Positions 1 through 64,000 of a DNA stretch of 64,000 bases are shown here, piece after piece. The DNA is from a virus (taxonomy: Duplodnaviria > Heunggongvirae > Uroviricota > Caudoviricetes): IMG/VR virus record IMGVR_UViG_3300010998_001290, one strand, 5' to 3'. A program made the translations under genes and the position numbers. How positions within the stretch are numbered: position 1 is the first letter of the stretch; each line of letters opens with the position of its first letter. Under the pieces are notes generated by a model. It had not been told where the DNA came from and did no database searches. It worked only from the letters and a program-made list of their open reading frames with translations.

Positions 1-1
1 G

Positions 2-463
2 GAGATAGGGTCTCATGCGTTCGCTCACACAAATCTCATAATAGTTGATGTTAAGGGGGCTAAATGCGGCGGAGGAACATTTGCTGGCTGCGAGCAACTC
101 AGAGCTCTTAAAATTTCCAAGCTATCGGCTGTTGCCTCAACAGTGATAAACAGATGTGAAATGTTTAGCCTTCTGGAAGTGAAGGACACTATAAGTCGCG
201 CTAAGGCGTTTCCTTTTGTAACGAGCAACTACACCTATAAAATCAAGTCCAAAGACGGCGAAATAGAGGTAATAGGGAATTGGAACGATTGTAAGTCATA
301 CAATATTCTTCAGAAAATAATCATAGATCCCGAATATAGTATTTACGTCGTTAAAGGCGGATATTTGGTTTGGTCTCACAGCAAAGACACCTTTATCTCG
401 CACGAAAAAGAAAGTTTGGATAAAGCTATGAAAGATATAGAATACGACAGAAAGCGCAGATGA
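2..463 (+). CDS. C-terminal part of a BspA-type LRR (LRR_5-like) paralogue; start lies upstream of the window
   Basis: Open frame from base 2 to the stop at 463. 'AFAHTNL..FAGCEQL' repeat and a C-terminal 'VVKGGYLVW' tail match the downstream paralogues. Confidence 0.6.
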   Translation, partial: EIGSHAFAHTNLIIVDVKGAKCGGGTFAGCEQLRALKISKLSAVASTVINRCEMFSLLEVKDTISRAKAFPFVTSNYTYKIKSKDGEIEVIGNWNDCKSYNILQKIIIDPEYSIYVVKGGYLVWSHSKDTFISHEKESLDKAMKDIEYDRKRR

Positions 464-523
464 TTACACCGAACAGCAGAAGGGGCTTCAAGAGAGGCTC
501 CTTTTGTTTTTATTTCCGAAATG

Positions 524-561
524 ATATACTATTGTTAAGTAAAATTTATTGACGAACGGAG
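524..561 (+). promoter_or_regulatory. promoter cassette: ATATACTA -10-like element plus downstream GACGAACGGAG box
   Basis: Follows a terminator-like T-tract and precedes gene 606. Confidence 0.55.
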
Positions 562-605
562 ACTTAAGGTGTTGAAGTTCGTATTATCGAAAGGATGTGT
601 ATATA

Positions 606-1541
606 GTGATTGTCGTAAAAGGAAATGTTGAATACATAGGAGCAGATGATGTAAAGCTCGGCGTTATTACTTTCCCAGAATGGGCAGAATATATTAGAGA
701 TGGCTGTACATTTGCCTTGACTCCGGCAGAAATGCACGAGGTCAAGTTGATAGATTTTGGCTCTGTTAAGTATATCGGTTCAAGATTCTATAACAAAAAC
801 CATCTGATGATAGGCGGCATGGATGCGCTGGAGAGAATATCGTTCTGCGAGATATTTGACAATCTCGAACGAGTTAATGCACCTGAGCTTGTGGAAATCA
901 ACGAAAATCAGTTTAAGGCGTGCAAAATGCTTGAAAGTGTGTCTATCCCAAAGGCACAGGTGATAGGACCTTGCGCTTTTGCATTATGCCCCAAGCTTAA
1001 GAATGTGACCTTTGGTAATATCCAAAGAATAATGTCAAGCGCATTTGACTCTTGCAGGTCACTCAAAACGATTGAACTTCCGGAAGACAGCGAGGTTATT
1101 ATCCAAACGCAAGCATTCGCAAGAACGGGTCTTGAAAAGGTTGATCTACATTCCTGTTCTCTGAGATCATCAGCATTTTTTGCTTGCAGTGACTTAAAAG
1201 AAGTCAAAATAGATGATTTATCTCGTGTTCCCGGAAATTCCTTTTCCTATTGCAATAATCTCAGCAGTATAACCTTACTCACGGCACCGAGAGAGTATAA
1301 CCTGCCGTACACAGGCGAATGCTGCGAATATGAGCTGCGGATTAGCGAAGATGCGTATATACTTCCGAGTGAACCTATGAAAACGGTATGTTACAACGGC
1401 ACGACGGGAGAATATGTACAGACAATACAGTTGTATAATAAAAAGGTATATGTGATGAAGGATGGCAGGTATGTAATGTCCGAACTCGGAGAAGCCTTTG
1501 AAATAAGCTTTGAACAGCTTAAAACGGAGCTCGGAGAGTAA
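606..1541 (+). CDS. BspA-type leucine-rich-repeat (LRR_5-like) protein, paralogue 1 (alternative GTG start 597)
   Basis: Repeated 'AF..C..L..V.LP' units. Conserved N-terminus (IVVKGNVEYIGADDV) and C-terminus (YVMKDGRYV). AAAGG RBS 10 nt upstream of GTG 606. Confidence 0.7.
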   Translation: MIVVKGNVEYIGADDVKLGVITFPEWAEYIRDGCTFALTPAEMHEVKLIDFGSVKYIGSRFYNKNHLMIGGMDALERISFCEIFDNLERVNAPELVEINENQFKACKMLESVSIPKAQVIGPCAFALCPKLKNVTFGNIQRIMSSAFDSCRSLKTIELPEDSEVIIQTQAFARTGLEKVDLHSCSLRSSAFFACSDLKEVKIDDLSRVPGNSFSYCNNLSSITLLTAPREYNLPYTGECCEYELRISEDAYILPSEPMKTVCYNGTTGEYVQTIQLYNKKVYVMKDGRYVMSELGEAFEISFEQLKTELGE

Positions 1542-1583
1542 TCATTCTCTTGATACCAACGAAAAATCAACACTTAAGCGGAA

Positions 1584-1611
1584 GGGGCACTCGGTTGCCC
1601 CTTTTGTTTTT
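1584..1611 (+). terminator. intrinsic terminator
   Basis: GGGGCAC-tcgg-TTGCCCC hairpin plus TTTTGTTTTT. Confidence 0.7.
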
Positions 1612-1624
1612 ATGCCCGAAATAG

Positions 1625-1660
1625 CATACTAATAATAGTATCATATCAAGATGAATGGAG
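1625..1660 (+). promoter_or_regulatory. promoter cassette: CATACTA plus GATGAATGGAG box
   Basis: Sits 14 nt after the terminator at 1584-1611, spacing 18 nt. Confidence 0.6.
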
Positions 1661-1713
1661 GTTCAGAGTGGTATTTAGTCAAAATATGAATAATATAGAA
1701 AGGTGTGTATGAA

Positions 1714-2907
1714 ATGATAATAGAAAATGGCGTTGTTATAAAAATCACAGATGCTGATGTAGCGTTTGATATGCAGCGCGAAGGATATGGAGTACTGAAC
1801 CTTCCTGATGAAGCGACAGTACTTAAGGCTGACGTTACCGGTATCTCACCGTCAATGAGGTCAAACATAAAGGAACTCAGAGGGAAAAACATTCAGTATA
1901 TAGAGGCTTTTACAGATCATTGCGGAGAAAAGTCGTCTTTGACGCCCACTTTTCCCGCTCTGGAGCTTTTCGATATGCCGAGCCTTAAAGAGATCCCAAA
2001 GGAGGCTTTTGTTCAGCATAATATGCTTAAAAAAGTAGACCTCCCAAGCGTTAAATATGTCAGGGAGATGGCTTTTGAGGATAGCAGTATCGAAACTGTC
2101 ATATTGCCTGAAGCAGTGACAATATACGAGTCTGCTTTTAACTTTTCGGATATCAGCTCTATATATGCAGATAAGGTCGAAATCATTGAAGAGCGGGCAT
2201 TTGACGAATGTAAGAAATTGGATAAGCTTCATATGCTTAATGTTCGGCTGATAGGGAAATACGCATTTCAGAATTGCAACAAACTTAGGCTTATATATTT
2301 CGCCAAAGTGACGAACATAGACGATGCTGCTTTTATGGGGTGTAAATCTCTTGAAGAAGCGAATCTTCCCTCTGTACAGTCCATTGGTGAATACGCTTTT
2401 TCTAACTGTAAAAAGTTGAGCAGGGTGCATTTAGGCGATGACCTTAAAGCTATTCAGTACATGGCATTTTACTCCTGCGCAATAACAAATCTAAAAATCG
2501 GAAAAGCTGCCATTGTAGAAGCAGAAGCTTTTGAAAACATACAGAAGGACGTGGATGTTTATTGCGATGTTCCGGAGCAAATCGATGGAGCATTCGGATT
2601 TTTCCCCAACGGGAGAAAGGTCAAAAATGTATATTTCGCGAAGAAATATACCGAAAGGCAAAAGCTTCCTTTCTTGACAAGTAACGAATGCAGTTATCTT
2701 GTATTTCCGAATAAGAGAATGAGAGCCCTTTCAGTGAATACTTCACAGGTCTTTGAGGTGGAGCAGGAGATTTCCTGTATAGACGGAAAAACCTTGTGGA
2801 TACTGCGTAACGGCTGTTATGCTGTTAAGGAGACATACGGCAAGGTGATAAAGTATTGTTCAGGCAAAGAAGAGCTTGAAAAGGCTTTGAATGCTCCGCC
2901 GTTTTGA
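1714..2907 (+). CDS. BspA-type LRR protein, paralogue 2
   Basis: 'MIIENGVVIKITDADV' N-terminus, many 'AF..C..L' repeats, C-terminal 'LWILRNGCYAV'. RBS AAAGG. Confidence 0.7.
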   Translation: MIIENGVVIKITDADVAFDMQREGYGVLNLPDEATVLKADVTGISPSMRSNIKELRGKNIQYIEAFTDHCGEKSSLTPTFPALELFDMPSLKEIPKEAFVQHNMLKKVDLPSVKYVREMAFEDSSIETVILPEAVTIYESAFNFSDISSIYADKVEIIEERAFDECKKLDKLHMLNVRLIGKYAFQNCNKLRLIYFAKVTNIDDAAFMGCKSLEEANLPSVQSIGEYAFSNCKKLSRVHLGDDLKAIQYMAFYSCAITNLKIGKAAIVEAEAFENIQKDVDVYCDVPEQIDGAFGFFPNGRKVKNVYFAKKYTERQKLPFLTSNECSYLVFPNKRMRALSVNTSQVFEVEQEISCIDGKTLWILRNGCYAVKETYGKVIKYCSGKEELEKALNAPPF

Positions 2908-2918
2908 TGGAGGTTAAT

Positions 2919-3833
2919 ATGATAATATACAATGGTTTAGTAAAAAGGATAGAAGCTCATGATTTCGTGGACAAAGAGATACGATTTCCGGACGAAGCTC
3001 GTCGTATATGCGAAGATGTTCAGATAAGCTTTGAAGTCCAGCTTTTATTTGAAACTGTAGAATACATTGATTTCAACAATATTGAGGGCATTGACAGGAA
3101 AATTGTTCTCAATAAGGTAAAGAAGATCGATGCACCTCAGCTTTATATTGTGTGGGAAGACCAATTCTCGTACTGTGAGAAGCTTATGGAAATCAATATT
3201 CCGAGAGTAGAAACGATCAAAAGGAGAGGGTTCTTTAACTGTCGCGCTTTAGAGAGCATCACGCTGTCTAATATAGCGAGGATTGATGAAGAAGCTTTCT
3301 ATTGCTGTGTTGCTCTTACAAAAGCAGAGCTTGGAGACAACATTAAGTTTGTTGGCACAAATGCTTTCAGAAATACGAATTTATCGTATATAGATCTGAA
3401 ACAGGCTGAAGAAGTAAGAACCGGTGCGTTTAAGAACTGTACTCATCTATTCCAAATCAGGGTAGCAAACCTGAATGTGCTGAAGAGTAAGGCTAATGTT
3501 CTTGAAGGATGTGAAGACCTCAGATGTATAACCTTAACTCAGGGCTCTGTCTCAGCTAAGAAGTATCCTTATACCAAAATAGGCTGTGAATACACCATTG
3601 AGAGCATAAAGGGAAACGAGCACATCAGGCTGCTATCGGGCAACAGTGCTGCCGACGTGTATCACATAAGCCAAAAGATAAGCGGGGAAAGCTTTGATGA
3701 TGAGGAATTTATGAGCGATATTTATGTTACGGACGGCGGTGATATGGTGGCTGTTAAGAAAAGTAAGACAACTGGATTTAAATATGTTTGTCGAGGAGAC
3801 ACTGCAAAAATCAGGCAGTTTTTAGAAGCGTAG
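2919..3833 (+). CDS. BspA-type LRR protein, paralogue 3
   Basis: GGAGG RBS 5 nt upstream. 'MIIYNGLVKRIEAHDF' N-terminus and LRR repeats. Confidence 0.7.
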   Translation: MIIYNGLVKRIEAHDFVDKEIRFPDEARRICEDVQISFEVQLLFETVEYIDFNNIEGIDRKIVLNKVKKIDAPQLYIVWEDQFSYCEKLMEINIPRVETIKRRGFFNCRALESITLSNIARIDEEAFYCCVALTKAELGDNIKFVGTNAFRNTNLSYIDLKQAEEVRTGAFKNCTHLFQIRVANLNVLKSKANVLEGCEDLRCITLTQGSVSAKKYPYTKIGCEYTIESIKGNEHIRLLSGNSAADVYHISQKISGESFDDEEFMSDIYVTDGGDMVAVKKSKTTGFKYVCRGDTAKIRQFLEA

Positions 3834-3842
3834 GAGGAATAT

Positions 3843-4784
3843 ATGGTCATAGATAACGGATGTGTAATCGATATAGATAAGACTGATATTATCGAAGGAG
3901 TCCTTACATTCCCAGCTGGAGCAAAGATGCTTGGGTCAAAATCTCAAATATTAGAAGTTTGCAACGAACGGGGCGAATTAACGCGATATTTGGACGGGAA
4001 AAAGTATATTTGTCGGAATTTGCAGGAAGAAAATACTGTAAAAAGATTTACCCCGTTTTTACCTGAGATAAAAGAAATAAATTTTTCTGGCATAGAGAAT
4101 ATAGCGCTCCCAATAGCGCGAATTGCTCCACGGATTCAAACAGTGCATGGAGAAAACATATTATCTATATGCGATTGTTGTTTTGAAGATTGTGAAAAAT
4201 TAAAGGCTATAGATCTTTCAAATGCAAATACGATAGGGAAATACGCTTTTGCTGGTGCAGGGCTTGAAATAGTACTTTTTGGAACATCGATAAAAAATAT
4301 AGACTTTGGTGCATTTTCTTATACAATGCTTGAATCCGTAAATATTCAAAACGCTAAAATAGCTACTCATGCATTTCGGGGCTGCGATTGCCTTCAAACG
4401 GTTTACATGAATTCAACAGATTTATGCGAAACTTGGTCTTTTTATCAATGTGAGGCAATAAATGAAATATATGTAAAAGAATACAATGTTTCGAATATAC
4501 CATATATAGATTCGGGGTATGAGTACAGCATATGTGAATGTAACGGGAATGGAACAATGCATAACATCATATGTGGAGACGATGAGGTCAGTGAAGAGAT
4601 AGTGTATGAATATGTTCAAAAAATGAAATGTCAGGGGGTTGACGGCAACTTATACATTTTGAAGGATGGAAGAATTATTCATATTTACCAGTATGAGACT
4701 TATGACGGAATTGAAAATAAGGTAAGTCCTGAGTTCAGCAGCATAGATGAGTTTAAAGATTATATGGATATGGAGGGAAGTTAA
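3843..4784 (+). CDS. BspA-type LRR protein, paralogue 4
   Basis: GGAGG RBS. 'MVIDNGCVIDIDKTDI' N-terminus, LRR repeats, C-terminal 'LYILKDGRIIHIY'. Confidence 0.7.
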   Translation: MVIDNGCVIDIDKTDIIEGVLTFPAGAKMLGSKSQILEVCNERGELTRYLDGKKYICRNLQEENTVKRFTPFLPEIKEINFSGIENIALPIARIAPRIQTVHGENILSICDCCFEDCEKLKAIDLSNANTIGKYAFAGAGLEIVLFGTSIKNIDFGAFSYTMLESVNIQNAKIATHAFRGCDCLQTVYMNSTDLCETWSFYQCEAINEIYVKEYNVSNIPYIDSGYEYSICECNGNGTMHNIICGDDEVSEEIVYEYVQKMKCQGVDGNLYILKDGRIIHIYQYETYDGIENKVSPEFSSIDEFKDYMDMEGS

Positions 4785-5731
4785 TGATTCTTTCAGGAAA
4801 AGTTTTGTACGGAATAAACGAAGATGATGTAAATGTGAAGGAAAAGACCCTTCGTATTGGCAACGGCGTTAAAGAGATGTCGGATAGGTGTAATGTCAAT
4901 ATAAGAAAAGAAATCAGGGAACAGATAAAAACCATTGACTTTAATGAACTTGTAGCAGTAGATCATTTGAGTGGATGTACTGTTCACGATGTTTTCCCGA
5001 ACGTAGAAGTCGTACTGATGCCTAAAGCAAAGACGGTATATGCTAATATGTTTGAGAAGTGTCAAAAGCTCAAGAAAGTAGACATGAAAAACGTAGAAAG
5101 AGTACACGAAGCGGCGTTTAAGGGCTGTACCAAACTACAACAAGTTCTTCTTCCTAACGTCATATTTATTGGGAAGGAAGCTTTTGCCGGTTGCGAACGA
5201 CTTGAAACTATCTCCTTAAGGAAAGAGAGAAAGGTAATCCAATACTTTGCGTTCAGCGAAACAGCTGTTGAGACTATCGATCTTGGAGATGCAAAAGTTG
5301 ATCTTGGCGCGTTTAAATGGTGTGGATATTTGCAATCGTTAAGTATAGACACTTTACGGGATTTCGACAGAAGAGCATTAGCAGAGTGTTATGCCTTCAA
5401 AGAGATTTTGGTCAGGGACAAGGAATATGCCTATATAGAAAAGGCACCATGTATAGCAAGAGGTAAGACGTATTCCCTTGTGTATGACGATGAAGAGTCT
5501 CCATTTGCGCCAGATGAAAAACATATGATATGTGGAGTCGAGAAATATGATCATGATCGCGTTTATCCCGTGTTTGAGTACATACAAGCAATAGATACAA
5601 AGTCTGTTAATTCCGGTACATTTTCCAGATTGTACGTTCTGAAAAACGGGAAATATATTGCAGTGTTCACAAACGGAAAGATAAGTCTTGTAAGCGATTC
5701 CGTATCATCGCTCGTTGAAGCAAAAGACTAA
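4784..5731 (+). CDS. BspA-type LRR protein, paralogue 5
   Basis: TAATG overlap with the previous gene. GGAGGG RBS. LRR repeats and C-terminal 'LYVLKNGKYIAVF'. Confidence 0.7.
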   Translation: MILSGKVLYGINEDDVNVKEKTLRIGNGVKEMSDRCNVNIRKEIREQIKTIDFNELVAVDHLSGCTVHDVFPNVEVVLMPKAKTVYANMFEKCQKLKKVDMKNVERVHEAAFKGCTKLQQVLLPNVIFIGKEAFAGCERLETISLRKERKVIQYFAFSETAVETIDLGDAKVDLGAFKWCGYLQSLSIDTLRDFDRRALAECYAFKEILVRDKEYAYIEKAPCIARGKTYSLVYDDEESPFAPDEKHMICGVEKYDHDRVYPVFEYIQAIDTKSVNSGTFSRLYVLKNGKYIAVFTNGKISLVSDSVSSLVEAKD

Positions 5732-5745
5732 AAATACCCAAAAGT

Positions 5746-5780
5746 AAGAGAGAGCAGCAATGCTCTCTTTTATTTTTTTG
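5746..5780 (+). terminator. intrinsic terminator
   Basis: AGAGAGC-agcaat-GCTCTCT hairpin plus a T-tract. Confidence 0.7.
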
Positions 5781-5786
5781 AAAAGA

Positions 5787-5836
5787 TGTGTACGAAAGAC
5801 AATAGTTTTTCTTTTTCCTTCTGCTTAATCATACTA
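5787..5836 (+). promoter_or_regulatory. promoter cassette: TGTGTACGAAAGACAATAGTTT upstream box, 21 nt, CATACTAATAGT
   Basis: Motif shared with four other sites. Follows the terminator at 5746-5780. Confidence 0.6.
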
Positions 5837-5867
5837 ATAGTGACACACTTAAGGAAGGGGGATAAAA

Positions 5868-6527
5868 GTGAAAATTGAAGTAAAGGAGTACCTCAGGTCA
5901 AGGTCAGAAAGCTATGAATACGCTGTGAGGCACGCCAGCAGGCTTAATCTGAACATTGCATTGGTCTTAAGTGCAGTTACAGGTGAATTTTACACACAGC
6001 ACGCTTCGTACATAGACTTGATACCGACAGAAGACATCGTTATATGTCAGTTCACCGAACACGAAGAGGCTTCCGAGGATGAAACACTTCCCGGAAAACT
6101 GCTCCTGAAAGCAGAAGGACTCATAGATACAGATGAGGTTGAGAAGAACCAGAAGAAGGGAAAGCTTATATATATGTATGAGTTTGAGCTTTATGGTTCG
6201 GGACGAATGACAGAAGCACAAACGAGTGGACTTGAAACGGTTGTAAGGTTTACCGGTCCTATCACACAGGTACAGCTTGATAACGCTTACAAAATCGCAA
6301 AAGATTATATGACTGCTCGCAAAACAAACGAAGCTGCTAAGCGTCTCATCTTCGATATTGAGGTAGTCAATCGACCGGGAAACGTCATAAAGCCGGATGA
6401 GGAGCGAGACTATTGCACTTGTCCCAATTGCGGTCATCAGCTTACAGGCAGCGAATATAGTCTGTTCGGTGAACACAACGGCAAAAACTTCTGTGAAAAC
6501 TGTGGGCAGAAGCTTGTTTGGACATAA
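5868..6527 (+). CDS. hypothetical protein with C-terminal CxxC..CxxC zinc ribbon
   Basis: GTG start after a GGAAGGGGG RBS. 'CTCPNCGHQ...CENCGQK' motif. Confidence 0.6.
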   Translation: MKIEVKEYLRSRSESYEYAVRHASRLNLNIALVLSAVTGEFYTQHASYIDLIPTEDIVICQFTEHEEASEDETLPGKLLLKAEGLIDTDEVEKNQKKGKLIYMYEFELYGSGRMTEAQTSGLETVVRFTGPITQVQLDNAYKIAKDYMTARKTNEAAKRLIFDIEVVNRPGNVIKPDEERDYCTCPNCGHQLTGSEYSLFGEHNGKNFCENCGQKLVWT

Positions 6528-6577
6528 GATTATACACATCCTTTCACTTAAGAACGAGCGTTTTCCTTCTGAACAAT

Positions 6578-6584
6578 CATACTA
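6578..6584 (+). promoter_or_regulatory. CATACTA -10-like promoter element
   Basis: 'caATCATACTAaatat' between genes. Confidence 0.45.
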
Positions 6585-6614
6585 AATATGACGGTTCTGA
6601 AGGAGGTGAGAAAG

Positions 6615-6989
6615 ATGCACGATTTATGTCACGAACTGGATCTGATATGCAAACACATCCCTTATATAAAGGGAGAAAACGAGAAGCATGAGAAAGCTAT
6701 AGTATTTAAGGTAGGAAAGATGATCGGCAAGGTCGAATTCTTGGAATCCGACTATGTCGAAGAAGCGTATGACAGACTTAAGGTGTCAATAATACACCCC
6801 GAAGTCGGGACTATTGACCATATTGAAATCGAATTCAGGTATATTCTTGACAGCGAATGTTACCTGAAAATTGATGAATTATCGGCTGACTGGCATACCA
6901 GTAGGAAGATTTGCAGAGAGTTATCGGAAGACGACTACAAGCTTATCGCCGAGGTTGCCTTGTCATATCTGAAGGAATTTGACTATTGA
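6615..6989 (+). CDS. hypothetical protein
   Basis: GAAGGAGG RBS 7 nt upstream. The track start at 6588 lies inside the promoter element. Confidence 0.6.
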   Translation: MHDLCHELDLICKHIPYIKGENEKHEKAIVFKVGKMIGKVEFLESDYVEEAYDRLKVSIIHPEVGTIDHIEIEFRYILDSECYLKIDELSADWHTSRKICRELSEDDYKLIAEVALSYLKEFDY

Positions 6990-7004
6990 TAATCAGGAGG
7001 AATA

Positions 7005-8753
7005 ATGATGATTAAGGAACTGTTAAAGAAGTATTCGTACGATGATGTATGCGCATCTATAATAAGGTATGTGTACCGAAATATGGAATGTGCGCCTAAT
7101 GCAAGCTCTGACTTTATGGCGGAACTCAAGAAGGGCAAGGATGAGATCGTAGAGTACTTCGAGGAGGAAAAGGTAGACCAGAGCATCCAGAATGTTCTGT
7201 CTATGTTTGAAGAGGTCGCCAGCGAGAGAAGCAGGGGTGTCGTATACACACCTTTCAAGGTTTCCAAGCTCATGTTTGATAAGATAGAGGACTATAATAC
7301 CGGCATCAAGTTTATGGATCCCTCCTGCGGCAGCGGCGCAATACTCGTTAATCTGGTGGATTATATCCATAACAAGTTTATGATTTCGCCTATCGACATC
7401 ATCAACAACAGCATTTACGGCATGGACAATGACTATTTCAGCACTAAGCATTGCAAGTTTCTTCTTGAACTGCTTTGCCTCAAGCTCGGATATCACGCTG
7501 ATGGGCTCAAGATGCACATAGTCAATAACAACAGTATGCTCGTTGATTGGGATACCCTCGGCGTAAGAAAGTTTGACTACATCTTCGGCAATCCGCCTTA
7601 TATCGCTTTAAGGGATATGGATAAGGAAGAGCGCGAGCAGTATGAGAAGCAGTATGAAGTCGCTAAGGGAACATACAATATGGCGCATCTGTTCCTTGAA
7701 AAGGCTATAAAATATGTTAAGCCTAACGGCACTATATCATTCCTTGTCATCAATAATCTTTTCACACACATCTCATCGAAACCGGTAAGAGAACTCATAA
7801 TGCGCACAGGCTATCTTCACGAGGTTATTGAGTTCAATAAGATAAGGTTGTTTGAGAATGCCGAGGTGCTTACCACGCTTATCACATTAAAGGCTGCGTC
7901 GCATACCAAATTCGGCTATGCGAGACCTGAAGCTCTTAATAAGATAGTTCTTGTACAGCTTCCGCTGTCGGAACTTAAGGCTGAAGAATGGGTGTTTGCG
8001 AACGCAAAACAGAAGGAATACCTTGAGCATATCAGGTCTTTTGATACTAAGCTTAAGCCCTATATGAGCGGTTGTATAGCAACTCTTGCCGATAAGGTGT
8101 TCATTCTTGACGATGACGGAAAGACAAGAAGCAACCCCAAGAGACAGAGAGCCATAAAAATCGAGGATGGTATAATCAAGGAAATGTATCGTCCTCGCAA
8201 TATGGAAGGTGAAAAGGCTAAGAAGCTGAAGGTACTGTTTCCGTATGACGAAGACTTTAACACGCTGAGTCTCGATGATATTAAAGAAAGGTTCCCTAAG
8301 GCTTATCAGTATCTTAAAAACAACGAGGAAAAGCTGAAGCAGAGAAGCTGGCAGGATCAGTGGTACGCGTTCGGCAGAAGACAGGGGCTTGCAGTGGAGC
8401 ATAAGGCTGTTCTATTCGGCTGCTATTCCAGAAAGCCGAGATTTATCGTTCCTGATGACGATACGGCACTTCTTCTTAGCGGCGCGTACATAAGCAGCAA
8501 CATACCGGTGAAGCCTGATGTGCTTGCGGTTATCCTGAATTCCGATGTAATGGCGTGGTATATTAAGAAGGTATCGTTCCCCATTTACGGAGACTATTAC
8601 TACTACGGCAAGAAGGTCGTGGGCGACTTCTCGATACCTCCGCTTACCGAGGAAGAGGAAAAGGCGCTGCTTTCTATGACGAAGAGCGAGGTTAACGAAT
8701 TCCTTATCAAGAAGTACGATATAGAGGGTATCGAACTCGAAGAAACGGCATAA
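7005..8753 (+). CDS. N6-adenine DNA methyltransferase (gamma-class, Eco57I/TaqI-like), orphan
   Basis: Motif I '[13 protein letters not shown]' and motif IV 'IFGNPPY'. AGGAGG RBS. 582 aa with a C-terminal target-recognition-like region and no nuclease domain. Confidence 0.85.
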
Positions 8754-8763
8754 GGAGGCTTTT

Positions 8764-9207
8764 ATGAGTACGGTATATATATACAGTGACGGCGCATGTT
8801 CGGGCAACCCCGGTCCCGGAGGATACGGGGTTCTGCTCCGGCAGAAAGACAAGGAACTTGAGCTTTCAGGCGGCGAACCGGAGACAACCAATAACAGGAT
8901 GGAGCTTATGGGCGTTATTACGGGGCTTGAAGCTCTCAAAAAGCCCTGCAAGGTAATCGTCCAGACTGACTCTAAGTATGTTGTTGACGGCATAATGAAG
9001 GGCTGGGCTAAGTCTTGGAAGAAGAATGGCTGGGTTAAAGGCGATAAGAAGCCTGCGCTCAACGCAGATCTATGGGACAGACTCCTAAACCTGCTTGAAA
9101 AACACGAGGTAGAGTTTAACTGGATCAAAGGTCATGCAGGGCATCCTGAGAACGAAAGATGTGACAAACTGGCTGTAGCGGCACGCAAGAAATATGTACA
9201 CAAGTAA
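8764..9207 (+). CDS. rnhA: ribonuclease HI
   Basis: '[14 protein letters not shown]', 'TNNRMEL', 'QTDSKYV', 'WKKNGW', '[14 protein letters not shown]' are the canonical RNase H catalytic motifs. AAGGAGG RBS. Confidence 0.9.
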
Positions 9208-9222
9208 GAGGAGGAAATACAT

Positions 9223-9942
9223 ATGAATGTAAAGCAGCTTATTGACAAATGTGACGTCACCCTTCTTACCGACCAGTATCTCAATATGAACCCTGTTCCT
9301 ATTGCGGAGAGGGAAGATGAGGCGAGAGCGTTCTTAGATTTCCTGACAAGGCTTAAGGAAATAAAACCGTCTGTATCTGAGAACTACATACTTGTGTATA
9401 AGGGTTATGACGGAGATAAAGAGTTCCTGAACGCCGCTATGTTCGAGGCATCCGACATTCGAGAAAAAGTACATGATGTGTACGAATTCGATAAGCTTTT
9501 ATTCCCTGAAGACCTTTCGGATGAAGGATTTGAGGGCTTAAGAGAAATATGTAACGACTTTTTACATAATAACTATGCCATTGACTTCATCGAATGGGAT
9601 AGAGTTCTCGGCTTCAATACTGACGAAGACAACATAAAGGAGTTCGGAGCTGAAGCTGTTGCAGTAGCTATCCTCACCGAAATGACCTTTGTTTCGTTCT
9701 ACGAAGAGGATATAAAAGCCAAAAGACAGGAGATCGATGATGCTTTATCGGAGGTCGAAGAGCTTTGTGCGTCATCTTTAGAAGAAAGTAAGCTCAAAGA
9801 ACATGATCTTTTCGAGTTTAAGGACAATCGGACAGAGGAAGAAAAAGAAGTTGACAGGAAAAAGGCGCTTAAGGAGTATGTTCTTACGACGATAAGTATG
9901 TATAAGGCGTTGAAGCCTGTACATAAAAGGCTTAACGGCTGA
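9223..9942 (+). CDS. hypothetical acidic protein
   Basis: GAGGAGG RBS. Continuous ORF with codon usage like its neighbours. Confidence 0.6.
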   Translation: MNVKQLIDKCDVTLLTDQYLNMNPVPIAEREDEARAFLDFLTRLKEIKPSVSENYILVYKGYDGDKEFLNAAMFEASDIREKVHDVYEFDKLLFPEDLSDEGFEGLREICNDFLHNNYAIDFIEWDRVLGFNTDEDNIKEFGAEAVAVAILTEMTFVSFYEEDIKAKRQEIDDALSEVEELCASSLEESKLKEHDLFEFKDNRTEEEKEVDRKKALKEYVLTTISMYKALKPVHKRLNG

Positions 9943-9993
9943 TATATCAGATAGCAGCCCAATGTCATTAAGTTAAGAAAAGGGGGATAAAAT

Positions 9994-10257
9994 ATGAAAA
10001 TATCAGAAGCAAAAGAGATAATAACAAGCCTTAAAAAATTATCGGTAAATTTAGAGAAATTACGCGCTTTATCAACAGGCAATATGGGGTCAATGGTAGG
10101 CGAAGTTAAGGCTCGTGAATGGTGCAAGAACATAGAAAGTATGGCAGATATATATAATACTCCACTCCCGCTTGTTTTTCAAGAAGCCAAAAATGTCGTT
10201 GATAATGAAATCAATAGACTGAATGATTTGATTGATAACACGGACATAAATCCTTAG
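9994..10257 (+). CDS. hypothetical small protein, flanked by 18-bp inverted repeats
   Basis: AAGGGGGA RBS. The stop codon lies inside the right inverted repeat. Confidence 0.55.
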   Translation: MKISEAKEIITSLKKLSVNLEKLRALSTGNMGSMVGEVKAREWCKNIESMADIYNTPLPLVFQEAKNVVDNEINRLNDLIDNTDINP

Positions 10258-10328
10258 CTTAATGACATTGTATAGCACCCGCCGGTTCACATGAACTGAC
10301 GGGGCTTTTTATTTTCAAAATAAAATAT

Positions 10329-10335
10329 CATACTA
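10329..10335 (+). promoter_or_regulatory. CATACTA -10-like promoter element
   Basis: 'atatCATACTAttatt' after a T-tract. Confidence 0.45.
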
Positions 10336-10388
10336 TTATTATACAACCTAAACGAAGGTTGCAAAATGTACGGTAAAGGAGCATTATA

Positions 10389-10955
10389 ATGTTTAAGAAG
10401 AACGAAATCAAGAAGGCTCTTCATACAATATGTAAGAGCGAAACAATCAGCAAATCTATTCTTTCCGGTAAAACAGACGCCGAACAGTCCGATGCGGCGT
10501 TTATCAAAGGATATTCGGCTAAGATGTACTCAGACGAACTTTACGAATTCCTTAACGATGAGGCAATATCAGAACTTAAGTGTATAGAGTTTGGCGACAC
10601 TGCTGACCTTGGTGTTCTCGGCGAATGTGTATCTCACACCAATACATCTGTTAATCTGAATACTGAAATGTATGGCAACAGTAACAGAGTAGAGCGCGTC
10701 TGCAAGATAGGAACATCGAGCAAGACGGGTAGTGGTGAAACTGAAGAGACCGACGCGTTCAGGGTACAGCAGGATGAAACGACTTACATTACCGAGAACG
10801 GCAATGTGCTGACAGTAAAGGAAATCACCTATATGAAGGGCAACAAGGCGCTTGTTACGGTAAGAATCCCCGATGCTGCCATCGCACCGTCCTTCAACTT
10901 GATAAGCGGGTTACTCTCGGCTGAAGACGCAGAAGCAGAAGAAGTATCAGATTGA
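10389..10955 (+). CDS. hypothetical protein
   Basis: AAAGGAG RBS. Preceded by a CATACTA promoter element. Confidence 0.6.
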   Translation: MFKKNEIKKALHTICKSETISKSILSGKTDAEQSDAAFIKGYSAKMYSDELYEFLNDEAISELKCIEFGDTADLGVLGECVSHTNTSVNLNTEMYGNSNRVERVCKIGTSSKTGSGETEETDAFRVQQDETTYITENGNVLTVKEITYMKGNKALVTVRIPDAAIAPSFNLISGLLSAEDAEAEEVSD

Positions 10956-11031
10956 GCCATTTGCCGGGGTCAATATAATCTTAATGACTAATGGAATTGA
11001 GAGTACGATAACACTTAAGTATCGGTAAGAC

Positions 11032-11120
11032 ATGGTTACAGCGGCAATAATGGTCGCGGGAATACCTGCGGCTGCGGCAGTGACGGCGTTTGAAAAGGAT
11101 TCCGGCAAATGTTCAATAGT
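11032..11120 (+). repeat. GC-rich ~90-nt non-coding element, copy 1 (homologous to 19505-19625), ending in the shared CCCCTC..GAGGGG terminator
   Basis: Blocks 'cggcaataatggtcgcgg', 'gcggcagtgacggcg', 'tttgaaaagga' align with the second copy. GC is well above the local average. Confidence 0.5.
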
Positions 11121-11146
11121 CCCCTCTTCGGAGGGGATTTTTGCTT
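11121..11146 (+). terminator. intrinsic terminator
   Basis: CCCCTC-ttcg-GAGGGG plus a T-tract. Confidence 0.7.
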
Positions 11147-11167
11147 TCCGATTTCCAAATAAACAAT

Positions 11168-11174
11168 CATACTA
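11168..11174 (+). promoter_or_regulatory. CATACTAATAGT promoter element
   Basis: After the terminator at 11121-11146. Confidence 0.55.
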
Positions 11175-11210
11175 ATAGTAAGCTTTTTAGAAAGGAAGGT
11201 TTTTAAAACT

Positions 11211-11951
11211 ATGAAAAAGCGTACAGTAGGCGCTCTTTTAGCGAGCGCTTTAATGGCAATAATGACAGTAAGCGGATGCTCAGGGCAGAGCTCGGATAGG
11301 ACTCCGACAGGAACTCTTGCATCTACGACAACAACCAAGGCTACAACAAAGGCGACGACAGAAGAAACGGAGGAAACAACCGTGGAAGTTGAAGAGACAG
11401 AGATCGAGACCGAAGCGACGATAGAGGAAGAAGAGGAAAGCGCAGAGCCTACCGAGAAGCAGGCGGAGCTTATTGCCTTCCTTATGGAAGATCTGGACGA
11501 GAACCCTAACTCAAAGGAAAATAAGACGGCAGAGCTTAAGGAGAGTGGCTGGACGGACGAAGATATTGAGTTCGCGTTTGATTATCTTCAGGTAGATTGG
11601 GGGTATGTAGCGTCTATCAAAATGTTCAGTCTTATGGCGGATACCGAAAATCTTTCCGCGCAGGCTGTAGTAAACGAACTCAGCGGGCTCGGCTTTACAA
11701 ACGAGGAAATCGAGACAGCAATCAACGATGATATGATTGACTGGCACGAACAGGCGTTCTTTGCGGCAACCTCACTTATAGAGGATGATATGTCAATGGA
11801 AGACCTTAAGAAGAAAATGGTCGAAGATTATCTGTTTACCGAAGAGGAAGCAGACTACGCAATCAAGACCCTTGAAGATTCTGATTTCAGTTTTGAGTAC
11901 GACGGCGACATAGAAATCGGGGATGTATTCTATCCCGAAGAAGAGGAATAA
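11211..11951 (+). CDS. acidic lipoprotein
   Basis: Signal peptide with lipobox 'TVSGC', Thr/Glu low-complexity linker. AAAGGAAGG RBS. Confidence 0.7.
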   Translation: MKKRTVGALLASALMAIMTVSGCSGQSSDRTPTGTLASTTTTKATTKATTEETEETTVEVEETEIETEATIEEEEESAEPTEKQAELIAFLMEDLDENPNSKENKTAELKESGWTDEDIEFAFDYLQVDWGYVASIKMFSLMADTENLSAQAVVNELSGLGFTNEEIETAINDDMIDWHEQAFFAATSLIEDDMSMEDLKKKMVEDYLFTEEEADYAIKTLEDSDFSFEYDGDIEIGDVFYPEEEE

Positions 11952-12003
11952 TTAACATTAAGCCTTCCGTTTGGAGGGCTTTTTGTTTTTGCAACTACTC
12001 TGT

Positions 12004-12010
12004 CATACTA
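12004..12010 (+). promoter_or_regulatory. extended -10-like TGtCATACTA promoter element followed by a ~165-nt leader
   Basis: 'gcaactactcTGtCATACTAtat' after a terminator. Confidence 0.55.
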
Positions 12011-12176
12011 TATAAGCAAACACTCTTGACGCTTATATGTGATGAGCCTTCCCAGCGCTCCTTTTAGGATTATTAGAGTAAGTGTAAATGAGAAGTAGTT
12101 CGCATTTTCTCAAATAATCTGTGCTCATCAATGAAGCATTGAGAAGTTTGAATAATACTTAAAGGAGGAATTAGCA

Positions 12177-13634
12177 ATGGTTAATTCAAGAAAGTCGGTT
12201 TTTACGAAAGCCGCAGCGATAGCAATGTCTATCACAATGCTTACATCAGCGTTATCGTTTGGTGTTAACGCATCAGCAGCAGACCTCGAAAGTACAGCAA
12301 CAGTTGCATCATCCGGACCTGTAGTATCGTGTCCGATTGAAGATGGTGTTCTTTACATAACTATCGAGGGCGGTCAGTGGAAACACTGGATTGAGTACGC
12401 CTCCGGCGAAGCAACATCGGGATACGGCACGCTTGATATCAAGACAATCAACGGAGTTGAAACATTCATTTATTCGGATACTGACGGAAATGTAATTCTT
12501 CAGTGGGATGAAGAGGCTCCCTCTAATTCCGGCGGCAGAGGCGATATCACTGATGGCGAAGAAGAGGAGAACGAAGAGGAGACCGGTGCGGTTGACCTCA
12601 AAATCGCGGAAAAGCTTCTGAATATGCTTTATGCAGAACAGAGTGCGTTGAGCGAGGAAGCGGGCTACTTCAACGATATGTACAAGGAACTGAAGTCGTC
12701 AATATCTGAAGCTACAACGATAAAATCAGTTCTGAGAAACACGATGTCCAACGATGAACTGGCTGACATCACAGAGTATATCAAAGCCGCTAATAAGCAG
12801 AAGACATATGCTTATAATCAGTATAAGCGTTTCAATTCTGCTGCTACAAGATGCGGGAATGAGATAAGACTTATCGAAAAACGTCTCGGCAAGAGTAATT
12901 CCGTAGTAGATGTATCCGGTGGAGAAGGCACTTCGTCTAAGAGCGCAGGCACAGGCGGTCTGTCCTTCTGGAAGAGCAGTGCTTATCAGAACGCGGCATC
13001 TAACGGCTATGGTGATGCAACAGATAAGATCGTTACATTCTCCGATGACGAAAAACTGTTCCTTAAGGCGATAAACGAGTATAAGCAGAGTTATTCCACT
13101 AAGGTTTATGCTGTAATTACAGTAAGAAGCAAGACGGAGACTTACTACCTTAAGTATTTCCCCAAGGATAAGGCTGTGTACAGAGTAACTGTAAAGGGCA
13201 CGAAGCTCAGTAATACGCCTGAATACAGTTCGGCGGATATAGCGAAGGGACTGCTCAAGAATTATAAGTTCGCTTATGATAAGCTGAAACAGATCCTTAA
13301 CTATGATTACGCGGTATATACGGCTGCTACCTCTTTCTATGAAGAAAAGGGCAAGCTGTTAAACGAGAAGTATAACGCCATAAAGGACTATAAGACGGAA
13401 CACAAAAAGGATTTTTCTGTAGCTGAACGCGAAACTGTTGATGCAATCATCAACACGTTGGGAGGCAGCGGCACACATCATTATAGGGTTATGGCTGTAA
13501 AGACCGGTAAGATATACCAATCTGGTCCCATAAGCCTTTACAAGTATGCTGCGAAGGAAGTTGAAAAGACAGCGAAATCTATGGGTGTAACGCTTACGTC
13601 TACCGCGACCTCTGGCGATACAGCTAACGGATAA
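12177..13634 (+). CDS. secreted protein, paralogue family member A
   Basis: Sec signal peptide 'AAAIAMSITMLTSALSFGVNASA'. Paralogous to 14328..15920. AAAGGAGG RBS. Confidence 0.75.
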   Translation: MVNSRKSVFTKAAAIAMSITMLTSALSFGVNASAADLESTATVASSGPVVSCPIEDGVLYITIEGGQWKHWIEYASGEATSGYGTLDIKTINGVETFIYSDTDGNVILQWDEEAPSNSGGRGDITDGEEEENEEETGAVDLKIAEKLLNMLYAEQSALSEEAGYFNDMYKELKSSISEATTIKSVLRNTMSNDELADITEYIKAANKQKTYAYNQYKRFNSAATRCGNEIRLIEKRLGKSNSVVDVSGGEGTSSKSAGTGGLSFWKSSAYQNAASNGYGDATDKIVTFSDDEKLFLKAINEYKQSYSTKVYAVITVRSKTETYYLKYFPKDKAVYRVTVKGTKLSNTPEYSSADIAKGLLKNYKFAYDKLKQILNYDYAVYTAATSFYEEKGKLLNEKYNAIKDYKTEHKKDFSVAERETVDAIINTLGGSGTHHYRVMAVKTGKIYQSGPISLYKYAAKEVEKTAKSMGVTLTSTATSGDTANG

Positions 13635-13660
13635 GGCTTTTATCACCGACATATTACAAG

Positions 13661-13690
13661 ACCCCGTTCTATACGGGGTTTTGTTTTTGC
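13661..13690 (+). terminator. intrinsic terminator
   Basis: CCCCG-ttctata-CGGGG plus TTTTGTTTTT. Confidence 0.7.
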
Positions 13691-13701
13691 AACTGCTCTG
13701 T

Positions 13702-13708
13702 CATACTA
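13702..13708 (+). promoter_or_regulatory. extended -10-like TGtCATACTA promoter element
   Basis: 'gcaactgctcTGtCATACTAat' after the terminator at 13661-13690. Confidence 0.55.
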
Positions 13709-13762
13709 ATCTCACAGGCTTTAAAGGCTTGGAATTATTTTATTATTAAGGAGGAGATAACA

Positions 13763-14209
13763 ATGGTTAATCTCAAGAAAACGGTAGCATCGCTTTTAGC
13801 GGTAACGGCAATCATTTCGTCCATGTCAGTAGGGGCAAGTGCGGCGACGGTTTATTCGTCCGGCGGCACAAGTAGCTCGTCAAGCAGCTCATCTAACTCG
13901 TCCTCCAGCAGCGGTACAAACAGCGGTTCAGGGTCAAGCTCAGGCAGCTCATGGAACGGCGGAGTATCACGCAGTTCAGGACTGAATATTGACGCCAAAA
14001 GTATGACCGGTAGCGGTACATTTAAATCACCTTATAAGGCAGTGAAGGGAACTCTTACTGTAAGAGCACCCGGCAAACTCACAAAGACCACAAAGACTAC
14101 CGTAAACGGCAGGAAGGTCACTGTTCTGACCTACAAAGGTGCTAACAGCAACGATACCGTTTATGTACAGAAGGGTTCAATACTCTACAAGTACGTACTT
14201 ACTAAGTAA
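13763..14209 (+). CDS. secreted Ser/Gly-rich protein, signal peptide related to the flanking paralogues
   Basis: Signal peptide 'LLAVTAIISSMSVGASAATVYSSG' matches 14328's 'LTSALSVGASAATIYSSG'. AAGGAGGAG RBS. Confidence 0.7.
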   Translation: MVNLKKTVASLLAVTAIISSMSVGASAATVYSSGGTSSSSSSSSNSSSSSGTNSGSGSSSGSSWNGGVSRSSGLNIDAKSMTGSGTFKSPYKAVKGTLTVRAPGKLTKTTKTTVNGRKVTVLTYKGANSNDTVYVQKGSILYKYVLTK

Positions 14210-14267
14210 ATCATAACACAAACAAAGCTCCTCCTCTGAGGGGCTTTTGTTTTTTGTATTAGTCTGT

Positions 14268-14294
14268 CATACTAATACATGCGAATGATGACAT
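14268..14294 (+). promoter_or_regulatory. TGtCATACTA promoter element plus the 16-bp perfect palindrome CGAATGATGACATTCG
   Basis: The palindrome begins 5 nt after the -10-like element. Confidence 0.5.
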
Positions 14295-14327
14295 TCGTAT
14301 ACATTATTAAAGAAGGAGGAGTTAACG

Positions 14328-15920
14328 ATGGTTACTTCAAAGAAAAACGCGATGATAAGAGCGGCGGCTATAGCTATGTCTTTGACGATGCTTACATCTG
14401 CTTTATCTGTCGGAGCAAGCGCGGCAACTATCTATTCAAGTGGTTCTGCTTCAAGTTCAAACAACGAATCAAGAGACAATGATATTGGACCTGCAATCAT
14501 TGCTTTCCCGTTAGCGGAAGGTGTTCTCCATATCACTACGGGGAATTCGACAGGTTCTTGGACGCAGCATTGGATAGAAGCTTATCCGGAAGGGGCTATG
14601 TCGGCAGACGAGCTTTATGTCCTCACACAAGTGGAAGGCAATAAGGGTATTGATTATGCGCTTACCGATCCTTCGGGCAATATCGTTCAGCAATGGACGG
14701 AAGAGTATTCCTATCCTACAGGGGGCGTACTCGAAGCAGAGGCGATAGAACTTACTGAAGAGGAAGCCGAAAGGATTACAAGTTCCTTAAGGAAAGACTA
14801 TGCAGCGGCCGGAGAGATCGATAACGAGCTCGGTTATCAGCTTCTCGATGCTCTTTACGAGGAACAGACGGTATTGACAAAAGCTGTAAACTTCTATAAG
14901 GAGTTATCAACCTCGCGCAGGGAATCGGCAAAGGGCGCGGCTAATGTCAAGGTAAAGCTTTCAGCGGCGCTTTCCAGTGCTCAGAAGAACGACCTTACAG
15001 ATTACATCAACAATTGTAATAAGGAAGCGTCATACTTCACGAGACGGGCAACCACGCTTAATAGTATGCTTTCTCAGACAAAAACGGAGATAAAGAGACT
15101 TACAAAGGCTCTGGGCAACATCTCTAAGAAATATGGCTCCGGTGACGAAAAAGAGTATTTTATTCCGGTGTATGGCGGCTTAAGTGAGAATATAGACACT
15201 TCTACAACAAGAATGAGCAACGATGGCTACTTCGCATTCTGGAACAGCTATCATATAGGTAATGCTCTCGGAGTTGACACAAGCTCAGGAATGTATCTCG
15301 TTATAGGCAAGCCGATAGTAGGTATTTCGGGGGATATGGCACTTCTCTTAGCACTTTGCAACAATCCCGGCAAGCCTTATGACCTTACGAACTCAAAAGG
15401 TGAGACTGTTTATGTTGCTTACATAGGCGGCAAGGTCTATAATGTGGACGCAAAGGGCAAAAAGCTCAGCAAGAAGGAAGCATTTGACATCAGCGATACC
15501 GTTAAGCATATCGTAGGTCGTTATTCCTTAAGCAGCAGCGAGGCAGCTCTTAACGCTTCACTTGAGGAAAAGCTGGTCTATGAGACGGCGGCGGACTTCT
15601 ATAAGACAAAATCCGAAGAAATCAAGGAAATTGTATCTCTTCTGAAGAAGTATAAGAACGATAATTCCAAGACATTATCTTCTACCGACAAATCTAAGCT
15701 TACAGCTTATATTAACGCTTATAACAGCTCAGCAACCTACTTCACGAGAAGAAAGAACTCGTACACAAGTATGTCGAAGACGGCGAATACTGAGGCAAAG
15801 AGACTTTCTAAGCTTCTTGAGGTAACAGGCGACAGTTCCGGCAAGACAGGCGACTTCGGCTTCTGGAAGACGGCTCTTACAGAGGGAAGATTCGTTCCGA
15901 CATATATGTACGCTTCGTAA
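14328..15920 (+). CDS. secreted protein, paralogue family member B, with an internal duplication
   Basis: Signal peptide almost identical to 12177's. Internal repeats 'YINNCNKEASYFTRR' and 'YINAYNSSATYFTRR'. GAAGGAGGAG RBS. Confidence 0.75.
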   Translation: MVTSKKNAMIRAAAIAMSLTMLTSALSVGASAATIYSSGSASSSNNESRDNDIGPAIIAFPLAEGVLHITTGNSTGSWTQHWIEAYPEGAMSADELYVLTQVEGNKGIDYALTDPSGNIVQQWTEEYSYPTGGVLEAEAIELTEEEAERITSSLRKDYAAAGEIDNELGYQLLDALYEEQTVLTKAVNFYKELSTSRRESAKGAANVKVKLSAALSSAQKNDLTDYINNCNKEASYFTRRATTLNSMLSQTKTEIKRLTKALGNISKKYGSGDEKEYFIPVYGGLSENIDTSTTRMSNDGYFAFWNSYHIGNALGVDTSSGMYLVIGKPIVGISGDMALLLALCNNPGKPYDLTNSKGETVYVAYIGGKVYNVDAKGKKLSKKEAFDISDTVKHIVGRYSLSSSEAALNASLEEKLVYETAADFYKTKSEEIKEIVSLLKKYKNDNSKTLSSTDKSKLTAYINAYNSSATYFTRRKNSYTSMSKTANTEAKRLSKLLEVTGDSSGKTGDFGFWKTALTEGRFVPTYMYAS

Positions 15921-15945
15921 GCGGCTACTATACGAATGAAATAAC

Positions 15946-15976
15946 AGAGCTTTGTGAACGCAAGGCTCTGTTTTTC
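15946..15976 (+). terminator. intrinsic terminator
   Basis: CAGAGC-tttgtgaacgcaag-GCTCTG plus TTTTTCTT. Confidence 0.65.
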
Positions 15977-15977
15977 T

Positions 15978-16058
15978 TGTGTACGAAAGACATAAGTTTC
16001 CATTTTTACCTCTGAACTATCATACTATTATTAGAATCATTATCTGAGACGAACGGAG
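15978..16058 (+). promoter_or_regulatory. full tripartite cassette: TGTGTACGAAAGACATAAGTTT, 21 nt, CATACTA, 20 nt, GACGAACGGAG
   Basis: All three boxes present, after the terminator at 15946-15976. Confidence 0.6.
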
Positions 16059-16126
16059 TTTCTGATATGGTTTGACAAGATTATCTTAAGGATAACAATT
16101 TTAATTCAAGAAAGGAAAGAAAGATT

Positions 16127-16786
16127 ATGAACTACGAAATGCCTATACGCTTTTTTGACGCACAGGGCGGAAGAGTATTCTCGCTTATCGGAGAGATAAA
16201 CGAATCTGTGTACGAAAACAGGGCGAAAATCATCGACAAGAGGCTGTACGACATTCCGACTGTAAACGAAGGGGCTACAGCTAAACTCTCAAATGAACTT
16301 TCTGCAAAGGATAGGAGCTGGATAACAGAGCTTTTCACAGTAAAGTTCATTTATTGGGCAAAGAAGGGTATCCTTGGTGTAGCAGGAGCCGCTGCTGAGA
16401 TAGAAAATTTCAGCGTTCCTTCAAGCGCAGTCATCTTCCAGAACGGATACGACCGCGATTATGCGTGCGAGTCTTATCCTAAACTTCCGTTCTTTCAGGT
16501 TATGATCCAGAGGAACAGGGAGCTTTCGGTCGAAGATATACGTCGGATTGCCAACAGAACCGCCGATGAAAGCGAGGACTACGTCAACATCGTCGTGCGT
16601 GATACATATCTCTACGATTGTATCGAAAGCGAACTCGAAATTCCTGCTATCATCGCCGGAACAGAAGGCGAAAGCTTTGAAACTATCAGCATCAATGCTC
16701 TTAACAGCTTTGATAAGGTCAAGACCGTAGAAAAGATGGTCTATGACTACATCTATCGTGAGCAGTTAAGACGCGAGCTTAAGTAA
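16127..16786 (+). CDS. hypothetical protein
   Basis: AAAGGAAAG RBS region. Preceded by a full tripartite promoter cassette. Confidence 0.6.
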   Translation: MNYEMPIRFFDAQGGRVFSLIGEINESVYENRAKIIDKRLYDIPTVNEGATAKLSNELSAKDRSWITELFTVKFIYWAKKGILGVAGAAAEIENFSVPSSAVIFQNGYDRDYACESYPKLPFFQVMIQRNRELSVEDIRRIANRTADESEDYVNIVVRDTYLYDCIESELEIPAIIAGTEGESFETISINALNSFDKVKTVEKMVYDYIYREQLRRELK

Positions 16787-16796
16787 TGGGGGTTAT

Positions 16797-17456
16797 ATGA
16801 ACTGTAATAAGAAAATTGATAACGGGATAATAAAGCTTACACGCCCTGAGCTTCAGGAAAACGAGCGATATTGTCCCGCTTGTGATGGCTACGGCTATGT
16901 AATGAACGGATATGGGTGGTTTCAGCCTTGCCCTAAATGCGATTGGGGCAAAGTCTACTTATGCCCTCATGGAAATATGACAAGCAATGTCAATAACTGT
17001 TCCTGCTTCTTATGTGTCAAAGACCGTAACGAAAAAAGCTTTAAAAGCCAAATTAAGATCACAAAAGCCAGACCTCTCGAAGAAGTACCTGAAGATGAGA
17101 AGATAATGTTCTTCTCGGAATATATGGGTGAGTATGGCGACTATTTCAGTGACATTGAAGAGCTGGTCGATTACTGTTTGACCAACAGCAAGGATATTCC
17201 TGATTATGTGTGGCCGACGGTGAAGAGTACTATTGCAACTGAGCTTAACGCATATAGCATCATTGAGGAGGCGTGTGAAAACTTACACACAGATGCGATG
17301 GATTTCATATCCAATGATGATATTAAGGCTCTTGACACAAAGCTTCAGGAATGGGCAAGTGGTATAACCGGCACTGAAACCTATTATCAGCTCGATTATT
17401 ACCGCATAGATATAAAAGATGCGGTAAAAGAGATACTTGAGAGAAGAAAGGACTAA
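16797..17456 (+). CDS. hypothetical protein with a DnaJ-CR-like zinc finger (CxxCxGxG) and extra Cys clusters
   Basis: 'CPACDGYGYV...CPKCDWG...CPHG'. GGGGG RBS. Confidence 0.6.
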   Translation: MNCNKKIDNGIIKLTRPELQENERYCPACDGYGYVMNGYGWFQPCPKCDWGKVYLCPHGNMTSNVNNCSCFLCVKDRNEKSFKSQIKITKARPLEEVPEDEKIMFFSEYMGEYGDYFSDIEELVDYCLTNSKDIPDYVWPTVKSTIATELNAYSIIEEACENLHTDAMDFISNDDIKALDTKLQEWASGITGTETYYQLDYYRIDIKDAVKEILERRKD

Positions 17457-17461
17457 GACGA

Positions 17462-17707
17462 ATGCTTTCGGAAAGACTTCATGAATTGAGAAAGATTAAA
17501 AACCTTACACAGAATGAAGCTGCTGAAGCGATGGGCATTGTATCAAGAACATATGGCGGTTACGAGCGCGGAGAAAGGGAGCCTGATATCAAAACAATGA
17601 TAAAAATGGCTGATTATTTCAACTGCACCCTTGACTACCTTGTAGGAAGATCATTTAAGCCCAAATATGTTGTAAAGGTAAAGGTCAGAAAGTCAAAAAA
17701 GAGGTGA
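17462..17707 (+). CDS. XRE-family helix-turn-helix transcriptional regulator
   Basis: 'LRKIKNLTQNEAAEAMGIVSRTYGGYERGEREPDIKTMIKMADYFNCTLDYLVGR' is the canonical Cro/C1-type HTH. Confidence 0.85.
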   Translation: MLSERLHELRKIKNLTQNEAAEAMGIVSRTYGGYERGEREPDIKTMIKMADYFNCTLDYLVGRSFKPKYVVKVKVRKSKKR

Positions 17708-17719
17708 AAATCAGAAAGA

Positions 17720-18175
17720 ATGGAAACACTTGAAGCGAGAAAAGCTAAAGCAGCAACTCTCTTGAAGAACATAAAGAACGAGTATGAAGTCGAAATCCAA
17801 CAGGTATGTACAGAACTTAAAGCCGGGTACGAACAGGCAGACGATATACAAAGCGTTGTTGATGAGGCTCAATGGATAATGTGCCTTGATTGGGTCAAGA
17901 AACAAATCATTGACCGCGAAGGCGATATGTTTTGGGCTTTTCAAAGAGGTTATGAAGACGGAAATTATCTGTTTTGGATTGATGATGACGACATTATGAT
18001 GATGTTAGCCCTCAAAGATAAGTGGATAAGAAAACTGTTCTTTGTGACAATGCTTGAGTGCGGAAGCATTTACGGTTTAACCGATGTGAATGAAACATCC
18101 ATCGGGCGACTAATGTTTACTGCTCTTGATGCAGTAATGTATAAGCAAAATACGGAAATCTTTCAAATCGTCTGA
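17720..18175 (+). CDS. hypothetical protein
   Basis: AGAGGTGA RBS region. Continuous ORF. Confidence 0.55.
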   Translation: METLEARKAKAATLLKNIKNEYEVEIQQVCTELKAGYEQADDIQSVVDEAQWIMCLDWVKKQIIDREGDMFWAFQRGYEDGNYLFWIDDDDIMMMLALKDKWIRKLFFVTMLECGSIYGLTDVNETSIGRLMFTALDAVMYKQNTEIFQIV

Positions 18176-18200
18176 GCTAATCAGGAAGGAGAATATAATA

Positions 18201-18737
18201 ATGAACAATGAAGTAACATACGCAAACAGAATGACAGTAGGTCAGCTTGCCGATGAGCTTAAGAAGCACAACCCGGAATTATATGTGGTTGTTTCCCAGA
18301 GTAAAGGAAGCTACACATTTTTACAGTCGATTTCGGTTGAGCACGACGACAACGAGGATATAAAGGACGTTCTCGCTCTCACGGCTAATCCTATGACCTT
18401 TGTTGACGGCAAGCCTGTCACAACAGGGGGAGTTAAGTACAAAATCGGCAAGGATGGCGCTCTCGTGTTAGGCAAGGAAGGCGAAGACTCCGAAAGCGAC
18501 GCTATAGCCGCTCGTATCAATGAGCTTGAGGACAATTATCTCGCTCAGGGAGCTGAGCTGGAAATCGATTGGGACGATGACCGTAAGGCGTGGATGGCGA
18601 TGAACTATTACAGTGCTATGGGTCAGGCTTCTCCTATCGAAGATAAAGACGGCAATCCCATAATCGCTTTCTCTGGGGTAAACCACAGCCTTGCTATCAA
18701 TGTTCTTGACAACTTCGAGATATACTATGTTTATTAA
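18201..18737 (+). CDS. hypothetical protein
   Basis: GGAAGGAG RBS. Confidence 0.6.
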   Translation: MNNEVTYANRMTVGQLADELKKHNPELYVVVSQSKGSYTFLQSISVEHDDNEDIKDVLALTANPMTFVDGKPVTTGGVKYKIGKDGALVLGKEGEDSESDAIAARINELEDNYLAQGAELEIDWDDDRKAWMAMNYYSAMGQASPIEDKDGNPIIAFSGVNHSLAINVLDNFEIYYVY

Positions 18738-18813
18738 AGATCATCTATGGTAATACCATATCAACTTCAAAGACCCCTTGTATAAGGGGTTTTTGTTTTT
18801 CTTGGGCAACAAT

Positions 18814-18820
18814 CATACTA
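18814..18820 (+). promoter_or_regulatory. CATACTAATAGT promoter element
   Basis: After the terminator at 18772-18800. Confidence 0.55.
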
Positions 18821-18866
18821 ATAGTAGCAGGGAAACCTGAAATCAACAAGAAGGAGGAAAACGGCA

Positions 18867-19004
18867 ATGGTTAAGTCCAATAAGGTCAAGGCAGCGCTCA
18901 TCGGCGGAGCTATTGTGCTTGTAGTTGCGGCGGCAGCTGTATTTGCAGGAACAATGGGCGTTGAGATGCCCAAGGCGGTGCTTGCCAGCATTTGTCCTAA
19001 GTAA
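18867..19004 (+). CDS. small hydrophobic (single-TM) peptide, 45 aa; not in the ORF track
   Basis: GAAGGAGGAAAA RBS 7 nt before ATG 18867. 'MVKSNKVKAALIGGAIVLVVAAAAVFAGTMGVEMPKAVLASICPK'. Sits between a promoter element and a terminator. Confidence 0.55.
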   Translation: MVKSNKVKAALIGGAIVLVVAAAAVFAGTMGVEMPKAVLASICPK

Positions 19005-19072
19005 ATTGCTCAATTTCAGAGTGATTGTTAACCCCTCCGAGCGAGGGGTTTTTGTTTTCTCTTCTAAACTGT

Positions 19073-19110
19073 CATACTATGTTTATGAGAATCGAATAAG
19101 ACGAATGGAG
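19073..19110 (+). promoter_or_regulatory. TGtCATACTA plus GACGAATGGAG cassette
   Basis: After the terminator at 19032-19058. Confidence 0.6.
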
Positions 19111-19153
19111 TTTTATTACGGTTCTTAATAATCAGAAAGGAAAGGTAATTGTT

Positions 19154-19468
19154 ATGATCAAAACAATTGACAATGTGAATGTCACCATCAATGGCGATGA
19201 TACCATGTCTGACGAGGAAGTAAAGGCTTACATCGACCGTGGTCGCGAGCAGAAGAAGCATATGAAGCTTCTCGAAATCGAGGTTACAGTAGACGGCGAT
19301 GAAGTTGACCTCAAGTACAGATATGAAGATCAGCCTTTTGAACGCATCCGCAGAATAACGGGTTATCTGGTCGGAACACTTGACCGCTTTAACAACGCAA
19401 AACGCGCTGAGGTCAACGACAGAGTAAAGCATACTATTCAGGATGACTGCGAGGACGTTTACATCTAA
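19154..19468 (+). CDS. hypothetical protein
   Basis: AAAGGAAAGG RBS. Preceded by a CATACTA plus GACGAATGGAG cassette. Confidence 0.6.
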   Translation: MIKTIDNVNVTINGDDTMSDEEVKAYIDRGREQKKHMKLLEIEVTVDGDEVDLKYRYEDQPFERIRRITGYLVGTLDRFNNAKRAEVNDRVKHTIQDDCEDVYI

Positions 19469-19504
19469 ACAGAAGAAGAAATACAGACGAATAAGGAACT
19501 GAAA

Positions 19505-19625
19505 GCGGCTTTCGGCATTGTTCCGGAGGCGTCGCCGCAATAGTGGCGGCAGGCGGTGACAGCGGCGAGTCGGCAGGCTGATCACTAAGGTTTTGAAAGT
19601 ACTGACAAAAAGAATCGTAAACAGA
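19505..19625 (+). repeat. GC-rich non-coding element, copy 2, with hairpin GCCGC-aatagtg-GCGGC
   Basis: No ORF in any frame. Aligns block-wise with 11032-11120. Directly precedes the terminator and dnaG. Confidence 0.5.
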
Positions 19626-19650
19626 CCCCTCTGCGGAGGGGTTTTGTTTT
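19626..19650 (+). terminator. intrinsic terminator immediately upstream of dnaG, with no promoter element between
   Basis: CCCCTC-tgcg-GAGGGG plus TTTTGTTTT. Confidence 0.65.
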
Positions 19651-19666
19651 AGGGGGAAGTGATAAT

Positions 19667-20659
19667 ATGAGTGAAGAGCTTTCTACACAGGGTTCGAATG
19701 CAAAGGAAATAACAAGACTTCTTGAAATGAATAGGGAAGCGGCAAGGTACTTCAGGGATACTCTTCTCTCTCCCAATGGAAGTGAAGGACTTGAGTATCT
19801 GAAGGAAAGGCAGCTAACTTCCGGCACTATAAGAAAGTACGGTCTTGGTTATGCTACCGATGAATGGCACGGTCTTCATTATTATCTTCGTAAAAAAGGC
19901 TACTCTGACTCCGAGATGGAGGAAGCCGCATTGGTTTCGAGAGGTAAAAAGGGTGTTTATGACAAGTTCAGACAACGAGTAATATTCCCTATAATTGACA
20001 GATGCGGCAATGTTGTTGCTTTTGGCGGCAGAGCTCTTGATAAAGAGGCTAAGGCAAAGTACATCAATAGCGATGAAACGCCTTTGTTTCATAAGAGAAT
20101 GAGCTTGTTTTCGCTGAATTTTGCCCAAAAGACAAAGAAAAGGTATCTTATACTGTGCGAAGGATATATGGATGTGATTTCTTTAAATCAGGCGGGCTAC
20201 GATAACGCCATAGCAACGCTTGGTACATCTATGACTTTGCAGCAGGCTGAAATTATGAAGCATTATGCTGAAGAAATCATTATTTCATACGATTCTGATG
20301 AAGCAGGACAAAACGCCACCAAAAAGGCAATCAGGCTTCTTAATGAGGTTGATTTACCTTCACGGGTGATAAAAGTCCCTAACGCAAAGGATCCTGATGA
20401 GTTTATCAAGGCGTATGGAGCTAAAAGCTTTGAGGAAGTGATAAACGCATCGATATCCTTGGTAAGCTTTGAGTTTGAGATACTTAAGAACAGTTTCGAT
20501 GTCAAGACAGCTAACGGAAAGGCAGAATTTCTGAAGGAAGCCATTGCTTTCCTTGCGAGTTATAGAGACAAGTATGATTGTTCAGCTTATATGTATGTGA
20601 TATCCGATATGACCGGGATCCCGTACAACGCAATCAATGAGCTTGTTGAAATGGCATAA
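19667..20659 (+). CDS. dnaG: DnaG-type DNA primase, TOPRIM core only; lacks the N-terminal zinc-binding and C-terminal helicase-binding domains
   Basis: 'FRQRVIFPIIDRCGNVVAFGGRAL...KYINSDETPLFHK', 'LILCEGYMDVISLNQAGYDNAIATLGTSMT', 'IISYDSDEAGQNATKKA' match the DnaG RNA-polymerase/TOPRIM region. AGGGGGAAG RBS. Confidence 0.8.
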   Translation: MSEELSTQGSNAKEITRLLEMNREAARYFRDTLLSPNGSEGLEYLKERQLTSGTIRKYGLGYATDEWHGLHYYLRKKGYSDSEMEEAALVSRGKKGVYDKFRQRVIFPIIDRCGNVVAFGGRALDKEAKAKYINSDETPLFHKRMSLFSLNFAQKTKKRYLILCEGYMDVISLNQAGYDNAIATLGTSMTLQQAEIMKHYAEEIIISYDSDEAGQNATKKAIRLLNEVDLPSRVIKVPNAKDPDEFIKAYGAKSFEEVINASISLVSFEFEILKNSFDVKTANGKAEFLKEAIAFLASYRDKYDCSAYMYVISDMTGIPYNAINELVEMA

Positions 20660-20731
20660 GAACCGGAATACAAACAACTCCTCTTAAGGTGATATACCTT
20701 AGGGGAGTTTTTGTTTTTCTTTCAGTTATAT

Positions 20732-20773
20732 CATACTAAAATATAGAATCATTATCTGAGACGAATGGAGTTT
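20732..20773 (+). promoter_or_regulatory. CATACTA plus GACGAATGGAG cassette; leader 29/30 identical to the 16032-16061 copy
   Basis: After the terminator at 20677-20718. Confidence 0.6.
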
Positions 20774-20813
20774 TGGAATGGTTTTATTATTATTTTGAAA
20801 GGAATGAGTAAGT

Positions 20814-20981
20814 ATGACGAAAGAAAATATTACAAAGGAGAAGTATAATACTTTTCTTGAGGCAGTCGATACCGTGTGTGGCGAATGTATCAGGTGTGGC
20901 GAAGAGACTTGCACGTTTTGCCCGGTCAGAGAGACTACTGACCATATAAACGAAACAGCAAAGGAAGCTGGTGTGAGATAA
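20814..20981 (+). CDS. small zinc-ribbon protein, 55 aa; not in the ORF track
   Basis: AAAGGA RBS 11 nt upstream. 'CGECIRCGEETCTFCPV'. TAATG-coupled to the next gene. Confidence 0.5.
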   Translation: MTKENITKEKYNTFLEAVDTVCGECIRCGEETCTFCPVRETTDHINETAKEAGVR

Positions 20982-21322
20982 TGGGCTGGAATGCCGGTTA
21001 TACCGTGATGGAAGCTCAAGTCATTGCTCTTTACGACAAGGGTGTTTTGACGGCTGAACTGCTTGATACAGTCATGGAGCCTTATAAGTACACCGATTGC
21101 GATGAAGGCGGCAGTAAAAATCTTAAAACAAAAGATGGGCTGCCTGTCGAGCTGGTAATCTGTAAGGTCATGAAACCTGACGAATATCAAAAGGCAATCG
21201 ATAACCCCGATTGGAAGGATTTACCTTACCAGTATGATAAATCATTAGACAATTGGGCTAACAACGAAAAGCTATGGGACTTGTACTGGTCCATATGGAA
21301 CGGTATGTGGGAAATCTGTTGA
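20981..21322 (+). CDS. hypothetical protein
   Basis: Translationally coupled ORF. Confidence 0.55.
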   Translation: MGWNAGYTVMEAQVIALYDKGVLTAELLDTVMEPYKYTDCDEGGSKNLKTKDGLPVELVICKVMKPDEYQKAIDNPDWKDLPYQYDKSLDNWANNEKLWDLYWSIWNGMWEIC

Positions 21323-21359
21323 ACGAACATGGAACAAACAACATCGAAAGGAGCTAAAG

Positions 21360-21602
21360 ATGATAAGAAAATCTGGTGTTATCCCCGAAGTGGATGTAAT
21401 CCTGCACTCTATGTATGACAGGTTTCAGAAAGATGAGAATGAGAGTGTAGAAATACGCAAAAAGTACAGAGATTTTGAGTTCTTTGTCAACGATGTGGCA
21501 ATACAGGCTGACGGCATAAGGGATTATTGCACTCCCGAAGAAGCTGCCGTCTTAAATGCCTATCTTGACAATTACTTCAAAAACTGTAAAGATGTTGCTT
21601 GA
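21360..21602 (+). CDS. hypothetical protein
   Basis: AAAGGAG RBS. Confidence 0.55.
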   Translation: MIRKSGVIPEVDVILHSMYDRFQKDENESVEIRKKYRDFEFFVNDVAIQADGIRDYCTPEEAAVLNAYLDNYFKNCKDVA

Positions 21603-21623
21603 TTAAGCAGAAAGGAAAAGAAT

Positions 21624-21923
21624 ATGGGCGTTTTATACGAAGAAATGTATCCGCAGGTAGAGCTGAAACCGGGAGTTGACTATGTTTTTCCTATTAAGGA
21701 TGGCTGTCTTAACATCAATGTCAGCATAGACCCCGATTATCCGGGTGTAGACATTGAGTATATCCCTAACAACAGCACAAGTGTGCCTTGTACGCGTCCT
21801 CGTGTGCTTATTGAGGCACCTGTGGATGATGCAACGGGAAAACCCGGAAAGCTGAGAACTCTTATATGGAGTGATCCGAACGGAGAGGACTATACCGAAA
21901 AGGTTGAGTTTGAAGATTTATAA
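21624..21923 (+). CDS. hypothetical protein
   Basis: AAAGGAAAAG RBS. Confidence 0.55.
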   Translation: MGVLYEEMYPQVELKPGVDYVFPIKDGCLNINVSIDPDYPGVDIEYIPNNSTSVPCTRPRVLIEAPVDDATGKPGKLRTLIWSDPNGEDYTEKVEFEDL

Positions 21924-21937
21924 GAAGGAGAGATACA

Positions 21938-22219
21938 ATGGGCATTAAAAGGACTAACAAAAGGAAACAGGCAACCTTCCTCGTTTTTGTTAACAGCAGT
22001 GATGAAATCAAGAAGGAAATATCGTTATCCGGACTTGCATTCGTGCGCGATTACAATATGGGCTGGTTTGAAGTCCCTTATTCAATGGTCGAGAAGTTCA
22101 CCGAAAGGTTTGGACTTAAGGTCGATACAAGGGAAGACTCCTCGATTTGTGATCTCGATGTCACTGAAGAAGGCATTATAGCATCGAATATGAGCAGATG
22201 GGGAGGCTGCATAGCATGA
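21938..22219 (+). CDS. hypothetical protein
   Basis: AAGGAGAG RBS. Confidence 0.55.
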   Translation: MGIKRTNKRKQATFLVFVNSSDEIKKEISLSGLAFVRDYNMGWFEVPYSMVEKFTERFGLKVDTREDSSICDLDVTEEGIIASNMSRWGGCIA

Positions 22220-22593
22220 ATAAATCTGATTTCAAAGTGGGACAGACGGTGTATATCCGCATAATCCCCGGTTCAAACGCCGCGAGATCGCAGTCCGACA
22301 AGGATCCGCTTAAATGGGTCTTTGCCAGAAAGGTCAAGTCCATAGGCAGAAAGTATATCTCTTTAGATGATGGATTATACGACATCCGCTTTAACATAAG
22401 CGACTTTAAGCATGAGGACTACCAATACGAGCTTTTCCTTACGGAAGAACAGGCTATAGATAAAGCTAAGGCTGTTTCTGTAGGGCTTGGCATCTCTCAG
22501 AAATTTGCTAAACATGTAAGCTGGCGGGATACCGACATTTCCTACACAGATCTTATGACAATAAACGGCATACTTGATAAGTATGAAAAGTGA
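22216..22593 (+). CDS. hypothetical protein
   Basis: GGGGAGG RBS 9 nt before ATG 22216. The track start at 22198 includes the RBS. Confidence 0.55.
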   Translation: MNKSDFKVGQTVYIRIIPGSNAARSQSDKDPLKWVFARKVKSIGRKYISLDDGLYDIRFNISDFKHEDYQYELFLTEEQAIDKAKAVSVGLGISQKFAKHVSWRDTDISYTDLMTINGILDKYEK

Positions 22594-22612
22594 TGGGGGT
22601 ATAAGAACTGAA

Positions 22613-22852
22613 ATGAACGAGATAAAGAACTTAAAGACAGCGCTTACTAATTTTAAGGGCAGAAACTGGAAAGGTCGCACCAAATGCGGAAATTGGGCTG
22701 TAGCCAACGGGGGATATGACCTTTGGTTCGAGGTGTACTTCAACGATGTGTCCGTTATGCAATGCATAGCAGGCGAACTTAGCTGGTGTACCGATGAACA
22801 GTCCTTTACAGAGGAAGCTCTTGCTGTCACGAAGAAAATTATGAATCTATGA
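22613..22852 (+). CDS. hypothetical protein (alternative start 22574)
   Basis: GGGGG RBS about 13 nt before ATG 22613. Confidence 0.5.
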   Translation: MNEIKNLKTALTNFKGRNWKGRTKCGNWAVANGGYDLWFEVYFNDVSVMQCIAGELSWCTDEQSFTEEALAVTKKIMNL

Positions 22853-22864
22853 GGAGGATGACAG

Positions 22865-23656
22865 ATGATTACAAAACAGGTAATGAATCATCTTGAACTG
22901 AATATCGGAACGGATTTCTCTAAGGCTTGTGACAAGTTCGGTTACAAAAATGTCAAGCAGTATTCAGCTGAATACCGCGAAAACGCCGAACGCGTCTTGG
23001 CTGCGAGACTTTCGTTCTTCGATTGGTGCAAGATGCGCAATCGCGGCGCAGAAGGCTTTTCATTTGAGGATGCCATCAAGCACATGAAGAAGACATACAC
23101 ACCCGGAACTCGTGTAAAGCTTGTGTATGCTCAGCATAATGGCAATCCGCCGATAGGGAGCAAAGGCTCGGTTATTTCGGTTACTGATGAAGGTAACATT
23201 GAAGTTGAATGGGATGCATGGAAGAGGAGCTACAGCAATGTTTCTGTAATAGTCTTCGGTGCGGACAGTGTAGCTTTGCTGACCCCAGCGGAAATTAAGG
23301 CTGAAACTTTCAGCAAGAAGGATGCGGTTGCACATTCCACTGAAAAATGCTTAGGCTCCTATGTATGTTACACTTGTGCCAGACGAATCCCTTCGGGAGA
23401 AACGATAAACAAGTATACATTTGAGAAACGCTTTGACCGCATCTGTGTCAACATGTGCGAAGACTGCGCCAGCTATATCCGAAATCACAACATACGCTTT
23501 GGAGCCAAATCGCTCAAGGATAAGTTCGGTGAATATATCGAGAAGCTTGAAGGTATGACATTGTGCATCGAATCAGACGGGACTGAAATAGATACCCCTA
23601 TGTCGTTAGAGGACGCTGAAGCCTATATCGAGAATATGGGTAAGCCGGTCGTATGA
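22865..23656 (+). CDS. hypothetical protein with a Cys cluster (CYTCARR...CVNMCEDC)
   Basis: GAGGAGG RBS. Confidence 0.6.
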   Translation: MITKQVMNHLELNIGTDFSKACDKFGYKNVKQYSAEYRENAERVLAARLSFFDWCKMRNRGAEGFSFEDAIKHMKKTYTPGTRVKLVYAQHNGNPPIGSKGSVISVTDEGNIEVEWDAWKRSYSNVSVIVFGADSVALLTPAEIKAETFSKKDAVAHSTEKCLGSYVCYTCARRIPSGETINKYTFEKRFDRICVNMCEDCASYIRNHNIRFGAKSLKDKFGEYIEKLEGMTLCIESDGTEIDTPMSLEDAEAYIENMGKPVV

Positions 23657-23685
23657 GTTGCCAAGCTTAAGAGAAAAGGAGAAAA

Positions 23686-23892
23686 ATGATGAATAGACCT
23701 ATAAAGGTTCGTGTATTTAAGGCATCCACCTGTTCAGAGCTTGAAAACAAGCTCAACGAGTTTCTCTCGTCAAGCGAAACCTATGAAATCAACAGCATAC
23801 AGTATGCTACCGCGAGCGGCTCTGCGTCTTCCGTAGAGCCTCCTACGGTATATACAGCGATGGTTGTGTACGAAGTCAGTGTATACAGATAA
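23686..23892 (+). CDS. hypothetical small protein
   Basis: AAAGGAGAAAA RBS. Confidence 0.5.
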   Translation: MMNRPIKVRVFKASTCSELENKLNEFLSSSETYEINSIQYATASGSASSVEPPTVYTAMVVYEVSVYR

Positions 23893-23909
23893 TCAGAAAG
23901 GAAAAAGAA

Positions 23910-24236
23910 ATGCAGATACTTATCAATAAAGTCGTTTATGGTTCGGATTTCGCCGCTATGCTTACGGGAAAGTACCCTATGAATTGTGATACCCTTGCTG
24001 AGGTCAAGGATTATCTCCGTACAGAAGGCATTTATATCGGCGACGGCAGTGAGCTCATAAATATACCGGGCGAGCTTGCAAAGTCCAGCAGTGAGGATAA
24101 GAACTTTGTGTTTGTTGAGTTCTCCAAGGAAGAGGACTATACACAGCACGAAGTAAGGCTGATGACTATTCAGAAGAGATACCTTTCTCGCGTGAAGAAG
24201 TTCATCGCGGAGCATCTTGAAGAAGAAGGAGAATGA
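23910..24236 (+). CDS. hypothetical protein
   Basis: AAAGGAAAAAG RBS. Confidence 0.55.
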   Translation: MQILINKVVYGSDFAAMLTGKYPMNCDTLAEVKDYLRTEGIYIGDGSELINIPGELAKSSSEDKNFVFVEFSKEEDYTQHEVRLMTIQKRYLSRVKKFIAEHLEEEGE

Positions 24237-24238
24237 AT

Positions 24239-24763
24239 ATGAGTAAGAAGTTTGTAGACAGCCTGTTTGAGATCAAGAATACGAAGGGCAATCTGATAGC
24301 TATTACGGACTCGGCTGATAAGGTTAAGGATATCGCAGACAACTGCGGCGAAGCAACATTAACGGAGCTTATAAAGCCTGTTGACTGTAAATACCCTGAG
24401 TTCTCTATTATTGAGAACGATGAGGAGTTCGATTATGGCTACTCGTATGCCTACTGGAAGGATGACGCCGGAATGGATGTCACCACTTGTAAGCAACGAT
24501 TAAGAGTTGATCCTGATGAAGATTGGGCGTTAATTCTTGATGAATATCTGGAAAATGCTGATCAGTACTGGAGCGATGGGCATAAGACGGTCAACAGCGC
24601 TATCAATGCGCACCTTGACTGGTGGATGAGAGCTAACGAAGCTTTATCCGATGAGGAGAATGTTCCTATTTTCAAACTCGCCAATGAGCAGATTAAGATA
24701 TTACTGCTTACCGGCTTTGAGGCTGACAGAATAGTTCTTCTTGATAACGATTGCACAGAATAA
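24239..24763 (+). CDS. hypothetical protein
   Basis: GAAGGAG RBS 7 nt before ATG 24239. Confidence 0.55.
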   Translation: MSKKFVDSLFEIKNTKGNLIAITDSADKVKDIADNCGEATLTELIKPVDCKYPEFSIIENDEEFDYGYSYAYWKDDAGMDVTTCKQRLRVDPDEDWALILDEYLENADQYWSDGHKTVNSAINAHLDWWMRANEALSDEENVPIFKLANEQIKILLLTGFEADRIVLLDNDCTE

Positions 24764-24790
24764 GTTGAATAGGAGATTAAACAAAACAAT

Positions 24791-25057
24791 ATGGCTAAAA
24801 ACACTATACGCGAAATAGGCGATGGTACACAGATTCGTGCAAGAAACAAAAACATTGACATAAACACAGATCTCTTCGACGATCTCGAAAATGATTGCTG
24901 GAAATTATTCAAGCAATATGCAGCCGCATTTGATGTGGAACTCAAATTAAAAGATCCTAATGATGTGGACTTCTATATCGCGAAGACAATTCAGGACACA
25001 ATCCTTGACATTTTCACGGAAGCTGGATTCCATCTGAAGTTTGAAGAAACCAACTAA
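24791..25057 (+). CDS. hypothetical protein
   Basis: Weak RBS (AGGAGA). Last gene before the terminator at 25079. Confidence 0.5.
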   Translation: MAKNTIREIGDGTQIRARNKNIDINTDLFDDLENDCWKLFKQYAAAFDVELKLKDPNDVDFYIAKTIQDTILDIFTEAGFHLKFEETN

Positions 25058-25078
25058 TAACAAAACCATACAAAGCAA

Positions 25079-25107
25079 GCCCCTCTTCGGAGGGGCTTTG
25101 TTTTTTT
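25079..25107 (+). terminator. intrinsic terminator
   Basis: GCCCCTC-ttcg-GAGGGGC plus TTTGTTTTTTT. Confidence 0.75.
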
Positions 25108-25121
25108 GAGTAGCGGGAAAT

Positions 25122-25128
25122 CATACTA
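25122..25128 (+). promoter_or_regulatory. CATACTA -10-like promoter element
   Basis: After the terminator at 25079-25107. Confidence 0.5.
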
Positions 25129-25156
25129 TTATATATAGAGAAAAGGCGGTGAGGGT

Positions 25157-25750
25157 GTGTATAAATCGTGGGTACAGACACCTATAGGATATGAATTATA
25201 TGCTCAAGGACAGTACGAACGTGAATTTCTGGCATTTATGTATGGAGGTGTGTACGACGGCTGGTTTTTCTATATCCCATACCATTCCGATAAAGAGATA
25301 CTCCTTAAGGCGGGTAGCCTTAAAGAAGCTAAACGGGAAGTAGAACAGCGGATGCAGAGAAATATCCTGAATGAAAGAAACAGATACGAACATTATATAA
25401 ACGAGACATCAAGCCGTTACGGGTGGCTTGAATACAACGACGACTCCTATGAATTAAAGGTTAAGTCCCCGGAGAAGGAAATGGTAACAGCCGCAAGGGT
25501 CGAAAAGGACGAATGGTACGGCTATAAGTACAGCACATTGTTCGAACCTTGCTTTACCCGTCATGTTCTGCTTTTACACACGGATGTTCAGAGATTGGCA
25601 ATTGACAGTATAAAGGAATACGGCGAGCGTCAAATAGATATATGCGAAATGCTTATCCTTATGCTCGAAGAAGAAGCTCCGGTAAAAAATATTGTGTACG
25701 AACAGCAAAAACACTGCCAAATAGGAAATAAAAAGTCATACTATGTATAA
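25157..25750 (+). CDS. hypothetical protein; start uncertain
   Basis: The GTG at 25157 sits only 1-2 nt after GGTGAGGG. No better in-frame start was found. Follows a CATACTA promoter. Confidence 0.45.
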   Translation: MYKSWVQTPIGYELYAQGQYEREFLAFMYGGVYDGWFFYIPYHSDKEILLKAGSLKEAKREVEQRMQRNILNERNRYEHYINETSSRYGWLEYNDDSYELKVKSPEKEMVTAARVEKDEWYGYKYSTLFEPCFTRHVLLLHTDVQRLAIDSIKEYGERQIDICEMLILMLEEEAPVKNIVYEQQKHCQIGNKKSYYV

Positions 25751-25840
25751 AAAGAGAGAAAGAGGTGGGTCCAATGGCTCATTGAGATGTCAAAAAAACA
25801 AGAAACCTGCGTAATGATGCAAGGTTTTGAAGCTTAAGTA

Positions 25841-25870
25841 TTGACAATGTATATGCTTTTATGCTATACT
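25841..25870 (+). promoter_or_regulatory. consensus sigma-70/sigma-A-type promoter TTGACA-18 nt-TATACT
   Basis: Canonical -35 and -10 hexamers upstream of 25893. It is the only copy with a clear -35. Confidence 0.7.
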
Positions 25871-25892
25871 AAACTAAGGGAAGTGTTTGTGT

Positions 25893-26252
25893 ATGAGAAA
25901 GTTTATTTATTTTGGTGAAGGAATGTGCCCTTCGTACTTAGCAGACCAGCTCCGTTCCTGTGGAGTTAAGGTAGAAACTGACATTAGGCGCATACCGGAG
26001 AAAGACATTGATGAGAAACATAAGGCGCAGGTCGAGTTCTTCAAGAAATACGGAGCATACTCGGCTGACTTTGAAAGCCTTGGAAGAGAAATGATGGTGA
26101 CGATCTTATTCAAGAAAGGCGTTAAGTTCGATAAAGACGCTATTGAAAAGATCAGAATAATGACAAAGGATGACGTGAGAGGTTTGGCAATTGACAATGC
26201 CGGCTCAAATGAAAGGGAGTTTGCGATTACTTACTGCTATCCTTTGCAGTGA
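25893..26252 (+). CDS. hypothetical protein expressed from the consensus sigma-70-type promoter
   Basis: GGGAAG RBS. TTGACA-18-TATACT promoter immediately upstream. Confidence 0.55.
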   Translation: MRKFIYFGEGMCPSYLADQLRSCGVKVETDIRRIPEKDIDEKHKAQVEFFKKYGAYSADFESLGREMMVTILFKKGVKFDKDAIEKIRIMTKDDVRGLAIDNAGSNEREFAITYCYPLQ

Positions 26253-26268
26253 CACACGGAGGTATCAT

Positions 26269-26631
26269 ATGGGTAACGCGAAAGAAAAGGAAAAGAACGT
26301 ACTTTTACGTAGTTCGGATGCAGAACTGAACGAACACAGACCACCAGAGCCGAATATGGCTTACGAGCTTAATGAAACCAAGCTCCAGACGATATTCTCA
26401 ATGATCAAGACTGTCATGGAGAATACAAAGAATTCATTCTATGGGTTTCAAGTGACACCGGATGGGTTGGACGCAGTAATAACCTTCAAGACCGATATGT
26501 TTACAGCAGAATGTCTTGATGAAATTCTCCCGGAGATATCGGAGTTGATTATTATTCCGATAGACTCACTCTTTGCTGTACAGTTCAGAGTGAGTGATGC
26601 GGTAGATATATTATCGTCCGACTTAATATAA
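26269..26631 (+). CDS. hypothetical protein
   Basis: GGAGG RBS 7 nt before ATG 26269. The track start at 26191 overlaps the previous gene. Confidence 0.55.
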   Translation: MGNAKEKEKNVLLRSSDAELNEHRPPEPNMAYELNETKLQTIFSMIKTVMENTKNSFYGFQVTPDGLDAVITFKTDMFTAECLDEILPEISELIIIPIDSLFAVQFRVSDAVDILSSDLI

Positions 26632-26651
26632 GCGATAATGCTACATGGGAA

Positions 26652-26686
26652 AAAGGCTTGCTTCGGCAAGCCTTTATTATTTTCGG
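26652..26686 (+). terminator. intrinsic terminator
   Basis: AAGGCTTGC-ttcg-GCAAGCCTT plus a T-rich tail. Confidence 0.7.
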
Positions 26687-26690
26687 CAAT

Positions 26691-26697
26691 CATACTA
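26691..26697 (+). promoter_or_regulatory. CATACTAATAGT promoter element upstream of the ABC transporter genes
   Basis: After the terminator at 26652-26686. Confidence 0.55.
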
Positions 26698-26765
26698 ATA
26701 GTAGCCAAATTCAGCGATTGCGGGATTTCGGAGGCTATTACAGATATAGAAAGAGAGACTATATT

Positions 26766-27491
26766 ATGCTTAATGTTAAGGATATATCGAAGAGTTTCGG
26801 CACAAATAAAGTGCTTAACAGGGTCTCATTGGATGTCAATGAAGGCGAAATAGTAGGGATACTCGGTGAGAACGGAGCAGGAAAGTCAACTTTGATGCGT
26901 ATCTTAAGCACGATGCTTAGCTTTGATAGCGGTGAAGCAAGTGTAAACGGACACTATATAGGGAAAGATGACATAGAAGTAAGGAAGTCGATAGGAGTAC
27001 TGTTCGGAAGCGAAGTAGGACTTTACGGAAATCTTACTGCGAGAGAGAATATCGACTATTTTGGTAGGCTTAATGGGATGAAATCGACTAAAATACAGAT
27101 CGATAGACTGGCGGAGGTACTTGGTTTCGGAGATTATCTTGACAAACAGGCGCGGCATCTGTCAAGGGGTATGAAACAGAAGGTATCCTTTGCAAGGGCT
27201 GTAGTACACGATCCACCGGTCATACTGCTTGATGAGCCTGAAACAGGACTTGATTTTGTAGCTGCTAAGACCGTATTTGATTTTATGCTTTCCTGTAAAA
27301 AGCAGGGTAAAGCTGTGTTCTTCAGCAGTCATTCTATGGAGAATATAAGATATTGCAGTGACCGTATCATTCTCCTTAGGAATGGCATAATCCAATACAG
27401 CGGAGATATGCATCAGATAAACGAAAATAAATCCGACAGCGAAATAAGGACAATGTTCTATAATATGATACTCGGCGAGGAGGTATACTGA
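26766..27491 (+). CDS. ABC transporter ATP-binding protein
   Basis: Walker A 'GENGAGKST', ABC signature 'LSRGMKQKVSFARA', Walker B 'ILLDEPETGLD'. Confidence 0.85.
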   Translation: MLNVKDISKSFGTNKVLNRVSLDVNEGEIVGILGENGAGKSTLMRILSTMLSFDSGEASVNGHYIGKDDIEVRKSIGVLFGSEVGLYGNLTARENIDYFGRLNGMKSTKIQIDRLAEVLGFGDYLDKQARHLSRGMKQKVSFARAVVHDPPVILLDEPETGLDFVAAKTVFDFMLSCKKQGKAVFFSSHSMENIRYCSDRIILLRNGIIQYSGDMHQINENKSDSEIRTMFYNMILGEEVY

Positions 27492-28633
27492 TGCTTGCTG
27501 TATATTTAAAAGAACTCAAAGAGATGGTAAGGGACAGGAAAACGCTCTTCATTACGGTAGCTACACCGCTTATCGTAATAATGTTCATGATATCTATCAT
27601 CTCATTTTCAACAAATGAGCTGACTACAAGTATTGTAAACAACATTACCATAGGTGTAGAGGATACAAACAGCGACTTTGCTCAATTGCTTGCGGCAGCG
27701 GACGGCATAAAGGTCGTAGAAAGCAAGGAACCTCTTAAGGATATGAGAGCCGGATCCATCGGAGCATATCTTGAAGCTCCGGATAATATGACAGAGCTTA
27801 TGCGGTCGGACGAGGAGATACCGGTCGAGATAACATATAACAACGGGTTATTGGAATCTCAGGCAGCAGTATCAGTCTTAAGTGAGTTTATCAACACACT
27901 AAACGATACTTATCTCACAAATAAGCTTGATGAAAATGGGCTGCCTCATACATATGCGGCGAAGTATTCTACCGAACTCAACAATGTAGAAGTAAAGACA
28001 AATGGCTCTATAATGCTTACTATGTTCCCTATGTTGCTAATCACATATTGTCTGTTCGGCGTATCAGCAATAGCCAATGACCTTGGAACAGGGGAGAAGG
28101 AGAGAGGAACGCTTGAGTCTCTCCTTGCAACAGGCGTAAAGAGAAACTCTATAATGGCAGGCAAATACCTTGCTATATGTACATCGGGCATCTTATGTGC
28201 TGCCAGCTCACTGTTGGGTTTTGTTTTCTCGTCCGGATTAAATCCCATGTTATCGCTTGATATATCGTTTACGGATGGTTTGATAATACTGTTTCTGGCG
28301 CTTTTGGTAGCAAGTGCGTTTGCTGGATTATGCTTTGCATTAAGTATTTTCGCCAAGACCAACAGGGAGGCGCAAATGTACAGCACAATAATCACATCTA
28401 TATCTATTCTTCCTTCGATAACTATGTCTTCGGTTGATGTAGCAAGGCTTAGCGCTGCGGACTTCATCGCACCTTTATATAATGTGGTATATTGCCTTAA
28501 GGAAATATTACAACATTCAATAAACCCTGTACATATCCTGATTACCGCAATCTCAATGGCAGTTTGCGTGGGGTTGTGTTTCTTCTTAACAAAGGTAATG
28601 TTCAACAACGAGAGGTTTTTGTTCAGAAAATAA
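27491..28633 (+). CDS. ABC-2 type transporter permease
   Basis: ATGA-coupled to the ATPase. N-terminal TM, large extracytoplasmic loop, then five more TM segments, which is the ABC-2/NatB-like topology. Confidence 0.75.
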   Translation: MLAVYLKELKEMVRDRKTLFITVATPLIVIMFMISIISFSTNELTTSIVNNITIGVEDTNSDFAQLLAAADGIKVVESKEPLKDMRAGSIGAYLEAPDNMTELMRSDEEIPVEITYNNGLLESQAAVSVLSEFINTLNDTYLTNKLDENGLPHTYAAKYSTELNNVEVKTNGSIMLTMFPMLLITYCLFGVSAIANDLGTGEKERGTLESLLATGVKRNSIMAGKYLAICTSGILCAASSLLGFVFSSGLNPMLSLDISFTDGLIILFLALLVASAFAGLCFALSIFAKTNREAQMYSTIITSISILPSITMSSVDVARLSAADFIAPLYNVVYCLKEILQHSINPVHILITAISMAVCVGLCFFLTKVMFNNERFLFRK

Positions 28634-28696
28634 GAGGATATGTACAAGTAAGAGCTGCTGCTTTGCGGCTCTTTTTTGTATGGGACTGGTTTCTTT

Positions 28697-28732
28697 CATA
28701 CTAATTATAGGTGCATTTTATGACGAATGGAG
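28697..28732 (+). promoter_or_regulatory. CATACTA plus GACGAATGGAG cassette upstream of the second MTase
   Basis: After the terminator at 28651-28678. Confidence 0.6.
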
Positions 28733-28770
28733 TTTTATGCACGAATGAGAATTGAAAGGAACTGAAAAAT

Positions 28771-30462
28771 ATGATGAAATTACCGGATAATTACTATCCA
28801 ATACCGGAAGAGCTGGCTTTTAAAATGGCTCAGAAGGCATTTAAGAACTACAAACCCGGCGATACTGCTTATGTCCTTGAGCCGTCCGCCGGAACAGGAG
28901 ACATGATTAAGGGTATTGAGAAGTTCTCAGACAGGCAGCATCCATATTGTTGCCGATATGACATTGACTGCATCGAGATCAACCCTGAGCTTGCCGCTAT
29001 ACTTAAGGAAAGATACTGTGAGTATGGCGAAGAACGGGTGAGAGTTGTGTATGACGATTTTCTTACATTTAAGACAGATAAGGTCTATACACACATACTG
29101 ATGAACCCGCCATTTGATGAAGGAGAAAAACATCTGCTGAAAGCTCTTGACATCTTGAAGAACGGCGGGGTCGTTGTGTGTCTCTTGAATGCTGAAACAT
29201 TAAGAAATCCGTACACAAACACAAGAAAAGAGTTGACAGATCGTCTTCTTGAGCTCGGCGCTGATATCGAGTATATCGAGCACGCCTTTTCTGAAGCGGA
29301 GCGTCCGACTGATGTTGAGGTAGCAATGATTACAGTAACGATAGAGTCAAAGCCTTATACAAGCTTCTTCTTTGATGATATGAAGAACTATAGGGATGAA
29401 GACGAGCCTATAGACGAGAATGTTACGGACATAATAGAAGGCTCCGGAACTATCAGAGCAGCAATTGTTTCCTACCGCAACGAGTTAATTCTCGGAAAGC
29501 GCTTCATAAGAGAGTATTATGGACTTCGGAAGTACATACCTGTAAATTTCTGTTCTTCCGATGCAGAAGAGTGGGAGAAAGAAATGTCAAGTGCGCCTAT
29601 CATCGATATCAAAATTGATGGCAATGAGGCGATAAGAAGTACTTATCCTGAAATGCTCAACGCCTTTATAAAACTCCTTAGAAATAAGTATTGGAAAGAA
29701 TTCTTCAAGAACAAGGAGCTTACTGACAAGTTTACCTCAAATCTCATTAAGTCCTTCTCATCTCAGGTGGAACGGCTCGAAAATTACGATTTTAATGAGC
29801 ATAACATAGCCGAGATACGCAATCAAATGATCAATCAACTTACCAAAGGTGTTGAAGATGCGGTCATAGGGATATTCGACAAGCTCTCAGCCCAGCATTC
29901 GTGGTTTCCGGAATGCAGCAAGAATATTCATTATTACAATGGATGGGCATCCAATAAAGCACACAAGATAAACGATAAGGTAGTGCTGCCTACGGAGAGC
30001 AGATACGGCGGGTCGAGTTGGATCTATACAGATAGCTGGCGCAATGAAGCCTTTGATGTGTACGAAGCGTACGGAATGTTGTCAAATATCGAAAAGGTTT
30101 GCTCTTATTTCTGCGTAGAAGGAAAATCTTACCTTGACTTAAGTACACAGCTTTCGATTGCATCTAAGAGAATGATCACGAAGAACATTGAGTGCCGCTA
30201 CTTTGATATCACAATCTATAAGAAAGGAACTGTACATATCAAGTTCACCTCAAAAGAGGCTCTTGAAGCACTCAATATTTACGGCTCAAAGATGAAAGGT
30301 TGGCTTCCTCCGAGTTATGGAAAGAAGCACTACAAGGATATGAATGAAGATGAAAGAATAGTAATTGACGCTTTTCAGGGAGAAGAAGCCTATGAAAAGG
30401 AGCTGGCTGACCCTAAGGGCGTTATCGGAGCAGGAAACGGTGCAATAGCATTGTTATCATAA
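28771..30462 (+). CDS. N6-adenine (amino-) DNA methyltransferase, second orphan MTase, with a C-terminal extension of unknown function
   Basis: Motif I 'YVLEPSAGTGDM' and motif IV 'ILMNPPFDEGEKH'. AAAGGAA RBS. Confidence 0.75.
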   Translation: MMKLPDNYYPIPEELAFKMAQKAFKNYKPGDTAYVLEPSAGTGDMIKGIEKFSDRQHPYCCRYDIDCIEINPELAAILKERYCEYGEERVRVVYDDFLTFKTDKVYTHILMNPPFDEGEKHLLKALDILKNGGVVVCLLNAETLRNPYTNTRKELTDRLLELGADIEYIEHAFSEAERPTDVEVAMITVTIESKPYTSFFFDDMKNYRDEDEPIDENVTDIIEGSGTIRAAIVSYRNELILGKRFIREYYGLRKYIPVNFCSSDAEEWEKEMSSAPIIDIKIDGNEAIRSTYPEMLNAFIKLLRNKYWKEFFKNKELTDKFTSNLIKSFSSQVERLENYDFNEHNIAEIRNQMINQLTKGVEDAVIGIFDKLSAQHSWFPECSKNIHYYNGWASNKAHKINDKVVLPTESRYGGSSWIYTDSWRNEAFDVYEAYGMLSNIEKVCSYFCVEGKSYLDLSTQLSIASKRMITKNIECRYFDITIYKKGTVHIKFTSKEALEALNIYGSKMKGWLPPSYGKKHYKDMNEDERIVIDAFQGEEAYEKELADPKGVIGAGNGAIALLS

Positions 30463-30487
30463 TTAAAAATAATGAAAGGAAAATGAT

Positions 30488-30691
30488 ATGAAGAAGGTAT
30501 TTTTAGTGTGGGCGAGCAACGAGGAAACAGAACCTATGCTTTTCGCCGTAACAAGCACAAAAGAAAAAGCAGAAGCTGCTATCCGTAAGTCTGTAGAAGT
30601 ATTTGAGGAAGGCGAAAGTAACCTTGATTACGATATAGACGAAGTATCACTTGACACAATCAACATAAACGATACAGAATATGAACTGTAA
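30488..30691 (+). CDS. hypothetical small acidic protein
   Basis: AAAGGAAAA RBS. Confidence 0.5.
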   Translation: MKKVFLVWASNEETEPMLFAVTSTKEKAEAAIRKSVEVFEEGESNLDYDIDEVSLDTININDTEYEL

Positions 30692-30715
30692 ACACAAACA
30701 GAAAGGTGATGTAAT

Positions 30716-31000
30716 ATGACAAAAACTCAATTTCCTATCTATGTAAGGGATAAAGATTACGATAAGACCGGCTGGAAAAACACTTCCGAAGCTATACTCT
30801 GGGATCCGTGGACAGACCAAGCGAATTGGGATCCAAACGATAAAAACTGGAGAAAGTTTCACTCAAGCAAAATACCTGAATATATATATAAGATGCTTGA
30901 AGAAAAAGTTATCTCGCGTTACGGTACAATTATTACCGACGTAAAAGTCTATGCAGAGATAAATGAAGCGTGTCGCGCACTGTATGTGACAGTATCGTGA
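30716..31000 (+). CDS. hypothetical protein
   Basis: AAAGGTGATG RBS region. Confidence 0.5.
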   Translation: MTKTQFPIYVRDKDYDKTGWKNTSEAILWDPWTDQANWDPNDKNWRKFHSSKIPEYIYKMLEEKVISRYGTIITDVKVYAEINEACRALYVTVS

Positions 31001-31123
31001 ACTACATGGCATTTGAATTGCCGAGGATTCCCGCCCGGAAATTGCAACTGAGGCAAATATTATAATTCTCATTCTTAAGGAAAGCTCACAGAAATGTGGG
31101 CTTTTTCTTATTTGAAAATAGGC

Positions 31124-31173
31124 TGTGTACGAAAAACAATAGTTTGTGATTTTCCTCACCAAAAATCATACTA
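31124..31173 (+). promoter_or_regulatory. TGTGTACGAAAAACAATAGTTT upstream box, 21 nt, CATACTA, upstream of the flotillin gene
   Basis: After the terminator at 31081-31108. Confidence 0.6.
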
Positions 31174-31220
31174 TTTACAGGGCATAGACCCAATGAAAAA
31201 TACTAAAGGAGGGCAATAAT

Positions 31221-32807
31221 ATGCCAGATTTTGAAGTAAATCCCGCAATCGTAATCGGTGTAATCGCGGTTATAGTGGTAGCAATCATTATTTCGCTTGG
31301 TTACATCAAGGTCCCACCCGACAAGGCTTATATCATCACAGGTATAAAGCGTCGTAGGGTAATCGGAAAAGCAACGATAAGGATCCCATTCCTTGAGCGT
31401 CTCGACAAACTCAACCTTGCCGCTATGCAGGTCGATGTTGTCACAAGGACACCGGTTCCTACCGCCGACTACATCAACATAAGGGTAGACTCCGTAGTCA
31501 ATATCAAGATACCAACTGAAGATATTGTACTGGAACACCTCAATGAAAACGGCGAAGCAGTAACAGTGACCTATCCGGCTGATAAATGTCTTGAGAAGGC
31601 TCAGCAGAACTTCCTTAACAGAGACCAGCAGTACATCGTAAAGATAGCATCTGAGGTGCTTGAAGGTAATGTCCGCGAGATTATCGGACAGATGAAGCTC
31701 GAAGAAATGGTATCCAACCGTCAGAGATTCGCGGAGCTTGTAAGGCAGAATGCTGCGCCTGACCTTGCTGAACTCGGTTTGTCGATAGTGTCGTTCAATG
31801 TCCAGAACTTCTCTGATGACAACAATATTATCACCGATATGGGTATCGACAATACTATGCAGATCAAGAAGAGAGCGGCTATATCCAAGGCACAGGCTGA
31901 AAGAGATATATCTATAGCTCAGTCCGAAGCAAACAGGGAGTCGAACGACGCTCAGGTCAACTCCGAAACAGCTATCGCAGAACGCCAGAACGAACTGGCT
32001 ATCAAACAGGCAGAGCTTAAGAAACTCTCTGACATCAAGAAGGCGGAATCCGATGCAGCTTATAAGATTCAGGAAGAAGAGCAGAGAAAGACCATAGAAA
32101 TCACAGCTGCGAACGCTAACCTTGCAAAGCAGGAGAAGGAAGTCGAGATAAAAGCTAAGGAAGCTCAGGTAAGAGAACAGGCGCTTGAGGCTGAGGTCAA
32201 GAAGACGGCTGAAGCTGAAAAGTATGCGGCACAGCAGAGAGCGGACGCAGAACTGTACACAACCGCTAAGAAGGCAGAGGCTGACCTTATAAGAACCCAG
32301 AAGGCAGCGGAAGCAAAGAAAGCGGAAGCAGAAGCGGCAAGGTTTGCGGCTGAACAGGAAGCTGAAGGTATCAAAGCAAAGGGTCTCGCGGATGCAGAGG
32401 CTATCAAGGCGGCGGCATTGGCTGAGGCTGAAGGTCTCGACAGAAAAGCAGAGGCTATGCTTAAGATGCAGCAGGCGGCGGTACTTCAGATGTACTTTGA
32501 TAAGCTGCCCGATATTGCAAAGGCTGTGGCTGAACCTCTTTCTAAGACAGATAAGATCATTATGTACGGCGAAGGCAACTCTTCTAAGCTGGTAGGAGAC
32601 ATCACAAAGTCAATAAGCCAGATAAACGAAGGTATGCTCGAAGGCACAGGTATAAGCTTACAGAGTCTGCTGAACGCTTTCGTATCGGGTAAGGCGGCAG
32701 GTACGGCTGTAGCCAATGCTGTACAGAGCAGCGGCGAGACGAAGAGTGCATCTGTGGCAGACGAAGCTGATACAAGTGGCGTATACGAAGCTACGGAAGA
32801 AGAATAA
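31221..32807 (+). CDS. flotillin-like SPFH/band-7 domain membrane protein
   Basis: N-terminal TM helix, SPFH core 'YIITGIKRRRVIGKATIRIPFLERLDKLNLAAMQVDV', long Ala/Glu coiled coil typical of flotillins (FloT/YqiK). AAAGGAGGG RBS. Confidence 0.8.
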   Translation: MPDFEVNPAIVIGVIAVIVVAIIISLGYIKVPPDKAYIITGIKRRRVIGKATIRIPFLERLDKLNLAAMQVDVVTRTPVPTADYINIRVDSVVNIKIPTEDIVLEHLNENGEAVTVTYPADKCLEKAQQNFLNRDQQYIVKIASEVLEGNVREIIGQMKLEEMVSNRQRFAELVRQNAAPDLAELGLSIVSFNVQNFSDDNNIITDMGIDNTMQIKKRAAISKAQAERDISIAQSEANRESNDAQVNSETAIAERQNELAIKQAELKKLSDIKKAESDAAYKIQEEEQRKTIEITAANANLAKQEKEVEIKAKEAQVREQALEAEVKKTAEAEKYAAQQRADAELYTTAKKAEADLIRTQKAAEAKKAEAEAARFAAEQEAEGIKAKGLADAEAIKAAALAEAEGLDRKAEAMLKMQQAAVLQMYFDKLPDIAKAVAEPLSKTDKIIMYGEGNSSKLVGDITKSISQINEGMLEGTGISLQSLLNAFVSGKAAGTAVANAVQSSGETKSASVADEADTSGVYEATEEE

Positions 32808-32857
32808 GATGTAAAAGCAATGGCAGACGGCGGTAAGATTTTTCCGATTCCAGCAAT

Positions 32858-32864
32858 CATACTA
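32858..32864 (+). promoter_or_regulatory. CATACTAATAGT promoter element followed 45 nt later by a strong terminator (small-RNA candidate)
   Basis: No ORF lies between the promoter and the terminator at 32908-32950. Confidence 0.5.
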
Positions 32865-32907
32865 ATAGTGTAGAATTTCTTACTGCCATTGGAAATTATA
32901 CATATAA

Positions 32908-32950
32908 AACGGGGTTTCTCTGAAGAGGGGACCCCGTTTTTGTTTTTGCA
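32908..32950 (+). terminator. intrinsic terminator
   Basis: AACGGGGT-ttctctgaagagggg-ACCCCGTT plus TTTTGTTTTT. Confidence 0.7.
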
Positions 32951-32960
32951 CTTACTCTGT

Positions 32961-32997
32961 CATACTATCTACAGATATAAATTTTTGACGAATGGAG
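32961..32997 (+). promoter_or_regulatory. TGtCATACTA plus GACGAATGGAG cassette
   Basis: After the terminator at 32908-32950. Upstream of 33114. Confidence 0.6.
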
Positions 32998-33113
32998 CTA
33001 TTCCTAATGTGCATTTGCGCAGAGATAGTTTTGAAGTTCGTCTATTTTTATGTCTAAATAGTACGACTGCCGTGTGCAGTAAAACACATTTAACATAAAA
33101 AGGAGTAATCACT

Positions 33114-33479
33114 ATGACAAACGTAAGAACTACCACCGACACAATGACCAAGAACACTCTCAGACTGCTCGCTAACCTCGCAGCATCTGATGCTCAGTCC
33201 GCTGAGATGAGACAGAAGAAGATGAACGCTCGTTCTTTCTTCCGTACTCTCGGCAAGCGTGTATGGCTTCAGGACGTAATTGAGTCCGAATCCCGTACAT
33301 CCCGCGACGTTGAACGTAAGGACTCCGCTAAGCGTAGCCTTAAGTTCTGCGAATCTCAGCTTAGCGCTGCGTGCTTCGCATACTGCCTCCCCAAGGACTA
33401 CAATATCCTTGATGACGCTGTATGGGACCTTTTTGGCTGCCATGCCGATACATTTGCTAATCGCATAGGCTGCCGTTAA
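33114..33479 (+). CDS. hypothetical protein with strongly biased, high-expression-type codon usage
   Basis: AAAGGAG RBS. Arg is CGT, Ser TCC, Leu CTC throughout, unlike neighbouring genes. Confidence 0.6.
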   Translation: MTNVRTTTDTMTKNTLRLLANLAASDAQSAEMRQKKMNARSFFRTLGKRVWLQDVIESESRTSRDVERKDSAKRSLKFCESQLSAACFAYCLPKDYNILDDAVWDLFGCHADTFANRIGCR

Positions 33480-33591
33480 TTTTCACCATTGCCATTGGTG
33501 AATTCTTTCCTCCGTTATTGATGTCCTGCGTAAATGCAGGAGAACTCTCCGTTCCGTGTGAATGGAGAGTTTTCTTTTTTGCGCACAAATT

Positions 33592-33641
33592 CTGTGTACG
33601 AAAGACATAAGTTTCGAGTTTTCCGCTTAGGCAATCATACT
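33592..33641 (+). promoter_or_regulatory. TGTGTACGAAAGACATAAGTTT upstream box, 21 nt, CATACTA
   Basis: After the terminator at 33544-33580. Confidence 0.6.
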
Positions 33642-33794
33642 ATTATTAGATATACGGGGCGACTCGACGTCCTTGGAACGATGAAGTACCTATCAATCAT
33701 AGGCAACTCTCGTTAAGGTTAATCCTTCCATAATATTCCGGGAGGCGCTTGTTGAAGTGCGAGAGTTTTCATGTTTGTTTGCGAAGAGGTGCTT

Positions 33795-34229
33795 ATGAAA
33801 AAGAGACAAAAAGGCGGCTCAATGCCAGAACATTTGAAAATCATCTCAACCAAAAAGAAGAATACAGAGAATGATTACGGTGTTAAGTATAAATGGAATA
33901 AAGAAGTCTATGTGATCATAGACAAGGATACCGGAGCTGTGTACGACGACGCAGATGGTGAAGGCTATAAATCATATGAAGCGGCGGAATCTGCTTTGAT
34001 ATTCTTGGAACAGCCGAGAGTAAAGAAAAAGGAAAGGCATCATCTTAAGAAAGGTGTATCAAAGTGGTGCGAGACGCATCCGACAATCGTAGACAAGATA
34101 TATCGTGCTCTTTTTGACGCAGCTCAGAACGGCAAGGAACTGTCTGATGAAGATATACTTAAGCTTATACCTACAGAGGCGCAAGAAGAGATGTCTTTTT
34201 CCGTACATGAGCTTATGAGTAACTGGTAA
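33795..34229 (+). CDS. hypothetical basic protein
   Basis: GAAGAGGTG RBS before ATG 33795. Confidence 0.5.
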   Translation: MKKRQKGGSMPEHLKIISTKKKNTENDYGVKYKWNKEVYVIIDKDTGAVYDDADGEGYKSYEAAESALIFLEQPRVKKKERHHLKKGVSKWCETHPTIVDKIYRALFDAAQNGKELSDEDILKLIPTEAQEEMSFSVHELMSNW

Positions 34230-34232
34230 GGG

Positions 34233-34460
34233 GTGAGAAAGATGATACCTGTGGGTACATACGTTCAGCTTAAGGAACCCGAAAACGGAAGGCGCTTTCC
34301 CGGAAAGGTAGCCAAAAATACCGATGAAGGGGTAAAAGTCGTGTTTCCTACGGGATATTATGTGATTTTCCCGGAAGAAAGATGGGAAATTTTAAAGAAA
34401 AGCACTGTAAAGGAGGGAGAAATCAATGAAGACGACGGATCCGAAGGAGAAGATGCTTAA
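34233..34460 (+). CDS. hypothetical small protein
   Basis: GGGGTGAGAAAG RBS. Confidence 0.5.
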   Translation: MRKMIPVGTYVQLKEPENGRRFPGKVAKNTDEGVKVVFPTGYYVIFPEERWEILKKSTVKEGEINEDDGSEGEDA

Positions 34461-35130
34461 TGAAATAGCTCGAACGAATGCAAATGGGGCTTTTATAGTT
34501 CCTGAAGGCATTGAGATCATAACAGGGGATGTTACCTATCCCTCTGACTTAAGGAAGCTTATACTCCCTGAAAGCGTAAAATCCGTTGAAAGGCTTGCTT
34601 TTCAAGGCTGTACCACACTTGAGTCTGTTGAAGGCGGGAACATCAGCAAGATAGGGGCTTATTCCTTCTCCGGCTGTACAAGTCTTAGCAGGTTTGATTT
34701 CGTACACAACTGTGAAATAGGAAACGGAGCGTTCTCGGAATGTGCCTTTACTAATCTGTCATTCGAGAATTGCAGGCTTCAGAGCAAGGCTTTTGAAAGC
34801 TGCAAAAGACTTAAGCGCGTCGTAATGGACGAAAGCACGACTGCCGAATACGATACATTCGATGAATGTACCGCGATAGAAAGCTTTATTTATTCAGGTA
34901 AAGAGTATGAAGCTTTTTGTATAAAAGGGACATGCCTTATAATAAAAGAGCGGTATATCGTTGACGGCATAGATGTTATCGAGGCGATGCACCCCGATGA
35001 TTTAAGCAATCCCACAACACGGATATTTGTCTGCTCAAAAGACGGTGTGTGGGAAAGCGACAACAATATTCGAGGCTGTATTCGTAAGCTTGAAAGGAAA
35101 ATAGGCATAAGCAGCCTCTACAGCGAGTAA
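34426..35130 (+). CDS. BspA-type LRR protein, seventh, dispersed paralogue
   Basis: AAGGAGGGAG RBS. 'LAFQGCTTLESV...AYSFSGCTSLSRF...GAFSECAFTNLSF' repeats. Confidence 0.65.
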   Translation: MKTTDPKEKMLNEIARTNANGAFIVPEGIEIITGDVTYPSDLRKLILPESVKSVERLAFQGCTTLESVEGGNISKIGAYSFSGCTSLSRFDFVHNCEIGNGAFSECAFTNLSFENCRLQSKAFESCKRLKRVVMDESTTAEYDTFDECTAIESFIYSGKEYEAFCIKGTCLIIKERYIVDGIDVIEAMHPDDLSNPTTRIFVCSKDGVWESDNNIRGCIRKLERKIGISSLYSE

Positions 35131-35157
35131 ATTATTTTGTTTTCCTTTTCACTATTT

Positions 35158-35194
35158 CATACTAATATTAGCATTTATATTAAGACGAATGGAG
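35158..35194 (+). promoter_or_regulatory. CATACTA plus GACGAATGGAG cassette
   Basis: Upstream of 35236. Confidence 0.55.
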
Positions 35195-35235
35195 CGTATA
35201 GGTGCTGATACTTATTATGAATAGGAGGATTACGA

Positions 35236-35817
35236 ATGAATCGTACAAAATATGTACATCTGCTGATTGACTCAGTGTGCAATCTTGCAGAGATAGACAG
35301 CGTGGCTTTAAAAGCGGCTTATGACAAAATGGAAGTTAAACCCGACAACTTTGATGCCGGATACCCTATCAGATACATAGTAGCTGATGGGAAAATAGGC
35401 AGTCTTGGGGAGCTTCTTGAAGTATTCTACGCCAATACATTCAAATATGAGGAATCAACATACTGCGAAGGCTATGGCAAGCTTATTGAATTCCTTTATG
35501 CGATAGATGTCGGCGAAGACTGCGATGTCAACGAAATCGTTGAAAGGCTTGACGATCTCACCAACGAGAACGCCTTATTCGATATCGAAGGCGAGAAAAT
35601 CAATGATGATGACGATATCCGCATTATGAGGAACGTGAACACGCTCTTCGGACTTAAGCAGCTGCTTAACAGAGATACCTCTGAAGAGAGTATCTGGCAG
35701 TTTATGAACGCTGACTATCGCGATCACAGAAAGGTAATGCGTCTGCTTGAAGAGAGTAAAGCGGGCGATGCGGACGAAATACTTTCCGAATGGTTAGTAT
35801 GCTGCGAAGGAGTGTAA
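35236..35817 (+). CDS. hypothetical acidic protein, paralogue of 43807..44376
   Basis: AGGAGG RBS. Shared 'KVKPDNF', 'TFKYEES', 'ADEILSEWLVCCE' blocks. Confidence 0.65.
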   Translation: MNRTKYVHLLIDSVCNLAEIDSVALKAAYDKMEVKPDNFDAGYPIRYIVADGKIGSLGELLEVFYANTFKYEESTYCEGYGKLIEFLYAIDVGEDCDVNEIVERLDDLTNENALFDIEGEKINDDDDIRIMRNVNTLFGLKQLLNRDTSEESIWQFMNADYRDHRKVMRLLEESKAGDADEILSEWLVCCEGV

Positions 35818-35820
35818 AAT

Positions 35821-37350
35821 ATGTGCAGAAAAGCGGTTGAAAAAACGATCTGGGAAAAAGCATTGGACAAGATTGATGTTGCGTTTACACCTGACGGACT
35901 TAAGTACCTTACAGACTATCGTGCTAAAAAAGGTGAGATAAAGATTACGTCGGATGCAACTACGGCAAACATTAAAATCTGTGCCTTTATAATGGGTACT
36001 ATTCTTGAGGCTGCCCAGAGCGGATATCTTGTATCCCTTGTCTTATCTTCAACAGAATATGCGCCAAGAGAATTCGTAAATATATGCGATTTCTGTGAGC
36101 AGATCTTGGATGAGCTTGACAAGAACACCTACGGCAATAACCTTGGAGAAGCCGGAATAGGAATTTCGGCTAACGAGAATTACCCTCCGGTCGTTATTGT
36201 CAATAAACGAGCTGGGGAATCACACCCTGTCCTTCTTGCAGACAATCTTAATGAGTTGTTTGTGGAGGAAGATGGCAAACTCACTCTTAGAAAGAAAAAC
36301 TCGACAGCTCTTTGGAGAGCTTCTCTTGGTTCGTTAAACCCTGCTTACACTTTCGAATATCTTGGCGAACTGGCAACGAAAACCGGTTCAAAGGGAAAAA
36401 GAGGGCAGTTTCCTTTCGAATACAGCAGATACCTTTGCAAGCTGGTTGCACTTACTCTTGACCTCTGCACGAGAAAGGATGAAGACGACGTATCTGTTGA
36501 ATTCTTTGTTAAAGGCGATTTCAAATCTCATTTCATGGCTTTGTCGGAGTTTCGTAAGGAAGAGAAGTTCAAAGGTCTGGGTATGGGCTCTCGCAACAAG
36601 GATATAAAGTTTTACAGAACTTTTGACTTTTTTGACAGAGAGTGCGAGCGCTTTAAGATAACAGCAAAAATCAACGAGAAGGTCTTTACGCTGTTCTTTA
36701 AGAAAGCGAAAGATAATAATATCTATATCAATCGTTCTAACATACTTAGGCTCGTAAAGGATTGCACATCGCCTGAGGATTTCGAATACTACACCGACAG
36801 CAAGACTGACACTCACAAGGTCGCTGCGGATAAGGTTTCCGAACCTTCTGTTACGATCAAGGCAAAAACCGAAGATACAGAGGAAATTGAGGTGCTGAAT
36901 GTTTCGGTTACGGAAACAGGCAACGCTGAAATCGAGTTCAAGGCAACTCCCAAGAAGAAAAAAGGTAAAACAGCTCAGAAAGATACGGATAATGTGACGG
37001 TTTCAAAAGAAAAGAACAGGGAAAAGGCTCTTCTTGAGGGACTTATCAATGCTACATCCGATATGCTTCTTCCTGCCGACTATTATCGGTTACTTAAGGG
37101 TATTGGTTTTGCCGAAGATGAGATGCTTGAGTACGGCATAACGGTTCCAAAAATCATCAACTTGATGAAAGATGCTTTTACCGGATACCCCGAAAAGCTT
37201 ATGAACGCGATGTTTTTCACGAAGGACGGGGAGCTTTCTCCGTTTACTCTGAATGTCGTAACTAAGGTGACGAATAACAACAACTATACCGCCGAGTATA
37301 TAAGAGAACTCGTTGCGGATGCGATCACAGGAGGACTCAATGCAGGTTAA
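35821..37350 (+). CDS. hypothetical protein, 509 aa
   Basis: Coupled to the previous gene. Continuous ORF. Confidence 0.6.
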   Translation: MCRKAVEKTIWEKALDKIDVAFTPDGLKYLTDYRAKKGEIKITSDATTANIKICAFIMGTILEAAQSGYLVSLVLSSTEYAPREFVNICDFCEQILDELDKNTYGNNLGEAGIGISANENYPPVVIVNKRAGESHPVLLADNLNELFVEEDGKLTLRKKNSTALWRASLGSLNPAYTFEYLGELATKTGSKGKRGQFPFEYSRYLCKLVALTLDLCTRKDEDDVSVEFFVKGDFKSHFMALSEFRKEEKFKGLGMGSRNKDIKFYRTFDFFDRECERFKITAKINEKVFTLFFKKAKDNNIYINRSNILRLVKDCTSPEDFEYYTDSKTDTHKVAADKVSEPSVTIKAKTEDTEEIEVLNVSVTETGNAEIEFKATPKKKKGKTAQKDTDNVTVSKEKNREKALLEGLINATSDMLLPADYYRLLKGIGFAEDEMLEYGITVPKIINLMKDAFTGYPEKLMNAMFFTKDGELSPFTLNVVTKVTNNNNYTAEYIRELVADAITGGLNAG

Positions 37351-37561
37351 GTATTACGAAGTGATATTCGATGCCGACGGGACTTCTATCTGCATCAAGG
37401 GAAAGAAGCCGCCTACTACAGAAGAGGCAGCTGCTTTTCTCGCAAAAGATATGAAGGAACTCGGCTTCAATAAGGTCGAACAGGTTCGCGAAATCTCCGT
37501 TGAAGAAGCTGAAAGCAGCTTTGACATGGAGAACGAAGCACGCTGGCCAGTCTTCGGCTGA
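37340..37561 (+). CDS. hypothetical small protein
   Basis: GGAGG RBS 6 nt before ATG 37340. Confidence 0.5.
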   Translation: MQVKYYEVIFDADGTSICIKGKKPPTTEEAAAFLAKDMKELGFNKVEQVREISVEEAESSFDMENEARWPVFG

Positions 37562-37578
37562 TGAGAGGTAAATGAAAT

Positions 37579-37794
37579 ATGAAGGACTACAAATATGATA
37601 AGGAATTTATCGAAAGTATGTTTCCGGTGGGAACGCGTATCGTAGTCGATCACATGGACGACCCTCGCCCTGTTGAGAGCGGAACCGGCGGGACAGTAGA
37701 ATGTGTCGATGATATCGGACAGATACACTGCGCATTTGATAACGGGCGCTGTATAGCTCTTATCTATGGACTGGATAAATTCCACAAAGAATAA
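37579..37794 (+). CDS. hypothetical small protein
   Basis: GAGAGGTAAATG RBS region. Confidence 0.5.
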   Translation: MKDYKYDKEFIESMFPVGTRIVVDHMDDPRPVESGTGGTVECVDDIGQIHCAFDNGRCIALIYGLDKFHKE

Positions 37795-37818
37795 CGATAA
37801 GTACAAAGCACAAGCAAA

Positions 37819-37846
37819 GGGCACTTCAGTGCCCTTTTTGTTTTAC
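37819..37846 (+). terminator. intrinsic terminator
   Basis: GGGCAC-ttca-GTGCCC plus TTTTTGTTTT. Confidence 0.75.
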
Positions 37847-37900
37847 TAATAACACTTAAGAATGCAAATTGTTCAACTTTTGTTTTGTCCTTAGCTCTGT

Positions 37901-37937
37901 CATACTAACTTATAGCAAATTATTAAGATGAATGGAG
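37901..37937 (+). promoter_or_regulatory. TGtCATACTA plus GATGAATGGAG cassette
   Basis: After the terminator at 37819-37846. Confidence 0.6.
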
Positions 37938-37999
37938 TATTACGAATATTGTTATCTTATGATTTGACTGATTTTCAAATATGAAAGGAAGATTTAAGA

Positions 38000-38242
38000 A
38001 TGATACTGGATGCAACATTTACAAGCGTATGGAACGGCGGATCCACGACAATCACCACTGGTTGTAAAGTCAATACAGAAACTCGTGAGGTTTTTGACAT
38101 TGAAGTATCTGATGATGCTGACTATGTTGATGTCCTTGACGAAGAGTATGTAACTATCAGCGGCGTTATGGTTCCGGCTGTCCAGAAGGATAATTTCGAT
38201 GAAGATGATGAGGACTGCGAGTACACCTACTGGTACGAATAA
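38000..38242 (+). CDS. hypothetical small acidic protein
   Basis: AAAGGAAG RBS. First gene after a promoter cassette. Confidence 0.55.
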   Translation: MILDATFTSVWNGGSTTITTGCKVNTETREVFDIEVSDDADYVDVLDEEYVTISGVMVPAVQKDNFDEDDEDCEYTYWYE

Positions 38243-38255
38243 GAAGGAGGAAGTC

Positions 38256-38660
38256 ATGGAGAACACCATAAAGAAGATAAAGGAACTCACAGCTAAGGTC
38301 GAAAACAGCGGCAATATCAATGACGCTGAAGAGCTGATGGCTGAAGTCTATCTGCTTATGCTGAAGATTGATCCGAAATTCATTCCCAAAACGGCGTATA
38401 TCCACTATCTTGCTAAGGAGAGGCAGTATTTCGATGATGAGTTTGAAACGGTTATGGAGACAAACCAGACCGAAGACTGCGTGAAATACTATAAAGGGCT
38501 TCCGGCGGATGATAAGGAGAAGTTTAAGGACACCATTCTTGAAAATATCAAGAGAGCTCGTCCTTATACAGTTGCCGACGATACGGAGATATTCACAGCT
38601 GTATCAGATGCTTATGATGAGTTCATGGAGCGTGAAGAAGCTAAGGCATTATTAGACTAA
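38256..38660 (+). CDS. hypothetical protein
   Basis: AAGGAGGAAG RBS before ATG 38256. Confidence 0.55.
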   Translation: MENTIKKIKELTAKVENSGNINDAEELMAEVYLLMLKIDPKFIPKTAYIHYLAKERQYFDDEFETVMETNQTEDCVKYYKGLPADDKEKFKDTILENIKRARPYTVADDTEIFTAVSDAYDEFMEREEAKALLD

Positions 38661-38673
38661 TAAGGAGGATTTT

Positions 38674-39141
38674 ATGTATCAGTATTGGGAAATATCAAGA
38701 ACTAACACCTTTTCCGGAGACAAGGAAAAGCTTCGTAAGATAATCAGCGCAGTTTCCTGCGAGGGAGATGCTGACATCTTCGATGATGAGAGGGACAGCA
38801 ATAAGTTCGGCTTCTACATTGATGGATGCTTTTCCGGCGTCCTTTTCGACAAAGAAGGCAACCTTATTGATGCCAGCGATACCGGCAACGAAGATTACGA
38901 TTATGCCGAAAATATGGACGGTGCTGAGCGCTTTAAGGGTTTCCTGAAGCTGCTCCAAACCGTTGTAGCTGAAGATGATGCCATTATAATGATGGGTATC
39001 GGCTATGAGGATACATCTTTCGTATCCGGCGGCGTAAACGTAATTACCCGTGACAGCATAGAGCGTCTGACGCTTGATGAATGGGGTACTGAGGTTGCTC
39101 GAATCAAGCTTAAGAACCCGGACTGGAAATTTACTTCGTGA
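38674..39141 (+). CDS. hypothetical protein
   Basis: AAGGAGG RBS. Confidence 0.55.
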   Translation: MYQYWEISRTNTFSGDKEKLRKIISAVSCEGDADIFDDERDSNKFGFYIDGCFSGVLFDKEGNLIDASDTGNEDYDYAENMDGAERFKGFLKLLQTVVAEDDAIIMMGIGYEDTSFVSGGVNVITRDSIERLTLDEWGTEVARIKLKNPDWKFTS

Positions 39142-39156
39142 AAGGAAAAAAAGAAA

Positions 39157-39471
39157 ATGACAAGAAGAGAGTGCCTTGAAAAGGCTATAGCTGCCGTTGG
39201 CGGTACTGACGGCGAGCACAACTACGGGAACGGTAAGCCTGAGAATAACTTCCAGACTATAGCCGGCTTATGGTCAACATATGTAAATGCGGCTTACAGT
39301 AAGGATGTTGAGTTCACGGCGAAGGATGTATCTATGATGATGATACTTCTTAAGGTCGCTCGTGCGGCTTCCAATAACAAAGAAGACACACTTGTAGACC
39401 TTGCTGGATACGCCGCTTGTGCCTGCGAAATGCTTTCGATAGCAGATAAGCCTACTAAGAATAAGGAGTAA
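39157..39471 (+). CDS. hypothetical protein
   Basis: AAAGGAAAAAAAG RBS. Confidence 0.55.
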   Translation: MTRRECLEKAIAAVGGTDGEHNYGNGKPENNFQTIAGLWSTYVNAAYSKDVEFTAKDVSMMMILLKVARAASNNKEDTLVDLAGYAACACEMLSIADKPTKNKE

Positions 39472-39474
39472 TAC

Positions 39475-39876
39475 ATGAATAAGAAAAGTTTCAGAGAAGC
39501 CCTTGCTTTATGCAGGGGTCTTCTCGATCACATTGAGAAGGAACCTGACATTGCTTACGTTGATAAGCTGGTCGAAAATTCTGTCAAGCTCGGCGAATCT
39601 ATTCGGAACAACTATCTGCCTACAGATGTGTATCTGAAGCTGAGAGACAGAGCTGATGGGGTTTACGCAGAGGAAAGGTTCGATGCTATCATGGAAACGA
39701 TGCATAGCGACATTCAGATGGCGTTTAATGCTCTTCCGGACGGCAAAAAGAAGGAGTTTAAGGACGAATGCTTAAGTGAAGCCGAGTATATGGTGGAACG
39801 CGAGTGTAAAGAACTTGATTCCGCTCTTTCTGAGGCTATCCTCAAAGAATATAACTTCTTGGATACAGATGAATAA
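39475..39876 (+). CDS. hypothetical protein
   Basis: AAGGAG RBS. Confidence 0.55.
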   Translation: MNKKSFREALALCRGLLDHIEKEPDIAYVDKLVENSVKLGESIRNNYLPTDVYLKLRDRADGVYAEERFDAIMETMHSDIQMAFNALPDGKKKEFKDECLSEAEYMVERECKELDSALSEAILKEYNFLDTDE

Positions 39877-39890
39877 GAAAGGAAAATGAT

Positions 39891-40271
39891 ATGAAGATAA
39901 GAGAGCTTTGCTATGAGCTTTACAAGATCGACTGGATGCGTCGTATTAGCGCAGACCGAATAGCTGACAGTCTGAAGACCTATTATCAGGAGTGCAACGA
40001 CTGCACTGATTACAGTTACGAAGATTTTATTTTCGAGAACGGGTATGACGGCGAGATCTATGTTTGTTACGATGAGTTCCTTGGCGCAGAATACACTGAT
40101 GAGGAGTATATGAAAGAACTTCTCGATAACGATATGCTCTTCGCTGAGTATGTGCAGGATTTCCACGATATGTATCTCGAAGATTTCGAGGAAGATTCGG
40201 ATGATGACGAAGGCGCTTACGACATCTATGACGATGATGCCGACGCAATGTACAATGACGACGATGAATAA
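39891..40271 (+). CDS. hypothetical protein with a poly-acidic C-terminal tail
   Basis: AAAGGAAAATG RBS. The C-terminus is 'DFEEDSDDDEGAYDIYDDDADAMYNDDDE'. Confidence 0.55.
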   Translation: MKIRELCYELYKIDWMRRISADRIADSLKTYYQECNDCTDYSYEDFIFENGYDGEIYVCYDEFLGAEYTDEEYMKELLDNDMLFAEYVQDFHDMYLEDFEEDSDDDEGAYDIYDDDADAMYNDDDE

Positions 40272-40281
40272 GGAGGATAAT

Positions 40282-40716
40282 ATGGGAACAAATACGTCTT
40301 ACGACAAGGCTTACGCATATCTTAAGCGTGCCGCTGAGAAGGACTTAACTCATCCCCCCTATGAAATAGTGGAGGATACTTACAAGTTCGAGAACGGACT
40401 GCTCCTTATCGTGTATAAGGATAGCGAACACAAGGAAGAGGATTGGCACATGTGTGTCAATATCGATGACTTCACAGATGATGCAGAAGCTAAGCGCTAT
40501 GATAAGGCTTTTGAGTATCTTAAGGGAATCGCCAAGGAAGAAGGCGAAGAGAACTATCAGATACTTGAAGACTTTACAAGCACTGATGGCAAGGATTATT
40601 CAGGTACAGACGGCGAGAGACGGCTTGTTCTTACCGTTTACACCGATGAAAGCTGCCAGTACGAGAAGTTCGTGACTTGGGCATCGCTTGATGACTATGT
40701 GGAGGATGTAGCATGA
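40282..40716 (+). CDS. hypothetical protein with an internal duplication
   Basis: AAGGAGG RBS. Repeated 'YDKAYAYLKRAAE' and 'YDKAFEYLKGIAK' blocks. Confidence 0.55.
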   Translation: MGTNTSYDKAYAYLKRAAEKDLTHPPYEIVEDTYKFENGLLLIVYKDSEHKEEDWHMCVNIDDFTDDAEAKRYDKAFEYLKGIAKEEGEENYQILEDFTSTDGKDYSGTDGERRLVLTVYTDESCQYEKFVTWASLDDYVEDVA

Positions 40717-41207
40717 AGAATATAACTAAGGAAGATAAGGTTTGCGGCTGCATAATAAAGAGCTGGGATGAGTTTGAAAAGCTCGTCAAGCAGCTTTGCG
40801 GCAAAGGGATGGACATCGAAAACGAATTTTCGTGTTTATTTTTCGAACCTGACGACGAAGACATTGAAGATCCGAGAGAGTACGTTTATGATAAGCTTTC
40901 GGAATACTATGGTGTCACGGTAACAAACATTCACGCTGTTGTCTGGAACGAGTATAATACGGATATTTGGATATCTTATTCCACTCCTTATGAGCTTGTC
41001 GCTTCAGACGGTTATTCCATAGAGCGCACGGTGTATGCCACAAAAGCACTCGCAAACGAAATGATGTGCAGGGCATATAAAGAGTATGACAACAACGAAC
41101 CCGGCGATGAATGGGACGAAGAGTCTTATCTTGTTGATGGTTCTGCGCTTCTTTATGCAGGCGGCGAAAATGTGTATGCTTGGGAAGTTTTCCCTTGTAT
41201 TGAGTAA
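40713..41207 (+). CDS. hypothetical protein
   Basis: ATGA overlap coupling. Confidence 0.55.
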   Translation: MKNITKEDKVCGCIIKSWDEFEKLVKQLCGKGMDIENEFSCLFFEPDDEDIEDPREYVYDKLSEYYGVTVTNIHAVVWNEYNTDIWISYSTPYELVASDGYSIERTVYATKALANEMMCRAYKEYDNNEPGDEWDEESYLVDGSALLYAGGENVYAWEVFPCIE

Positions 41208-41286
41208 GGAACGAAAAACTTGTACACATCCGAGCTCAAAGCGGGTGTGTACAAAATTCTTAAGTGAATGAGAAAGGAACAGAACA

Positions 41287-41721
41287 ATGGTTGCTAAGGA
41301 TATTATCAATGATGTAAAGACAAACGCTGCAAAGATATGCGGCAGAGAGCTTACTGAAGATGAGCTTAACGAGAACGTACAGGCTATGCTTGATTACTAT
41401 GAGATGTGCCTTGAGGACAGCGAAGGTGACGAAGTAGCGGCAAAGGACTTCTTTGACGAGACTTTTTACGAACACCTTAAGGAAATCCTTGTAGATGAAC
41501 AGGAAACTGTTCGTGTGAGCTTCAATGTATGGTGTCAGGCGGTTTACACTACCGGCTTGGACGTACCAAAGTCACTTGCACGCAAAGATCGTGAAGATGA
41601 GCTTATAGCGTACATCAAGGCTCACCTTGACAAAGCACCTCTGGGTACTCTGGATTATGTTCAGGATTCCGATGACCTTGACACGGAGTCCATTGAACTT
41701 CCGGAAGAAGACGGGGAATAA
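41287..41721 (+). CDS. hypothetical acidic protein
   Basis: AAAGGAACAG RBS. A TGTACA palindrome lies upstream. Confidence 0.55.
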   Translation: MVAKDIINDVKTNAAKICGRELTEDELNENVQAMLDYYEMCLEDSEGDEVAAKDFFDETFYEHLKEILVDEQETVRVSFNVWCQAVYTTGLDVPKSLARKDREDELIAYIKAHLDKAPLGTLDYVQDSDDLDTESIELPEEDGE

Positions 41722-41764
41722 CTCAGACTGATATATGTATATGTGTGTATGAAAGGAATATAAA

Positions 41765-42358
41765 ATGAAAGCTACGAAAAAGGCGATGAATCCGAGAACT
41801 ATTGTCTACGGAATACTGTATGGCATAGGAGCTATAATTCTTCTGATTATCTTTGTGAACTATGTGGTAGCGCCGTTCTTTCTGGATACAGTTCAGATGA
41901 CTGTCACCGAAAAGAACATCAAGCGTACCCCTTACAGCAACAAGGATAGATATCTTATCTACGGCAAGACTGCTAATGATGAGATTGTGGTGTTTGAGAA
42001 CACCGACCAGCTCCTCTGGGGTAAATTTGACTCCACGTATGTGTATGGCGGTATAGAGGTCGGCAAAAAATACGAATTCACAGTCGGTGGGTTCAGGATA
42101 CCTTTCCTGTCTTGGCATCAGAATATCAAGGAGTATAAGCTCGTTGAAGAAGATACAAAGACAGATACGGTCGATGAGAGTGATGATAAAACATCTTCAT
42201 CTATTGAAAAGGAAACAACGATACGCTTAACCTGCAAGGACTGCGGAGAAAGTTTCGAACTTACACAGTCTGAAATAGACTGGTACAAGGAGAAGGGATT
42301 TACACTTCCGAAAAGGTGTGAGTCTTGCAGAGCGAAGAACAAAGCAGAAAATGCTTAA
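41765..42358 (+). CDS. membrane-anchored protein with a C-terminal zinc ribbon
   Basis: N-terminal TM 'IVYGILYGIGAIILLIIFVNYVVAPFF'. C-terminal 'CKDCGESF...CESCRAKNK'. Confidence 0.55.
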   Translation: MKATKKAMNPRTIVYGILYGIGAIILLIIFVNYVVAPFFLDTVQMTVTEKNIKRTPYSNKDRYLIYGKTANDEIVVFENTDQLLWGKFDSTYVYGGIEVGKKYEFTVGGFRIPFLSWHQNIKEYKLVEEDTKTDTVDESDDKTSSSIEKETTIRLTCKDCGESFELTQSEIDWYKEKGFTLPKRCESCRAKNKAENA

Positions 42359-42372
42359 GAAAGAGGTATCTT

Positions 42373-42615
42373 ATGGATTATAAAGGTTATGAAATCAATC
42401 TTGTATGCGCTAACAACGTGTCGCACGACGACGGCTCGTCTCCGGTCTACGGAGATATCTACGACAACTACTACGAATGCGTAGAGGAACATCCCGACGA
42501 TGAGGTAATCTATGGTTTCTTCGTTGATGATGATGAAGCTCCGGATTGGTTCTATGATGTTGAGGATGCTATCGACTGGATAGATGAACAGATATCAAAG
42601 GAGGAGAACGCATGA
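42373..42615 (+). CDS. hypothetical small acidic protein
   Basis: AAGAGG RBS before ATG 42373. Confidence 0.5.
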   Translation: MDYKGYEINLVCANNVSHDDGSSPVYGDIYDNYYECVEEHPDDEVIYGFFVDDDEAPDWFYDVEDAIDWIDEQISKEENA

Positions 42616-42938
42616 TACGTAATGTTGTTGCTGTAGAAAGGGACGGTTTTGATGTAAGAACACTTACTGTTTCGTTCGAAGTGCCGGATGAGAGTTTTGA
42701 TATTCTTGCTGCTATAGAAAGAGCAGTAGAGGACTATGTTAAAACTGAAGAAGGCAAGAAAACATACGAATACACCGGCGGGTACTTCAATCTGGCTGAT
42801 TTCGATATGAATGTACCGAATGAAATATGCGAAAACCACGGCTTTAAGAAAGTTGATTCGCTGATGCAGGATATCGAGATCGATTGGGATCATGATTTTT
42901 CATGTGGAATTGAAGAAGATGAGGAGGATGAAGAATGA
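42612..42938 (+). CDS. hypothetical acidic protein
   Basis: ATGA overlap coupling. Confidence 0.5.
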   Translation: MIRNVVAVERDGFDVRTLTVSFEVPDESFDILAAIERAVEDYVKTEEGKKTYEYTGGYFNLADFDMNVPNEICENHGFKKVDSLMQDIEIDWDHDFSCGIEEDEEDEE

Positions 42939-43186
42939 AGAAGATGTATGTAGTTGTGTCTGCTGATAATGTATCAATGGACGTTGATACCACTGATATC
43001 TATACGACCCTTAAGGCTGCAAGAAAAGCTCTTAATGCTAAGTATAAGTATATAGTTTCCAGCTTCAGCAGAAGAGAGATTGAGGAAAAGAACAAAACTT
43101 CAAACGGATTTTCGGTTTTGGTAGTAGGCGATGACCTGTTTTATGCCAATATCAAGGAAGTCAAGTTTGCGGAGGCTGCGGAATGA
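42935..43186 (+). CDS. hypothetical small protein
   Basis: ATGA overlap coupling. Confidence 0.5.
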   Translation: MKKMYVVVSADNVSMDVDTTDIYTTLKAARKALNAKYKYIVSSFSRREIEEKNKTSNGFSVLVVGDDLFYANIKEVKFAEAAE

Positions 43187-43383
43187 AATTCAATGTTGAA
43201 AACTGGACTTTCAGCTTTACCGTTGACGGCAAAAAGTATTTGCTGACCGTTGACGATGAGAGCTGCGAGCTCGGATGCACATTTTCCGTCGTAATAAGAG
43301 ATTCTGCCGGCATCGAAGACCTCAAAGAGAGGTTAGCTAAGCGTAATCTTAAATATTGCCTCTATGAGGTAAACAAAATCTAA
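43183..43383 (+). CDS. hypothetical small protein
   Basis: ATGA overlap coupling. Confidence 0.5.
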   Translation: MKFNVENWTFSFTVDGKKYLLTVDDESCELGCTFSVVIRDSAGIEDLKERLAKRNLKYCLYEVNKI

Positions 43384-43402
43384 ATCACAGGAGGAACAAA
43401 TC

Positions 43403-43660
43403 ATGGAAACTATGGAAGAGAAGGTTATATATGCGGAGAACGAGACATTAGAGTTATGTACTTTCCCGCACGAAGCTGAGGACTATTGTAAAGTGTATGC
43501 TGTTCCGCGTGTATGGTTCTCTTCCAAGATAGAGAGCACCACGCCGAAGGGCAGGAAGCTTTATCCGAGTTTCGACAAACAGAATTGGTCTGATACATAC
43601 TTCCTTTACAGAGATGCCAAAAATGAGGGCGTAATTCTTAAGGAGTATGAAGTTAGATAA
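43403..43660 (+). CDS. hypothetical small protein
   Basis: CAGGAGG RBS. Confidence 0.5.
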   Translation: METMEEKVIYAENETLELCTFPHEAEDYCKVYAVPRVWFSSKIESTTPKGRKLYPSFDKQNWSDTYFLYRDAKNEGVILKEYEVR

Positions 43661-43715
43661 CAATATAACAACAAAGGGCGCTGCGGCGTCCTTTTTGTTT
43701 TTCTGTCTGTTCTCA

Positions 43716-43754
43716 CATACTATTATTAGCATTGTATTTTTATGACGATTGGAG
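43716..43754 (+). promoter_or_regulatory. CATACTA plus GACGATTGGAG cassette
   Basis: After the terminator at 43675-43703. Confidence 0.55.
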
Positions 43755-43806
43755 TTATATGAATAATTGCTAATATGATATTTTGATACAGGAGGATGTT
43801 TTTAAA

Positions 43807-44376
43807 ATGAATACACTTAGAGGAGAAAGCCTTATAGACAGAGTTTGCTACCTCACGAATATGGGAACACACTCAAAAACGATAAGAAAGATTTATCGCG
43901 ATATGAAAGTTAAGCCGGACAACTTCAGCGAGCGCGTTTGCTTCGGCGACAACAGCGGCACTGAGTATAGTTTAAACTCTATACTCGCTGATTACTATGG
44001 CGAAACATTCAAATATCCGGAATCGGTTGAATGTGCGGCATTTGAGAAGCTTAAGTCGTTCCTTTGCGGCATTCCCTGTGATGCTACAGCGGATATGGTA
44101 GAGGAGCTTGATGCGCTGAACGAGATGAACGTAATCAGAGACAGAGATGATGAAATCGTTCGCAGCGATGACGAAATCGCCCTTCTCCGGAACGCCAAGA
44201 TACTCTTCTCGCTGTATGAAATGCAGTACGGGCAGAGTTCTGATATGGACTTCTGGACGTTCTACGATGAAGTATATCCTGACTGTCTTGAGATGAAAGA
44301 GCTTATCGAGAACAGCGAAGCAGATGATGCCGATGAGATCATGAGCGAGTTTCTGCGCTGTGCGGAGATGCTCTGA
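43807..44376 (+). CDS. hypothetical acidic protein, paralogue of 35236..35817
   Basis: AGGAGG RBS. N-terminus aligns with the paralogue's 'MNRTKYVHLLIDSVCNL'. Confidence 0.6.
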   Translation: MNTLRGESLIDRVCYLTNMGTHSKTIRKIYRDMKVKPDNFSERVCFGDNSGTEYSLNSILADYYGETFKYPESVECAAFEKLKSFLCGIPCDATADMVEELDALNEMNVIRDRDDEIVRSDDEIALLRNAKILFSLYEMQYGQSSDMDFWTFYDEVYPDCLEMKELIENSEADDADEIMSEFLRCAEML

Positions 44377-44387
44377 AAGGAGTAGAA

Positions 44388-45365
44388 ATGAGTATTGATA
44401 CTGCGAAGATAAGAGAATATCTTGATACGAAGTATTGGGATAGCGAAAACGGCGAAGGTGAAAGCAAGACGTATTCTTATGAAACATCAGCTAATTATGA
44501 CGAGGAATTGTCAGACGGCGACATCAAGAAAATCTTAGGAGCCAAGTATGACTATATGGAGGTCTTCTATGAGATTCTTGATGAAGCATACCGCGATTAT
44601 GAGTGGGAACTTCTGAAGGATCTTGCATATGATATTTACAAGAAACTGGAGCTTGACACCGAAGGCTATCATGAGGTTAAGGAGTATCTTGAGGATCATG
44701 TCTTTTATAGTCCTGATTATGACCACTTCCTTAATCAGACGGTCTATGTCAATATAATGATGGATACCGGCGATGGCAACTATGATTACGTTCTCAACTC
44801 TGTATATCCGCATTATGACGGCGAACAGGGCGAAGAGATAGACCCCAAGGCATCTATAGTATGGCTTGCGGAGACGCAGGGCTATACTAAAGAGCAGCTT
44901 GAGAAAGCACTTGACGAAGGTGATATGAGTAAGCCTAAGGGATTTCTTGAGTCTATGAGAACCGAGGTCGCCAATATGTCAACACATATGAACACAGTGA
45001 CATTCCTTGTAAAGATGACACTTAAGGAACTCTTCGAGCTTAATAAGCTCATCAAGCTTCAGGAACCGGATGGAAAGCCAATATACGATGCGACCAAAAA
45101 GCCTGATTGTGGGTACATAGTGCTCGACAAATCTGCTGAATGCGGTCTGTTTGACCCGTGGAACGGCGGCGGTTCTGTCTTTGAGATAGAGCTTGAGAAG
45201 GATGTCAATGTTCCTATACGCTTCATACGCTCCGCAGTTCCTGATGGAATGGACGGGTACGGTGTTGACAGTGTGTATGGAATGTGTGAAAGTGCTTGGA
45301 GAGAGGTACTTAAGGAAGTACATGGACCCGAAAAAGCACCTGAAGAAACACTTTTGGCATCATAA
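44388..45365 (+). CDS. hypothetical acidic protein
   Basis: AAAGGAG RBS. Confidence 0.55.
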   Translation: MSIDTAKIREYLDTKYWDSENGEGESKTYSYETSANYDEELSDGDIKKILGAKYDYMEVFYEILDEAYRDYEWELLKDLAYDIYKKLELDTEGYHEVKEYLEDHVFYSPDYDHFLNQTVYVNIMMDTGDGNYDYVLNSVYPHYDGEQGEEIDPKASIVWLAETQGYTKEQLEKALDEGDMSKPKGFLESMRTEVANMSTHMNTVTFLVKMTLKELFELNKLIKLQEPDGKPIYDATKKPDCGYIVLDKSAECGLFDPWNGGGSVFEIELEKDVNVPIRFIRSAVPDGMDGYGVDSVYGMCESAWREVLKEVHGPEKAPEETLLAS

Positions 45366-45399
45366 AAAGAAGCTTATTATAATAGAAAGGACGAACGAT

Positions 45400-45669
45400 A
45401 TGACAAAAGAAATAATTAAGCCCACAAGAGCCGAAAAAGCAGAATGGAAAGAATACCTGTGGAATGCACTGTATGAGCTTTCCACAGAAAGACCTGAGTT
45501 CTATCCCAGAAAGCGCGACAGTCTTGCGACTATGCTCGCTTCTTTCTTAAGCTGGGCAGAAAACTACAATGAAGGTTACTTTCCTGAGCGCGATGACGCA
45601 GATACTGACAGATACTGCGCTTGGCTTGTACAGGAATATGAAGCCAGATACGGCGAATATGAGGCTTGA
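45400..45669 (+). CDS. hypothetical protein
   Basis: AAAGGA RBS before ATG 45400. The longer track ORF overlaps the previous gene out of frame. Confidence 0.5.
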   Translation: MTKEIIKPTRAEKAEWKEYLWNALYELSTERPEFYPRKRDSLATMLASFLSWAENYNEGYFPERDDADTDRYCAWLVQEYEARYGEYEA

Positions 45670-45748
45670 CATCTGAAAGGAAGCAATTATTGTACAATCG
45701 GGCGGCATTTTGTCGTCCGATTTCGTACACAAACATAGGAGGATTATT

Positions 45749-46099
45749 ATGAACGGATTAGCAGAAGCGATGATAAAGAGAATAACGGAAGGTGCGCTGT
45801 CGGATATGGTTTCCATCATAAGTGACTACAAAAACAGCTTTATAACGGGAACCGATGGATTTGTCGTTCTTCCTTATGAAGAGAGTGCAAACATCAGGGC
45901 GGAAATCGTTATGCCCGAAGACGAATCGGCATACCTTAAGATTTCCTTCCGTAACAAGAAGGGCTGGGAGATATGCTGCAATGGCGACATTGAAAACAGT
46001 TCAGAGGTTATTATGAGAGCAGCTGACACACTCTGCAAGTTCTATGTAAGCGGTCATTTACAGACGGTTAAGCAGAAGAGCACAGTTTGCTGTGTGTGA
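45749..46099 (+). CDS. hypothetical protein
   Basis: GGAGG RBS 6 nt before ATG 45749. An imperfect TGTACA palindrome lies upstream. Confidence 0.55.
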   Translation: MNGLAEAMIKRITEGALSDMVSIISDYKNSFITGTDGFVVLPYEESANIRAEIVMPEDESAYLKISFRNKKGWEICCNGDIENSSEVIMRAADTLCKFYVSGHLQTVKQKSTVCCV

Positions 46100-46114
46100 A
46101 GGAGAGTGTAGATG

Positions 46115-46501
46115 ATGATATATAGCCATCGTGCAAAATCAACGGATACCGGCAAATGGGTATTCGGCGACCTTATACATCATAAGCGCGGAATGTACTT
46201 GTACAACAAGGATAAAGATTTCTTGGAAATCAAGTACGAAACGCTTGATAAGTATATAGGAAGCTATGACGATAATAAGCTCCCCATATTTGAGGAGGAT
46301 TTCGTCAAACTGACCTGCGTTAAGGGTAATCAGACAAGATATTTTATCGAAATGGTTATCTTTGATCCCGAAAACTGCCTTTACGTACCATTCTTCCTGA
46401 AGAATACGGTAGGACAGTGGGGCTGGAAGGTAAAGGAAATTGTCGTCATCGGCAATAAGCAGGACAATCCCGATATAAAAACCGGGTGGACTAACGGATA
46501 A
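46115..46501 (+). CDS. hypothetical protein
   Basis: GAAGGAGAG RBS. Confidence 0.55.
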   Translation: MIYSHRAKSTDTGKWVFGDLIHHKRGMYLYNKDKDFLEIKYETLDKYIGSYDDNKLPIFEEDFVKLTCVKGNQTRYFIEMVIFDPENCLYVPFFLKNTVGQWGWKVKEIVVIGNKQDNPDIKTGWTNG

Positions 46502-46515
46502 AGAAGGAGAAACGT

Positions 46516-47415
46516 ATGTACGAATTTAAAGACAAAGACGAATTTATCATCTGTGATGCATATTCTTATATACCGGAAATCACAGGCAAGCTCACAAGAG
46601 AGGGAGCGGCGCTTATCGAAGAGTTTAAGCGTAACGGAAAAGACTTTCAGGGAATTGACGTTCTTTTGCCTTCCGGTGAGGAGAAGTATGTGGAGATAAG
46701 AATCATACACACCTCGTATGAAGATTACGAAAAGGGAAAAAGAGTTGATGACCCTCCCTTTATTGATTATCGGTTCTGGGATGACAATGAGAAGGAAGTT
46801 TACAGCAATCACGATTTCGGACATCAGCTGATTGCGGCTAAGGACTTGGCGCAGCAGTTGTTCCTGAAGTATGTATTCGGAAAGGCTGAATATGTAGCTG
46901 AATATATGATACAGAACTCGATGAACCTTGTTGTTAAGAAGATCGCAGGAGATGACTGTGGCAAGCTTAAGAAAATCATAGAAAGTGATTTAAGCAAGAC
47001 AGCACTCAAAAAGTTTCTCATTCCAAACGGCACAAGAGTCTATTTGGAGGTGACAATCGAGGGAAAGAACGGGACCGAGGATTCTTATACTCAGACATAT
47101 CTCAGAAGAGGCGATACGCTGCACGAAGTTCTTGAAGACAAGACCATTGAAACGCCTGATATATATGGTATCGACATGTATATTGACAGCGGAACTGATT
47201 GCTCCGAGGTACACATTTCAGGAATAGACCTTGATGAGCTCAAAGAAAAGGTAAAGCCGGCGTTAGAGAACAACATCAAGGAGAACTTTCCCATCGCTGC
47301 GAAGAGTGGCGTGCCGTTCACTGTGAATATCACAATCACCAAGAGTGATGAGTACTTTGACTCTGACGAGTGTACTTTCAATATAATTGGAGGCAAGCTT
47401 GTCGGAGAGATATAA
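46516..47415 (+). CDS. hypothetical protein
   Basis: AAGGAG RBS. Confidence 0.55.
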   Translation: MYEFKDKDEFIICDAYSYIPEITGKLTREGAALIEEFKRNGKDFQGIDVLLPSGEEKYVEIRIIHTSYEDYEKGKRVDDPPFIDYRFWDDNEKEVYSNHDFGHQLIAAKDLAQQLFLKYVFGKAEYVAEYMIQNSMNLVVKKIAGDDCGKLKKIIESDLSKTALKKFLIPNGTRVYLEVTIEGKNGTEDSYTQTYLRRGDTLHEVLEDKTIETPDIYGIDMYIDSGTDCSEVHISGIDLDELKEKVKPALENNIKENFPIAAKSGVPFTVNITITKSDEYFDSDECTFNIIGGKLVGEI

Positions 47416-47441
47416 TTACAGTGCTGAAAGGAGGAAGTTTT

Positions 47442-47591
47442 ATGGATGGTAGGTTCGAAAGCTATGACGAGTTTTATGCTTATGTAGATGAGCTGGTAGC
47501 TGACGGGTACAGCGAAGAAGACGCGTACGAGATAGCTGAGAATGAGCTCGGCGCTATCGACCCTTTCAACAATGGAAACACTATCATTTAG
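47442..47591 (+). CDS. hypothetical small acidic protein, 49 aa
   Basis: AAAGGAGGAAG RBS before ATG 47442. Confidence 0.45.
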   Translation: MDGRFESYDEFYAYVDELVADGYSEEDAYEIAENELGAIDPFNNGNTII

Positions 47592-47602
47592 CAATGACAA
47601 GA

Positions 47603-47632
47603 AGGACGCTTCGGCGTCCTTTTTGTTTTTCT
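47603..47632 (+). terminator. intrinsic terminator (GGACGC-ttcg-GCGTCC family, repeated at 48191 and 43675)
   Basis: Perfect hairpin plus TTTTTGTTTTT. Confidence 0.75.
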
Positions 47633-47643
47633 TTCAGGTCTTT

Positions 47644-47678
47644 CATACTATATATGCGGTTCATTATGACGAATGGAG
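47644..47678 (+). promoter_or_regulatory. CATACTA plus GACGAATGGAG cassette
   Basis: After the terminator at 47603-47632. Confidence 0.6.
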
Positions 47679-47723
47679 TAATGAATGGCTATTATTATGC
47701 TATTATGAGGAGGATAGACTTTC

Positions 47724-48161
47724 ATGATTAAATTATCGGAAAGAAAACCGGTTGATCAGCGCTCAAAAGCCGAAAAGACATTGCTGGACTATTATTCTAA
47801 TTCCCAAAATGTCGATTTAAGCTTTTCGGACATAGGTTTTCCGGTCAAGACGGTTAAACCGGGGCAGATAGGTATGTATATAAACATCATGTATATGCCT
47901 GACCCGAATGATTATTCATCAATCGAAACGGCAGTTGACAACAAGCTGCGTGAGTATAGCTGTGTACAGGGGTATGTGGCACAGGAGGGCTATAAAGCCT
48001 ACATCTGTATTGCATATAGTGATGACCTTAAAACACTTGAACTCAACGAAAAGCGGATTGCCGAGAATGTAAGAAAGCTCTGTGGCTGTGGTTCTAAGGT
48101 GTATATTCTTACCAAGACCCGCGACGGCTTAAAGCTTGAAAAGCATACGGAAGCCGATTGA
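47724..48161 (+). CDS. hypothetical protein
   Basis: GAGGAGG RBS. Flanked by promoter and terminator cassettes on both sides. Confidence 0.6.
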   Translation: MIKLSERKPVDQRSKAEKTLLDYYSNSQNVDLSFSDIGFPVKTVKPGQIGMYINIMYMPDPNDYSSIETAVDNKLREYSCVQGYVAQEGYKAYICIAYSDDLKTLELNEKRIAENVRKLCGCGSKVYILTKTRDGLKLEKHTEAD

Positions 48162-48190
48162 TGCGAGCAAGCATATAATAGCTATTGAAA

Positions 48191-48221
48191 AGGGCGCTTC
48201 GGCGTCCTTTTTTGTTTTTCT
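48191..48221 (+). terminator. intrinsic terminator
   Basis: GGGCGC-ttcg-GCGTCC plus TTTTTTGTTTTT. Confidence 0.75.
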
Positions 48222-48232
48222 CTCCATTCAAT

Positions 48233-48268
48233 CATACTAACTATAGCATTATTTTCAGACGAATGGAG
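48233..48268 (+). promoter_or_regulatory. CATACTA plus GACGAATGGAG cassette
   Basis: After the terminator at 48191-48221. Confidence 0.6.
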
Positions 48269-48318
48269 TGATAATGAAATGCTGAAATTCTATTATATGT
48301 ATAGGAGGAGAATATGTG

Positions 48319-48633
48319 ATGCAGGATTTTAATAATGCAGACATGGACGGATTCGTCCTGTTTGGCAATTCTGCGTTGTTTACCGAGGAGCGAGTCAATC
48401 GAAACACTGTGCCAAAGAGCTTATACGCCTACGATATCGGCTCAGACGAGAATGATGACCCTACTATGGTAGCCAATTCAATAAGAGTAGATTTTCTTGG
48501 AACGGTATTTCTTAAGAAACCGCTCGAAGGAGATTTGACAAGAGGAAAGCAGCTTACAGAGGAAGATTGGTCTTTTGAAAGCTGGACAGAACAAATGATT
48601 AAGACGTTTATATCGTCTGCTAAGGTGGTGTGA
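48319..48633 (+). CDS. hypothetical protein
   Basis: GGAGGAG RBS 8 nt before ATG 48319. Confidence 0.55.
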   Translation: MQDFNNADMDGFVLFGNSALFTEERVNRNTVPKSLYAYDIGSDENDDPTMVANSIRVDFLGTVFLKKPLEGDLTRGKQLTEEDWSFESWTEQMIKTFISSAKVV

Positions 48634-48634
48634 T

Positions 48635-49339
48635 ATGGCATATCAAGTATTCAATGATGTTGTTTTTACGGGGAATGTTGACCTCATAAAAGCGGCTATT
48701 GGAGATGAACGAAATGCGATTGATTTTGAGAAGCTCATACCTATGCCGAAGGAACTTTCGGTTATAGAGAACGGACATGCGGCAGAGGCGGTCAGTGCAT
48801 ATCTATCCGCAGTCAATCCTGAAAACGAGGCTATTGTCTATGAGAAATACAGAATAAATGATTACAATGATCTGTACTACGAACTGAGTACATCATTTGT
48901 AGCACTCAGGGATGACCTTGAAAGCGTTGACTTCAGGAATGTACTGTTTGGCAAAAGGTATGCCCATAATGTCAGAAAATACGGGTTTATTACTTGGTAT
49001 GACTGGCGTATAGCTAAGTGGGGTACTGCAAAAGCTGCTTTCGAAGCTGCTTGGAACGGATCCACTCTGACCTTTTCAACTGCTGAAAACTGTTGTGAGC
49101 CTATCATTCAAAAGATCGCATTGATGTTTCCTGATGCCGAAATAAGATACAATTGGGTCTCTGAAGAACCCGGCGCTTTATACGGCGAAGCAACAATGAA
49201 AGGGAAGAAGATCAAGAGAAAAGAACTGCTCGGATACTCGAAAGAGGCGTTTGAGGCGTTCGCAAAGTATTTTGACGTAGACTTAGCCGATTACGGCTAT
49301 GTTTATGATATAAAGCGGGGAACATATATAATCCCGTAA
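48635..49339 (+). CDS. hypothetical protein
   Basis: Overlap coupling to the previous gene. Continuous 234-aa ORF. Confidence 0.55.
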   Translation: MAYQVFNDVVFTGNVDLIKAAIGDERNAIDFEKLIPMPKELSVIENGHAAEAVSAYLSAVNPENEAIVYEKYRINDYNDLYYELSTSFVALRDDLESVDFRNVLFGKRYAHNVRKYGFITWYDWRIAKWGTAKAAFEAAWNGSTLTFSTAENCCEPIIQKIALMFPDAEIRYNWVSEEPGALYGEATMKGKKIKRKELLGYSKEAFEAFAKYFDVDLADYGYVYDIKRGTYIIP

Positions 49340-49382
49340 AACAAAGGAAGGAGAGACAGCATAAAGCTGTCGGTTATGAGAA

Positions 49383-49607
49383 ATGAGCACAGAAGTAATC
49401 AACAAGATGACTTCAATTGTCAACAATATCGTTGACAACGAACGCAAGGCAGAGGGCGTTGCGGCAGATTCGTCTTTATTCAGACGCAATATGACCGCAT
49501 TCTTATGCGACCACTCGGCTATGAAGGAAAAGTTTGAGGCTGCCGGGCTTGATATGACCGATTGGGAAACCAATTATCGTCAGGCTCTTAGCTGCGTCTC
49601 ACTTTAA
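49383..49607 (+). CDS. hypothetical small protein; RBS weak
   Basis: ORF with codon usage like its neighbours. Start uncertain. Confidence 0.4.
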   Translation: MSTEVINKMTSIVNNIVDNERKAEGVAADSSLFRRNMTAFLCDHSAMKEKFEAAGLDMTDWETNYRQALSCVSL

Positions 49608-49667
49608 GCGGCACGGGGTACGTTCATCAACGAGCGTATCCCTTGTTTCTTATCAGGAGGTAAAATA

Positions 49668-50288
49668 ATGTCAAAAAGATGGACAAAGGCTGAGCTTGAT
49701 GCTATGAGCAACCGCGAGTTTCTTCTTGCATTCCTTGAGGAAGCACAGAAAGAGCGCACTTGGGGTTCACCTGTGGGCAAAAAGCTCGGAGAGGTTATCG
49801 AAGAGCTTACTAAGGACGAAATAAGTAACGGCGGCTTCGTTGCTTACAAGAGTTATGAAAATGACAGCGAATATGCCGGTATCAGTATCGACTACAAAGC
49901 GGCGGATGGTAATGTTATTCCTATAGCTACCGCTGAAAACACGCCTGAGGGTACACTTCAGGTAAGGATATATGAGGACGCTTATTGCGATGAGCCGACG
50001 CATATAGGTACTATAAACATGACCGACCCGGCTGACGTGGTCGTACACATCCCCGATGATGCTACCGCAATTCAGGTGACATATCCTGAATGTGGCGCGT
50101 GGGACACACGCTTGGAAAAAGCGATTCCGGGCGGTAAGCCTATAGAGTACAGAAAGGTAAATCCGGCGTGTCCGTTGGCTAAGTACGGTGACTGGTATAA
50201 TGCTGCTGATGGCACTTCTATACTTACAGAGGATATTGAAAAACTTGCATGTAAGATAGTTGTGCTTAAGTCTGAGGAAAACAAGTGA
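49668..50288 (+). CDS. hypothetical protein
   Basis: CAGGAGG RBS. Confidence 0.6.
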   Translation: MSKRWTKAELDAMSNREFLLAFLEEAQKERTWGSPVGKKLGEVIEELTKDEISNGGFVAYKSYENDSEYAGISIDYKAADGNVIPIATAENTPEGTLQVRIYEDAYCDEPTHIGTINMTDPADVVVHIPDDATAIQVTYPECGAWDTRLEKAIPGGKPIEYRKVNPACPLAKYGDWYNAADGTSILTEDIEKLACKIVVLKSEENK

Positions 50289-50318
50289 AATAACAAACAC
50301 AATAGGAGGAAAACATAT

Positions 50319-51413
50319 ATGAATATCAGTGAATTGTTATTTGCTGTAAAAGAAGAGGTTCGTTGCTGCCGCGATGGTAGTGGGGCAAAATATTTTGTGG
50401 GCGATACATTTTCTGAATATCGCTCATCGGCTCGTCCTAAAACAGCAGCGGCGAGGACAGCAAAAAGCAAACTTAACGCAGTTGCACTTCTCATGGACGC
50501 CATGCTTGTTGATAAGAAGATCTTTATCGGAACAATCAACGAAGGCGAGTACGGCTACGCTGAGTATCACGATAATGAAACTATTTTTGCAGCTATATGT
50601 GACGGCAATCAAATTGTATGGCTTAATCGCAATATTCCCAGCAACAGAGCGGCAAGACTTGCGCCGTTATTTGCATTTGCTCTTGGAGCTAACGCCGGAG
50701 ATAATCACACATATAAAGAGTTTTGTGGTGTTGTAAACTTCGCAAACATATTTGATAATAAATGTAGCGTAGCCCTTGTTACAATGCTTTGTGATGCTTT
50801 TTACTACGAATTTGTGAAATCAGCATTCGATGATATTCCCGAAGATGTCAAAATGACGAAAACGGAGTTTGATAGGATTGTAAAGAAGGGAAAGGTCTCA
50901 TATCTTCCTGATCTTTTGACAATAGGTATGCGCCCGACGTATATCAATGTTGATAAAGATGCACCTATCAAAATTATGGGACTTAAGAGCTATACTATAC
51001 CTATGTATGGCAACAGCAGACTCATGCCCTACGGAACACTTGAGGTTGAAATGAACGGGAAGCGCTATTTCGTTGACATTAAGGAAGAAGGCGCAGAACA
51101 GTATGTTACTGTAAATCGCAAGAGATATTATATCATCAACATCGGCGGGCATCACAATCCGAATTTCATCTTAAAGGACGACTATGAAGAGATGAAAAAG
51201 GCTGTAGCTAAAGCAAAAAGAGTGATGTATGAAGCGATGAAAGAGGCATTTAAAAAGTGCGGCGTAAATGTCGATGATTATGCGGCTAAGATAAACCGCG
51301 TTATTAACAATTGTCTCAACAAACGCGAAAAAGAGCTTGATTCCAGCAACTTGGACGAAAAATATCTGAAGCAAATAGCTGCTGAGGAGCTGCTTAACAG
51401 TCTCTCTGACTAA
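50319..51413 (+). CDS. hypothetical protein
   Basis: TAGGAGGAAAA RBS. Confidence 0.6.
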   Translation: MNISELLFAVKEEVRCCRDGSGAKYFVGDTFSEYRSSARPKTAAARTAKSKLNAVALLMDAMLVDKKIFIGTINEGEYGYAEYHDNETIFAAICDGNQIVWLNRNIPSNRAARLAPLFAFALGANAGDNHTYKEFCGVVNFANIFDNKCSVALVTMLCDAFYYEFVKSAFDDIPEDVKMTKTEFDRIVKKGKVSYLPDLLTIGMRPTYINVDKDAPIKIMGLKSYTIPMYGNSRLMPYGTLEVEMNGKRYFVDIKEEGAEQYVTVNRKRYYIINIGGHHNPNFILKDDYEEMKKAVAKAKRVMYEAMKEAFKKCGVNVDDYAAKINRVINNCLNKREKELDSSNLDEKYLKQIAAEELLNSLSD

Positions 51414-51423
51414 GAGGTATAGT

Positions 51424-51804
51424 ATGTCATTAATGAGAAGATGTGGAAGTAAGCCAATGAAATCTTATTGGTTTACTGTCAAGCACAGAGGAGAATTTAC
51501 AGAAGTAGTTAAAGCTGAAGGAGAGAATTTCCCTGAAGCTCAATACAATGCGGCTATGGGTGCTATGAGCAAGTATAACAGCTATAATGTTCAGGTCAAG
51601 AGATTTTTTGAGCCTGTTGATATGCTTGTCAGACTTAACCCTTGCCCGGAATGTGGAACTGAAGCTATACTTGTAATGAAGCATGTAAAGTCTCCAAATC
51701 CGAGCAGAATGCACTACTTTGTATGCTGCTGTAACTGTAAATACAGGAAAAATAATGAGTACAACAAGCCTGAAAAGGCTATTGCTGACTGGAATTCATA
51801 CTGA
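51424..51804 (+). CDS. hypothetical protein with a zinc ribbon
   Basis: AAGAGG RBS. 'CPECGTE...CCCNCKYRK'. Confidence 0.55.
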   Translation: MSLMRRCGSKPMKSYWFTVKHRGEFTEVVKAEGENFPEAQYNAAMGAMSKYNSYNVQVKRFFEPVDMLVRLNPCPECGTEAILVMKHVKSPNPSRMHYFVCCCNCKYRKNNEYNKPEKAIADWNSY

Positions 51805-51817
51805 AAGGAATAAAGAT

Positions 51818-52003
51818 ATGGCACTGATATGTAAAATCTGCGGTTATAAGCAGAGTGATGATGATACCGTAGAGTATTTCAAGAAGAAATTTTCCGGCAG
51901 GGAAGAGTACGATATACCGTACTACTGCGGTGCGTGTCTCAATAATATGTCGAATGATGAATATGACGCTGCAACAGACGAAATGTATGTTGTCAAGCAG
52001 TAA
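51818..52003 (+). CDS. small zinc-ribbon protein
   Basis: AAAGGAATAAAG RBS. 'CKICGYK...CGACLNN'. Confidence 0.5.
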   Translation: MALICKICGYKQSDDDTVEYFKKKFSGREEYDIPYYCGACLNNMSNDEYDAATDEMYVVKQ

Positions 52004-52023
52004 GAAGAAAGGAAGGAAATAAT

Positions 52024-52629
52024 ATGGGATGCTTTTCATGGTTAAAGGCGGTAGAATGCGCTGAATCAATCGAGGGTGAGTACAGGAATGTATATAGCGG
52101 CGCTCCCTTCAAGTGCTTGATACCTGAGAAATTCGGAGGAGGTTCAATCGTAGATAACAACTATCAACAGTACGGACGCATCGGCTATAAACCTGATGGC
52201 AGCCCGAAGTATGATATGTACGAGCTTCTTGCTATCTGGAATGCAGATACGCTTGTTGAAGATGGTGTAGTCACCTTTGATGGTGAGTTACATAAAGTTC
52301 CGGTCAAGTCTCTTCTTAAGGGTGTGGATTGGAACAATCCTCTCAAGGAGATAGATGAGAACACCGACCACAACAGAAGGCTCGGCATTGATATCGGCTG
52401 TTACGATGATCAGATAGACAGGCTCTTGTATCCGCTGAAGCTTGTTGATGTTGAATACTTCGGCGACTACGGAGACTGCGATGGCGTTTCATACGGAGAT
52501 CCCGATCAGGGGTTCTATCCGGTTCGTTGGGATGGCACTAATCCCGACGATGACGATGACGATGACTATTTCGACGAAGACGAAGACGATTATTTTGATG
52601 AATACGAGGAGGACGAAGAAGATGAGTAA
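52024..52629 (+). CDS. hypothetical protein with a poly-acidic C-terminal tail
   Basis: AAAGGAAGGAAA RBS. The C-terminus is 'DDDDDDDYFDEDEDDYFDEYEEDEEDE'. Confidence 0.55.
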   Translation: MGCFSWLKAVECAESIEGEYRNVYSGAPFKCLIPEKFGGGSIVDNNYQQYGRIGYKPDGSPKYDMYELLAIWNADTLVEDGVVTFDGELHKVPVKSLLKGVDWNNPLKEIDENTDHNRRLGIDIGCYDDQIDRLLYPLKLVDVEYFGDYGDCDGVSYGDPDQGFYPVRWDGTNPDDDDDDDYFDEDEDDYFDEYEEDEEDE

Positions 52630-52987
52630 AACAAACCTTAAAGCGCTTAAGGCGGCTATGCAGGAAGCGAAAGAACAGCTTATATCGGATATTGATGCAA
52701 TAGATTTCTCTATAGCAGGCGTGAAGCCTATATCCGACTCTCCGAGATGCTTTACGGTAAGCTTCAGCTCTATTGCGAGCAACAACTTCATTCTTTCGGC
52801 TGAGTACTATGATGTCAAGGCTCAGAAGCAGCATATTCTTGACATCGTAGACAGCAACAAGGATGTGTTTGCGACACTGGAGCAGCTTAAGGCTGTAAAT
52901 GATAAAAAGAAGTTCAAGGACGGCACTCCGATACATCCGGAGGTCGCCGCTGCTTTGAGTAGCTATCTCGTATCTGTCAATGTATAA
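52622..52987 (+). CDS. hypothetical protein
   Basis: Overlaps the previous stop. GGAGG RBS 10 nt upstream. Confidence 0.5.
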   Translation: MSKTNLKALKAAMQEAKEQLISDIDAIDFSIAGVKPISDSPRCFTVSFSSIASNNFILSAEYYDVKAQKQHILDIVDSNKDVFATLEQLKAVNDKKKFKDGTPIHPEVAAALSSYLVSVNV

Positions 52988-52997
52988 GGAGGACAAT

Positions 52998-53603
52998 ATG
53001 GAAAACAAAGAACTGAAGACGCTTGATGACGTTGTCGCTGAGTTTTACAGCGGTACTGATGAGACTGATGTTTCAAACGGCATATGGACAATCACCCCTG
53101 TCGCAGGAGAGGCTAAGTTATACCACAACGGCACGTATGAGTGTACTATACAGAAGTCTCCCGAAGGCGACTTTACTGTTGTACGTCATACACAACTGAG
53201 CTCGATACCGGCTATGGCTGTGAGAGCGCTGTGTGGAATGGCTCCGGATAAGAAGGTAATTCTTCTTGATGTTGAGAAGACATTCGACTCACCTCTCGAT
53301 GAAGCAAAGTACTATATCGACAGCTTTTGTGAAGCCGAATACGGCGGCAAAGCTGACTACAGCGACCTCAAAAACGTAGGTATAGCGTATACAACGCTTA
53401 CGGATGATGAACTTCCTGTTCAGATATCGGTAAATCTTATCGGATTTGAGGTTACTCATGAGTTCGATGGGGAAGTCTTTCTTACCGAAACATACGATAG
53501 CCTTGAGGACTTGATTGAGGATCAGCTTAAATGTCTGGACTTCAGCGATCTGGTCTATGTACCGGACGAAGTCCTTGAGAGGCACGGTATCAGCGTTGAA
53601 TAA
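52998..53603 (+). CDS. hypothetical protein
   Basis: AAGGAGG RBS before ATG 52998. Confidence 0.55.
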   Translation: MENKELKTLDDVVAEFYSGTDETDVSNGIWTITPVAGEAKLYHNGTYECTIQKSPEGDFTVVRHTQLSSIPAMAVRALCGMAPDKKVILLDVEKTFDSPLDEAKYYIDSFCEAEYGGKADYSDLKNVGIAYTTLTDDELPVQISVNLIGFEVTHEFDGEVFLTETYDSLEDLIEDQLKCLDFSDLVYVPDEVLERHGISVE

Positions 53604-53614
53604 GGAGAAACACT

Positions 53615-54463
53615 ATGTACATTTCAGATGAGATCAAGAACATTACCGTAACATTTACCGAATCGGTATATGTAAAGGAAATAAAGAAGAAGGTTCCCGC
53701 TAATACACCCATTTCCTTTAAGAGGTTGTTTTCCTCAGGAGCGTTTCCTTCAAATAAGTGGAGAAGTGAGGAATGCGGTGTGATGGATATGGATGACTTC
53801 GAGTCTTTGGGCGCTGTGATAACCCCCTCAGAGGAAGAAATCAGTATCAATGATCTTATATTCACAAGAACCGACTGTATACTTGACGGCGAATACCACA
53901 CAAGAGACCACGACTTTACATGGTATAAGGTAACTAATCAGAAAGAGCTTGATGTATTCAATTTCAATTTTGCGTACAAGAGCCCTTATACTGTTATTAG
54001 GTTTCCTGCGTTCTTTGCTGTTGATAATATGTGGAAAGTCATTCCTCTCACGGATTGCAACTCTGCTATAAAGGACTTCTACAGGGAGTTCGGAGTTAAA
54101 GTAAGCTTTGAAGAGAAGACTGAAATCAATGCCGATGCTCCTGCCTCAGTTTGCGAAATGGCAGGAAAAGAAGCTACTACAAAGGATTCGTTGCTTATCG
54201 AAGGACTTGATACGGCTCCTATGGACGGAGACACGCTCAATATAGACGACTCCACATTCAAGTGGTATAAGCTTCGTAACCAGAGGGAGTTGGATATATT
54301 CAATGCTTATATCGGCGGTATGATAAAGCTTAAGGACGAAGAGTTCCCTGCTTATTACTGCATAGTAAACGGGCTTGAAGACATGCCTATCTCTCTTACC
54401 GACTGCGAGAATGAAATCACAGATTTCTTTAAGCTATTCGGCAAAAAAGTAACAATAGAATAA
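53615..54463 (+). CDS. hypothetical protein with two repeated domains
   Basis: AAGGAG RBS. Repeated 'WYK..NQ.ELD.FN...FPA' and 'DC...I.DF...FG.KV' modules. Confidence 0.55.
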   Translation: MYISDEIKNITVTFTESVYVKEIKKKVPANTPISFKRLFSSGAFPSNKWRSEECGVMDMDDFESLGAVITPSEEEISINDLIFTRTDCILDGEYHTRDHDFTWYKVTNQKELDVFNFNFAYKSPYTVIRFPAFFAVDNMWKVIPLTDCNSAIKDFYREFGVKVSFEEKTEINADAPASVCEMAGKEATTKDSLLIEGLDTAPMDGDTLNIDDSTFKWYKLRNQRELDIFNAYIGGMIKLKDEEFPAYYCIVNGLEDMPISLTDCENEITDFFKLFGKKVTIE

Positions 54464-54520
54464 CAGCATAATGCAAAGGACGTCCTGCGTGGGCGTCTTT
54501 TGTTTTTCTGCGCTAAATTC

Positions 54521-54556
54521 CATACTAATAATAAGGTATATTATTGACGAACGGAG
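54521..54556 (+). promoter_or_regulatory. CATACTA plus GACGAACGGAG cassette
   Basis: After the terminator at 54477-54508. Confidence 0.6.
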
Positions 54557-54596
54557 AAATCTGAAATTGTTCGTTAACAGAAAGGAATGAATAGCG

Positions 54597-54830
54597 ATGA
54601 ATTATGAAGGCTATCTTGGCAAAACGATACTTATCAGGACCGATTACAGGGCGTACTATATACGCATCGACTATGTTTCTTCAGTTGATGGAAATATTGT
54701 CAGAGGCTATGCAGTTAACGACCTTAATCATCTTTATAAGTTTGAGTATGACTTCAGCAAAGAGACCGGCAAAGCACGATATGTAGCTCGCGGGGAATAT
54801 GTGAAGTCAGAAAGGAGCAATGAAGAATGA
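54597..54830 (+). CDS. hypothetical small protein
   Basis: AAAGGAATG RBS. First gene after a promoter cassette. Confidence 0.5.
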   Translation: MNYEGYLGKTILIRTDYRAYYIRIDYVSSVDGNIVRGYAVNDLNHLYKFEYDFSKETGKARYVARGEYVKSERSNEE

Positions 54831-55054
54831 CTAAACAGGAGAAGTATGACCTTGTTGATATGGTCGTCCGAGATTATATAGACGCTAAGAAGAAGTCTAT
54901 TGAATGGCAAATCAAAGACGCCGGCATCTCATTCAAGGCAGGAAAGATGGTAGGGGTACTTATGGCATTTGGATTAGAGTTGGAAGAGACTCAAAACCAG
55001 ATTAAAGTCTATTATCCCGACAAGAAGAGGCTTTTCTATGTAGCATCAAAATAA
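54827..55054 (+). CDS. hypothetical small protein
   Basis: ATGA coupling. Confidence 0.5.
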   Translation: MTKQEKYDLVDMVVRDYIDAKKKSIEWQIKDAGISFKAGKMVGVLMAFGLELEETQNQIKVYYPDKKRLFYVASK

Positions 55055-55065
55055 GGAAGAAGGCA

Positions 55066-55287
55066 ATGAACGTGAAGAATGATGAAAAAGGCTCTATATT
55101 ATGTACATACCTCTATACACCAAGTAATAGCATTACGGAAAATCTTGACAATGAGCGGAGAATGATCTGTGATTTGCAAGCGCTTGCCGAACAGTGGAAA
55201 GAGAAGGGGTACATAAGTCGGTATTCTATCATCGACGACGAGCTGATAAGCACAAAGCTGCTTAAGGAAGCGAAACAGGAGGTGTAG
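55066..55287 (+). CDS. hypothetical small protein
   Basis: AAGGAAGAAGG RBS. Confidence 0.5.
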   Translation: MNVKNDEKGSILCTYLYTPSNSITENLDNERRMICDLQALAEQWKEKGYISRYSIIDDELISTKLLKEAKQEV

Positions 55288-55289
55288 AT

Positions 55290-55586
55290 ATGTACACAAT
55301 TGAGGTCAAAGGCAAGTATGGTAGTGTAGACTACCTGTCTTGTACGGATGAAGAGAAAAGTACAGTCAATATGGATGATCTCAGGAAAGTTCATAAAGAA
55401 TGTGAAGGCGATGTCTACACTCTTCGGGCGTTTATGGAAGAAATAGACAACGGGATCGTCAGTTCATATGACGGAGTCGGCTACTTCCATGATGGAAAGC
55501 ATCGAACTAACGTGAAGGTCTGGAACAATGACCTGACATGGAATGATGTCAAGGATTATCCTTATGTATGCTGGTATAACAAGTGA
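55290..55586 (+). CDS. hypothetical protein
   Basis: Coupled to the previous gene. GGAGG RBS. Confidence 0.5.
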   Translation: MYTIEVKGKYGSVDYLSCTDEEKSTVNMDDLRKVHKECEGDVYTLRAFMEEIDNGIVSSYDGVGYFHDGKHRTNVKVWNNDLTWNDVKDYPYVCWYNK

Positions 55587-55600
55587 GAAAGGAAGAGAAA

Positions 55601-55927
55601 ATGGATAACAGATGTTTTTATTACGCACCGGACAGTGAATATTCAGGGAAGGATACTTACCGTATAGAGTGCCGCATAGTAATCTATCGTCAGAAATTCG
55701 GCAAACATCCTGATTTTCTGAAAGATTACGAGGGTAACAAACACGGCGAAGGGTACAACACTAAATTTTTCTTCCTTATTGAAGACGGCATACCGGATGA
55801 AGACACCGCTAAGACAAAGGTCGATAAGTATAATAAAGACTATGCAGACATTATTTCGAAGTGCGAGAACAGCGGTGAATGGGATGATTTCCCGTTCAAG
55901 TCCAGTATGATCACCTACTATAAATAA
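55601..55927 (+). CDS. hypothetical protein
   Basis: AAAGGAAGAG RBS before ATG 55601. Confidence 0.5.
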   Translation: MDNRCFYYAPDSEYSGKDTYRIECRIVIYRQKFGKHPDFLKDYEGNKHGEGYNTKFFFLIEDGIPDEDTAKTKVDKYNKDYADIISKCENSGEWDDFPFKSSMITYYK

Positions 55928-55939
55928 GGAGGCGTTCCA

Positions 55940-56362
55940 GTGAGTATATCTATAAGTTGCAAGAAGACAGGACGCGATATAACCGTGGACACAGGTGGTT
56001 TTTTACGCTTAAGAAGGGATATTGCGCTTTACTGCTACAAAGAGTGGGGAGAGCATTACACTGAATTAATGTCATTTCCTTTGCTTAAAGGTAAGGAGTG
56101 GTATAAAGCCTTTGACCGCAAAACGCTGGAACTGATAAACAGACGTAAGGTAAGCAAAAAATTTGTATATTTTTGTTTGCAGCCTGATGCAGGCGGTTCA
56201 ATTGCTCCGGGAACTTGTAAAATGATATATGACAGAATAAAGGATTATGACAACGATGCTATATACGGGTATCATGGTAAACCTAATCCTTGCAAGCTGT
56301 GCGATTTCAAGAAAATATTGAAAGAATGCATAGACACGAAATCAAGGCTGGAGTGGTGGTAA
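55940..56362 (+). CDS. hypothetical protein (GTG start)
   Basis: GGAGG RBS 7 nt before GTG 55940. Confidence 0.5.
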   Translation: MSISISCKKTGRDITVDTGGFLRLRRDIALYCYKEWGEHYTELMSFPLLKGKEWYKAFDRKTLELINRRKVSKKFVYFCLQPDAGGSIAPGTCKMIYDRIKDYDNDAIYGYHGKPNPCKLCDFKKILKECIDTKSRLEWW

Positions 56363-56363
56363 T

Positions 56364-56427
56364 ATTTAAACTACCTTTAAATGGGCTTTAAATGGTCTTT
56401 AAATAGCATTAAAATCATTTTAAAACG
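56364..56427 (+). repeat. array of five TTTAAA-core direct repeats, three as tandem CTTTAAATRG units
   Basis: 'atatTTAAActacCTTTAAAtgggCTTTAAAtggtCTTTAAAtagc...TTTAAAacg' in the 78-nt gap before 56440. Confidence 0.6.
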
Positions 56428-56439
56428 AGGAGGATAAAT

Positions 56440-56634
56440 ATGAGAGTAAAGTATGTACACGCATCCGACCCTAACAAGGTGAAGGTTTATGATATAGAGG
56501 AAGCATACAAGAAATGCCCTTTCTTGGATCCTTTAAACCGTCCGACGTTGGATGACTGGACGAGAAGGGAGCTTGATTATTTCGCTTCCGATAAGAAGAA
56601 AGGTATAATACTCACATACGAGATATGCGAATAA
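56440..56634 (+). CDS. hypothetical small protein downstream of a CTTTAAAT direct-repeat array
   Basis: GAGGAGG RBS. Confidence 0.5.
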   Translation: MRVKYVHASDPNKVKVYDIEEAYKKCPFLDPLNRPTLDDWTRRELDYFASDKKKGIILTYEICE

Positions 56635-56655
56635 TAACTGAAAGGAAAAGATGAT

Positions 56656-57069
56656 ATGAGTAACATTAGTCTCGAAGAGAAGAAAAGGGAAGCTGTAAGC
56701 AGGATGAAATCTATGAAGATGTTCCCTGAGGTTATAAAGCAGTTTTCCGAAGATGGGCTCGTAATGAAGACCGAAGGCTACTTAGGCGGCTGCTACTATC
56801 TTAACGATGAGCAGAAGAAGAGGGTCTCGGACTTCGAGAACAAGCATAATGCCCTTGTGTACCACGTCATTATGGCGCATACAACTGACGGGATAATGGA
56901 AAGCTACGTCTATGTAAGTGACAACAAGAAAGATTGGGCATCTGACCGTGATGATATTAACAACCGGCGGTTGTTTACTTATACTTATGTGTACGACGAC
57001 CCTATCTGCTCTGAATTTGGCACTATCGGATACAAGCTTTCACCCGGCGCGGGGCTTCAGAGATTGTAA
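56656..57069 (+). CDS. hypothetical protein
   Basis: AAAGGAAAAG RBS. Confidence 0.55.
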   Translation: MSNISLEEKKREAVSRMKSMKMFPEVIKQFSEDGLVMKTEGYLGGCYYLNDEQKKRVSDFENKHNALVYHVIMAHTTDGIMESYVYVSDNKKDWASDRDDINNRRLFTYTYVYDDPICSEFGTIGYKLSPGAGLQRL

Positions 57070-57110
57070 ATTACCCAACAATAACTATATAATGAAAAAG
57101 GAGTAAAAAT

Positions 57111-57800
57111 ATGATTTACAGAGAGACTATCGTAGTGGATAAGAATACCGCAGATTTCATCAACAACGCTCTTAACATCGAGCCTGATTGCGAGAGCAAC
57201 TGCTTTGGCGAAGACGAGAAGATCTCGTACACAGCTACTTTCAGCAACGGATTTCAGGCTGATATCGAGTGCATCGGCGTACAGTACGACGAGGGCGGCT
57301 GCAATACCGCTTGGACACAGGCTGTTCTTTTCAATCCGGATGGCGGTGAGGTCAATTGTTCAGCTCCCGACAGCTCTTTCTTTGATGAGTGGTGGCTTAC
57401 GGATAGTGATGGGAATGAGTACTATATCAATGTCGTAACCGACAACGATAACGACGGAGATACCGACGACGGCGATGATGATGCTGAGTTCATCACGAAG
57501 AACCGTAACCGTGCCGAAAGAAGACGCGCAAGACGGAACAGTATAGCTCGCAGGTCGAGAGAAACTGTTGAAAAGTGTCGTGTCGGCAACCCTGAGATAC
57601 TTGAGGATCTCGGAGAACGCAGAGTAGGACAGCTGGCGAAGGGTTCTTGGATCCACAGCAGCGTAGCTTATGATTGGGACTTCTTCGGCGTAGGTCGTCT
57701 TCTCAGATATAAGCCTTCTACTATGCGGAGACTTGACAAGGCTCGTTATGCTATGTCTGACTATTCTGCATATGCCGAGGATGACAAGGAGGCAGTATAA
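57111..57800 (+). CDS. hypothetical protein with an acidic 'DNDNDGDTDDGDDD' stretch followed by an Arg-rich stretch
   Basis: AAAGGAG RBS. Confidence 0.55.
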   Translation: MIYRETIVVDKNTADFINNALNIEPDCESNCFGEDEKISYTATFSNGFQADIECIGVQYDEGGCNTAWTQAVLFNPDGGEVNCSAPDSSFFDEWWLTDSDGNEYYINVVTDNDNDGDTDDGDDDAEFITKNRNRAERRRARRNSIARRSRETVEKCRVGNPEILEDLGERRVGQLAKGSWIHSSVAYDWDFFGVGRLLRYKPSTMRRLDKARYAMSDYSAYAEDDKEAV

Positions 57801-58294
57801 TGGGAATGACTCTTGCACAGCTTAAGAGAGATGCCAATAGTGGCTCTCTCGTACTTGAGATGATCGAGCGCTACGGCGATACCGGCGAAGCAATTCCTGA
57901 AAGGCTCAGAGGAAAGAGAAAGGTACTTAAGGCTAACAGCGTTGGGCTTATTCTCTTGAATGCTGATGGCAAGGAAAGCACGTTGGATATTGACAGCGCC
58001 AAGCTCATAGACTACACTGATGACACGCTTGTCGTATACAATCCCGGCTTAAGAGAACCTACCGATGAAGAAAAGAGGGTTCTTGATGGGATACACAGCA
58101 TCTATCAGAAGTACGCTGATACATACAACGGCGGTTATTGGCAGGGAAAGGACTTCGGAATGAAGAGCTCTTGCCCTTGGATGCTTGGATACGACAAGAT
58201 AAGAGGTAAGCGGTACGAATCTCACAGCGGAATGGTAAGAGACAATTCCGTAAGAGGCGAACAGTGCCTTAAGTATAAGGTGTATCGCGCTTAA
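57800..58294 (+). CDS. hypothetical protein
   Basis: TAATG coupling. Confidence 0.55.
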   Translation: MGMTLAQLKRDANSGSLVLEMIERYGDTGEAIPERLRGKRKVLKANSVGLILLNADGKESTLDIDSAKLIDYTDDTLVVYNPGLREPTDEEKRVLDGIHSIYQKYADTYNGGYWQGKDFGMKSSCPWMLGYDKIRGKRYESHSGMVRDNSVRGEQCLKYKVYRA

Positions 58295-58305
58295 CGAACA
58301 ATTAA

Positions 58306-58337
58306 ACATCAAGAAGAGAGTGTCCGCATGGCACTCT
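58306..58337 (+). terminator. intrinsic terminator
   Basis: AGAGTG-tccgcatgg-CACTCT plus TTTTCTTTTTT. Confidence 0.65.
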
Positions 58338-58338
58338 T

Positions 58339-58389
58339 TTCTTTTTTCTGTGTACGAGAAGTAAAATCGTATTCAATTTCCGTCCGTGC
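58339..58389 (+). promoter_or_regulatory. TGTGTACGAGAAGTAAAATCGT (diverged upstream box), 22 nt, CATACTA
   Basis: After the terminator at 58306-58337. Confidence 0.5.
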
Positions 58390-58597
58390 AATCATACTAT
58401 CTATAGAAACGTAAGATAATTACTTGCATCGGGCTGGCTCGACAGCCTTGTAGTGACGTAGTGGCAGCTATACGCTGTTAACTCTCACTAAGGTAAATCC
58501 CGCAATAGTATTCCTGCGGGCGCTTATAGTAGTGCGAGACCGCACACCCGGAGTTATGATAAGGCGACATCGAATGTGAGATGAAATAGGAGGTTCT

Positions 58598-59137
58598 ATG
58601 GAATTTACAGGAAGAATTATAGGAATAAAAGTAGATGGAAAGCCGGAAATAACGCTTACCATCAACGAAACAGAAGACGCAAAGGCAGCTTATGACGAGT
58701 TCAATCAGGAAAACATACTGTCCATAGAGATAGATAAGTTTCGTCCGAAGAGGTCATACAGCGCCAATGCTTACTTCTGGCTGCTTTGCGGTAAGCTTGC
58801 CGCTAAGATAGGGCAGAAAAAGACAGATGTGTACAAGGAACTCATCCGGGAGATAGGGGACAACTATAAAATCTTAAGAATAGAGAATGATGCCGTCGAT
58901 GACTTCATACACAGCTGGCAGGAAGGTCGTACAGGCTGGATATGTGATATCTTGGGAGATAGCGATATACAAGGGTACACGGATGTATGCGCTTATTTCG
59001 GAAGCAGTACATATAACAGTAAGCAGATGAGCAATCTCATCAATTTGGCTTTGCAGGAGTGTGAGGCGCAGGGCATACAGACGGAACCTCCGGAAGAAAT
59101 AAAGAAAATGAAGGAACAGTGGAGAAAGACCGCTTAA
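58598..59137 (+). CDS. hypothetical protein preceded by a ~210-nt GC-rich structured leader
   Basis: TAGGAGG RBS. Confidence 0.6.
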   Translation: MEFTGRIIGIKVDGKPEITLTINETEDAKAAYDEFNQENILSIEIDKFRPKRSYSANAYFWLLCGKLAAKIGQKKTDVYKELIREIGDNYKILRIENDAVDDFIHSWQEGRTGWICDILGDSDIQGYTDVCAYFGSSTYNSKQMSNLINLALQECEAQGIQTEPPEEIKKMKEQWRKTA

Positions 59138-59208
59138 CAAAATATAGAGCCTACTCGATATATTTCGGGTGGGCTTTATATGATTTTTTGTTTTTCCTCC
59201 TACTCTTA

Positions 59209-59245
59209 CATACTAAATTGTAGATAGCTTTTCAGACGACTGGAG
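59209..59245 (+). promoter_or_regulatory. CATACTA plus GACGACTGGAG cassette upstream of recJ
   Basis: After the terminator at 59148-59196. Confidence 0.55.
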
Positions 59246-59280
59246 AAATTTGAGCTATTCAGAAGGGATGATAATAATCA

Positions 59281-60966
59281 ATGAAATGGACGAAGCGTGA
59301 CGCTTCTACCACCATTGATGAAGTAGTGAAGCGTAACGTGGGCGGTGAACTCTCCGATATAACGGAGGAGACACCGATAGTTAACTTAGACAAGGCAGTA
59401 AACCGTATTGCCGATGCAATATCAGCAAAAGAAAAGATCACTATATTCGGAGATTACGATGTCGATGGAGTGACCTCTTCTTCTATCCTTTGGACGACAA
59501 TCAACGTATTAAGCGGTGTTGCGCCCAATATCAGGCTTCCGAGACGCTTTTCAGAGGGCTTTGGGTTTTCACTTAAGGCTGCCGATGAAATCAGCGAGGG
59601 ACTTCTGATAACTGTTGATAACGGAATAGCCGCAGTCGAGGCGATAAAAGCTGTCAAAGCTAAGGGAGTAGATGTTCTTGTAATAGACCATCATCTTCCC
59701 GGCGAGACAATGCCTGATGCGGACATAATCGTGGATCCTCACTGTTTTAAGGCTAATCCCGATGATTTCGAGGATTGGTGCGGTGCGGGTCTTGCTTATC
59801 GTATATGCAAAGAGCTGATCGAGAAAACGGATAATGACAGGCTTAAGAAAGGCACCTTGTCTTATATTATCCAGCTTGCTGCACTTGGTACGATATGTGA
59901 TGTTATGCCTCTCGTGAAGGATAACAGAGCGATTGTGATATCCGGACTTGATGCGGTAAACACAAAGCCTTGCAGAGGGTTAAAAGCTATATGCGAGCTC
60001 ACTGAGACCGAGGTGGTAGATGAAACTACCTGTGGCTTTTTAATAGGTCCAACTATTAATGCCGCCGGTAGAATGAAGGATGACGGAGCTATGATGGCAT
60101 TCGATGTTATAACAGCTTGTAACAGAGCAGGTGCCGGACAGCTTTCGCAAACAGCCAAAGAACTTATCGAGCTTAACGAATTGAGGAAGGCTAAGGTAAG
60201 TTCAGCTACAGAAACAGCAAAGGAAATCATATCCAATGAGTGCTTATACGGCAATTATCCTCTGGTAATTGCGTCTGATGAGATAAGTGAGGGCATCGTC
60301 GGTATAGTAGCAGGAAAGCTTGCCGAAGAGTATCATGTCCCCACTATAGTTCTCGCTAAGACAGATGATGGGCTGTATAAGGGTAGTGCCAGAAGCTATG
60401 GCGATGTAAATGTCAAGGCTATGATGGATGCGGCAAGTGACTGCATCGTAAAGTATGGCGGACATGAAGGAGCCGGAGGACTTACGGTAGCACCTGAGCG
60501 CTTAGACGATATGTACGACAAAATGAATGAGTATCTGGGAGATTACGAGTTCAAAACAACGGACGAACTGTTTTATGACCTTGAAATCGAGGCAGCCGAT
60601 ATGGAAAGCGCTATACAGGAGCTTAAGAAGTATAAGCCCTTTGGTGAAGGTAATGCGCCTATTGTTTTCAAGATAAAGAAGTTCGGCTTATCTCCCCGCG
60701 CAGGAGCTTTCTATAAGCTTATGGGAAAGAATAACGAACACGTTAAGCTGTTTGGGAACGGCTTTTCAGCCATAGGCTTTAACCTTGCAAATAAATTAAA
60801 CGATGAGAGCAAGGAAATTACATGTGTAGGAACACTGTCGGAAAACAGTTTCAGAGGCAAAACCGAAATTCAGGTCGAAATGGCTGATTTCGAGTATGTT
60901 TATGGGACTAATGAAACACAGCTTACCCGCCTTCTTCGCGAACGGCTTAGAGGAATGGGTATATGA
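59281..60966 (+). CDS. recJ: RecJ-like single-stranded-DNA exonuclease (DHH/DHHA1 phosphoesterase)
   Basis: DHH motifs 'FGDYDVDG', 'TVDNG', 'VIDHHLP'. DHHA1 'GGHEGAGG' motif. 561 aa. Confidence 0.8.
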   Translation: MKWTKRDASTTIDEVVKRNVGGELSDITEETPIVNLDKAVNRIADAISAKEKITIFGDYDVDGVTSSSILWTTINVLSGVAPNIRLPRRFSEGFGFSLKAADEISEGLLITVDNGIAAVEAIKAVKAKGVDVLVIDHHLPGETMPDADIIVDPHCFKANPDDFEDWCGAGLAYRICKELIEKTDNDRLKKGTLSYIIQLAALGTICDVMPLVKDNRAIVISGLDAVNTKPCRGLKAICELTETEVVDETTCGFLIGPTINAAGRMKDDGAMMAFDVITACNRAGAGQLSQTAKELIELNELRKAKVSSATETAKEIISNECLYGNYPLVIASDEISEGIVGIVAGKLAEEYHVPTIVLAKTDDGLYKGSARSYGDVNVKAMMDAASDCIVKYGGHEGAGGLTVAPERLDDMYDKMNEYLGDYEFKTTDELFYDLEIEAADMESAIQELKKYKPFGEGNAPIVFKIKKFGLSPRAGAFYKLMGKNNEHVKLFGNGFSAIGFNLANKLNDESKEITCVGTLSENSFRGKTEIQVEMADFEYVYGTNETQLTRLLRERLRGMGI

Positions 60967-60973
60967 AGAAAGG

Positions 60974-61903
60974 ATGAATATAGTGGAAGAAAAGAAGAAT
61001 TCAAGAGAGGAGTATCCTAATCAGATCCTCAGTTTCGGAAGAAAAAACCTTATATTTGCTGTAGACTGTCATCTGTATAAGCCGGCAGCTACAGACTCTC
61101 CGCTCCAGATGCACGCAGGCTATTCTCGCTTGGCGATAAATCTGATCGATAAGACAAAGGGCAGCACCTTCGTGGTTACAGGAAATATTCCTGCTACCGA
61201 CGTTCCTTATATGGTTCATAAGATAAAAGCCATAGAGGATGATTATATGTTCAACAGGAAGAAGATGCTTTCCGCTAAGGCAAAGCTGGGAACAGATGAT
61301 GTTACCCTTGCTTTCTCGGAGACATTTAAGATGGGTAATCTGAAGGGTAAGACTCCCGGCGAGGTAGTTACCGAAGAGAAGGGCGTTGAAACGGTAAAAT
61401 CTCAGGCTGAGTTCTTAAAGACCAACCTTGAGAAGTATCCGGCGAACAAGCGCATAATCGACGCTTGTGAGGCTGCAATCAGAGCATATGGTGAAGGCAA
61501 GATAAAGCCCGGTATGACCGGCGGGGTTTCACTCGTCAGATTCGCTTACCAGACGCCCTTAAAGTATCTGGCTTCAAGGAAAGATGAGACTACCGGAAAG
61601 TACTTTGCTTACAAGATCTCTATCAGCTGCGACTATGAGAAGGATACTAATCCGTGGACTATCAGTATAATCAACGGATATGCTGAAGTAACTCCTCAGG
61701 CGGATAAAACTGTAAGAATAAATCCGATGCTCGAAAATCAGAAGCAGAGTGCTATAAACCTCACCTCAGAGGAAGCATTCGCTTTTGCAGACAGATGCAG
61801 CAAGACTCTTACAGAGTTCGAGACCTGCAACTTCAGAGAACTGCATAAGATCGTTGACGCAATAAGAGAGGAAAATCGTAAGAAATACGGCTCTTCTAAC
61901 TAA
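60974..61903 (+). CDS. hypothetical protein adjacent to recJ (alternative GTG start 60983)
   Basis: AAAGGA RBS. Continuous ORF with no recognisable motifs. Confidence 0.5.
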   Translation: MNIVEEKKNSREEYPNQILSFGRKNLIFAVDCHLYKPAATDSPLQMHAGYSRLAINLIDKTKGSTFVVTGNIPATDVPYMVHKIKAIEDDYMFNRKKMLSAKAKLGTDDVTLAFSETFKMGNLKGKTPGEVVTEEKGVETVKSQAEFLKTNLEKYPANKRIIDACEAAIRAYGEGKIKPGMTGGVSLVRFAYQTPLKYLASRKDETTGKYFAYKISISCDYEKDTNPWTISIINGYAEVTPQADKTVRINPMLENQKQSAINLTSEEAFAFADRCSKTLTEFETCNFRELHKIVDAIREENRKKYGSSN

Positions 61904-61961
61904 GCTCATAAACGCAAAAGGACTCCGAAAGGAGCCCTTTTTGCTTTATCGTTTGAAAAAT

Positions 61962-61968
61962 CATACTA
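61962..61968 (+). promoter_or_regulatory. CATACTA -10-like promoter element
   Basis: After the terminator at 61917-61946. Confidence 0.5.
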
Positions 61969-61993
61969 ATATATTGAGAGGGGAGAGTGTGAA

Positions 61994-62800
61994 ATGTCCT
62001 ATAAAAAAGCATTATCAGCGGTTCTTATTGCAGCTGTATTGTGTCTTGGTTCCTGCTCCGAGGAAGAAGCGGCTCTTCAAAAGTATGTAGAGACACAGCC
62101 AAAGGAAACAACAGCGGCAATCACTGTTGAAACAGAAGTTCCTTTCAACGCATTGGGCGTGTATGTGGAAACAGAGGAAGAAGAACCGATTATTATAGAT
62201 TATGAATCATACAGAATGAGACCTACTCCGAATTGTATTAAGGTGTCTCATATCATCGATTACACACAGCAGGAAGGCTACGAGGGAACACAAAGGCAGG
62301 ACTGCAATTTTACTAATCTGTGTGTAAAGTTCAACGGCATAACGCTGAACTCTGCTACAGAGGAAGAGTTTGAAAGATTTATCCATTCGAGCGGATATTT
62401 TGTAAGATTTAAGGAAGATGCTGAGACCGGGATAAAAGAGTATGTACTTAAGTCCGGCACTGTCACTTTCTGCAACGGTATGCTCCAACATTTTGACGCT
62501 TTTGGCAATATCCAGATAAATGGGTATGCGATAGGCGACAGAATAGAGAGACTGAACAGTATAGGAAAGTTCAACTTCGAGGAAGATGGTCTTGAATATA
62601 TACTTTTGTTTGACCCTCTGAATAGCGCTACGATAAGGCTTGGCATCTCTGAGGGGGCTATATCGAGTATTGAATTCAATGTTGTCGCATCTGAAATCGA
62701 GAGGCTGTATAATTCTCTTGAAGATATCGGGTACGCTCCGATCATCACGATTTCAGAGCCAGAACCCCATCAGAATCCGACTGATAATACTTTACATTAA
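61994..62800 (+). CDS. lipoprotein
   Basis: Signal peptide with lipobox 'LGSC'. GGGGAGAG RBS. Confidence 0.65.
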   Translation: MSYKKALSAVLIAAVLCLGSCSEEEAALQKYVETQPKETTAAITVETEVPFNALGVYVETEEEEPIIIDYESYRMRPTPNCIKVSHIIDYTQQEGYEGTQRQDCNFTNLCVKFNGITLNSATEEEFERFIHSSGYFVRFKEDAETGIKEYVLKSGTVTFCNGMLQHFDAFGNIQINGYAIGDRIERLNSIGKFNFEEDGLEYILLFDPLNSATIRLGISEGAISSIEFNVVASEIERLYNSLEDIGYAPIITISEPEPHQNPTDNTLH

Positions 62801-63965
62801 CGGTATAAGTATTGGAACGACCAAAAGCGGATACAGTGACAGTAGCCCTACCCGGCTTTAACCCGTATACAACTCCGAATTCATCTATGGAAATAATGTC
62901 TGTATCTTTTGTGGAATACTTGACCTGTGCTCCACACTTATATTCGGTACTTGCCATTGAAGTGACGAATGTACACTCATTTACACTAATATTCTTCTTG
63001 TAACTGGTAAGTTCAAGCTTTTTAGATGAGCCTAAGGAGCCGCATTTGCCCTCTGAAGTCACATACATGAGAGCGTACTTGTCTATTCCGAACCAAGAGA
63101 GCGGGGCATTAAGGTTGGTCGTGCGTCCGCTGATATATTTAGGCTCAAGCGAGAAGGCAAAGTCCGAGTTAAGCTTTGCGAGCGTACTTACAGCATTTGT
63201 TGCAGCGTCATACACACGTATTTCCTTTTTCCAGTCGAAGTATAACTTACCGTTGTTATCATATACGGTCGATGATGGACACCATCCATCAAACTCGTAC
63301 ACAAGTGTCGCAGATTTCTTCTGGAAATCGGATGAAACGGTGTAGATGCCATCGGGAGTATATGCGTACCATTGTTTGTTGAATTCGAAGAACCTTATTC
63401 CTTTTGCGGATACATAAGGAGATTCGGCTTCAACTGTAGGAAGTTCTTTATTATAAGCGGCATTATCGCCGCCCCTTAAGAAATGTCCTCCATCACAGTC
63501 AATTTCATACCACTTTCCGTTTACATTGACCACATTTATGCTGTGATGGCTTATATATGAGCCATTTATGCCGGAGCCTGTGACAGATTTAGACTCGATT
63601 CCTACAGCATCACACACTTCGTTGAAGGTATCCGAGAAGTTATTACAGTCGCTGCAACCTCTGAAAAGGATCCCAAATGTGCCATTTTCGTTGCCGGTAT
63701 GTCTTCCTTGATTGCTTATATATGAGTAAATATAAGCGATTTTCTGCTCAACAGTCCATTCGGGATTGATATTGTTGGTTATCCGCTTTATTACTTCTTT
63801 GTTCACCATGTTCAGTATCGACTTGGACTGACCTATTGAATACTCGGACTTATAGCTTTCAAGCATCTGCTTGTCATAATTATAAGCACGAGCATTGACG
63901 GTGAGCGAGAAAGCGGCAAGGATGGATAAAATAACAGATATTACTTTTTTCATAAAGACCTCCAA
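62745..63965 (-). CDS. secreted transglutaminase-like cysteine-protease-domain protein with a C-terminal Big_2 Ig-like domain
   Basis: Signal peptide 'KKVISVILSILAAFSLTVNARA'. Transglutaminase core 'GCSDCNNFSDTF..CDAVGI...YISHHSINVVNVNGKWYEIDCD'. Big_2-like 'GLKPGRATVTVSAFG'. Its own CATACTA promoter is on the minus strand. Confidence 0.7.
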   Translation of the reverse strand: MEVFMKKVISVILSILAAFSLTVNARAYNYDKQMLESYKSEYSIGQSKSILNMVNKEVIKRITNNINPEWTVEQKIAYIYSYISNQGRHTGNENGTFGILFRGCSDCNNFSDTFNEVCDAVGIESKSVTGSGINGSYISHHSINVVNVNGKWYEIDCDGGHFLRGGDNAAYNKELPTVEAESPYVSAKGIRFFEFNKQWYAYTPDGIYTVSSDFQKKSATLVYEFDGWCPSSTVYDNNGKLYFDWKKEIRVYDAATNAVSTLAKLNSDFAFSLEPKYISGRTTNLNAPLSWFGIDKYALMYVTSEGKCGSLGSSKKLELTSYKKNISVNECTFVTSMASTEYKCGAQVKYSTKDTDIISIDEFGVVYGLKPGRATVTVSAFGRSNTYTVNVKYYQSDSDGVLALKS

Positions 63966-63980
63966 AATCTTCTTTATATT

Positions 63981-63987
63981 TAGTATG
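63981..63987 (-). promoter_or_regulatory. CATACTA promoter element on the minus strand, driving 62745..63965
   Basis: The reverse complement reads 'caATCATACTAaatat', then an RBS and the ATG. Confidence 0.55.
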
Positions 63988-64000
63988 ATTGCCCGTTATA

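Follow-up and report, generated by a model that had tools for sequence, protein, structure and literature searches.

In phage lambda, the 77-nt oop RNA is transcribed from the promoter pO to an intrinsic terminator and is antisense to the 3' end of cII. The pR'-tR' region of the same phage is the site of Q antitermination, and the short terminated 6S RNA made there is a by-product. Type III toxin-antitoxin loci (toxIN) are laid out as a promoter, an antitoxin RNA, a terminator, and a toxin gene. Small RNAs (sRNAs) can also arise at the 3' end of a gene from a promoter that belongs to them alone, with a terminator in common with that gene; these form an established class, with Salmonella DapZ, Lactococcus lactis ArgX, and the E. 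coli MicL precursor as examples (PMC9438474).

The locus described here lies in a window of 64,000 nucleotides (the whole stretch of DNA that was analysed). An initial annotation of the window had proposed a promoter-to-terminator mini-unit without an open reading frame (ORF), coding for a candidate small RNA of about 75 nt. The layout holds, but the unit is not free-standing, as its hairpin is predicted to terminate the mRNA of an upstream flotillin gene as well, a point that the annotation missed. It is probable that a short transcript is made at all. As our best explanation we suggest, more tentatively, that the unit gives a primary transcript of ~77 nt from its own promoter, that this transcript ends at the terminator of the upstream mRNA, and that it may act as a riboregulator.

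The replicon and its promoter-terminator order

The window is gene dense, with a G+C content of 42.5%, and its plus strand holds all genes except one, the sole minus-strand gene at 62745-63965. The genes follow a recurrent order, in which one or more genes lead to a G+C-rich hairpin with a T-tract, then to a CATACTA promoter-like element, and then to the next gene or genes. CATACTA occurs 30 times on the plus strand and 5 times on the minus strand. Every plus-strand copy precedes an ORF, apart from one within an ORF (19430) and the one at the 32858 site that is the subject of this study. Two sub-classes of promoter can be distinguished by what lies upstream. In the first, the T-tract of the preceding terminator (TTTTTGTTTTT) provides a TTGTTT element 17 nt upstream of TACTAT, and GACGAATGGAG is often present 24 to 28 nt further on. 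In the second, TGTGTACGAAAGACA is located at exactly 42 to 43 nt upstream of CATACTA. A literature search on the CATACTA promoter element returned nothing relevant.

At least 14 leaders of the window carry a GACGAAUGGAG motif 13 to 17 nt into the leader. An anchored pair count gave no sign of a rigid hairpin around this motif, with 62.5% paired versus 59.2% for column shuffles and 76 of 500 shuffles as high. In addition, a covarying leader RNA of ~119 nt is located 700 nt downstream. Together, the leader motifs nearby and this leader RNA may repay study more than the 77-nt candidate.

In ruminant gut metagenomes, the exact flotillin protein and its 121-amino-acid (aa) neighbour are also encoded on contigs of 55 to 400 kb. 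Contigs with the locus reach 301 to 400 kb (Ga0139362_1000266 is one example), and one member of the cluster originates from a Ruminococcus sp. MAG. DNA of the replicon occurs in JGI 3300011008, SRR33322335, SRR12529387, SRR27755830, SRR33675019, and the XIEF21 samples, among other sources. The proteins of the replicon are mostly orphans; the families that could be recognised include DNA methyltransferases, a DnaG-type primase, a RecJ-like exonuclease, BspA-type LRR proteins, an Ltp-like lipoprotein, and an ABC transporter. The RecJ-like protein has its best annotated relative, at 41% identity, on pRUMAL01, the 421-kb megaplasmid of Ruminococcus albus 7. We examined pRUMAL01 for the CATACTA promoter grammar and found that it is not shared. 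Based on the contig origins, the protein families, and the RecJ-like relative on pRUMAL01, we regard the source as an unclassified mobile replicon of large size, either a megaplasmid or a jumbo phage, with a Ruminococcus-like host. A search for tRNA and tmRNA returned none, and a check for a replication origin or primer RNA found no GC-skew inflection.

Promoter, non-coding body, and terminator

The promoter at the 32858 site, referred to as P1, spans 32839-32869 on the plus strand, with a T-tract at 32839-32843 and the core GCAATCATACTAATAGT at 32853-32869. Within the core, the 12-mer CATACTAATAGT is located at 32858-32869 on the plus strand. This 12-mer has five exact copies in the window (5830, 11168, 18814, 26691, and 32858), on the plus strand every time, for which we calculated a chance expectation of ~0.008. 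The match at P1 grows to the full 17-mer at one other position (26686) and to 16-mers at 5827, 11164, and 18810, and the four promoters that share these sequences drive protein-coding genes directly. We scored both strands of the window (128 kb) with a weight matrix made from 28 gene-proximal promoters, using leave-one-out scoring. The P1 core scored 19.6, which ranks 10th of 30. Only one other untrained site, 63987 on the minus strand, scored as high as the P1 core or higher, and no intragenic site did so. With the sole minus-strand gene 22 nt downstream of it, 63987 is evidently a real promoter too. The P1 core is indistinguishable from the cores of gene-driving promoters, with no false positives at that score on either strand of the window.

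The upstream part of P1 is less typical. Upstream features of the class are TTTTT at -18 to -14, a TTGTTT -35-like element, or TGTGTACGAAAGACA at -42. At P1, the T-tract is 1 base out of register, the -42 element TGTGTACGAAAGACA is missing, and the upstream score is low (4.8), which counts against the riboregulator reading. However, the promoters at 26691, 28697, 6578, and 25737 have upstream scores as low as that of P1 or lower, yet precede ORFs. Judged on the core, which is aATCATACTAaTAgT at a fixed distance to the transcribed region, P1 belongs to the CATACTA class. If CATACT is the -10 hexamer, sigma-70 geometry would put the transcription start at G32870.

From the predicted start, a body of 36 nt (32870-32905, plus strand) leads to the terminator. 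The body contains no ATG, no GTG, and no Shine-Dalgarno sequence. The only ORF that can be drawn mechanically, a TTG ORF at 32889-33098, spans both the terminator and the second promoter, and indels of +1 or +2 nt shift its frame in every relative. The stretch 32870-32905 is without coding capacity. It is A+U-rich, and by inspection it has no complement to either arm of the terminator. A weak 5' hairpin is predicted at 32870-32901, with the 10-nt loop UACUGCCAUU at 32881-32890. Its weakness (-6.0 kcal/mol, z about -2) is a second point against the riboregulator reading.

The intrinsic terminator occupies 32906-32947 on the plus strand, with a hairpin at 32906-32940 and the U-tract UUUUUGUUUUU at 32937-32947. 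The hairpin has a stem of 14 to 16 bp (14 pairs, 6 of them G-C), is followed by UGUUUUUG, and folds at -19.7 kcal/mol (z = -3.7), which is among the strongest terminator-like sites of the window. It has the form expected of an intrinsic terminator, a G+C-rich hairpin directly before a U-tract on the transcribed strand. The entire 79-nt RNA folds at -26.2 kcal/mol (z = -4.15). Among ~30 promoters in the 64-kb window, this is the sole promoter-to-terminator unit without an ORF. The initial annotation was therefore right about the parts, having described a perfect promoter element at 32858, a strong terminator after it, and no start codon or ribosome-binding site (RBS) between them.

Upstream of P1, an SPFH/flotillin-family protein of 528 aa is encoded at 31221-32807 on the plus strand (Pfam Band_7, E = 9e-19). 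Terminator scans between its stop codon (32807) and 32906 found none. Because of this, the hairpin at 32906-32940 should also be the terminator of the flotillin mRNA, and its only one. The distance from stop to terminator is 99 nt for flotillin, versus 4 to 38 nt in about four fifths of other units, and P1 and the body would therefore be situated inside the flotillin 3' untranslated region (3'UTR).

Downstream of the terminator is a second promoter, P2 (32940-32997, plus strand), which was correctly assigned to gene 33114 in the initial annotation. It consists of TTGTTT at 32940-32945, CATACTA at 32961, and GACGAATGGAG at 32987-32997, and it scores 19.0 for the core and 16.6 for the upstream part. 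A leader of ~140 nt, AAAGGAG, and an ATG at 33114 follow. P1 and P2 belong to different sub-classes. Gene 33114 (33114-33479, plus strand) encodes the 121-aa protein, whose family is not recognised. It had no match in Pfam, PHROGs, NCBIfam, or PADLOC, it has one homologous cluster only in the protein database, and it has no relative in IMG/VR. Its AlphaFold model is helical with low confidence (pLDDT 59.5).

This arrangement raises the possibility that P1 is a regulated second promoter for 33114 and the genes beyond, with transcription extending past the terminator only with an antiterminator, as at lambda pR'-tR'. The order of a promoter, a short ORF-less transcript, a terminator, and genes, all on one strand, is what such a system would look like. 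The packing of terminators between co-directional units makes control of read-through plausible, and the different sub-classes of P1 and P2 could mean different timing. However, P2 lies between the terminator and 33114, so the gene does not need P1, and the hairpin to be overcome is among the strongest in the window. The P1 transcript has no segment that by inspection would compete with the terminator arms, and it does not have the GACGAAUGGAG leader motif. The four other promoters with an identical core drive genes directly, and a tandem arrangement does not require conservation of all 36 bases of the body. We consider this explanation unlikely.

Constraint across three haplotypes

The locus is represented by three haplotypes, namely A (the window, L023, and L035), B (L027 to L034), and C (L036). 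Over 16 kb, haplotype B and the window share 91.3% identity. Comparing A with B, we found differences at 31% of 4-fold degenerate sites overall, 34% in the flotillin gene, 22% in gene 33114, and 17% in the first 45 codons of that gene. The 38-nt spacer from the flotillin stop to the promoter is the least conserved stretch locally, with 7 of 38 positions differing. In the promoter region, haplotype B differs at 32839 (an indel) and at 32844, and 32845-32869 is invariant between A and B. No differences are found over 32845-32896 (0/52), and there is a single one in the body (1/36). With the pooled synonymous rate, the binomial probability of so few changes in the body is 2e-5, and with the local rate of 17% it is, by hand calculation, ~0.01; Fisher's test of the body against the spacer gave P = 0.03.

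Across all three haplotypes, the body varies at 2 of its 36 positions, 32875 (A>G) and 32897 (T>G), and the segment 32876-32896 is invariant. The change at 32875, in haplotype C, keeps a G-U pair in the 5' hairpin. The change at 32897, in B and C, opens one pair, and with only three shallow haplotypes there is no real covariation test of this hairpin, both of which count against the riboregulator reading. Haplotype C also carries 32868 G>A, which converts the promoter to CATACTAATAAT, a variant that is used at 1625 and 54521. The terminator differs between haplotypes at 3 to 5 positions. Its four versions (those of the three haplotypes and an L023 variant of A) all fold at -19.7 to -23.8 kcal/mol, and the changes yield G-U pairs or close a bulge so that the fold is kept, consistent with an RNA hairpin on the plus strand. 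The layout of the unit is preserved in three of three haplotypes.

These patterns place promoter, body, and terminator under purifying selection. A functionless relic seems unlikely, because the promoter and body are near-invariant and the changes in the hairpin keep its fold. The conservation is evidence of constraint but not specifically of a trans-acting RNA, because all of the intergenic sequence from P1 to 33114 is highly conserved; in the 5'UTR of the downstream gene (32951-33113), A and B are identical at 159 of 163 positions. A recombination tract was considered as the cause of the conservation and rejected, because adjacent synonymous sites have diverged, with a difference of 17% remaining at the 4-fold sites of the first 45 codons of 33114.

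The same comparison bears on whether P1 is an orphan, a promoter that fires or once fired but whose short RNA has no function, with the arrangement as a by-product of cassette shuffling. A terminator-P2 cassette could, for example, have been inserted between P1 and its former gene, or that gene could have been deleted. Terminator-promoter cassettes do recur near-identically in the window (32937-32960 matches 11980-12003 at 22 of 24 positions), and whole small genes come and go nearby; 2 kb upstream of the unit, 30430-31057 is missing from L023, L029, and L033. That neither a target nor a family was found also fits an orphan. Against this, the body is far more conserved than the adjacent spacer and the neighbouring synonymous sites, the layout is kept in all three haplotypes, and no paralogue of the body or gene remnant is present elsewhere in the window or the loci. 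An orphan promoter is accordingly an improbable explanation in our view.

Alternatively, the conserved body could belong functionally to the flotillin mRNA. A segment at 32818-32838 on the plus strand, referred to as arm A (CAATGGCAG[acggcg]GTAAGA), is an interrupted complement of 32878-32891 (TCTTACTGCCATTG). Being upstream of the predicted start, arm A is present in the flotillin 3'UTR only. The resulting stem could be a stability or processing element before the terminator, with the promoter enclosed in its loop being secondary, or insulating only. The stem has 14 to 15 complementary bases and a 6-nt bulge, it is paired in the centroid folds of haplotypes A and B, and the differences between haplotypes spare the arms and fall in the bulge and flanks. 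However, the UTR folded without the terminator is not significantly better than shuffles (z = -1.15 and -1.74), and no compensatory changes in the two arms were found across haplotypes. Such a stem also leaves the perfect conservation of a full-consensus promoter core unexplained, and the 3'UTR upstream of P1 is mostly the poorly conserved spacer (7/38). We regard a purely flotillin-related role as quite unlikely. If the pairing is real, arm A would hide the invariant segment in the long flotillin mRNA, and the segment would be accessible only in the short P1 transcript.

Candidate riboregulation and known systems

A discrete RNA of ~75 to 78 nt is the best reading, because the anatomy seen in the sequence is correct, unique in the window, and under purifying selection. 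In this respect the small RNA proposed by the initial annotation is sustained in part, but no Rfam family and no target above shuffles could be attached to it. In the riboregulator reading, P1 (32853-32869) would be a working promoter of the replicon's own consensus type. RNA polymerase would start at ~G32870, transcribe 36 non-coding bases, and be released at the terminator (32906-32947). The product (32870 to ~32946) would begin with a weak 5' stem-loop that presents UACUGCCAUU, continue through a short linker rich in A and U, and end in the terminator hairpin and its U-tail. The flotillin mRNA would end at the same hairpin, which would make the unit one built like a 3'-end sRNA with its own promoter, and the short RNA could be produced independently of flotillin transcription. 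Only in the short RNA would the invariant segment UCUUACUGCCAUUG be free of its upstream complement (32818-32838), and we infer that riboregulation would proceed via this exposed segment. Two routes can be envisaged: base pairing with an mRNA outside the window, in the host or in the other ~240 to 340 kb of the replicon, or binding of a protein. The sequence shows the anatomy, its uniqueness in the window, and the purifying selection; transcription and termination of the unit we infer, and its target and effect are speculative.

Searches for relatives and targets covered the window and several collections. Rfam gave no matches at gathering thresholds across the whole window, and the local best had E ~1 (0.9 or above), with 14 to 21 bits versus thresholds of 47 to 58. 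We were unable to find relatives more distant than the three haplotypes that carry the locus, and the viral, genome, and metagenome collections yielded no instance of the promoter-pair pattern. Homologues of the flotillin protein in IMG/VR, like the 71%-identical P0002 loci, were set aside as other elements without the CATACTA grammar. Target prediction, proposed in the initial annotation as a check, gave no support within the window. A duplex scan of its whole plus strand reached -24.3 kcal/mol at best, compared with a median of -24.7 kcal/mol for 40 shuffles, and exact 9- to 10-nt complements of the RNA occur in roughly chance numbers. Notable complements of at least 9 nt are found at 51997-52006 (adjoining the RBS of gene 52024), 25742-25750, 25770-25778, and, in cis, 32818-32826.

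Several more specific roles were tried and rejected. Pairing of the RNA 5' end with codons 4 to 8 of 33114 was discarded because the complement is lost in haplotype C. A cis-antisense RNA was dismissed, as the local minus-strand ORFs lie inside the flotillin gene or across P2 and are without promoters. For an attenuator or riboswitch leader of 33114, the complement to a terminator arm is lacking and P2 lies between the terminator and the gene. A toxI-like antitoxin RNA of a type III system does not fit, since 32870-32905 has no direct repeats and the 121-aa protein has no PADLOC or Pfam match. A solitary CRISPR-repeat mimic (RNA anti-CRISPR) was also ruled against; exact matches to the body 18-mer TCTTACTGCCATTGGAAA are chance singles, mostly intragenic, at 56 genome or metagenome loci, and none are in arrays.

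The initial annotation had further noted that a core motif of the RNA recurs after 33114 and took this as a hint of a shared protein-binding site. TGCCATTGG is indeed present again at 33490-33498, within a hairpin in the 3'UTR of gene 33114 (33482-33502, plus strand) whose loop shows (U)UGCCAU as a second motif copy. The recurrence alone is within chance, with three copies of the 8-mer GCCATTGG in the window versus ~1 expected per strand. A shared GCCAUUGG site is not supported in the form in which it was put forward, as the second copy varies between haplotypes. The loop of the second hairpin reads UUGCCAU, UUACCAU, or ACUGCCAUUG, and the second GCCATTGG is ACCATTGG in haplotype B. The idea of a common binding site is weak but keeps some plausibility, because both copies sit in hairpin loops, the stem of the second hairpin has changed in a compensatory way from A-U to G-C, and in haplotype C the second loop (ACUGCCAUUG) is identical to the RNA body over 11 nt.

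These loops also allow a broader scenario, in which the 77-nt RNA would be a replicon-wide riboregulator and not a single-target sRNA. The invariant loop UACUGCCAUU and the loop of the hairpin after 33114 have UGCCAU(UGG) in common (11 nt in haplotype C), and the CCAUU in both loops could pair with the AAUGG core of the GACGAAUGGAG motif. The small RNA might meet the GACGAAUGGAG leaders loop to loop or, alternatively, the RNA and the leaders might compete for one RNA-binding or antitermination factor. If true, the whole promoter class of a 300- to 400-kb replicon would be tuned in this way; we consider this very unlikely.

As a feature the unit is of an ordinary kind, in a replicon that is uncharted, and it is a modest candidate whose anatomy is not unexpected. 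If transcribed, it would add a small RNA under selection to a rumen replicon of Ruminococcus type that is very large and essentially unannotated. It also gives a precise handle, with a predicted start at 32870 and an end at ~32946, on the promoter-terminator grammar of that replicon.

Each of the known systems matches part of this anatomy. Like toxIN, the locus has the order promoter, non-coding RNA, intrinsic terminator, and protein gene. Unlike toxIN, the RNA has no tandem repeats, the downstream gene has its own promoter, and the 121-aa protein is predicted to be helical and has no ToxN/Abi or PADLOC match. As at lambda pR'-tR', a promoter with an ORF-less, terminated transcript precedes genes of the same direction, but here the gene has P2 between itself and the terminator, conservation extends over the entire body, and we identified no Q-like protein, Q-binding element, or pause signal. 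The likeness to lambda oop is in the small size (~77 nt), in the promoter-to-terminator layout without an ORF, and in the location on a mobile element. The difference is that the 77-nt RNA is co-directional with both neighbours and no credible gene lies on the opposite strand.

With DapZ, ArgX, and the MicL precursor, the unit shares a layout in which the promoter sits at the 3' end of a coding gene or behind it, and the gene and the small RNA have one terminator in common. In all of these, the promoter is at the very end of, or behind, a coding gene and the RNA ends at the intrinsic terminator of that gene. The size is also similar (~66 to 80 nt), and the RNA would be a primary transcript independent of the upstream gene. 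The candidate seed segment is invariant in three haplotypes, and the target scan, which covered the window only, was not above shuffles. In contrast to these sRNAs, P1 is ~50 nt past the stop codon and not inside the ORF, and the unit belongs to a mobile replicon of a Clostridia host with a CATACTA-type promoter. If transcribed, it also bears on the question of 3'-end sRNA use by mobile elements of gut Clostridia, with separate promoters for these sRNAs as in Proteobacteria and Lactococcus.

A structured leader RNA and the untranslated regions of gene 33114

Two paralogous copies of a structured RNA of ~119 nt lie on the plus strand at 33657-33775 and 58432-58550, downstream of the promoters at 33636 and 58393, respectively, and an orthologous copy is found in a haplotype B contig (L027, 8546-8664). 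When the two paralogs and the haplotype B ortholog were compared, four helices comprising 29 pairs could be drawn, with compensatory double changes in 13 of the 29. The RNA has no match in Rfam, its conserved 21-mer has none in IMG/VR, and a screen of the window and 17 loci yielded only the copies already named. We regard it as a candidate for a new cis-regulatory leader, either riboswitch- or attenuator-like.

Directly past the stop codon of gene 33114, a 3' untranslated region (3'UTR) hairpin (33482-33502, plus strand) was compared in L027 and in L036, the haplotype C contig; haplotype C carries a compensatory change from A-U to G-C. Its loop is variable (UUGCCAU, UUACCAU, or ACUGCCAUUG) and similar to that of the putative small RNA predicted upstream of this gene. 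In the terminator of gene 33114 (33540-33574, plus strand), the invariant 3' arm is GAAUGGAGAG, the core of an 11-nt leader motif described below, and the 5' arm differs between haplotypes with pairing kept (CUCUCCGUUC versus CUCUCUAUUC). A 13-nt complementarity, one G-U included, joins the 5'UTR (33010-33022) to the 3'UTR (33526-33538) of this plus-strand mRNA, and an A-to-G change in haplotype C preserves the affected pair as G-U. The 3' partner is also part of a local hairpin.

Sequence signals associated with the CATACTA promoters

The 11-nt leader motif, GA(C/T)GA(A/T/C)(T/C)GGAG, occurs 14 times on the plus strand of the window (551, 1650, 16048, 19100, 20760, 28722, 32987, 35184, 37927, 43744, 47668, 48258, 54546, and 59235) and never on the minus strand. 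All 14 copies are situated 24 to 28 nt past the CATACTA promoter core, and the motif therefore falls ~13 to 17 nt into the transcript. For most copies, a 5' hairpin is predicted with the motif at its tip, but an anchored pair count is no better than that of shuffles. Unrelated IMG/VR contigs (L008-L022) also have the CATACTA...GACGAATGGAG arrangement, each as a single instance. The motif may serve as a binding site for a protein or as a signal for antitermination.

Six plus-strand promoters carry an upstream element, (T)GTGTACGAAAGACA, at 5788, 15979, 25694, 31125, 33594, and 58350. Because its spacing to CATACTA is exactly 42 to 43 nt in all six, the pattern suggests an activator binding site or an alternative promoter-recognition element. 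The combination of (T)GTGTACGAAAGACA and CATACTA was not found in viral, genome, or metagenome collections.

The sole minus-strand gene of the window, encoding a transglutaminase-like protein (62745-63965), is preceded by a full-consensus CATACTA promoter on the same strand (63987, 22 nt 5' of the start), which backs the specificity of the promoter matrix. A sigma-70-like TTCAGA-18-TATAAT match (10/12; 32895-32924, minus strand), within the terminator loop and body of the candidate small RNA, is directed into the 3' end of the flotillin gene; it is probably a chance match, since the number of such matches in this region equals that in shuffles.

In the window, the two flanks of the core of P1, the promoter of the candidate small RNA, are ATTTTTCCGAT and TCTTACTGCCATTGGAAAT. 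In a chromosomal membrane-protein gene of a Selenomonadaceae sheep MAG (L043, 1310-1341) and of metagenome contig Ga0310697_10206056 (L063), they are fused directly, the 28 nt with the promoter core being missing. This junction is probably due to chance, yet it is statistically odd.

Segment polymorphism and replicon type

A 628-nt presence/absence segment (30430-31057) contains two small open reading frames (67 and 94 amino acids). The segment is absent from L023, a haplotype A contig, and both frames are absent from two haplotype B contigs (L029 and L033) and retained in otherwise similar contigs.

The best annotated relative of the RecJ-like DHH protein (59281-60966, plus strand) shares 41% identity and is encoded on pRUMAL01, the megaplasmid of Ruminococcus albus 7 (NC_014824.1, 55915-57576). 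Contigs with this locus reach 301 to 400 kb, a size that hints at a megaplasmid-like replicon. The CATACTA promoter grammar is absent from pRUMAL01.

Follow-up and report, generated by a model that had tools for sequence, protein, structure and literature searches.

A helically phased array of TTTAAA boxes in a viral operon as a candidate protein-assembly site

Why should a virus fill the short gap between two co-oriented genes with copies of a six-letter box set one helical turn apart? This question is raised by an intergenic gap in the 64,000-nucleotide stretch of viral DNA that we analyzed as a whole (the window). A preliminary description had noted a direct-repeat array at this place, and had proposed that it binds a repressor or an initiator protein, or that it is an origin-like element. 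The sequence is as described there, with three CTTTAAATRG copies and two more TTTAAA units. However, the gap between the two open reading frames, of 140 and 64 aa, measures 77 nt (56363-56439) rather than the 78 nt reported, and the array that nearly fills it contains one box more than the five perfect ones that had been counted.

The TAA stop codon of the upstream gene (56360-62) is followed by TA and then by four TTTAAA boxes, separated by the spacers CTACC, TGGGC and TGGTC. After the fourth box come TAGC, the box ATTAAA, ATCAT and a last TTTAAA, and the gap ends with ACGAGGAGGATAAAT, directly before the ATG at 56440. The repeat copies themselves read CTTTAAATGG at 56375, CTTTAAATGG again at 56386 and CTTTAAATAG at 56397. 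The boxes lie at 56365-70, 56376-81, 56387-92, 56398-403, 56408-13 and 56419-24, the fifth (ATTAAA, at 56408) being the additional box, with one mismatch. Together they form an array of six TTTAAA-type boxes from 56365 to 56424, defined by sequence, by spacing, by a phased scan and by Tandem Repeats Finder, and assigned to neither strand. From start to start the boxes are 11, 11, 11, 10 and 11 nt apart (mean about 10.8 bp), and the spacers between them are 4-5 nt long and contain G+C. The hexamer TTTAAA is its own reverse complement, and the bases next to it vary from box to box and between lineages; thus no orientation can be assigned to the boxes.

Several measures set this array apart from the rest of the window. 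Tandem Repeats Finder reported it with a period of 11, 2.7 copies and a score of 53, which is among the highest of its 12 rows for the window. The gap holds 5 of the window's 22 TTTAAA hexamers. In a phased scan for four boxes 11 nt apart, the array reached 24 of 24, while the maximum in 50 shuffles was 19 and the next best place in the window scored 18 (scores of 19 occurred only at scan positions overlapping the array). It is the only TTTAAA array of such phasing within the 64 kb. Outside the gap the hexamer is not otherwise unusual, with 17 occurrences against 14.1 expected under a Markov model; it is not depleted there, and a cluster of restriction or methylation sites, reflecting avoidance of the hexamer elsewhere, was rejected on these counts. 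Static curvature was unremarkable as well: in a wedge model, the array reached at most 17.7 degrees, the 89th percentile of the window, in which the peaks are 32-35 degrees. Phased T3A3 tracts are known to be straight, and the prediction agrees with this.

The array lies in the middle of what appears to be a single transcription unit. Upstream, the gene for the 140-aa protein (55940-56362, plus strand) ends with its stop codon, which leaves 2 nt to the first box; of all operon genes it has diverged furthest between lineages (76-79% amino acid identity). Directly downstream is the gene for the 64-aa protein (56440-56634, plus strand), the first one that could come under the control of the array. 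Its Shine-Dalgarno sequence, GGAGG at 56429-56433 within GAGGAGGA (56427-34), was read from the plus strand and begins 4 nt after the last box and ends 6 nt before the ATG. The nearest upstream promoter-like motif is a CATACTA at 54521-54527 on the plus strand, preceded by a terminator at 54473-54503. We assume that the transcription unit with the array begins at this motif, and equivalent motifs are present in two relatives of the window described below, L128 (at 8582) and L148 (at 8074). A terminator-like hairpin at 58311-58343, also on the plus strand, ends the unit, and the next CATACTA follows at 58393. The array is thus located inside an operon and is very probably transcribed.

This arrangement differs from the way in which the window is otherwise punctuated. 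The plus strand carries 30 CATACTA copies, mostly just 3' of a hairpin-plus-T-run terminator and a T-rich tract. Few gaps of more than 50 nt lack this terminator-plus-CATACTA cassette, and the array occupies one of them. That the gap has neither a CATACTA motif nor a terminator-like site had already been pointed out, and we confirmed both observations, which suggest that the array is a different kind of signal.

The proteins around the array gave few clues to its role. None of the ten operon proteins matched a Pfam or PHROG family, and the genes surrounding the array are all of unknown function. For the 64-aa protein, AlphaFold produced a model of modest confidence (pLDDT 67.5, from a shallow alignment), for which no PDB fold match was obtained (best E 3.3). 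The predicted structure of the 140-aa protein, also from a shallow alignment, was unusable (pLDDT 43). When the ORFs of the window, which is part of an element of about 302 kb, were scanned against Pfam, no member of the Xis, Cox, HTH_17 or RHH families was found among them, and an XRE/HTH_3 protein at 17462 carried the only recognizable DNA-binding domain. No integrase was detected among the scanned ORFs, and no att site was found in the window either.

The size of the element comes from a JGI metagenome contig of about 302 kb that encodes an identical 64-aa protein; more remote relatives are located on viral contigs and on contigs of human-gut metagenomes. In the window, nearly all ORFs are on the plus strand, and the cumulative GC skew rises steadily, including through the array. 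Recognized genes encode a DnaG-type primase, a RecJ-like nuclease, two DNA methyltransferases, five BspA-type LRR proteins, an ABC transporter pair and an SPFH/flotillin protein. The array is thus carried by a large, apparently lytic, gut phage-like element.

We then compared the locus with its relatives, which were recovered through the proteins flanking the array and were of four kinds. One of them (L127), a short contig from another sample, has an identical copy and differs in the gene located two positions upstream. L128, L129 and L148, which form a sister lineage, show 85-92% DNA identity to the window over about 20 kb, with perfect synteny, and have TTTAAA at five positions of the same gap (boxes 1-5), spaced by 11, 11, 11 and 10 nt. 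The L128 array consists of five perfect boxes, whose spacers (ACCCC, TAGGG, CAGCC and TCAA) are mutually unrelated. With the window and L128 arrays in register, 29 of 30 box positions were identical, compared with 8 of 19 spacer positions (Fisher p=2.5e-5), a test that amounts to a single comparison, between the two array-bearing lineages in the data. No indel disturbs the phase between these arrays, although over half of the spacer bases differ.

To judge these figures, the divergence of the surrounding DNA has to be considered. Four-fold degenerate sites are identical at a fraction of 0.82 over seven flanking genes, and of 0.59-0.79 in the two genes just upstream; against these levels, 29 matches in 30 box positions are more than would be expected (p=0.02 to 3e-6). 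Among gap-free 60-nt bins of the operon, the one that holds the array is the least conserved, with 37 of 60 positions identical versus 41-57 of 60 elsewhere. The boxes and their phase have thus been kept while the spacers diverged, which argues for selection on boxes and phase and not on the sequence of the repeat unit. Judged from this alignment, boxes and phase are under purifying selection and the spacer sequence is not. In addition, as the L128 boxes are perfect despite their unrelated spacers, the array does not look like a young product of fresh slippage. Some features of the window spacers did not survive the comparison: AbrB-like TGGNA motifs and a boxA-like CUCUUUAA are not conserved in L128. 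We likewise rejected a mini-ORF of 18 codons (ATG at 56381 to TAA at 56435-37), which exists in the window only, the L128 array having no ATG. This mini-ORF ends 2 nt before the ATG at 56440.

The periodicity, whose conservation in homologues had been proposed as a check, is therefore kept in L128, L129 and L148, but other relatives have no array at all. L150, L151 and L152 retain both flanking genes, separated by an array-less gap of 38 nt; the sequence of this type of gap is ATATCGGCGACAAATAAGCGAAAGGAAAGGTATCAAAA. L149, which also has no array, carries a different upstream gene, and the last 17 nt of that gene replace the array in L150. In the 140-aa gene, L150-L152 and L128 share 87% DNA identity, and either is 80% identical to the window. 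With the window as the outgroup to L128 and L150 in this gene tree, one loss of the array in the L150 lineage would be the simplest history. The region is visibly mosaic, however, and the distribution of a 23-codon insertion in the downstream gene does not follow that of the array. The existence of L149 and L150-L152 shows that the element is accessory and that any function it has is dispensable. An essential cis site would not be missing from relatives that keep both neighboring genes, so that this role can be excluded for the array.

Beyond these relatives the array could not be followed. Distant homologues of the 140-aa gene (35-39% amino acid identity), from 6 viral and 18 metagenome loci, have no gap and no array at this place. 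Distant homologues of the 137-aa gene (48-55% amino acid identity) have other neighbors, and no array was present in the loci examined. Annotated phage records showed no DNA similarity to a 5.2-kb region around the array or to two other array-bearing loci.

How could such an array work? Our tentative preference is for a helically phased site on duplex DNA at which a protein assembles on one face, tuning how much transcription reaches the distal genes. A period near the 10.5-bp helical repeat, together with a box that is a palindrome, points to a property of duplex DNA and not to an mRNA signal. In our model, the TTTAAA boxes, five to six of them at one per turn, would face one side of the helix, and their flexible central TpA steps, alternating with G+C-containing spacers, would allow the stretch to bend readily in one direction. 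A small DNA-binding protein could then load cooperatively on the array. It might do so as monomers, one per turn, in the manner of P2 Cox, 186 Apl and lambda Xis. Alternatively, since the box is its own reverse complement, dimers could each occupy a 17-bp TTTAAA-N5-TTTAAA unit, which matches the size of helix-turn-helix dimer sites; we consider one face occupied by three dimers to be as plausible as one occupied by six monomers. Given its position 2 nt past a stop codon, 4 nt before a Shine-Dalgarno sequence and in the middle of an operon, occupancy of the array would be expected to throttle read-through transcription, acting as a roadblock, or to repress a weak internal promoter. This would determine how strongly, or when, the four distal genes (56440-58294) are expressed.

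From the arrangement of the locus we infer protein binding, a small protein as the binder and an effect on transcription. The earlier proposal of a binding array is thus the one we favor, on the grounds that boxes and one-turn phase are kept in the sister lineage while the spacers diverged, and that the layout agrees with phage operator arrays characterized by experiment (PMC3936717, PMC7498355). If a protein does assemble here, the array would constitute an internal control point in the long transcription program, punctuated by promoters and terminators, of a gut phage-like element of about 300 kb. Surrounded by genes of no assigned role, it would offer a handle for finding a new regulator, and the relatives that have or lack the array in otherwise near-identical surroundings represent a ready-made experiment of nature.

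The closest structural parallels are found among characterized phage regulators. The cox boxes of phage P2, with the consensus TTAAA(G/C)NC(A/C), occur in at least six copies placed 10-11 nt apart from start to start; Cox binding bends the DNA, and wrapping of DNA around a Cox filament has been proposed (PMC3936717). The array resembles the P2/P4 cox boxes in having a short, A/T-rich, TTAAA-containing box in phased copies over about 60-70 bp in total, and by analogy it would be expected to act through cooperative loading with bending or wrapping of DNA. Unlike the cox box, it conserves only the palindromic TTTAAA, and the 3' half of the cox-box consensus is not conserved. Cox itself is a winged-helix, filament-forming protein that serves as repressor of Pc, excision factor and activator of P4 PLL. 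The setting differs too, because the array is located in mid-operon and not at a lysis-lysogeny switch, and no Cox-like protein, integrase or att site was found in the window.

A similar picture emerges from phage 186, whose Apl operators are 6 bp long, arranged in tandem one helix turn apart and present in sets of 5-7 (PMC7498355). For Apl, weak specificity for single sites is offset by strong cooperativity between neighbors, and at least three adjacent boxes are needed (PMC7498355). The boxes of the array are likewise six base pairs long, in tandem and one helix turn apart. However, the Apl boxes are asymmetric direct repeats, found at attP and between divergent early promoters, whereas the box studied here is symmetric, lies between co-oriented genes and has no identified recombination directionality factor. 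The Apl operators are grouped with the sites of such factors, namely lambda Xis X1-X1.5-X2, Gifsy-1 Xis and Pukovnik Xis. When the features of this group were looked for, the window and L128/L148 proved to have at least three short boxes one turn (10-11 bp) apart. No winged-helix or MerR-like protein was found in the Pfam scan of the window ORFs or in the PHROG search of the operon, and the array, being placed between co-oriented genes, is associated with neither an att site nor early switch promoters. As far as the analogy goes, the array is built like a Cox/Apl-type operator, but it cannot be classed as one.

Binding of this kind need not be linked to recombination. In the lytic mycobacteriophage D29, the Xis/MerR-like protein Gp36 represses downstream genes via direct repeats (PMC12266134). 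The example shows that such a binding mode can serve pure gene regulation during lytic growth, although the D29 repeats are GC-rich (AGGCGGCG) and spaced 13-19 nt, in contrast to the A/T boxes at 11 nt described here. We think that the array is best understood as an accessory control element of an already familiar kind, and not as a replication origin.

The main alternative is that the array acts at the RNA level, as an A/U-rich leader that provides a ribosome standby site or S1-type enhancer, or a site for a translational regulator, for the 64-aa gene. This is possible but on the unlikely side. Its location speaks for it, since the array is inside an operon, very probably transcribed, and ends 4 nt before the Shine-Dalgarno sequence. 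Among the matches listed in a search described below, 21 of 56 distinct TTTAAA/11-nt arrays elsewhere abut a gene start, and a Shine-Dalgarno-like triplet is present in the last spacer in 7 of 21 cases, versus 3 of 43 other spacers; three successive boxes moreover place a TAA in all three frames. Yet an A/U-rich single-stranded enhancer would require neither an 11-nt phase nor a palindrome, and both are conserved, and close relatives have the same gene behind a 38-nt gap without an array. The folding energy equals that of shuffled sequences in two lineages (z = -0.04 and 0.12), so that, for its composition, the leader shows no particular openness and no particular structure. These values, together with the lack of an Rfam match at E<=1, led us to reject a structured cis-regulatory RNA. 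It is also conceivable, though unlikely, that the repeats are a neutral or nearly neutral minisatellite, in which an 11-nt unit was amplified by replication slippage at a mosaic module junction. Units 2-4 of the window are nearly identical (CTTTAAATGGG, CTTTAAATGGT and CTTTAAATAGC), as they would be after recent duplication, and the array is polymorphic in presence among close relatives, at a place where upstream genes are exchanged. That its interval is the least conserved 60-nt bin, and that it is absent from all more distant relatives, would fit as well. Decay, however, should affect boxes and spacers equally, and the observed ratio (29/30 against 8/19) is far from equal; the L128 boxes are perfect although their spacers share nothing; and two lineages agree in box number and in the 11/11/11/10 spacing, even though the divergence of their spacers exceeds the local neutral level.

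We regard as quite unlikely that the array consists of one or more internal sigma-70/sigma-A promoters for the distal genes, with box n as the -35 and box n+2 as the -10 element. Alternate boxes are 22-23 bp apart, which is the distance from -35 to -10, and boxes 3 and 5 form a weak candidate internal promoter on the plus strand, TTTAAA-17-TAAAAT at 56387-56415, with a score of 9/12; a start near 56422 would give an 18-nt leader that contains the Shine-Dalgarno sequence. Against this, the region as a whole shows no excess of promoter-like matches, with 12 compared with 8.9 +/- 3.2 in shuffles, and the corresponding -10 in L128 and L148 is TAAAAG, without the essential final T. Furthermore, the 30 evident promoter-like sites of the element use CATACTA after a T-rich tract, and five to six phased boxes exceed what a promoter needs. 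An iteron origin, a packaging (pac) site or a plasmid-like centromere of the parC/tubC type, on which an initiator, a small terminase subunit or a centromere-binding protein would assemble, appears very improbable to us. Iteron origins, such as lambda ori, P1 oriR and those of iteron plasmids, contain several phased direct repeats in non-coding DNA that are proposed to organize a nucleoprotein complex, and to this extent the array resembles them. Their iterons are about 17-22 bp long and mostly conserved, and they adjoin an AT-rich unwinding element and, as a rule, are part of the initiator gene or next to it. The unit of the array, in contrast, is 11 bp with 6 bp conserved, which is short for initiator iterons, and it has no adjacent unwinding element or cluster of DnaA boxes: on either side of it the G+C content is again 0.33-0.45, the closest DnaA-box-like sites (one mismatch) stand alone, with a window count of 19 against 16 +/- 4 by chance, and the cumulative GC skew makes no turn at the array. 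It is true that the element, at about 302 kb, encodes replication proteins (primase, RecJ-like nuclease). The origin or iteron reading contained in the preliminary description nevertheless fails on these points and on the existence of close relatives that carry both flanking genes and no array, as would not be the case for an essential, unique cis site of any of the three types. As to centromeres, those of types II and III are one-turn tandem repeats that wrap a protein oligomer upstream of an operon; in ParR-parC and TubR-tubC one dimer binds each tandem short repeat, the DNA wraps around a superhelix of protein, and repression of the operon promoter is a further function of the complex (PMC5016525). 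The array shares the tandem short repeats. Unlike parC and tubC, it is dispensable, and neither a ParM-, TubZ- or ParA-type NTPase nor a recognizable centromere-binding protein follows it; within the operon, no initiator, ParA/ParM/TubZ-type NTPase or terminase could be recognized, and the 229-aa downstream protein has, by inspection, no Walker A motif.

Finally, we asked how far the phased TTTAAA array has counterparts elsewhere. Literature searches for a described TTTAAA/11-bp element returned nothing specific. Four TTTAAA boxes at 11-nt intervals, searched for as an exact pattern, occurred in at least 120 viral stretches; among the matches listed there were 56 distinct arrays with three different spacers, on contigs of 31-57% G+C. 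Three boxes 11 nt apart put a TAA in every frame of both strands, so such arrays cannot lie inside an ORF. For this reason we discarded the observation that the arrays are always intergenic as evidence, because stops in all six frames force that location. It is tempting to speculate that TTTAAA boxes at 11 bp with free spacers make up a widespread, undescribed class of phage intergenic control element, with the present array as one member, although we consider this doubtful. If it were true, what all arrays share would be an architectural protein that reads them, possibly one of the host, or else a physical property, namely the one-sided bendability that results from phased TpA steps. Taken by itself, the locus would be a modest regulatory detail; recurrence in unrelated phages could become a more general matter. 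Homologous arrays found in this search, for example L012 and L091, have kept their boxes and changed their spacers. Several of these arrays precede genes that, from a reading of their products, we take to be Mu-like.

Within positions 56365-56403 of the window, any three successive TTTAAA boxes of the array place a TAA codon in all three frames of both strands. This follows from the 11-nt distance between boxes, since 11 mod 3 = 2. Thus, with three boxes giving TAA in every frame, the array constitutes an all-frame translational stop.

Arrays of this type are recurrent in viral contigs. At least four TTTAAA boxes at 11-nt spacing, separated by variable spacers, were observed in many unrelated IMG/VR contigs (L007-L126, among the matches listed), including L012:10327-10365, L091:1748-1786, L050:10315-10353 and L028:2075-2113. 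Among these listed matches, the contigs carrying the arrays ranged from 31 to 57% G+C, and 21 of the 56 distinct arrays adjoined a gene start. The 39-kb contig IMGVR_UViG_2571042010_000004 carries two copies of a composite in which a hairpin, TTTCAGGC(A/T)GCCTGAAA, is followed by an array and a start codon. From reading the genes that follow, we take one to be a putative MuB-like gene and the other a putative tail-like gene.

Comparison of window positions 55583-56440 with the identical copy L127, the sister-lineage contigs L128 and L148, and the relatives without the array (L149, L150 and L151) indicates that this region, which includes the array, is a mosaic hot spot. The gene located 5' of the 140-aa ORF occurs in versions of 114, 108, 82 and 127 aa across the window and its relatives, and within the operon it is the 140-aa gene that has diverged most. 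Where the array would lie, L150 retains the final 17 nt of an unrelated gene that is intact in L149. Downstream, the 64-aa protein (56440-56634) has 87-aa counterparts in some relatives (L128:10509-10772; L150:3001-3264), the longer form arising from an in-frame insertion of 23 codons that partially repeats the neighbouring FLDLSN(H/R)PTLD segment. The presence of this insertion varies independently of that of the array: L128 carries both, L148 only the array and L150 only the insertion.

Elsewhere in the window, the CATACTA motif occurs at 30 sites on the + strand (examples at 13702, 14268, 18814, 43716, 47644, 48233, 54521 and 59209) versus only 5 copies on the - strand. At most sites, the motif is preceded by a terminator, consisting of a hairpin and a T run, and by a TTTTTGTTTTT-like tract, while a + strand subset (5830, 16021, 25737, 31167, 33636 and 58393) is preceded by TGTGTACGAAAGACA instead. 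Some 25-35 nt past CATACTA, GACGAATGGAG is often found immediately 5' of the start codon. The sites look like the element's own promoter coupled to a conserved leader/RBS cassette.

Several 6-bp palindromes are strongly avoided across the whole window, with CTGCAG (0 observed versus 11.4 expected), CTCGAG (0 versus 9.6), AACGTT (0 versus 5.9) and CCATGG (0 versus 3.8) all absent, and the same count likewise shows no words with CTAG or GGCC in them. This avoidance suggests that sites recognised by host restriction enzymes are selected against. Two DNA methyltransferases are among the proteins encoded in the window (7005-8753 and 28771-30462).

Five consecutive paralogous genes of 309-400 aa, each with BspA-type leucine-rich repeats (PF13306), occupy 597-5731. 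An ABC-transporter ATPase and ABC-2 permease pair (26658-28633) and an SPFH/flotillin-like protein (31221-32807) are an unusual cargo in a phage-like region, and the small ORFs also include ProQ C-terminal-like, RNase H, YopX, Lar and LPD28 domains. Approximately 8 kb downstream of the array, the sister lineage carries a TnpB/Cas12f-like gene (PF07282; L128:18469-19917, L148:17963-19411), which lies just past the portion that aligns with the window end.
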